UHGV virus genome: UHGV-1570171
Source of the DNA: a virus
Length of the DNA stretch: 16,425 nucleotides
Strand: one strand, 5' to 3'
Shown here: positions 1 to 16,425 of the stretch, in pieces
Layout: each line of letters starts with the position of its first letter
Position numbering within the stretch: position 1 is the first letter of the stretch
Notes under the pieces: model-generated
What the model was told of the DNA's origin: nothing
Seen by the model: the letters and a program-made list of their open reading frames with translations, nothing else
Database searches by the model: none
Translations under genes and position numbers: made by a program

Positions 1-45
1 CCAGATATTGAATGGCCTACGCCTCCGGCAGTTCAGGCCAGATGA
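1..45 (+). CDS. 3' end (last 14 codons plus stop) of a second, convergent tail-fibre assembly gene (tfa-prime); 5' part lies left of the window
   Basis: Plus-strand frame 1 from position 1 reads PDIEWPTPPAVQAR then TGA at 43-45. The PD(I/V)xWP motif matches the C-terminus of the minus-strand Tfa (APDVIWPELPEA) and of Tfa-family chaperones generally. The tail-to-tail arrangement matches Mu U/U-prime and e14 tfaP/tfaE. Only 14 codons are visible. Confidence 0.4.
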   Translation, partial: PDIEWPTPPAVQAR

Positions 46-619
46 CATCCGGCGCGGTGCTGGTATCTGTTGCCGTCACCGCGTCAATGTAATCCAGCAC
101 AGCGTTAAGTCTGGTTGTTTCTGCCTGCGTCAGTTTACGTCCGGCCTGCAATTTCAGTTGAATCAGACTGATGGAAGCCATTGCTGCATCAATCAGTGAC
201 TGGCGCTGTGCTTCTGCCGCTTCTACTGCGGCACCGTGTTGTGCCTCAGTATCTGTCACCCATTTTTCACCATCCCATTTATCGTATGGCGTTAACGGGG
301 CGATAGTGGTTGTATTTTCGGGATAGTCGCCTAGTGCTGTGATTTCTTTGGCATCTCCCGTTTCGGTGTTATAGACGATTTCACCGCGATGGTCTGACAC
401 ATATTCCCATGATTTTAAATCCACAGAACGGCAAATTGTATAACCAGCCTTAGATGTACCAGGAGCGTCTAAACAGGAATATGCTGGAATACCGACACCC
501 ACTGCAAGATATTCAGTTGATGCAGAAATATATTCCCGCGTCTCACCATCATAGTTATAGACGGTAATATTCCCCGCCTTCGTGGTAATAAGCTCGCTAT
601 TTAATACGGCGTTATCCAT
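17..619 (-). CDS. tail-fibre assembly protein (Tfa/gpU-like chaperone)
   Basis: 200-aa ORF directly downstream of the fibre gene. ATG at 617-619 overlaps the fibre TAA stop (TAATG). C-terminus ...TSTAPDVIWPELPEA is typical of tail-fibre assembly chaperones. Confidence 0.8.
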   Translation of the reverse strand: MDNAVLNSELITTKAGNITVYNYDGETREYISASTEYLAVGVGIPAYSCLDAPGTSKAGYTICRSVDLKSWEYVSDHRGEIVYNTETGDAKEITALGDYPENTTTIAPLTPYDKWDGEKWVTDTEAQHGAAVEAAEAQRQSLIDAAMASISLIQLKLQAGRKLTQAETTRLNAVLDYIDAVTATDTSTAPDVIWPELPEA

Positions 620-1389
620 TATGCAGCCCTCACGATATAGTTAAATGCAATATTTCGTGGACGGGTTTCACTCCCGCCAGTATTACCGATACTCCCTCGT
701 GAATGAAGTGTCGGTGATGGGATCAGACTCCCTCCTGTATTTGTGGCATCAAGTCCCCGTCCTTGTGTGTATGTTTTTTTGAAAATCGTAGCCAGTTCCC
801 ATTCATCTTTTGTGTCGTAACCATCATTGGCAACAACAATATGGCGGTGTTTTTCCAGCATCCCTGTCTGAATGCTCAATAAAACACGTCCTGCATCAAT
901 ACCGCGCCCGTCATCCCAGCCACGAATAAACTCACCACGTAAATCAGGCAATTTATTTGTCGGATAAGCCTTTGCCAGTTCCGGGTATTCTTCAGCAGAA
1001 AAAGCCGCACCGTTGCATTTCAGCCAGCCTGTTGGCGGTGTGGCTGAAGGCCATGGAACAGGCACACCAACAGGTAATGCAGAGCCTTCTCCCAAACCAA
1101 GGTTTTCGAGAGCCGTTTTCACCGTGCCATCCGATTTGATATCGCCAAACGGATTCTTGCGGCTTAACAGCAGCGCACGAAGCGCGGTAAGCAGCTGGTC
1201 ATGCCGCCCCTTCTCCAGGCTGGCACCGGATGCCTCCACCACGCTGCAGAGTTCTTCCTGCAACATGTCAAAGTAGTCATCATCCAGATCGGTGGCAGGT
1301 GTGCCGGTCTGGGGGTTACCACGGGTAAAACCGTTCTTACCCGCGCCGAACTTATCCTTCTGCGCGGTTTTCGTGTCTATACGATGCAT
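619..1389 (-). CDS. tail fibre protein with C-terminal phage tail-collar domain; N-terminal part is the likely constant region
   Basis: 256-aa ORF with ATG at 1387-1389 and GGAG 8 nt upstream. Collar-domain motifs [24 protein letters not shown] and [19 protein letters not shown] are present. Sits between the Mu gp48-like gene and tfa, as in Mu S-U and e14 stfP-tfaP. Confidence 0.8.
1087..1112. other. putative serine DNA-invertase crossover site (hix/gix/pix/cix family) inside the tail-fibre gene
   Basis: The 26-mer ttctcccaaaccaaggttttcgagag is an imperfect palindrome (half-sites TTCTCCCAAACC / CTCTCGAAAACC around central AA). It matches hixL TTCTTGAAAACCAAGGTTTTTGATAA at 20 of 26 positions as recalled from memory. 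In the fibre reading frame it encodes ALENLGLGE; the Mu gix site, again as recalled, encodes the comparable IQNLGLQE. Confidence 0.55.
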
Positions 1390-1392
1390 GAA

Positions 1393-2028
1393 TTACTCCG
1401 GATATTTAAAAATTACGTAGGTATGCGACGGGCAGAGTTTGTTAAGCACACACTCGACAACGGTGTCGCCCCAGATACGCAGTGCGGAATCACAGGGATC
1501 GCCACATGTCATCCAGGTGGTGTTGGTGGCGGCTGGCATGTTGCCCTGCCAGTAATACCGCCCTTCCCGACCGGCACAGGGGGCGTGTTTTGCCCCCTGC
1601 CAGTAATACCGCCATTCCGGCGCATTCACAGCGTCAGTGCAGGCTGATGAGCAGGTGAACGTGCTTTTGTCGTATCGCGTGATGGTAGCGTCTGGTCTGC
1701 CCAGGGCAGCAAGCTGTGCAAGGTAAAAATCCTCATTGATGCCGCCCGCCAGGTTAACCTTCGCATCCAGTCGTTGCTGACGCTGGCGAAGGGTCTGTGT
1801 CCCTGCGGGAATACATTCATCCGGCAGGCCGCACAGACGCTCCCAGCGGTTTATCAGTTCGGTGGTGGTGCGCGGATCCAGCTCCCGCATCAGGGCATCC
1901 GCACGCTGATGAACGCGGGTTAATGACGGTGCCGCACCGGCAATCGCCGGATCGCTGGCTGACCACGCCGGACCGGGGGGCAACAGTGCCGACAACAGAC
2001 GGATGTAATCATCGTTTGTCACGTCCAT
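1393..2028 (-). CDS. Mu gp48 / E. coli YmfQ-like tail protein (DUF2313 family)
   Basis: 211-aa ORF whose stop overlaps the fibre RBS region. Cys-rich C-terminal half. Position between the baseplate J-like gene and the fibre gene is as in Mu and e14 (ymfQ). Family assignment is by recollection and synteny. Confidence 0.7.
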
Positions 2029-3077
2029 GAAATCGTCCCCAGAACCGCCAGTTCATTTTTTGCAATGGAGATATTGTCTGCCGGTGCAAGCAACTGATGG
2101 CTGTATTCCCCGTTCGCACCGGAAATCGCCTCACTGATACGCGACACCTTCAGTTCTCCCTGCGGATAACCATCACGCAGCAGGAACGAACGCAACTCCG
2201 CGGTGATGGCAGCCCGTATTTCCGGTGTATCCGGCGTCACGCGGATATGAAAATCCACCGTATGTGCCACCGGCCTGAACACATACAAGTCAGAGCCTGC
2301 CACCGGGGCCAGTGGCCCGATATGTTGTCTTGCCGCCGTTTCCGTTGATTCTTCCGGAATGGGATTAATCAGGTCACTGCTGGCAATCATCACACCGACA
2401 GTTCCCGTTCCCATCCAGTGACGGTATGTCCATGCGCGGGTAATGCCGGGTACTTCTTTAGCCCAGACGACATAGTCCCCGTCAGCCCCGCCCTGCGGCG
2501 TCCAGTAATACCGCTCAATGACGCGGGCGCGCCACGTTTCCAGATCTTCAGTATCGAATCCGCCAGTCAGGGTATCTGCAACACCGGAAGACGGCAGACC
2601 ATTCACCGGCGTGACCAGGATTAATGCCGTACCGTCGTCAGCGTTACCGACCGCGCCTGTAGTTGAGCAAGTGATCGGCACACGCAGGACACCACCGGAG
2701 CTGGTTGCATCGGCAGTTGCCGTGTACTGAACCAGGTCATCGCGCTGAATCACGCTCCCGGCAGTCACCTTCAGGCCATCGCTGACACCTTCCCAGCGCA
2801 TATACCCGCTGGCAGCCGTGGCCCCCTTGCGCGGACACCGTTTCATCGCAGCATGTCGCGCCAGCCAGGACTCATCGCACAGGTCAGGCAGCATATTCAT
2901 TGCCAGATAATCGATGTACCCGTAGACCGTATGCAGCGCCGCCGCATACACCTTTGCCCGCACGTCTTCATCCATGCGCCGAAGCGTGTCGCTGACGTCC
3001 AGCCTGGCGAATAAATCGTTACGGAGCATACTGATATTTTCTGCCAGCGTCGGGCGCTGAAATTCACTGTCCGCCAT
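2019..3077 (-). CDS. baseplate J-like protein (Mu gp47 / P2 gpJ family)
   Basis: 352-aa ORF; 3' end overlaps the next gene by 10 nt and 5' end overlaps the gp46-like gene. Size and position match baseplate wedge protein J in Mu-type tails. Confidence 0.8.
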
Positions 3078-3492
3078 GCGTTATCGCACTCCACAGATCA
3101 TCAAAAGAAATCATTACCGGTCCGTCACGACGCCAGAGAGTGATACTGTTACCCAGTTCATTAATCCCGGTACGGCGGATATCCAGATCAATACGGGACA
3201 CCACGCCGTCATCAATCATCCATTGCAGGCATTCGCGGATATACCCCCTTACCGTCTGCACCAGCTGATTGGTCAGTTTGCTGCGCTGAAGCAGCCACAG
3301 TCGGGAGCCGTAACGGTCATTCTGTACCGCAGGCCAGGTATCCCCCCACCATCCCATCGGGACGTCGGCGTTGTCATCAGGCTCCGCCCGCCGCCAGGTA
3401 AACAGGGAAATCACCACGGCGCGGGTCAGCGGATCCAGCGGTGCGCTGGCGCAGGTGCGTTTACCGTTCACCGTCAGCCACAGTTCCATCAT
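3064..3492 (-). CDS. GP46-family baseplate protein (Mu gp46 / gpW-like)
   Basis: 142-aa ORF between the spike and baseplate J genes; start overlaps the upstream stop (translational coupling). Size and position match Mu gp46. Confidence 0.7.
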   Translation of the reverse strand: MMELWLTVNGKRTCASAPLDPLTRAVVISLFTWRRAEPDDNADVPMGWWGDTWPAVQNDRYGSRLWLLQRSKLTNQLVQTVRGYIRECLQWMIDDGVVSRIDLDIRRTGINELGNSITLWRRDGPVMISFDDLWSAITHGGQ

Positions 3493-4037
3493 GCCTCCAT
3501 CGCTTTATCAGGTTTGTCGGTGTTACTGCCCTGACCGTTCTCTCTGTGACGATGCCCGTTATAGGCAAGCCGCATCGCTGACATGGTGGTGCCGCCGGAG
3601 TCGCACAGGTCTTTCACCTGTCCGGTCACTTCCAGGTCCATTTCAAAACGTGCTTCAGGTGCATTGCGAAACGTGATCGTTTTACCTGCACCGTCCACCA
3701 CGATCCCCTCCCGGGTCAGCGTCACGGACTGCCCCTGATCGTCATAGACAGCCACCTCACCCGTCTGCAGCCCTTTCAGGCGGTAGCGCCGGTCCGACAC
3801 CGTAACAACCACCGCATGAGAACGGTCGCCATCCGGAAACAACACCACCGCTTCCGCACCGCTGTTTGCCCTTGCGGTAAAACCGTAGGGTTCAAGATGT
3901 TCAACCCCGGCTTTGGGTTCACCGGCAATCAGGGACACATCCACGGTCTGGCATTTCGTGGCGGCACTGATGCTTTTCACCACTGCCCGCCCAATCAGGC
4001 CGAGAAGTTGTCGCTGCATGGCTTCAATCGTCCTCAT
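3489..4037 (-). CDS. baseplate assembly protein V / central spike (Mu gp45-like)
   Basis: 182-aa ORF. Size and position after the gpD-like hub gene match gpV spike proteins. Confidence 0.75.
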   Translation of the reverse strand: MRTIEAMQRQLLGLIGRAVVKSISAATKCQTVDVSLIAGEPKAGVEHLEPYGFTARANSGAEAVVLFPDGDRSHAVVVTVSDRRYRLKGLQTGEVAVYDDQGQSVTLTREGIVVDGAGKTITFRNAPEARFEMDLEVTGQVKDLCDSGGTTMSAMRLAYNGHRHRENGQGSNTDKPDKAMEA

Positions 4038-5116
4038 CAGAACGGGTCCTCCTGTACTCTGGCTTTTTTCTTTTTCCGCGCGCCGGGATCTTCGGGTTCA
4101 GGCAGATAAGCATCAGGCGGGCCGACACGGATTTCCGTCAGGGTGCCGTTCTGGTCCTGAGTAAACGTGACTTCCGAGACAAGCAGTTCGGTATTGTCGA
4201 AACCACAGACCGGATCGAAGACAATCACCCGCTGGTTGGGCTGCCACAGCGTACCGTTACCCTGTCGCCAGCCCTGCACCACATAGGTGGTTTCATCCGT
4301 CCGCGCCGCCCGTTGTCGGGCTTCAAAGTCAGCACGCGCAATACAGCCTGCCCCCGTAGCCTGCCCTGTCTGCCTGATATACATCGGACGGTAACGGGCA
4401 ATAAATGCGTCCTCTGTGCGGGCCCGCAGCGCGGTGGTGGTGGCCTCACCGAAATCATCGTCGTTTCCGGCACGCTGCCCCGCCACCTGGTAAACTGAAA
4501 ACCGCTCCCGGATACTCTTCTCCGTATCACAGGAAAGGATGTTTTCCCCAAGTACCAGCGCGGTATGTGCCCGCGTTGAGCCAATACCGCCAATCACCAG
4601 CCTGCCGTGCGGATCGTCATAAGCCAGCGCCTGCTGCTGACCGAGTATTTTGTTGATTACCTCAATCACCGTTTCACCGTGATCAGGCTGAACATCAGGA
4701 ATAACACCCGACGGCGCACCGCTGTTCACCACCTCAATGCCGAAAGGCGCAGCAAGCGCCTGCGCAATCTGCACCAGCGAGCGTCCGTTAAACTGTGTCG
4801 GTTCGGCTGCACAGTCAATCAGGTCAGCGGTCAGACTGCGTCCGGCAATACCGGTGCTGACCGAACGGGCATCGTAACGAACGGGAGTCGCCTCCACCCA
4901 GCCGGTGATCACCAGCTCATCACCAATCAGCACTTCCACTTTTGAACCGTTTTTAATGCGCGGCTGAAGCGTGGTGATACCCTCATCTCCCGGCCACTGG
5001 CGAGTGATCTCCACACTGAAATCCCGCGCCAGCCGTTCAATACCGGCACCGATACGCACCGATGTCCAGCCATTCCACTCCCGGCCATTTACCCGTAGCG
5101 TGACATTGTCGTTCAT
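4037..5116 (-). CDS. tail/baseplate hub protein, late control D family (Mu gp44 / P2 gpD-like)
   Basis: 359-aa ORF immediately after the gp43-like gene. Acidic, Lys-rich C-terminus. Size and order match Mu gp44. Confidence 0.75.
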   Translation of the reverse strand: MNDNVTLRVNGREWNGWTSVRIGAGIERLARDFSVEITRQWPGDEGITTLQPRIKNGSKVEVLIGDELVITGWVEATPVRYDARSVSTGIAGRSLTADLIDCAAEPTQFNGRSLVQIAQALAAPFGIEVVNSGAPSGVIPDVQPDHGETVIEVINKILGQQQALAYDDPHGRLVIGGIGSTRAHTALVLGENILSCDTEKSIRERFSVYQVAGQRAGNDDDFGEATTTALRARTEDAFIARYRPMYIRQTGQATGAGCIARADFEARQRAARTDETTYVVQGWRQGNGTLWQPNQRVIVFDPVCGFDNTELLVSEVTFTQDQNGTLTEIRVGPPDAYLPEPEDPGARKKKKARVQEDPF

Positions 5117-6489
5117 TGCACTGGCACCTTCAGAGGGATCACCGGCACAAAGCCGGGATGCGTAATGGCATTACGCCGGATAATGTCCGCGTCACGCGCC
5201 GCGTTATCAAACCAGGTCGCCGCCAGCACCAGCGCGGGTAAAACCTCATCCGGCGTGCGCTGAATGATCCGTGCAGACTGTTCAAGGCGCGTGTTGATAT
5301 CCGCATTCAGATCTGCTTTCACCCGGCGCAGCGCCAGAAACAGCGCATCACTGGTTGTACGGGACAACTCCTTATCAATTGCCGTATTCAGTGTGTCGCG
5401 AATGTCGGTCAGTTCTTCCCACGTTGGCAGGTCAACCGTGTTTTTCACCGCCGGTGCATTGTTCAGTGCCGGATGCGTGACAGAAGGCCAGCCGGTGCTC
5501 TGCGCGGGTGTTGTTGACTGCCCCACTGTGGCATTCTGCATCACCGCGGAAGTTGTGGGCGCAGGCAATCGTGTGACGGCATACGCCGCTTCGCTGATTG
5601 CGGTCGTACGAAGGGTGCTGGCAACCACGTTACGCTGCTGCGTCGCCGTGGCGGTGGTTTTACTGTCCGTTTTCCAGACGCCGCGCGGTTGCAGATCGCT
5701 GCCGAGGCTGACACCGGAAAGCGTTTTGATCATGGTGACCAGGTCGCTGGCGTTACCATAAAGGCGTTTCCCGGTACGCCACATTTTCTGCACCTGCTCA
5801 ACGAAATTTTTGCCTGACGATGGCGGCGGCAGAAGTACCGAGATATCCCCCTGCAACAGCCTGGCGGCATCCGATACGGCAGAATCCACCACTTTCATCG
5901 CATCAGAAACATACCCAAGCATTGTGCTGGCATTACCGACGACGTCGTTCTGCACAAAATCTGCCACGCCATCGATACTGAAACCACTGAAGCTGTCACT
6001 GATGCAGTCATCCAGTGCAGAACAGGATGACATCAGCGTCTGCGCCGTCGCCGCACCTGAAGTGGGGTAAGAGAGTTCTCCCGCTTCGACAAACTTCAGG
6101 TCAAAGCGGACAATACGCCCTTCACTCTTCGATGTGCTGACCCGAACTTCCCCGTCAACACAGACTTTCAGCTCACCGTAAGTCGGATGGACAAGCGTGC
6201 CGGGACCGGGTTTATTCAGCGCGTCAATCAGGCGATCGCGCTGGTCAAAGCAGTCATCGCCCACCACATAAGCCGTGATAGACGGGCGGAAAGTGACTTT
6301 TCCCAGATCTTCGGTATAGGGCTTGTCGCGGTTCGGATATTCGTGTGTTTCCACACGGCGACCGGTTCCCGCACTTTCTTCTTCAACCTTAAACGGCACG
6401 CCGCGAAATGACGCGTCCTGAAGTCTGTCACGCCAGCCTGAAGACGACGAAAGTAATGAAGGTCGGGAGGGAAATGAGGATAAATCCAT
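5113..6489 (-). CDS. Mu gp43-like tail protein (DNA circularisation protein N-terminal domain family)
   Basis: 458-aa ORF with ATG at 6487-6489 and GAGGT 8 nt upstream. N-terminal WRDRLQDASFRGVPFKVEEESAGTGRRVETHEYPNRDKPYTEDLG resembles the Mu gpP N-domain. Follows the tape measure gene as in Mu. Confidence 0.8.
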   Translation of the reverse strand: MDLSSFPSRPSLLSSSSGWRDRLQDASFRGVPFKVEEESAGTGRRVETHEYPNRDKPYTEDLGKVTFRPSITAYVVGDDCFDQRDRLIDALNKPGPGTLVHPTYGELKVCVDGEVRVSTSKSEGRIVRFDLKFVEAGELSYPTSGAATAQTLMSSCSALDDCISDSFSGFSIDGVADFVQNDVVGNASTMLGYVSDAMKVVDSAVSDAARLLQGDISVLLPPPSSGKNFVEQVQKMWRTGKRLYGNASDLVTMIKTLSGVSLGSDLQPRGVWKTDSKTTATATQQRNVVASTLRTTAISEAAYAVTRLPAPTTSAVMQNATVGQSTTPAQSTGWPSVTHPALNNAPAVKNTVDLPTWEELTDIRDTLNTAIDKELSRTTSDALFLALRRVKADLNADINTRLEQSARIIQRTPDEVLPALVLAATWFDNAARDADIIRRNAITHPGFVPVIPLKVPVQ

Positions 6490-6513
6490 AGACTGACCTC
6501 AAAAAGGACTGCG

Positions 6514-8421
6514 TTATCGTGGAAAACGAAAAGGGGAATACCCCACATCGTGCGTGATTTTCATCAGGGGATCGGCTTTGCCCGGTACATCAATTATCTT
6601 CATACCTGGCGGAGCATTCTCGAACGTGACTTTCAGCTCGCTGTGCTGTGTCATGGAAGAAGATGGATTCAACAGCGGAACATTGGGTTTGTACTGACTC
6701 AGGCTGGCCTGATACTGCTCGTACTCTTTACGATCAAAAAAAGGCGTCCAGTCTGAAGCCAGAAACAGCCCTTTATTATCCAGCCAGTTAACCGTATCTT
6801 CAGGAACAACACTTTCCAGAGTATCTTTAACCGGCTCATACATCAGGGTTCCCCAAAAACCATATACCCCGGCCTTCCCGATAAAGCCGCGGCCTTTCCC
6901 CATCAATCCCGTTTCTGCCGATACCTTCCCCAGCGTACGCATCTCTCTGGTCACTGCGGTAATGGATTTGGTAACGTCAGCAACCCATTTGGTTGCCATA
7001 AACAGGGCAATCGCTTTCAGAACAGTTTCCCATCCCCCCATCACCTGCGCCGTTTCATCTACCACGTGCCAGACTTTTTTTATGACAGGACCTACGGTTT
7101 CCCAGTTATCAATAATGAGGTAAGCGCCACCAACCAGAAGAGCAATCAGCCCCTTAGCAGGCGTCATATTCATCACACCGCCGAGAACTTTCATGATTCT
7201 GGACAAAGAGCCTGCAGCGGCCCCCACTGTCAGTAAAGCCAGACCGATTTTAGCAATGGTCTTAACGAGCTCCGGGTTTTCACGGACAAACGTTCTCACT
7301 TCCTCAAGGAGCGGTTTTACCGCTTCAAGACCATCATTAACCTCAGGAAGAAACGTTTCCCCCAGAGTGGAAGAAATGGCATCAAGTTGATTTTGCAGAA
7401 GTAAAAGCTGGTTTTCCGTCGTCGCTGCCCTCGAAGCATATTCCTTCTGCATCGAACTGCCATACTGCTGGGAATCCGCAACCCGCCTGAAGTTGGTACG
7501 CAACAAATCAAGGTTAGTCAGCAGAGGTGCTATCGCGCCCAGAGACTCTTTCCCGAACAGGGCATTCAGCACAGCTGCCTGTTTTTCTTTAGGCACTTTA
7601 GCCATCGCATCCAGTACAGACAGCATGGTTCCCCGGGCATCTTTCTGCATATCAGCAGCTAATTTCTTCGGATTGATCCGCAGAAAACGTAATGCCTGTT
7701 TCTGCGATTTTGTCGCGGAATTTCCCGCGGTCAGGGAAAGCATGAAGTTCTTGATCCCTGTGGCGGCAATTTCTGACTCCACGCCCATCCCGGCAATGGT
7801 TGCCCCCATTGCCGCGATTTCGCCGGAAGCCACACCTGCAACACCACCTAAAGGACCAATACGCGTAACAATATCGGAGATTTTCTTCGCATTCGCCGGG
7901 CCGGTATTACCAAGGTAGTTGATTTTGTCAGCCAGCCCGGCCACTTCATCCTGCGTCATATTAAACGCAGTACGCCACTGGGCCATCATCTGCCCGGACT
8001 CTTCAGCCGTGGTATCAAAGGCCACGCCCATCTTCACCGCATCAGTGGCAAACTGCATCAGTTCATCACGTGCAATCCCGGCCTGACCGCCAGCCGCCAC
8101 AATTTCCGCGATCCCGTCTGCAGACATGGGAAGCTCAGTAGACAAAGCGCGTACCTGCTCCGTCATGGCCTTAAACGCATCCGGCGTATCCAGACCGTCC
8201 ACCACTTTGCGGACATCAGCCATCTTCGATTCAAGGGTGATGGCTGATTTTACAGGGAGTGCCAGTGCCCCCATTATTGCAGTACCCGCCCCGGCAGCGC
8301 CCAGAGCAAGGCTGGAGACTTCTTTCTGAAACCCCTTAAGCTGACGCTGCATACCTTTAAGCGGGCCGGACAGCCTGTCAACGGCGGTGATGATGGCTTT
8401 CAGCTGAAAATTATCAGCCAT
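6514..8421 (-). CDS. tail tape measure protein
   Basis: 635-aa ORF with ATG at 8419-8421. Ala/Gly-rich, predicted helical, with hydrophobic Gly-rich segments typical of tape measure proteins. Sits between the chaperone and baseplate genes. Confidence 0.9.
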   Translation of the reverse strand: MADNFQLKAIITAVDRLSGPLKGMQRQLKGFQKEVSSLALGAAGAGTAIMGALALPVKSAITLESKMADVRKVVDGLDTPDAFKAMTEQVRALSTELPMSADGIAEIVAAGGQAGIARDELMQFATDAVKMGVAFDTTAEESGQMMAQWRTAFNMTQDEVAGLADKINYLGNTGPANAKKISDIVTRIGPLGGVAGVASGEIAAMGATIAGMGVESEIAATGIKNFMLSLTAGNSATKSQKQALRFLRINPKKLAADMQKDARGTMLSVLDAMAKVPKEKQAAVLNALFGKESLGAIAPLLTNLDLLRTNFRRVADSQQYGSSMQKEYASRAATTENQLLLLQNQLDAISSTLGETFLPEVNDGLEAVKPLLEEVRTFVRENPELVKTIAKIGLALLTVGAAAGSLSRIMKVLGGVMNMTPAKGLIALLVGGAYLIIDNWETVGPVIKKVWHVVDETAQVMGGWETVLKAIALFMATKWVADVTKSITAVTREMRTLGKVSAETGLMGKGRGFIGKAGVYGFWGTLMYEPVKDTLESVVPEDTVNWLDNKGLFLASDWTPFFDRKEYEQYQASLSQYKPNVPLLNPSSSMTQHSELKVTFENAPPGMKIIDVPGKADPLMKITHDVGYSPFRFPR

Positions 8422-8829
8422 GCTTCATCTCCTCATTTATACGGACGGCCTCTGCCTCCAGATCAGCAAAGTGGGAAATAGCCGTCCGGCGAAGTTCAAG
8501 GGGGTTTAATTTCCAGAACCACGCGACATTGTAGAATCGCTTCCGGAGGTCTCTTCCGTCTCCAAGCCGGTAAAAAAACGCATTACAATCATGCCTGCCT
8601 TGAAAATATCCAGCTTCGTCATCTGCGCTGCAGACGAGCGCGGGATCCCGGCCAGAAGCGGGATATATTTCAGCGCCACCTGACTGTCCATTTTCATACC
8701 ACCATCAGGCGAAACAGAGAAAGGGAACCCCAGCGCCTCAATCTCGTCATACGTAGGCTCACGTATTTCCAGCACATGCAGTGTTTCTTTGTGGGCGATG
8801 ATCGGTTTTTTAAGTACAAGCTCAATCAC
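8414..8829 (-). CDS. putative -1 frameshift fusion product of the tail assembly chaperone (gpGT / P2 E+E-prime-like)
   Basis: Coding-strand run of seven T (plus-strand A7 at 8572-8578) sits in codons CGT TTT TTT ACC. Slipping -1 there opens a frame reading YRLGDGRDLRKRFYNVAWFWKLNPLELRRTAISHFADLEAEAVRINEEMKHG. That frame ends at a TGA (8414-8416) overlapping the tape measure ATG, so it fills the otherwise non-coding 84-nt gap. Confidence 0.45.
8506..8829 (-). CDS. tail assembly chaperone (lambda gpG / P2 gpE-like), zero-frame product
   Basis: 107-aa ORF between tube and tape measure genes. GTG start at 8827-8829 overlaps the tube TGA (GTGA), with AAGGGG about 9 nt upstream. Ends ...MRFFTGLETEETSGSDSTMSRGSGN. 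Confidence 0.7.
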   Translation of the reverse strand: MIELVLKKPIIAHKETLHVLEIREPTYDEIEALGFPFSVSPDGGMKMDSQVALKYIPLLAGIPRSSAAQMTKLDIFKAGMIVMRFFTGLETEETSGSDSTMSRGSGN

Positions 8830-9182
8830 TGGTAATCCCCTTCTTCACCGTGGAACTCAAGATCAACCGTGCCTTCTTCGGCATTATGGTTCGCTTCACC
8901 GTGCAGCCAGGCGGACGACAATACATAGACCTGACCGTTCGCCAGCTCGGCAGTGATGGTCATCTCATCAGAAGAGGTGATTTTGCTCACCGGAAAATTC
9001 TTCGGCACCTTGAAGGTCCCTTTGACATAAGGTGCACGGTGAGTTTCCTTGCGGTCCACTGAACCGTCCAGGCCGATGATGTCATCATTAACCGTCCTGT
9101 TCATGGGCACCTCAATGCCGCCGGTCAGCGATAGCTGCTGACCGTCAATTTTGAAATAACAGGTTCCCCCGATACGGGCCAT
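8826..9182 (-). CDS. tail tube protein (Mu gpM-like)
   Basis: 118-aa ORF; ATG at 9180-9182 overlaps the sheath TAA (TAATG). Size and position directly after the sheath gene are typical of contractile-tail tube proteins. Confidence 0.8.
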   Translation of the reverse strand: MARIGGTCYFKIDGQQLSLTGGIEVPMNRTVNDDIIGLDGSVDRKETHRAPYVKGTFKVPKNFPVSKITSSDEMTITAELANGQVYVLSSAWLHGEANHNAEEGTVDLEFHGEEGDYQ

Positions 9183-10678
9183 TATGCAGACTCCTCTGAA
9201 TACTGAAGACGGAACTGGTTAACCACGGCAAAGACACGCAACTGGTTAACATAGTCAGGCGGGAACAGCGTGTTCAGGCGGTTCGGATCGCTGGCATCAC
9301 GCTCCACAACCAGGTACTGCTTAAACAGTTCGTAGTTTTCCACGATCCCCGCACGCTCAAGCTGACGGTAGGTTGCCAGCAGTTCCCCTTTGATCACCGC
9401 CGGGGTGACAATCGCCTGACCGGGACCAAAGCGGGTACCGTCACTGGCAAGCTTGTGACGCCCGTACTTACTGGTAATGACGGATTTCAGTTTGCGCAGT
9501 ACATACGCGCTGGTATGCAGCGTCTCACTGTCGAGGTAGCTGTTATCCGCAACCCCGTAAGCGTTTTTCCTGTACGTGGTGACATCACGCTGAATGCGCA
9601 GTACCCCACTTTCGACATACGCCGTTGCCACGCCATGAGACAGCAGGGTCTGTTGCTCGGTCATCGTGAACCGTTTCCCTTTCGGTGCAGGCAGCATACC
9701 CACCAGCTCACCGGTCTGCGTGGGACGTGCCGGATCGTTGCGAATAAACACCGCTGCGCGGGCGGTACGGCTTGCCGCCAGCTCGTCGGCTGGCGTCTGA
9801 GTGTCTTTTTCGTATCCCGCTAGGGTAATGTGCTGCTGGTTAAACTGGTCACCTGCGGTCACCAGTTCTGACAGCGTGCCGATCTTTGCCGTATACACAT
9901 GACCATACAACTGACGCGCATAGCTCCAGCGACCGCTGGTATCGTTCATCTCGGTCACCAGCGTGTTAACGGAGGCCGTGTCGTTGAACGGCAAGCCAAT
10001 ATAATCAAACGGCTCATCCGCCATTGCAGCCACCGCGCCGGTGAGAACCGGAGCGCCCGTTCCGGCGCTCCCCGTCGCCACGGCAATCTGTACGCCCGCT
10101 GGCAGCACTTCGCCCCCACCAAAGCCGTAGTAATTGAGGCTGACAGGAATTTCATTCCCGCAAAGCCCCTTATGACGCGCGGTCAGTGTGACCACGCCTG
10201 CCGAAGATGAGGCCGTAAACGGCAGGGCCGGAACGGCATTGATGGCATCTTTGATACTGCTGGCAATCGTCGTGACGTTATCGCCGTTGGTCACCGGTGC
10301 CTGCACGCGGGTACGTCCCACATAAACATTCACCGTGCCGGTTTCGGTTGCTGCTCCGGTCACCGTCAGCGTAACCGTTGCCGCCGCGCCTGTGGCTTCC
10401 GGAACGGCAATCACATACAGCTCGCCAAACGGGTCGGTCTGGCGATAAGCCTCGACCATACGCGCCAGCTGACTTCCCACACCACAAATCTGGCGTGCAT
10501 AGTCTGCCGACGGCATCAGCACCAGACTGTTGGCAACAATCTCTGCACCGTTATTGGCGTGACCAATCAGCAACGATGCCCCGCTGTCCTGTGCAGTATT
10601 CGCCGCCGAGTTATCCATTTCCGCATAAAACAGCGGAACCAGCGTATTCGACGGAATGGTGTTAAAGCTTATCGTCAT
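9182..10678 (-). CDS. contractile tail sheath protein (Mu gpL-like)
   Basis: 498-aa ORF with ATG at 10676-10678 and AAGGTGA about 8 nt upstream. Size and position immediately upstream of the tube gene match myovirus sheath proteins. Confidence 0.9.
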   Translation of the reverse strand: MTISFNTIPSNTLVPLFYAEMDNSAANTAQDSGASLLIGHANNGAEIVANSLVLMPSADYARQICGVGSQLARMVEAYRQTDPFGELYVIAVPEATGAAATVTLTVTGAATETGTVNVYVGRTRVQAPVTNGDNVTTIASSIKDAINAVPALPFTASSSAGVVTLTARHKGLCGNEIPVSLNYYGFGGGEVLPAGVQIAVATGSAGTGAPVLTGAVAAMADEPFDYIGLPFNDTASVNTLVTEMNDTSGRWSYARQLYGHVYTAKIGTLSELVTAGDQFNQQHITLAGYEKDTQTPADELAASRTARAAVFIRNDPARPTQTGELVGMLPAPKGKRFTMTEQQTLLSHGVATAYVESGVLRIQRDVTTYRKNAYGVADNSYLDSETLHTSAYVLRKLKSVITSKYGRHKLASDGTRFGPGQAIVTPAVIKGELLATYRQLERAGIVENYELFKQYLVVERDASDPNRLNTLFPPDYVNQLRVFAVVNQFRLQYSEESA

Positions 10679-10840
10679 CGGTGTTCACCTTTTTATTCAC
10701 GCGCCGGATATCACCCGCTGCTTCACGGCGCAGCCAGTAGTTGTTCTCGTCAACATTTCGCCCTTCGGTGGGCAAAAGGTCACCGCGGGCAGGGTCAGGC
10801 ACTGACCGCCCTTTAACAGGTTTCACAAACATGAAGATTC

Positions 10841-11401
10841 TCAGGAAGGAAGGGTTATTTCGGTGTGATGTTCGATATCGCCGTCAGGCCCGTTACCGGG
10901 ATCGAGATAATCAACATCAATCGCCAGCGTTCGCAGTTCATCCAGACTGTTCAGCTCATCCTGCTGGCGGGTATCGTCTTCGGTCAGCTCGCTGATGACC
11001 GAAAAATCGAACTGATAAATCAGCTCATGACGATTCAGATCCAGCAGCGTGCCGCCGTCATAGGTAATCGGGTTACCGCACGCTTCCGGGTTCCAGCCCA
11101 GCAGGGCCTTAAAGAGCATCTGCCGGACATCGTCCACCACATCATACGAGGCAAACTGACCGCGCTCATCACGCCAGTTACTCAGTATGACAACCACGGA
11201 GAAGCCCTCTTTCAGCTCCTGCCAGTAGTCGGTCTGGCTTTTGTTTTCTCCCGGAGAATCATCCCCCGGTACCACATATGCCGCCGGGAGTTTCAGCTTT
11301 CCGACCTCCGGCAGATTTTTGAACTGGGCCGCGCCTGCCACCCGGTTTTCAAAATACGGGCAGCGGGCACGCAGCGCAGCAATAACAGGCGTCAGTTTCA
11401 T
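10841..11401 (-). CDS. putative tail terminator / neck protein (hypothetical; function inferred from position)
   Basis: 186-aa ORF with ATG at 11399-11401, AAGGA 8 nt upstream, and ATGA overlap with the gp10-like gene. Lies between head-completion genes and sheath. Balanced composition, unlike the antisense ORF 10865-11470. Confidence 0.5.
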   Translation of the reverse strand: MKLTPVIAALRARCPYFENRVAGAAQFKNLPEVGKLKLPAAYVVPGDDSPGENKSQTDYWQELKEGFSVVVILSNWRDERGQFASYDVVDDVRQMLFKALLGWNPEACGNPITYDGGTLLDLNRHELIYQFDFSVISELTEDDTRQQDELNSLDELRTLAIDVDYLDPGNGPDGDIEHHTEITLPS

Positions 11402-11949
11402 GTTTTTTTCCTTCTTACAGGACGTAATGACCGCTGTAACTCACGGGACAGTAACTTTTGTGTCCAGTAACGACGCTGGTCGATGACATCAGCCATAAAG
11501 TTATTACGTGGTGCCAGCCGCCAGCGGGATGAATGCTGCTTTTTCTGGCGCTTATCCTTTTTGCTCATCCCGTATGCGGCATGACGCACACCGTAATACA
11601 GAAACGCCGGATAATACGCAGAACCTTCAGGAAAACGCCGGTTACCCTGCCCGTTTTTCTGGTTAGGGGAAATCCTGACCATCAGGCCAGAACGACGGGA
11701 GCTTTTACGGGGGACGTAATAACCTATAGAACGCGCAAGTCGTCCGGTCTGATAGCCGGGGTTTTCACCTGGAGCAGACCGACCACGTCGCATCACCAGC
11801 CGCCGGGCATCACGCATATAGACACGCCCGATTTGAACAAATGCCCTTCGGAGCCTGGCACGATTAAACTCCATCTCCTCCGGTTGTTTGAAATCAACGT
11901 GTAAAAATGCTGTCTGCTCCACTGCGTCCTCCCATTTGTTCTTCGGCAC
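11398..11949 (-). CDS. HK97 gp10-family protein (tail completion / neck component)
   Basis: Very basic ORF containing ...SAYYPAFLYYGV..., similar to the YAxxVEfG region of HK97 gp10-family proteins. Start is uncertain: GTG at 11949 overlaps the upstream gene by 56 nt; ATG at 11874 is preceded by GGAGGAG but with a very short spacer. Confidence 0.6.
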   Translation of the reverse strand: MPKNKWEDAVEQTAFLHVDFKQPEEMEFNRARLRRAFVQIGRVYMRDARRLVMRRGRSAPGENPGYQTGRLARSIGYYVPRKSSRRSGLMVRISPNQKNGQGNRRFPEGSAYYPAFLYYGVRHAAYGMSKKDKRQKKQHSSRWRLAPRNNFMADVIDQRRYWTQKLLSRELQRSLRPVRRKKT

Positions 11950-12304
11950 CCAGTTCCGTACACTCCAGCAGCAGAAAGCGCCGCGCCCCGTTCAGATCGC
12001 GCTGACGTTTCACCCGGTACACACTGTCATCACAGACCACCTCATAATCAGCAGTGATCCCCCGGCGGTAGCGAATGGTGATGTAATGGGTGATGGCGTC
12101 TCCGGTCTGCGCGGTTTCCTGCCAGGTGGTGGCACTGGTCTGGATAACCCTCGCCCATGTCCGGAACATAACCGGGTATTGAGGCTCCACGCCAAAGTTA
12201 TCCGCGGGCATATCCACCCGCTGGCGGATCAGGACGCGTTTATTCAGTTCACCGGGGTCCGGCAGGATGTAGGTTGCGCTGGTCTGCGCCTGACGAATTT
12301 TCAT
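11894..12304 (-). CDS. head-tail adaptor / head closure protein
   Basis: 136-aa ORF; ATG at 12302-12304 overlaps the connector TGA (ATGA). Motif ITHYITIRYRRGITADYEV...RRFLLLECTELG resembles head-tail joining proteins. Confidence 0.75.
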   Translation of the reverse strand: MKIRQAQTSATYILPDPGELNKRVLIRQRVDMPADNFGVEPQYPVMFRTWARVIQTSATTWQETAQTGDAITHYITIRYRRGITADYEVVCDDSVYRVKRQRDLNGARRFLLLECTELGAEEQMGGRSGADSIFTR

Positions 12305-12624
12305 TGCGGAAAGTACCTGTACGGGCCGACAAGCCAGCCAAAACTCTGCGGCATGTCGAGTTTCTCCACTTCCGTAACCGACGAGCGGTTTTCGTAAAAA
12401 TGGCTGATAAGCATCAGCATCCCCAGGCGAATATCATCCGGCAGGTGCAGTCCGTCCGGATCGCTGTCCGGAATGGTTTCATCCGGTGCATAGAGCTTCC
12501 GGTTCAGATACGTTTCCGTCCGCTTTTGCGCCGCACAGGCCAGCAGTTGCAGATGGCGGTCATCAGCATCGAAATCCTCATCCAGCCGGAGTTGGGCTTT
12601 AATCTCTTCCATTGTCAGAAGCAT
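12301..12624 (-). CDS. head-tail connector protein (gp6-like DNA packaging/connector family)
   Basis: 107-aa ORF with ATG at 12622-12624 and AGAGGG upstream. N-terminus MLLTMEEIKAQLRLDEDFDADD is typical of gp6-like connectors. Lies downstream of the capsid gene. Confidence 0.75.
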   Translation of the reverse strand: MLLTMEEIKAQLRLDEDFDADDRHLQLLACAAQKRTETYLNRKLYAPDETIPDSDPDGLHLPDDIRLGMLMLISHFYENRSSVTEVEKLDMPQSFGWLVGPYRYFPQ

Positions 12625-12626
12625 AC

Positions 12627-12827
12627 TCAGCCCTCTTTACTGGCCGTGGCTTTTTTCTCTTTTGCCGCTTTACTGCTTTTTGCACTGGTTCCGCGCTCTG
12701 CTAAACCGGCCTGAAGTGCAATCTCCTGCACCCGGGCAGGAAGCGCCCCGTCGTCATACTCACCGGCCCGAATGACCTCAACACGCATACCGTCCGGTGA
12801 CCATTTCAGATCTTGTTTCAGGATCAT
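12627..12827 (-). CDS. hypothetical small protein (66 aa) between major capsid and connector genes
   Basis: ATG at 12825-12827 with a weak GGTGAAGA upstream. Lys/Ala-rich charged C-terminal tail (SAKSSKAAKEKKATASKEG). No family recognised; coding status is moderately supported by the tight fit to neighbouring genes. Confidence 0.5.
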   Translation of the reverse strand: MILKQDLKWSPDGMRVEVIRAGEYDDGALPARVQEIALQAGLAERGTSAKSSKAAKEKKATASKEG

Positions 12828-12848
12828 GATTCTTCACCCGTCAGAACA

Positions 12849-12869
12849 GGGGGCGCGGTTCCGCGCCCC
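12849..12869 (-). terminator. GC-rich stem-loop just downstream of the major capsid gene (possible partial terminator or attenuator)
   Basis: Plus strand gggggcgcgg tt ccgcgcccc forms a 9-bp G/C stem with a 2-nt loop, 8 nt after the capsid stop. The downstream U-tract on the transcribed strand is weak (CUGUUCUG). Confidence 0.35.
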
Positions 12870-12876
12870 TGAGTGA

Positions 12877-14082
12877 TTACGCCGCTGCAATCTTCAGCAG
12901 TTTGATGGCCTGCGAATCGACCAGCATCCCGCCGGTGCGCTTGGTGGTATAAAAACCGACAAACGGTTTATTGGTGTACGGGTCACGCAGAATGCGGGTG
13001 CCGATACGGTCAACGATGGTGTAACCCCGTTTGAAGTTACCAAATGCAATGGCTTTCGCATCAGCAGCGATATCCGGCATCTGTTCGTTTTCAGCGATAC
13101 CGTAACCCGCCAGAGAGGACGGCTGCCCCAGTTCCAGCCCCGGACGCCACAGATAGTTACCCTCGCTGTCTTTAAGCAGACGGATGGCAAACAGGCTGTT
13201 GTTGTTCATCATGAACTTCGCGCCAGTGCGGTGTGCCTTACGCAGCGTGTAAATCAGTTTGATAATGGCGTCTGCGGTCACCGCCGTCGCTTCGCCGGAT
13301 ACAATATGCTGAAGTTTGCCGAACGCCCGGACCTTATCGGTTTCATCAGTGGATTCATACGCCAAGAACCCTTTCGGCTTCTTGGTACCATCGCCGGTGG
13401 TAAAGGCAATTTCTTCCTGTTCGGCAAATTCGGTCGCCAGCTCGCTGTTGATCCAGGCCTCCACGTTGAAGAAGGCATCATCCAGCATTTTCTGGGTGGC
13501 CTGCGGGTTACCGTAGATTTCCCCCATGAAAGGTTCAATCAGTCCCAGTCTGGAGGTGGCAGTCTGGGAGCGCGCGTCAGTCTCGCCCACCCATCCGGAA
13601 GCCGTGCCGCCCAGATTCACCAGTTTTTTGTAGTCGGAACCGCCAACGGTGATCACCGTGGCTTCCTGGCGCATCACCACTTCATCTTTCAGCAGGGTGA
13701 GAATGTTGCGATCCAGCGCTTCCGGCACGGCATAGCCACCGTCTTCATCGGTGCCCACCTGCAATGCCTTACGCTCCAGATCGCGCAGACCATCTTCACG
13801 GCCTTTACGCAAAAAGCCCACAAACGCTTCTTTATGCTCGGTGGCCAGTTTATTTTGCGCGCCACCTGCCGGACGTTTCAGCTCAAGCAGCTCTTTTTCA
13901 AGGTCGCTTTTGAGATTTTCCAGCTCGCTGAGTTTTCCGTTCAGGGTTTCCACCTGCCCGGCAAGTTTGCCTTTTTCCTGCTCAATCGCATCCACGCGCT
14001 TGTCGTTCTTTGCTTTGAAGTCGTCAAACTTCTGCTGCAGTTCCTGCGCGACCTGTTCGACATCTTTAATATCTACCGCCAT
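12877..14082 (-). CDS. major capsid protein, HK97 family
   Basis: 401-aa ORF with ATG at 14080-14082 and AGGAGA 7 nt upstream. N-terminal coiled-coil-like delta region (KLSELENLKSDLEKELLELK) followed by a capsid body, as in HK97 gp5-type capsid proteins. Follows the prohead protease. Confidence 0.9.
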   Translation of the reverse strand: MAVDIKDVEQVAQELQQKFDDFKAKNDKRVDAIEQEKGKLAGQVETLNGKLSELENLKSDLEKELLELKRPAGGAQNKLATEHKEAFVGFLRKGREDGLRDLERKALQVGTDEDGGYAVPEALDRNILTLLKDEVVMRQEATVITVGGSDYKKLVNLGGTASGWVGETDARSQTATSRLGLIEPFMGEIYGNPQATQKMLDDAFFNVEAWINSELATEFAEQEEIAFTTGDGTKKPKGFLAYESTDETDKVRAFGKLQHIVSGEATAVTADAIIKLIYTLRKAHRTGAKFMMNNNSLFAIRLLKDSEGNYLWRPGLELGQPSSLAGYGIAENEQMPDIAADAKAIAFGNFKRGYTIVDRIGTRILRDPYTNKPFVGFYTTKRTGGMLVDSQAIKLLKIAAA

Positions 14083-14096
14083 CGTATTTCTCCTGA

Positions 14097-14747
14097 TTAG
14101 AAGTTCAGATTTTTCAGTGCATTCAGTGCAGAGCTCACATCCTCAGCGTCGCGCAGGGACAGTGCGCTATAGCCCCCGGCCATGAATGCTTTGGCCTGGG
14201 TACGGGAGAGTCCGGCATCACGCAGGACTCTTTCGATTTTTTTCTGTTCGGGGATTTCCCCGCGGGCCAGTGCGTTCTTGACGTCGCTGATCCGCGCCTC
14301 GTCGTTAGACGGGAACGTCACCAGGCTGACTTCCCAGAGGTCGATTTCTTTCAGCAGAAAGGCTTCTTTGCTCCGGTCGTATTCCCAGTCTTTCAGGACG
14401 TACCCAATAGAAAGGCCGGTTAACGAACCGGCCTTCATGTGTGCATGTGCGCGTTTTGCGAGGGGATCATCATCAATGAGCAACCGTCCCCTGATGTAAA
14501 GCCCGACATCGTCTTCCTTCATTTCGGTGTAAACACCGATGGGTTCATCCATGCGGTGCTGCCAGAGCAGCGCAGGTAACGTTTTTCTGTCACTCCACGC
14601 CCGCAGGGAAGCAGCAAATGCCCCGGACATCACCACATCATCGTGGCTGTCCTTTACACCAAAGACGGAGCCATACCCTTCAAACTCACCGGAGTCACTG
14701 ACAGATTTCAGACTCAGCGGTACATCAAGACGTTGTTTCGTCTGCAT
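14097..14747 (-). CDS. prohead maturation protease, HK97 family
   Basis: Sequence beginning MQTKQRLDVPLSLKSVSDSGEFEGYGSVFGVKDSHDDVVMSGAFAASL matches HK97-type prohead proteases. Preferred start is ATG at 14747 (AAGGA about 9 nt upstream, no overlap with portal); the ORF track start at 14783 lacks an RBS. Confidence 0.85.
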   Translation of the reverse strand: MQTKQRLDVPLSLKSVSDSGEFEGYGSVFGVKDSHDDVVMSGAFAASLRAWSDRKTLPALLWQHRMDEPIGVYTEMKEDDVGLYIRGRLLIDDDPLAKRAHAHMKAGSLTGLSIGYVLKDWEYDRSKEAFLLKEIDLWEVSLVTFPSNDEARISDVKNALARGEIPEQKKIERVLRDAGLSRTQAKAFMAGGYSALSLRDAEDVSSALNALKNLNF

Positions 14748-15966
14748 TGGCGTTATCCTTCTGCTTACCGGCTTTACTACCATCGGAGGGTTTCGTGGTC
14801 ATGTTCATCGGTGTGAGATAGACATCACCACCGGGACGCGGATTCATATCTTCCAGGTCGCGGCAGTCATTGGGAGAGTAAATTCCCCAGTTGATCCCGG
14901 TGGCGTAGGCTTCAAAACGGGACTTCATATCCCCGCGCAGTAACGCCCCGGCGTTAAATTTGGCGTAATAAACGCCCTGCTTACTTTTTCGTACCAGTCC
15001 GGTGTTGATCCGCTGCTCAATACGGGTCAGATACGGCACCAGTGAATAGTTGATAAATCCCAGCCCCAGCTCTTCGATATTGTTGAAGGTGGCGCGATCG
15101 GTGTTCTGCACCATGTGCAAGGGCACACGGAACAGACGACAGATTTCTTCAAGCTGAAACTTGCGGGTTTCCAGGAACTGGCTGTCCTCGGCGTTCAGCG
15201 CCATCGACTTCCAGTCCAGCCCCATCTCAAGGATCATCGGGCGGTGAGCATTACCAAGCCCGGTGTGACGCTCCTCAAAATCTTTCTTCAGGCGCTCGTA
15301 AGCCTGATCTGACAGCGTCTGCTCTGTACGCAACACACCCGACGTCGCCGCGCCATTGCTGAACAGTCTGGCCCCGTGCTCTTCGGTCGCTGCCGCCAGC
15401 GATATTGCCTCGCGGGCATAGGCGATGGGATTCAGCCCCACCAGTCCGTCCAGCGTCAGCGTGCGCACATGCCAGATATCCTCCTGGCTCAGTACATCCG
15501 TGGAGCCATCCGGGAATGTGACCTGATAGACCGGCTCCCAGCTACTGTTAAGCTTCGGTACCACACAGCCGGGATCGACGGGCAGCAGTTCAGCCACTTC
15601 GCCAAATGCTTTCACTTTGTAGGCGTAAAAGTTTCCCCGCAGGCACAGACAGGTGACCACCAGCTCCCAGAACTCCTGCGGCGTCATATAGCCATTGGGA
15701 TGCGTGGAGATCAGCTTATGCAGACGTTCGCCAGTGGCTCTCTGCTTCAGGCTGCCGTTCAGGTGATACAGGTTGCAGGGCAACATCCCGACCGACTCCG
15801 CCAGCACCCTGACACAGGAAAAAACCGCCGTCAGTCGCATGGCCCGCTGGCTGCTGATCTGCTTTCCGGTATAGGTGTCGTAGGACAACCCGATAGCATC
15901 CGCCAGCTCTGCTGGCGTGGTCACCGGTGCGTCACTTTTTCGTTGAAATAATCCCGAAAAGAACAC
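14725..15966 (-). CDS. portal protein, HK97 family
   Basis: 413-aa ORF with GTG start at 15964-15966 and a strong GGAGGT 6 nt upstream. Contains ...AMRLTAVFSCVRVLAESVGMLP..., typical of HK97-family portals. Sits between terminase and protease. Confidence 0.9.
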   Translation of the reverse strand: MFFSGLFQRKSDAPVTTPAELADAIGLSYDTYTGKQISSQRAMRLTAVFSCVRVLAESVGMLPCNLYHLNGSLKQRATGERLHKLISTHPNGYMTPQEFWELVVTCLCLRGNFYAYKVKAFGEVAELLPVDPGCVVPKLNSSWEPVYQVTFPDGSTDVLSQEDIWHVRTLTLDGLVGLNPIAYAREAISLAAATEEHGARLFSNGAATSGVLRTEQTLSDQAYERLKKDFEERHTGLGNAHRPMILEMGLDWKSMALNAEDSQFLETRKFQLEEICRLFRVPLHMVQNTDRATFNNIEELGLGFINYSLVPYLTRIEQRINTGLVRKSKQGVYYAKFNAGALLRGDMKSRFEAYATGINWGIYSPNDCRDLEDMNPRPGGDVYLTPMNMTTKPSDGSKAGKQKDNANADETTS

Positions 15967-16148
15967 TATTTACCTCCGCCGACAGACGACTGTGTACGGT
16001 CGAGATATCGCGCCACCAGCCCCGACCAGAACAGGCACAACGCCCCGGCAACAACAAACCCCGCCGGGGGATAAATCAGCCAGGCACCATACGCCAGCAA
16101 AAGCGCCCCCAGCACGCCCACCAGAGGCGCGAGAATCAGCATGATCAT
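15966..16148 (-). CDS. hypothetical small membrane protein (60 aa, two predicted TM helices)
   Basis: ATG at 16146-16148 with GAGGT upstream; TAG stop overlaps the portal GTG by 1 nt. Sequence is strongly hydrophobic ([48 protein letters not shown]). Confidence 0.5.
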
Positions 16149-16159
16149 AATTACCTCAG

Positions 16160-16425
16160 TTAAAGCGAGCGGATCCCATAGGACTCAATGTGGTCAGACA
16201 GCGTGTCTTCTTTCTCGTACAGCATGGCTCTGCCAACCGCCATAATCAGCGCAACTGCACCATCGATTTTGTTTTCCGCCTGCTCTTTGACGGGCTTCAC
16301 CACATCATCGTTACCCGGAATGGTTTTGCCGACCACGTTGCCGATACACCAAGTCATGATGGGATTGCCATCATGATGAAAGCGCCCCGATTCAATTGCC
16401 GCTTCCAGCTCTTTCATCGGGTCGG
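16160..16425 (-). CDS. terminase large subunit, C-terminal part (partial; continues beyond the right edge)
   Basis: Frame is open to the window end. C-terminus ...[47 protein letters not shown]... matches the conserved end of Terminase_1-type large subunits. Lies upstream of the portal. Confidence 0.8.

Follow-up and report, generated by a model that had tools for sequence, protein, structure and literature searches.

The left edge of virus genome UHGV-1570171 very probably carries the 3' end of a silent tfa gene in an e14-type invertible tail-fibre segment

Described invertible segments and the plan of the locus

The C segment of P1 (cin) and the Min system of p15B belong to the same family of invertase-driven fibre-tip switches. 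In p15B, many cassettes are combined with several crossover sites; the DNA analyzed here has a single site. In the G segment of phage Mu (S-U / U'-S'-gin), the constant N-terminus of the fibre is encoded outside the segment, two cassettes with their own chaperone genes are arranged tail to tail, and a serine invertase gene is located adjacent to them. The P segment of the cryptic prophage e14 (stfP-tfaP / tfaE-stfE-pinE) was reportedly described by Plasterk and van de Putte in 1985 and by Mehta et al. in 2004.

We analyzed a stretch of 16,425 nucleotides of UHGV-1570171, one strand of which is numbered 5' to 3' and which we refer to as the window. A preliminary description had proposed that a short plus-strand frame at its left edge is the end of a second tfa gene, which converges with, and overlaps, a minus-strand tfa gene in the way of the Mu genes U and U'. 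The features relevant to this proposal are the following.

1..45, plus strand: very probable 3' end of tfa' (TfaP-type), comprising the last 14 codons (translation PDIEWPTPPAVQAR) and a TGA stop; the remainder of the gene is located to the left of position 1
17..619, minus strand: tfa (TfaE-type), an ORF of 200 aa with a Caudo_TAP domain, in the expressed orientation
17..45, coding on both strands: stretch shared by the 3' ends of the convergent tfa genes, 29 nt including both stops
619..1389, minus strand: tail fibre gene, an ORF of 256 aa with a Collar domain
1087..1112: 26-nt crossover site of the Pin/Gin/Cin/Hin type, TTCTCCCAAACCAAGGTTTTCGAGAG, with the central AA at 1099-1100
1..1099: part of the invertible segment lying within the window, ~1.1 kb of ~1.9 kb
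1393..2028, minus strand: ymfQ, a Mu gp48-like baseplate gene (Phage_Mu_Gp48, 82.1 bits), directly upstream of the fibre gene and outside the segment

Positions 1-45 are very probably the 3' end of a TfaP-type tfa' gene in silent orientation, which forms part of an e14-type 'P' invertible segment at the end of the late operon in an intact E. coli prophage, a myovirus of the SfV/e14 type. All substantial genes of the window are located on the minus strand, and Pfam analysis together with an annotated relative identified them as a complete late operon. Its order is portal, capsid, tail terminator, sheath, tube, tail assembly chaperone, tape measure and DNA-circularisation protein, then baseplate proteins similar to Mu gpP, gp45, gp46 and gp47, YmfQ, the 256-aa fibre (Collar) and Tfa. 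The plus-strand fragment 1-45 is the sole plausible coding sequence opposite to these genes.

The P segment of e14 has the same order as the one deduced here, i.e., ymfQ, constant part of the fibre gene, site, cassette, tfa, convergent tfa, cassette, site and pinE. In E. coli K-12, the tfaP (1208132..1208545, plus strand) and tfaE (1208517..1209119, minus strand) genes of e14 share the same 29-nt overlap. Moreover, the published repeat of the e14 P segment, 5'-CCTTCTCCCAAACCAA-3', is identical to the 16-nt repeat present at positions 1085-1100 of the window (PMC12529663). The orientation of the window is opposite to that of the K-12 reference, and its 256-aa fibre corresponds approximately to StfP2, the fusion obtained by inverting the K-12 segment in silico (75% identical). 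Compared at the DNA level, the window and K-12 e14 are mosaic: positions 1-169 are identical (1-151 = 100%), positions 1-669 as a whole are 89% identical, no DNA alignment is obtained for the central part of the fibre cassette (~670-867), and positions 868-1105 are 93% identical. The closest relatives of the window also differ from K-12 in that their alternative cassette (27% identical to K-12 StfE2) and the N-terminal half of their tfa' gene (147 versus 137 aa for the whole protein) are different alleles. Finally, whereas K-12 e14 is a decayed remnant of the same phage design, the prophage in the window has a complete late operon.

The comparison with Mu held in part. The tail-to-tail arrangement of the chaperone genes is shared, but instead of an overlap there is a gap of 28 nt between the end of U (33502) and the start of U' (33531). 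Because of this separation, e14 and not Mu is the closest model. Mu U is also only weakly similar to the window Tfa (27% over 94 aa, E 0.006), and Mu was rejected in favor of e14 on both counts. In addition, the G segment of Mu is ~3 kb, with cassettes far larger than those of the system studied here.

Phages SfV, SfI, SfII and SfIV of Shigella/E. coli, which have an HK97-like head and a Mu-like tail, are 97-98% identical to positions 1086-5200 of the window and have the same gene order; the late operon of the window follows their design. These phages share the constant part of the fibre, but the homology ends at position 1086, the outer edge of the crossover repeat, and farther left they have a different, fixed cassette with one tfa gene and no invertase. 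SfV has one fixed fibre cassette and one tfa gene, which are followed by gtr genes, and it lacks a second cassette and an invertase gene. The break in homology of the SfV-type phages at 1086 shows that different phage lineages are joined at the crossover site, which is thus a mosaic boundary as well. Phage SKA5 likewise shows 97-98% homology to the window from position 1086 rightward.

Two genes of the late operon differ in length between the window and its relatives. The ymfQ gene contains a 51-nt in-frame insertion at positions 1548-1598, such that YmfQ has 211 aa in the window versus 194 aa in every relative examined. The insertion consists of a direct duplication of 18 nt (GGCGGTATTACTGGCAGG) that flanks a 33-nt insert with an 8-bp G+C hairpin. 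Neither the 51-nt insertion nor a match to the 33-nt insert was present in a set of 5,426 complete E. coli genomes; the insert could be filler DNA, a product of slippage or an assembly artefact. The other gene encodes the DNA circularisation protein (5113-6489, minus strand). This protein has 458 aa in the window, in MB15 (the best whole-window match) and in locus L012, and 442 (or 433) aa in several close relatives, corresponding to a length polymorphism of ~48 nt.

The convergent tfa 3' ends

Plus-strand frame 1 of positions 1-45 ends in a stop after 14 codons, and its coordinates and translation were exactly as first described. A recount of the overlap with the minus-strand gene, which according to the ORF list ends in TAPDVIWPELPEA (TSTAPDVIWPELPEA) followed by a TAG stop, again gave 29 bp (17-45) when both stop codons are included. 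The preliminary description had also noted that the plus-strand frame mirrors the Tfa C-terminus PDVIWPELPEA, and this was borne out: the motif APDIEWPxPP of the fragment aligns with APDVIWPELP of the window Tfa. The identity of the minus-strand gene is clear, as Tfa (17..619) scores 113.6 bits (E 9.4e-33) against the Pfam family Caudo_TAP and is 87% identical to K-12 TfaE.

A frame of this length might be open by chance, antisense to the 3' region of tfa, with no second gene present. Only 14 codons are visible, and we estimate that about half of all random 14-codon stretches are free of stops. The sequences of related loci do not agree with such a reading. An exact pattern scan of contigs with the 151 nt of window positions 1-151 gave a sole match, which is the tfaP/tfaE junction in the e14 element of E. 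coli ECGI0523 (L003); this copy departs from the window after position 169. Furthermore, of 15 related loci, 14 have a full Caudo_TAP ORF as the extension of the frame, and the C-terminal motif is common to the fragment and the window Tfa. The similarity is not limited to this motif: when the full-length Tfa' of E. coli O157:H7 FRIK944 (L002; 147 aa) was compared with the window Tfa, the C-terminal 80 residues, including APD(I/V)xWPxxP, aligned with 35% identity (E 4e-12). The exact match of positions 1-151 to e14, the full Tfa ORFs in 14 of the 15 loci and the alignment of the C-terminal 80 residues are the reasons why, judged by its sequence, the fragment is taken as a real gene end and not a product of chance. 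On the same grounds the chance-frame reading, to which we assign a vanishingly small probability, can be considered refuted.

The 45 nt of the window are identical in 10 of the 15 related loci. Three loci (L001, L006 and L007) carry an A-to-G change at the equivalent of window position 19 (position 5019 of L001). On one strand, this change replaces Thr by Ala in Tfa'; on the other, it converts the TAG stop of tfa into CAG, which lengthens Tfa by 35 residues and leads PGAP to call the gene a pseudogene. A single substitution altering both tfa genes therefore shows that the 29-nt overlap is under a dual-coding constraint.

We also screened the region for expression signals. Beside the overlap, a single weak plus-strand hairpin was detected at positions 49-63; as 1.2 such hairpins are expected by chance, it was rejected as evidence of a terminator or of any other signal. 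A scan of positions 1-1500 did not reveal promoter-like sites, and Rfam and tRNA scans did not identify RNA genes in the window.

The left flank and the crossover site in related loci

The frame was extended leftward in the 15 related loci, and the left flank of the window itself is deduced from these relatives. In a megablast search of 5,426 complete E. coli genomes with the whole window as the query, the best matches are 97.8-98.0% identical, and an exact-protein look-up of the window Tfa gave eight contigs, none of which is identical to the window. The check proposed in the preliminary description, namely whether the plus-strand frame continues into a full Tfa-family gene, had a positive outcome in the relatives, because a complete Caudo_TAP gene of 137-147 aa was found in 14 of the 15 loci. 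The exception is L011, in which an IS is located at about window position 10. In L001, L002, L004 and all eight exact-Tfa contigs, the frame forms the 3' end of a Caudo_TAP gene that converges on tfa and overlaps it. The called length of its product is 146-147 aa, except for the IS-interrupted L011, where it is 142 aa.

The family assignment of this gene is well supported. Caudo_TAP corresponds to Pfam PF02413, for which the 14-aa fragment alone is too short to score. The 147-aa forms of Tfa' score 109-114 bits; for the ORFs of L002 and L004, whose last 45 nt are identical to those of the window, the scores are 109.4 and 114.4 bits, respectively (cutoff 22.1 bits). Residues 10-142 align with positions 3-130 of the 131-position profile, placing the fragment at the C-terminal end of the profile. 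K-12 TfaP, which has the same C-terminus as the fragment, scores 71 bits.

Farther to the left, the relatives have a common gene order. E. coli JNE132847 (L001) and O157:H7 FRIK944 (L002) are 96-97% identical to the window over positions 1-2100. In both, the leftward sequence contains the 147-aa tail fiber assembly gene, upstream of it a gene for a 136-aa "gp53-like domain-containing protein", and then pinE on the opposite strand. MB15 has the same gene order with a different cassette allele. In the loci that have the orientation of the window, tfa' is preceded by a Gp53-like_C cassette of 128-138 aa without the ~100-aa fibre N-terminus, and beyond the cassette there is a crossover site as well as, in seven out of eight, pinE. 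The cassette ends 1-20 nt before the start of tfa'. The silent fibre cassette beside pinE, left of the window equivalent, is located at the following positions.

L001, 4171-4581: silent fibre cassette
L002, 4171-4581: silent fibre cassette
L004, 5214-5600: silent fibre cassette

The expectation of a "start-less" alternative cassette was thus correct as far as the absence of the ~100-aa fibre N-terminus is concerned, but not in the strict sense, as a short in-frame leader starting with ATG (MPFARYFCISINVGLGE... or MPVSHNLCIFLNVGLGE...) is present, and PGAP annotates the cassette as a CDS of 128-136 aa.

The pinE gene of the relatives encodes a protein of 184 aa (Resolvase 172 bits, HTH_7 50 bits) that is 97% identical to K-12 PinE and 78% identical to Mu Gin. 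It adjoins the segment in five of the eight exact-Tfa contigs and in L001, L002, L004, L006 and L007. The invertase genes gin, cin and hin are known to contain a Fis-dependent recombinational enhancer in their 5' part. Pin is presumably the enzyme that inverts the segment.

Several relatives deviate from this organization. In two of the eight exact-Tfa contigs, a gene for a 629-aa GmrSD-type restriction protein is located at the usual place of pinE (L009, 6685-8574; L014, 2340-4229), and these copies therefore have no cis invertase. Other relatives contain different defence-type genes past pinE (LEM-3-like GIY-YIG and KAP NTPase genes; mcrA in K-12). In L011 (GCA_054888695.1), an IS-type transposase gene (5604-6858; 392 aa, rve + HTH_Tnp_1) is present between the convergent tfa genes, and the insertion truncates the end of tfa', resulting in a protein of 142 aa.

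The crossover site of the window is located within the fibre gene, where it spans codons 93-101 (ALENLGLGE). Two imperfectly symmetric half-sites flank the central AA. The site is present in a single copy in the window, where none is expected by chance, and a multi-inversion system was rejected on the basis that there is only one crossover site within the window. It divides the fibre into a constant N-terminal part, approximately residues 1-101 (window 1087-1389), and a variable receptor-binding cassette, residues ~102-256 (window 619-1086), which is located within the invertible segment.

The relatives contain the partner of this site. In L001, the sequence at 4203-4222, beside pinE, forms an inverted repeat with 6086-6105, which corresponds to window 1086-1105. 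In L001 and L002, the two inverted sites have arms of 20 nt that are 95% complementary, with TT and AA as the central dinucleotides, and they are 1,863 nt apart. Two convergent chaperone genes occupy the middle of the segment, as 17..619 (minus strand) and 1-45 (plus strand) in the window and as full pairs in the relatives. The proposal that the left edge has the tail-to-tail layout of an invertible fibre segment, and with it the assignment of the crossover site, is supported by the gene order of the relatives and of K-12 e14, by the e14 repeat and by the inverted partner beside pinE in the relatives. When L001 was inverted in silico at the central dinucleotides, the fibre frame remained open, and the result was a 220-aa fibre gene followed, after 20 nt, by tfa'. 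This alternative fibre consists of the constant residues 1-101 and the Gp53-like cassette, and exactly this 220-aa gene is annotated in strain NWU_1 (3478..4140).

By analogy with L001 and L002, the segment would continue for ~790 nt to the left of the window, a stretch holding the remainder of tfa', the other fibre cassette and the partner of the crossover site. The left flank of this genome probably has the same content as that of the relatives, and the uncertainty that remains is limited to this flank.

Inversion of the segment and its possible roles

The segment inverts in nature. The fibre junction of the in silico inverted form, used as a query of 700 nt, was matched contiguously by 73 complete E. 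coli genomes; for the native junction, which has the orientation of the window, the number is 348. Both orientations occur in O157:H7 strains and also among the eight exact-Tfa contigs. The most direct comparison is provided by the South African O155 isolates NWU_1 and NWU_3, which are identical over 7.7 kb except for an inversion of 1,863-1,893 nt without mismatches, the breakpoints of which are located inside the 15-nt core shared by the crossover sites. Phase variation of the e14 segment in culture has been published (PMC4272514).

These data fit the following mechanism. The 26-nt site (1087-1112) splits the fibre gene such that only the variable C-terminal cassette belongs to the segment, whereas the constant N-terminal part lies outside. 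An inverted copy of TTGGTTTGGGAGAAG, the partner of the crossover site, is predicted in the left flank within ~0.8 kb of the window, beside the serine invertase gene pinE. Through recombination of these sites by Pin, ~1.9 kb would then be inverted. After the flip, the constant part of the fibre gene would read into the alternative Gp53-like cassette and then tfa', and the present cassette and its tfa gene would become a silent, outward-facing pair. Since each cassette carries its own chaperone gene downstream, the 3' ends of the two tfa genes would face each other at the centre of the segment in either orientation. The switch would probably change the host range of the phage.

Another possibility is that the switch is dead in this genome, through loss of pinE or the second site or through disruption of the partner, and that the 45 nt are a relic. 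Such states can be found among the relatives, since L009 and L014 have the same cassettes with the GmrSD gene at the usual place of pinE, and L011 has the IS between its tfa genes. Nevertheless, pinE is present beside the segment in the relatives L001, L002, L004, L006 and L007 and at five of the eight places with the exact Tfa, and the 45 nt of the window are intact and identical to those of functional-looking copies. In addition, the e14 segment can be inverted in trans by further Pin-family invertases whose genes are located at other places of a genome (PMC12529663). We consider a frozen switch very unlikely.

The function of the switch may also be viewed differently. A 2025 paper reported that StfE2, the positional K-12 counterpart of the silent cassette that is made after inversion, is active (PMC12529663): inversion of the e14 P segment creates this protein, which has a gp53-like C-terminal domain, and it lowers the adsorption of T2. 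According to this alternative, the segment would have been domesticated by the host as a defence switch, in which the pinE-proximal ORF, composed of the ATG leader and Gp53-like_C, blocks the adsorption of other phages and the tfa genes are passengers. Relatives with the orientation of the window do have an equivalent ORF of 128-138 aa annotated beside pinE or in its place. However, the cassette of the relatives has only the low identity to K-12 StfE2 given above, and the segment forms the end of a late operon that is complete from portal to tfa and looks intact, a setting in which the classical role in host range is the straightforward reading. Domestication as a defence switch is in our opinion quite unlikely here, although defence and host-range roles are compatible and not mutually exclusive.

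A further, doubtful reading has two separate parts. The conserved tfa centre would act as a hinge for homologous recombination and, separately, the pinE-proximal Gp53-like ORF would be expressed in the orientation of the window as an adsorption blocker that protects the host. The hinge could comprise the C-terminal halves of both tfa genes, including the dual-coding 29-nt overlap. The reasons for proposing a hinge are that at least four N-terminal types of Tfa' with one common C-terminus are present among the 15 loci, that the identity between the window and K-12 e14 is mosaic, and that the homology to the SfV-type phages breaks at the crossover site. If it were correct, the arms of the switch, each consisting of a cassette and the N-terminal half of its tfa gene, would reassort independently between prophages.

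The preferred reading remains that of a silent-orientation tfa' end in a phage tail-fibre switch. The system as such is already known: it is a further example of the e14-type P invertible tail-fibre segment and does not introduce a new principle. For annotation, it means that the plus-strand fragment at the left edge should be treated as a gene end, that the fibre gene 619..1389 is one of two alternative forms, and that the CDSs annotated as "gp53-like domain-containing protein" beside pinE are cassette halves. For the biology of the prophage, it implies that the host-recognition tip would be phase-variable, and that the fibre and tfa genes may stand in either orientation in sister isolates.

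Follow-up and report, generated by a model that had tools for sequence, protein, structure and literature searches.

Site-specific inversion in the Hin and Gin systems is carried out by an invertasome, in which invertase dimers at two sites assemble with a Fis-bound enhancer, cut the 2-bp cores, rotate and religate. In known Din-family systems the Fis-dependent enhancer acts in cis from within the 5′ portion of the invertase gene. Hin switches a promoter rather than a coding junction, and the G segment of Mu (3 kb) and the C segment of P1 (4.2 kb) are larger than the segment type described here. In Mu and P1, a constant fibre N-terminus is combined with alternative tips, each of which has its own chaperone (PMC12529663), and orientation-dependent adsorption specificity has been established for both phages (cited in PMC12529663).

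The cryptic prophage e14 of Escherichia coli K-12 contains an invertible P segment with pixL, pixR and the invertase PinE (Plasterk and van de Putte 1985, cited in PMC4272514). The P segment is 1797 bp long, has the inverted repeat CCTTCTCCCAAACCAA on both flanks and has been shown experimentally to be inverted by PinE and PinQ, and the fusion of the StfP head with the StfE tip has been named StfP2 (PMC12529663). Both orientations occur side by side in clonal K-12 cultures (PMC4272514). The function of e14 inversion was unclear before the report of a role in defence in PMC12529663 itself.

The locus described here shares with Mu gix/Gin, P1 cix/Cin and Salmonella Hin/hix the 12-2-12 site design and, as judged from the match of its relatives' invertase to Gin structures, the invertase family, whereas the site sequence and the fibre proteins of these systems are unlike those of the locus. 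The likeness to e14 extends to the site, the fibre and the genes that accompany it, as detailed below.

A pixL-type site in the tail-fibre gene

The stretch of DNA analysed, referred to as the window, is a complete metagenome contig of 16,425 nt (ENA ERZ1742063, NODE_335_length_16425), with all of its genes on the minus strand. The head genes comprise a terminase fragment, portal, prohead protease, major capsid, connector and head-completion genes, and the tail genes comprise sheath, tube, tape measure, DNA circulation, gpP/gp44, gp45, gp46, baseplate J and gp48/YmfQ, after which come the fibre and tfa genes. To judge from its gene content, the contig is of the HK97-like head and Mu-like tail layout found in phage SfV and in the remnant e14. 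In e14, which is decayed, only a pseudogenised baseplate gene (jayE) remains upstream of ymfQ, whereas in the contig the head module and the Mu-like tail module are both intact. Over window 1–2100, the best complete E. coli genomes are 96–97% identical, and matching places number a median of 2 and up to 10 per E. coli genome. The features at the left end of the window that are discussed below are as follows.

1..45, plus strand: 3′-terminal portion of a second, convergent tfa′ gene, truncated at the contig edge, with 14 codons and the stop codon remaining
17..619, minus strand: tail-fibre assembly gene of the TfaE type, 200 aa, belonging with the StfE-type tip, in the presumed invertible segment
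619..1086, minus strand: variable 3′ portion of the fibre gene, encoding an StfE-type tip that contains the Collar domain, in the presumed invertible segment
1087..1112, plus strand: pixL-type crossover site, 26 bp, matching published pixL at 26/26 positions, single copy in the window
1113..1389, minus strand: constant 5′ part of the fibre gene, codons 1–92, with 97% identity to K-12 StfP over residues 1–105

A first-pass annotation of the sequence had described a hix/gix-like invertase site at 1087–1112, lying in frame in the fibre gene. The site is real and unique: at a tolerance of 3 mismatches, the 26-mer TTCTCCCAAACCAAGGTTTTCGAGAG on the plus strand was the sole match in the window, and a match was absent from all 200 shuffled sequences that preserved the dinucleotide composition. 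Its core AAACCNNGGTTT taken alone is not significant, with about 0.46 chance matches expected in the window. The 26-mer has the 12-2-12 layout, with the core dinucleotide AA at 1099–1100 and half-sites that agree at 9 of 12 positions, and the repeat CCTTCTCCCAAACCAA known from e14 corresponds to window 1085–1100. As proposed, the site is read in frame, from position 2 of codon 93 to position 3 of codon 101 of the 256-aa ORF at 619–1389 (minus strand), where it encodes ALENLGLGE, with the AA core falling in codon 97.

Comparison with the reference crossover sites of Din-family invertases (Table 3 of PMC3241671) assigned the site more closely than the hix/gix-like label had done. It is identical to pixL of e14 (26/26) and agrees with pixR at 21/26 positions, compared with 20/26 for each of hixL, cixL and cixR, 18/26 for gix and a range of 16–20/26 over the hix, gix and cix sites. 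The same 26-mer lies inside stfP/ycfK of e14 in K-12 MG1655 (L003 4779–4804), where the inverted partner TTCTCCCAAACCAACGTTTATGAAAA, 1.8 kb from pixL, adjoins pinE. Judged by this identity, the window site is the known e14-type pixL, the crossover site of the Pin DNA invertase.

Constant and variable parts of the fibre locus

Domains were called from Pfam and from matches to solved structures. The Collar domain (PF07484, E 1.9e-15) occupies fibre residues 108–155, which places it in the C-terminal part as first annotated, and the product of the 200-aa tfa gene contains Caudo_TAP (PF02413, E 9e-33) and is 87% identical to K-12 TfaE. An NCBIfam scan gave no match for the fibre, tfa and gp48 proteins and only sub-threshold serine-recombinase matches for Pin of the relatives. 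Fibre residues 96–163 are exactly those of the K-12 stfE fragment, so that the first part of the tip is identical to its e14 counterpart, and the tip is divergent beyond. The divergence from the K-12 stfE fragment is strong at about residues 180–240 (window 619–850), the receptor-binding end of the tip, and the flanks are identical or conserved. This pattern suggests that the receptor-binding region may vary within one cassette type.

The position at which the two fibre parts meet is indicated by the similarity to other phages. SfV, SfI, SfII and SfIV match the window only over 1086–2100, with about 97% nucleotide identity that runs from the site rightwards through gp48 and baseplate J. P2-like (Fels-2-type) phages, including pro483, 500465-1, Klebsiella Kp48xx and others, match only from position 1 to 1100–1111, with about 89–90% identity over the tip and tfaE cassette, which ends at the site. 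These homology breakpoints, at 1086 and at 1100–1111, mark the site as the constant/variable junction of the fibre gene, in line with the first reading of the sequence. The division of the fibre into two parts at the site also held, whereas the N-terminal part is longer than the roughly 90 aa first proposed: the constant part and the site together make up a shared N-terminus of 101 residues. The P2-like prophages have invertases with 85–89% identity to Pin, and their constant fibre part and whole virion module belong to another phage family. Sharing of the cassette up to the site therefore implies that such cassettes are exchanged between phage families at the crossover site.

In the window, an StfP-type constant head is joined to an StfE-type tip, followed by the 87% identical TfaE, which means that the contig shows the flipped state with respect to the MG1655 reference. 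The remaining gene of the cassette is visible only in part. Translation of window 1–45 on the plus strand gives PDIEWPTPPAVQAR*, exactly the residues with which K-12 TfaP ends, and this stretch matches at 45/45 nt the sequences L004, L007, L010 and L011, in which the whole tfa′ is present; the SfV sequence at this position is unrelated. At the left end of the contig, the 3′ ends of tfa′ and tfaE share 29 nt. By its position, tfa′ would serve the alternative fibre tip. Its presence at window 1–45 indicates that the contig reaches the point where tfa and tfa′ meet tail to tail, as is typical of invertible cassettes, and hence that the assembly broke inside the invertible segment rather than at the crossover site. 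The break was probably caused by conserved tfa 3′ ends, which recur among prophages.

Some proteins encoded further to the right in the window differ in length from their homologues. The gp48/YmfQ homologue (ORF 1393–2028, minus strand) has a 51-nt in-frame insertion at 1544–1594 compared with E. coli ymfQ and SfV orf20, flanked by a 19-nt direct repeat CCCTGCCAGTAATACCGCC at 1544–1562 and 1595–1613; its product has 211 aa compared with 194, and this exact protein is encoded only by this contig in the collection. Compared with the closest relatives, the tape measure (6514–8421, minus strand) has 635 aa instead of 610–611, the DNA circulation protein (5113–6489, minus strand) 458 instead of 442, and the tail assembly chaperone ORF (8506–8829, minus strand) 107 instead of 89.

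Partner site, invertase and inversion in relatives

A second copy or inverted partner of the 26-mer was absent from the 16,425-nt window at up to 3 mismatches. The lack of a partner site and an invertase in the window is explained by the contig ending inside the segment: it stops 16 nt beyond the tfaE stop codon, about 0.8 kb short of the position of the partner site in relatives. The first-pass annotation had placed both elements to the left of the fibre gene, and this prediction was borne out in relatives. Among the matches listed, we examined 8 contigs with an identical fibre; twelve more similar places lie outside this count. In all 8, a tfa gene product of 200–202 aa is accompanied by a Resolvase/HTH_7 protein of 184–187 aa, with domains PF00239 and PF02796, and exactly one inverted site, beginning TTCTCCCAAACCAA, lies 1842–1866 bp from pixL. 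In 7 of these 8 contigs, the segment also contains an inverted 145-aa tfa′ and an inverted Gp53-like_C fragment, in place of which the remaining one (L006) has an unassigned 115-aa ORF. When all StfE-type-fibre relatives scanned were considered (L001, L002 and L004–L011), one inverted partner was found at about 1.85–1.9 kb from pixL in 10/10, and an inverted partner is likewise present in L015 and L016.

The invertase of these relatives is a close homologue of PinE. In the close E. coli relatives (96–97% identity over window 1–2100), pinE is annotated at the invertase position; the Pin protein of L004 is 96% identical to K-12 PinE and scores E ~1e-95 against the catalytic domain of Gin in structures 3uj3 and 4m6f. 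A composite query of cassette and pin retrieved 361 genomes with the arrangement, a set that takes in P2-like prophages and is thus not usable as a fraction of cassettes that adjoin pin. In some E. coli genomes (H133), no pinE is linked to the match with tfaE and the tip, which has about 95% identity. From the relatives, we infer that the contig's own prophage still has pixR and pin, and the left continuation of the contig is expected to hold the remainder of tfa′, a piece of fibre tip, a site of the form TTCTCCCAAACCAACGTTTA... and a gene of some 555 bp with about 95% identity to pinE.

Variation among the relatives was seen at the outer side of the segment. In L007 (12120–12145) and L011 (7198–7223), the partner sites are TTCTCCCAAACCAACCTTTCAAATAT and TTCTCCCAAACCAACCTTTGAAATAT, in which the outer half is unlike pixR and the inner half and core are conserved; both have a 187-aa invertase and occupy another integration site, adjoining dinI and an integrase. 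The prophage end just beyond pin (L004–L010, L001 and L002) carries defence-type cargo that varies among relatives, for example an LEM-3-like GIY-YIG protein or EcoRII with a cytosine methylase, and McrA lies beyond pin in K-12 and in phage vB_EcoM-689R6.

Both orientations of the segment, for which a search had been suggested at the outset, were found in relatives. Complete E. coli genomes with at least 80% coverage show the flipped junction in 70 cases and the window-type junction in 75, and in a series of near-identical E. coli isolates from cattle, the locus occupies one chromosomal position and is found in either state. Over 7968 nt, the deposited sequences of strain 119 (L015) and strain 113 (L016) disagree at 1401 positions; once the 1891-bp stretch from one site centre to the other is inverted in silico, the number of mismatches falls to 0. 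This exact flip shows that inversion has taken place at this site in a close relative. The length of 1891 bp in relatives compares with 1797 bp in e14. An in-silico flip of the same 1891 bp in L001 produced an in-frame fibre of 220 aa with a gp53-like tip, and the alternative 220-aa fibre is annotated as such in strain 119, so that the fibre is in frame in both orientations. The gp53-like tip of the closest relatives' alternative cassette is only 26% identical to the StfP tip of e14.

A probable two-state fibre switch and its alternatives

Considering the identity of the site together with the arrangement in relatives, we estimate at about 90% the probability that 1087–1112 is the pixL site of a Pin-type fibre switch, operated by a Din-family small serine recombinase, in a myovirus prophage of the SfV/e14 type whose host is E. 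coli or a close relative. In such a switch, the fixed fibre part (codons 1–101, with the site at its end) would anchor the fibre to the Mu-like baseplate, and the flippable segment of about 1.9 kb would comprise everything to the left of the core dinucleotide, in the order StfE-type tip, tfaE chaperone gene, convergent tfa′ and alternative tip fragment. Pin, encoded just past the segment, would pair pixL with an inverted pixR-like site, cut both sites at the central AA, and rotate and rejoin the strands. Inversion would bring the alternative tip and its chaperone into place, in frame with the same N-terminus; in the state captured by the contig, the StfE-type tip and tfaE would be expressed, which is the flipped state relative to MG1655. 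The cleavage chemistry and the need for Fis and an enhancer would be expected to apply to Pin by analogy with Hin and Gin, and the two tips may give different host ranges, as suggested by the analogy with Mu and P1.

The main role of the switch in a lysogen could be host defence rather than phage host range, exerted by a short pin-proximal ORF that, in the orientation captured by the contig, would be fused to the unused tip in the manner of StfE2. In e14, P-segment inversion creates StfE2, which reduces T2 adsorption (PMC12529663), and an ORF annotated in the relatives has its start 25 nt outside pixR and continues into the tip that happens to adjoin, which gives it a length of 136 aa in strain 113 and of 172 aa in strain 119. 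The low identity of the relatives' alternative tip to the StfP tip of K-12 speaks against a role like that in e14, and the complete head and tail module of the window prophage makes a role in the virion fibre the simpler reading. We consider defence as the main role unlikely. Similarly doubtful is a dual purpose in lysogens of this intact SfV/e14-like phage, with the StfE-type tip serving as the virion fibre and, in the same orientation, a cell-associated chimera of leader and gp53-like tip blocking receptors against other phages, as StfE2 of e14 is reported to do against T2. If true, one inversion would set both the phage host range and the host defence.

The locus could also be a frozen relic, in which pixR, pin or both have been lost, the 26-mer survives only as coding sequence for ALENLGLGE, and the fibre no longer switches. 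A precedent exists in SfV, which carries the complete and identical 26-mer in its fibre gene (L013 5002–5027) with no partner site and no invertase within about 5 kb on either side; a single gp53-like fibre tip and one tfa are followed by a terminator and gtr genes, and the window itself lacks a partner site and an invertase. SfV, apparently a derivative of the switch locked in the alternative orientation, implies that the presence of the site alone is no proof of a working switch. The tip on which SfV is fixed is, however, the gp53-like and not the StfE type, all 8 contigs with the identical StfE-type fibre among the matches listed have both the partner site and Pin, and the left end of the window is identical over 45/45 nt to the convergent tfa′ in relatives that have the complete cassette and unrelated to the SfV sequence at this point. 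Because of the StfE-type tip, the full switch in every identical-fibre contig examined and the tfa′ match, a relic is rated as quite improbable. A chance near-palindrome in a coding region, unrelated to recombination, for which the expected frequency of the core alone would leave room, is refuted by the 26/26 identity to pixL, the 0/200 shuffles even at 3 mismatches, the homology breakpoints at the site and the exact flip between site centres in near-identical isolates, and its probability is negligible.

With the Pin-type switch as the preferred reading, the feature itself is ordinary: its 26 bp exactly match a site known since 1985, and neither the recombinase family nor the locus, which is annotated in many E. 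coli genomes, is new. The result mainly shows that a recombinase site can be recognised from raw sequence. For the annotation of such prophages, the fibre and tfa genes of the contig are best described as one state of a two-state locus, and assemblies may show either orientation. For the phages, the crossover site marks where fibre-tip cassettes pass between SfV-like and P2-like families.

Follow-up and report, generated by a model that had tools for sequence, protein, structure and literature searches.

In an SfIV-type prophage, the gene for the tail assembly chaperone very probably contains a programmed -1 ribosomal frameshift, a reading to which we give a probability of about 0.85. The window, that is, the whole 16,425-nt stretch of viral DNA that was analysed (UHGV virus genome UHGV-1570171), is an SfIV-type prophage of the SfV/ST64B/phiP27 group, with a Mu-like tail module encoded on the minus strand, where all the genes and reading frames described below are located. 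The original prediction, in which a -1 slip on a run of seven T residues fuses the N-terminal chaperone domain to a 52-codon extension in a G/GT-like arrangement, is supported by the position of the gene, the missing start codon of the extension, its conservation, the selection acting on it, and a geometry like that of phage P2.

The tail module and the short product

The order of the genes is tail tube (9182..8826), chaperone (8829..8506) and tape measure (8421..6514), as given by the Pfam families Tail_tube, Phage_TAC_7 and PhageMin_Tail, and the annotations of the records agree. The tail tube gene (118 aa, 8826..9182) matches PF10618 Tail_tube (E=2.4e-33), is named "tail tube protein" in the records of SfIV, vB_EcoM-720R4 and E. 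coli CRE1493, and lies directly upstream of the chaperone gene, with the TGA of the former overlapping the GTG of the latter (GTGA). The tape measure protein gene (635 aa, 6514..8421) matches PF10145 PhageMin_Tail (E=2.2e-42) and carries the same name in the records of relatives. The chaperone gene sits between the tube and tape measure genes, as in G/GT-type systems, and the 84-nt gap that had been noted between it and the tape measure ATG at 8421 was found again when coordinates were checked on the minus strand. This is the largest intergenic gap of the cluster, the other genes being tightly packed or overlapping. Of 5,426 complete E. coli genomes, about 211 carry this prophage segment with an identity of at least 95%.

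The zero frame of the chaperone gene (8506..8829) runs as originally described from the GTG at 8829 to the TAA at 8508..8506 and encodes a G/E-like short product of 107 aa, identified by translation, Pfam, PHROG and PGAP. It matches the Pfam family PF10109 Phage_TAC_7 ("tail assembly chaperone E/41/14") at 32.1 bits, above the gathering cut-off of 25, with residues 5-86 aligned to profile positions 3-78 of 79, so that the domain ends at residue 86, the second Phe of the heptamer described below. The protein also matches PHROG 166 "tail protein" (E=1.9e-25), and PGAP names the gene "phage tail assembly protein". Beyond the domain, the short product has a C-terminal tail of 21 codons (TGLETEETSGSDSTMSRGSGN, then TAA; 8506..8571) that appears unconstrained, judging from its zero-frame pN/pS of 1.0; among relatives this tail has 3, 8, 9 or 21 codons and its sequence is not conserved.

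The proposed slippery heptamer and the -1 frame extension

A sequence check confirms that the A7 of the plus strand at 8572..8578 corresponds on the coding strand to a T7 forming an in-phase X_XXY_YYZ heptamer, T_TTT_TTT, within CGT TTT TTT ACC (residues F85-F86; phase computed), the proposed site of a -1 tandem slip of two tRNA-Phe molecules. It is the only strict in-phase X_XXY_YYZ motif from the upstream -1 stop (8707..8705) to the zero-frame stop, which follows the heptamer by 21 codons. Other candidates were rejected: C_CCT_TTC at 8725 in the chaperone gene has a -1 run of only 4 codons, and heptamers retrieved by a relaxed filter, such as AAATTAA, do not have a true X_XXY_YYZ pattern. 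With 15 in the 22 genes of the window, in-phase heptamers can hardly be called rare, and the T7 site has the longest -1 run of them.

From 8572, the -1 frame is translated as YRLGDGRD...EEMKHG, a T/E'-like extension (8414..8572) with the 52 codons YRLGDGRDLRKRFYNVAWFWKLNPLELRRTAISHFADLEAEAVRINEEMKHG followed by a TGA at 8416..8414, which overlaps the tape measure ATG in 8 nt (ATGGCTGA); both features had been predicted, as had the early closure of the +1 frame, which ends at 8498..8496, about 3 codons beyond the zero-frame stop. The predicted fused product has 86+52 = 138 aa. The Shine-Dalgarno sequence of the tape measure gene, GAGGAG (8429..8434, 7 nt upstream of the ATG, read from the sequence), is embedded in the final codons of the extension, AAT GAG GAG ATG AAG CAT GGC TGA. 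The open -1 frame spans 8704 to 8417, and between the upstream stop (8707..8705) and codon 48 of 52 (before 8428) it contains no ATG, GTG or TTG. As in G/GT-type genes, the gap is therefore filled by an overlapping ORF in a second frame that has no initiation signals of its own.

The extension peptide is found by tblastn in phiP27, ST64B, YeP1-3, SfV/SfI/SfII and EPP-1 at 37-83% identity and matches PHROG 32181 (63 positions, unknown function; E=4.5e-6); searches of Pfam, NCBIfam and PDB sequences gave no family, model or solved relative for either the extension or the fusion. For detection of the fusion, the predicted Lys-C junction peptide is AGMIVMRFFYRLGDGRDLRK; the corresponding zero-frame chaperone peptide continues AGMIVMRFFTGLETEE... 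and has no lysine before the C-terminus, and trypsin would leave only FFYR at the junction, too small a peptide to be of use.

Conservation and selection in relatives

The relatives sampled comprise 112 loci from Escherichia, Shigella, Salmonella, Mixta, Edwardsiella, Yersinia, Citrobacter, Kosakonia, Buttiauxella and uncultured gammaproteobacteria, which give 60 distinct relatives. All of these have an in-phase heptamer, T_TTT_TTT in 42 and T_TTT_TTC in 18, followed by an extension of 50-55 codons, and in every one the codon before the heptamer (CGT, GGT or AAT) ends in T, while the amino acid it encodes varies. Seven phage genomes, down to 37-40% identity, carry T_TTT_TTT or T_TTT_TTC at the same codon, with -1 extensions of 52-53 codons and a stop located 5-8 nt past the beginning of the tape measure start codon. 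Most relatives share an extension ending of the ATGGCTGA type. The conserved core of the extension is RFYNVAWFWKLNP, at codons 12-24. The extension frame is at offset 2 in 62 of 64 distinct regions (tblastn), and the run is exactly T7 in all 78 IMG/VR contigs with an SfIV-type junction. Stops in the -1 frame of relatives, named in the original prediction among the observations that would speak against it, are absent from 110 of the 112 loci; the two exceptions are IMG/VR contigs with indels that bring the extension into frame, one with T8 (L036) and the other with an extra G 30 nt downstream (L035).

The proposed slip site is kept in diverged relatives, as expected of a G/GT-type gene, and the extension evolves as a coding sequence. 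The N-domain has a pN/pS of 0.26 in the zero frame; in the overlap that follows the heptamer, the zero frame has a value of 1.0 and the -1 frame 0.40, and in the gap that follows the zero-frame stop, the -1 frame has 0.15 and the two remaining phases 1.8 and 3.6. In this gap, variable sites are distributed over the three -1 codon positions as 8/5/24. These substitution patterns indicate that purifying selection changes frame at the heptamer.

Alternative explanations

The open frame alone does not exclude chance: with a -1 stop density of 0.065 in the genes of the window, 52 open codons have a probability of about 0.03, the prior for such a run in the window being about 0.03-0.08, and in-phase heptamers are common enough, as described above. 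The feature stands above chance because of its conservation and the frame-specific pattern of substitutions in relatives, and the same purifying selection rules out a chance ORF. A related idea, that mutation or a sequencing error in the homopolymer has produced the T7 and broken the frame of a single 138-aa gene, could draw on the two indel contigs that have both parts in one frame; nevertheless, the two-frame arrangement recurs in the other 110 independent loci, including the complete isolated phages SfIV, SfV, SfI, SfII, phiP27, YeP1-3 and EPP-1, and the T7 is invariant in the 78 SfIV-type contigs, and we consider mutation, error or chance highly improbable. Equally improbable is a separate small gene in the 84-nt gap, translated from its own start codon without any fusion. 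The match of PHROG 32181 to the -1 peptide implies that gene callers have sometimes called ORFs in this frame in relatives, and a few SfV-type relatives do have a GTG or TTG in the -1 frame 7-8 codons upstream of the heptamer; against this, the window has no start codon in the stretch given above, the core RFYNVAWFWKLNP lies upstream of every candidate start in most relatives, and no Shine-Dalgarno sequence precedes this core.

More thought is due to transcriptional slippage, in which RNA polymerase would add one U on the A7 template and the resulting U8 mRNAs would be translated into the same 138-aa fusion (...RFFYRLG...), a protein indistinguishable from the ribosomal product. A homopolymer of 7 U could act in this way by a one-nucleotide insertion in the mRNA, as in the slippage sites of IS elements and others, and the site is indeed a pure homopolymer at which no ribosomal stimulator was detected. 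E. coli genes strongly avoid UUUUUUU, which is depleted in all three phases (z = -14 to -21), and Sharma et al. attribute the depletion partly to transcriptional slippage or indel mutation (PMC4066793). On the other hand, 18 of the 60 distinct relatives have only six T followed by C, a shorter run that is still a canonical in-phase ribosomal heptamer; in contrast to transcriptional slippage sites, the relatives appear to keep the phase and the T6C variant rather than the length of the run, and no stem-loop was detected immediately upstream or downstream of the run. The phase of the run is invariant in relatives and polymerase slippage has no phase requirement, an argument weakened because the conserved Phe-Phe codons fix the phase anyway. 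Additionally, P2 uses TTTTTTG, with six T, and annotation and literature alike describe its shift as translational. Transcriptional slippage is judged unlikely, and we infer that the slip is ribosomal.

Proposed mechanism and the search for stimulators

In the proposed ribosomal mechanism, most ribosomes would read the zero frame to the TAA at 8508..8506 and produce the 107-aa chaperone, made of the PF10109 domain and a presumably dispensable tail of 21 residues. A minority would slip with tRNA-Phe in both the P and A sites on UUU UUU (8577..8572), moving back one base onto U UUU UU with full re-pairing, and would then read the -1 frame for 52 codons, with a predicted 138-aa fusion as the product and termination at the TGA that overlaps the ATG of the tape measure gene. 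From the parallel with lambda G/GT and P2 E/E+E', we infer that the N-domain common to both products would bind the tape measure protein and the extension would recruit the tail tube subunit, and that tail assembly would require the long product at a fixed low ratio to the short one.

U_UUU_UUU and U_UUU_UUC rank among the efficient -1 motifs (H_HH.U_UU.Y) in E. coli reporters, in which the bare heptamer without a stimulator gives only 0.33% frameshifting (PMC4066793). This value is far under the lambda ratio of roughly 1:30. RNA structure downstream of the heptamer, suggested as a check in the original prediction, was not supported in either of two window folds (z = -0.17 and -0.25); RNAalifold on 8 relatives gave -1.05 kcal/mol with no covariation or compensatory pairs, and an Rfam scan of 8300..8900 found no match at E<=1. 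A GGAG/CUCC hairpin seen by eye 6 nt past the heptamer is broken in several relatives and was rejected. No Shine-Dalgarno-like stimulator was seen by eye 6-17 nt upstream of the heptamer, a stretch that is not conserved in ST64B-type relatives. Because the bare U_UUU_UUU yields about 0.3% in reporters and no RNA stimulator or upstream Shine-Dalgarno sequence was detected, there is a slim chance that useful amounts of the fusion might need unconventional help, either a substantial share of RNA polymerase slippage on the U7 or stimulation by the nascent chaperone domain, whose conserved C-terminus, ...(V/M)xFF, would be located inside the exit tunnel or immediately beyond it.

Comparison with known systems

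Known from lambda G/GT and P2 E/E+E' onwards, the frameshift of tail chaperone genes is a textbook matter, and its conservation among long-tailed phages is established. The closest likeness is to E/E+E' of the P2 FETUD tail operon, which is also a myovirus gene located between tube and tape measure genes and subject to a -1 shift. In both cases an in-phase T-rich heptamer follows a ...GF(F/L) motif (GGT TTT TTG in P2, CGT TTT TTT in the window and GGT TTT TTC in SfV), the extension lacks a start codon and overlaps the beginning of the tape measure gene (gene T in P2) by 8 nt; the products have 91/142 aa in P2 and 107/138 aa in the window, and no stimulatory structure has been reported for the former or found in the latter. 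Pfam describes the family of the window's N-domain as "E, or 41 or 14", and a profile alignment of P2 E+E' with the fusion is collinear across both domains and the junction, albeit weak (hhalign E=0.0016, probability only 16%). The two systems differ in the last base of the heptamer, G in P2 and T or C in the group of the window, and in the surrounding tail module, which in the window is Mu-like and not P2-like. Moreover, the extensions of the window, SfV and YeP1 do not match Pfam PF06528 (P2 GpE') at E<=10, while P2 E' itself scores 78.7 bits (2e-22).

The same logic is found in lambda G/GT, although lambda is a siphovirus, its heptamer, G_GGA_AAG, differs from that of the window, and its T extension is much longer. 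In the short and long lambda products, neither of which is present in the virion, G binds the tape measure protein and T binds the major tail subunit (PMC5009743).

The tail module of the window is homologous to that of Mu, including relatives of sheath L, tube M, gp38/DUF2635, the DNA circulation protein N and gp45-48, and Mu gp41 is a chaperone of the same Pfam family, by family description, encoded in the same position, with a gap of 144 nt to the tape measure gene. Mu gp41 has 144 aa, and a -2 frameshift into the other frame has been reported for it (PMC2628397, PMC5009743). In the window, by contrast, the extension lies in the -1 frame, and closure of the +1/-2 frame comes shortly after the zero-frame stop; the conserved extension of relatives is also in the -1 frame, unlike a Mu-type -2 shift. 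A likeness between the extension of the window and the -2 frame extension of Mu was considered and rejected as not significant (hhalign E=0.38).

Annotation and significance

Neither slippage nor a 138-aa product is annotated in the GenBank, RefSeq and PGAP records examined, namely those of SfIV, SfV, phiP27, ST64B, F1055, YeP1, EPP-1 and vB_EcoM-720R4 and of a PGAP-annotated E. coli chromosome, and the SfIV genome paper lists the chaperone gene as a hypothetical protein. The literature searched contained no SfIV-type example of the two products being made in a fixed ratio, needed for tail assembly and absent from virions. The site in the window is an ordinary, unannotated example of the known lambda G/GT and P2 E/E+E' arrangement; the scientific addition is small, and the practical value lies in annotation. 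If help from polymerase slippage or nascent-chain stimulation were true, it would be a new mode of control of the tail-chaperone ratio. The T7 and T6C variants within the group offer a natural comparison for separating ribosomal from transcriptional slippage, and throughout the group the second product could be annotated simply by looking for a T_TTT_TTY heptamer and, in the extension, the conserved core (F/Y)(W/F)xxNP.

Organization of the proposed frameshift site

Frameshifting in tail assembly chaperone genes is a textbook phenomenon, of which we rate the present site a further, unannotated case; the second product is annotated in none of the GenBank, RefSeq and PGAP records examined. The tail assembly chaperone ORF runs on the minus strand from a GTG at 8829 to a TAA at 8508..8506 and encodes 107 residues, its stop lying where the original prediction had put it, and the 84-nt gap described there before the tape measure ATG (8421) is present and is the largest in a cluster whose adjacent genes mostly overlap. 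The proposed T7 run at 8578..8572 (minus strand) is indeed an in-phase X_XXY_YYZ heptamer (T_TTT_TTT, codons CGT TTT TTT ACC). The -1 extension (8572..8414, minus strand) comprises the 52 codons anticipated, reading YRLGDGRDLRKRFYNVAWFWKLNPLELRRTAISHFADLEAEAVRINEEMKHG, and ends at a TGA (8416..8414) lying 8 nt inside the tape measure gene (ATGGCTGA), so that the expected overlap with its ATG is found as well, and the +1 frame is short as foreseen, being closed at 8498..8496. Pfam PF10109 (‘Phage tail assembly chaperone proteins, E, or 41 or 14’) covers chaperone residues 5-86, thus the recognised domain ends on the heptamer’s second Phe. The tape measure Shine-Dalgarno sequence sits in the final codons of the extension (AAT GAG GAG ATG AAG CAT GGC TGA), and, since the extension stop overlaps the tape measure ATG, frameshifted ribosomes would end translation at the very start of the tape measure gene.

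The bare sequence features of the site are not conclusive against chance: there are 15 in-phase heptamers across the 22 genes of the window, the one at 8578 having the longest -1 run among them, and the chance of 52 codons staying open is about 0.03 at a -1 stop density of 0.065. The T7 run is the sole strict heptamer within the stretch where a shift could join both frames. What matters more than heptamer count or open-frame length is that the -1 frame contains no ATG, GTG or TTG from the upstream stop at 8707..8705 to codon 48 of 52, so independent initiation cannot express the extension.

Other slippery sequences were also observed. The tape measure gene (minus strand) has heptamers at 6736-6742, 7075-7081 and 6529-6535, namely in-phase T_TTT_TTT and A_AAA_AAA, with -1 frames that stop after 0 and 6 codons, and a C_CCT_TTT 4 codons before its stop, after which the -1 frame stays open for 33 codons and reaches into the next gene; these and the A/T runs of at least 7 (six in the 16.4 kb of the window) are probably incidental. 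An in-phase U_UUC tetramer (8603-8606, minus strand, codons ATT TTC) lies within the already open part of the -1 frame, and a single-tRNA slip there would join the frames differently (...LDIF/QGRHDCNAFFYRLG...). The tetramer is kept only where the D-I-F residues are kept, is not found in the SfV-type clade and is probably irrelevant.

Conservation and frame-specific selection

When searched by tblastn, the 52-residue extension peptide was found, unannotated, at the equivalent place in phiP27 (83% identity), ST64B and F1055 (73%), SfV, SfI and SfII (40%), Yersinia phages YeP1-3 (39%), and Edwardsiella phage EPP-1 (37.5%). In all of them the homologous codon is the site of a T_TTT_TTT or T_TTT_TTC, and the -1 extension has 52-53 codons, its stop starting 5-8 nt past the point where the tape measure start codon begins; their zero-frame tails vary in length and sequence. 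Two collection scans contributed 105 more loci from many enterobacterial genera and uncultured gammaproteobacteria, and the set pooled with the phage records holds 112 loci and 60 distinct gene sequences. Of these 60, 42 have T_TTT_TTT as the heptamer and 18 have T_TTT_TTC, and the preceding codon (CGT, GGT or AAT) always ends in T, with different encoded amino acids. Throughout the pooled set the first Phe codon is TTT and the extension spans 50-55 codons. Moreover, a pattern scan permitting 4-10 bases between SfIV-type flanks found exactly T7 in 78/78 contigs.

Selection was compared by frame as pN/pS, using Nei-Gojobori counts summed over all pairs of 39 distinct gap-free aligned sequences, pairs that are not phylogenetically independent. 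In the N-terminal domain the values were 0.26 (zero frame), 2.2 (-1) and 1.2 (+1); from the heptamer to the zero-frame stop they were 1.0, 0.40 and 1.2, and in the gap past that stop 1.8, 0.15 and 3.6, respectively. The variable sites of the gap number 8, 5 and 24 at -1 codon positions 1, 2 and 3. Together, these patterns indicate that selection moves at the heptamer from the zero frame to the -1 frame. Such a switch matches what is predicted for a translated fusion, and the 21-residue zero-frame tail appears, from these substitutions, to behave as unconstrained read-out.

In two relatives, a single reading frame runs through the chaperone domain and on into the extension. One locus (L036, IMGVR_UViG_2534681784_000009; 1700-1800) has T8 in place of T7 and a 139-aa ORF, and the other (L035, IMGVR_UViG_2529292715_000008; 1700-1800) still has the T7 run, with an additional G about 30 nt past it (CTCCGGGAAACG in place of CTCCGGAAACG) and a 140-aa ORF. 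Either sequencing errors in homopolymers or genuine mutants of defective prophages that make only the fusion could account for them.

Mechanism

The best-supported mechanism is tandem -1 slippage, in which two tRNA-Phe would slip together on U_UUU_UUU. Both heptamer variants seen in relatives fall in the H_HH.U_UU.Y class, which Sharma et al. (PMC4066793) place with the most efficient motifs for -1 shifting in E. coli. In E. coli reporters, frameshifting without a stimulator and with the IS3 pseudoknot was 0.33% and 10.2% for UUUUUUU, 0.12% and 7.6% for UUUUUUC, and 0.12% and 0.77% for the UUUUUUG of P2, and E. coli genes strongly avoid UUUUUUU (z -14 to -21) (PMC4066793). Transcriptional slippage on the U7 run would yield a protein identical to the ribosomal fusion. 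The ribosome is favoured by the unvarying phase of the run and by the T6C variant, which 30% of distinct relatives carry; a transcriptional origin appears the less likely one.

No stimulatory RNA structure was found in the window sequence (fold z-scores -0.17 and -0.25), RNAalifold on relatives gave -1.05 kcal/mol without covariation, an Rfam scan around the site returned no match, and no Shine-Dalgarno sequence is visible on inspection before the heptamer. This agrees with P2 and P2-like phages, in which a stimulator is likewise reported to be lacking (PMC3091744). In the SfV-type clade, 9 of 11 loci (L003, which is SfV, 3170-3190; L007, L015, L017-L019, L024, L026 and L027) have a perfect hairpin, TGCGCCAG-CTA-CTGGCGCA, about 45 nt downstream of the heptamer, made of codons for conserved C-A-S-Y-W-R; that distance is too great for a canonical frameshift stimulator, and the hairpin has no compensatory changes and is absent in the window’s clade.

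Genomic context and comparison with known systems

The 1-kb stretch around the heptamer matches Shigella phage SfIV and Escherichia phage vB_EcoM-720R4 at 99.1% identity, and a prophage of E. coli CRE1493 at 100%. Every gene of the window is on the minus strand, in the order portal, protease, capsid, head-tail genes, DUF2635/Mu gp38-like, sheath, tube, chaperone, tape measure, DNA-circulation protein and baseplate genes; record notes assign this arrangement to the SfV/ST64B/phiP27 type, which combines an HK97-like head with a contractile tail resembling that of Mu. Nucleotide similarity of ~96.5% to SfV, SfI, SfII and SKA5 ends within ~30 nt of the chaperone start codon (~8800), and the chaperone and tape measure proteins share <50% identity with their counterparts in those phages (SfIV paper). 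The pair seems to be exchanged as a single mosaic module, which fits a physical interaction of the two. The SfIV-type chaperone region (481 nt; at least 95% identity over at least 80%) occurs in 211 of 5,426 complete E. coli genomes; in ~860 further genomes the match (80-90% identity) is confined to the first 60-70 nt, the end of the tube gene, reflecting other chaperone/tape measure modules behind a conserved tube gene.

The Mu gp41 gene is housed in a homologous tail module, but a -2 shift is reported for it (PMC2628397, PMC5009743), whereas in the window it is the -1 frame that carries the conserved extension, the +1/-2 frame being closed; similarity between the two extensions is not significant. 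Closest in anatomy is P2 E/E+E’, whose slip site is GGT TTT TTG and whose two products measure 91 and 142 aa; there too the overlap with gene T, which encodes the tape measure, is 8 nt, and the E protein belongs to the same Pfam family as the N-terminal domain here. Six fusions aligned as a profile with P2 E+E’ match collinearly across the junction and the domains on either side of it, with a weak score (E=0.0016, probability 16%), and the extension gave no match to PF06528, which recognises P2 E’. By analogy, the fusion would work like P2 E+E’, the extension not being a demonstrable member of the GpE’ family. Extending to this phage type the roles described in lambda (PMC5009743), the N-terminal domain would act on the tape measure protein and the extension on the tube subunit, at a fixed ratio of the two products.
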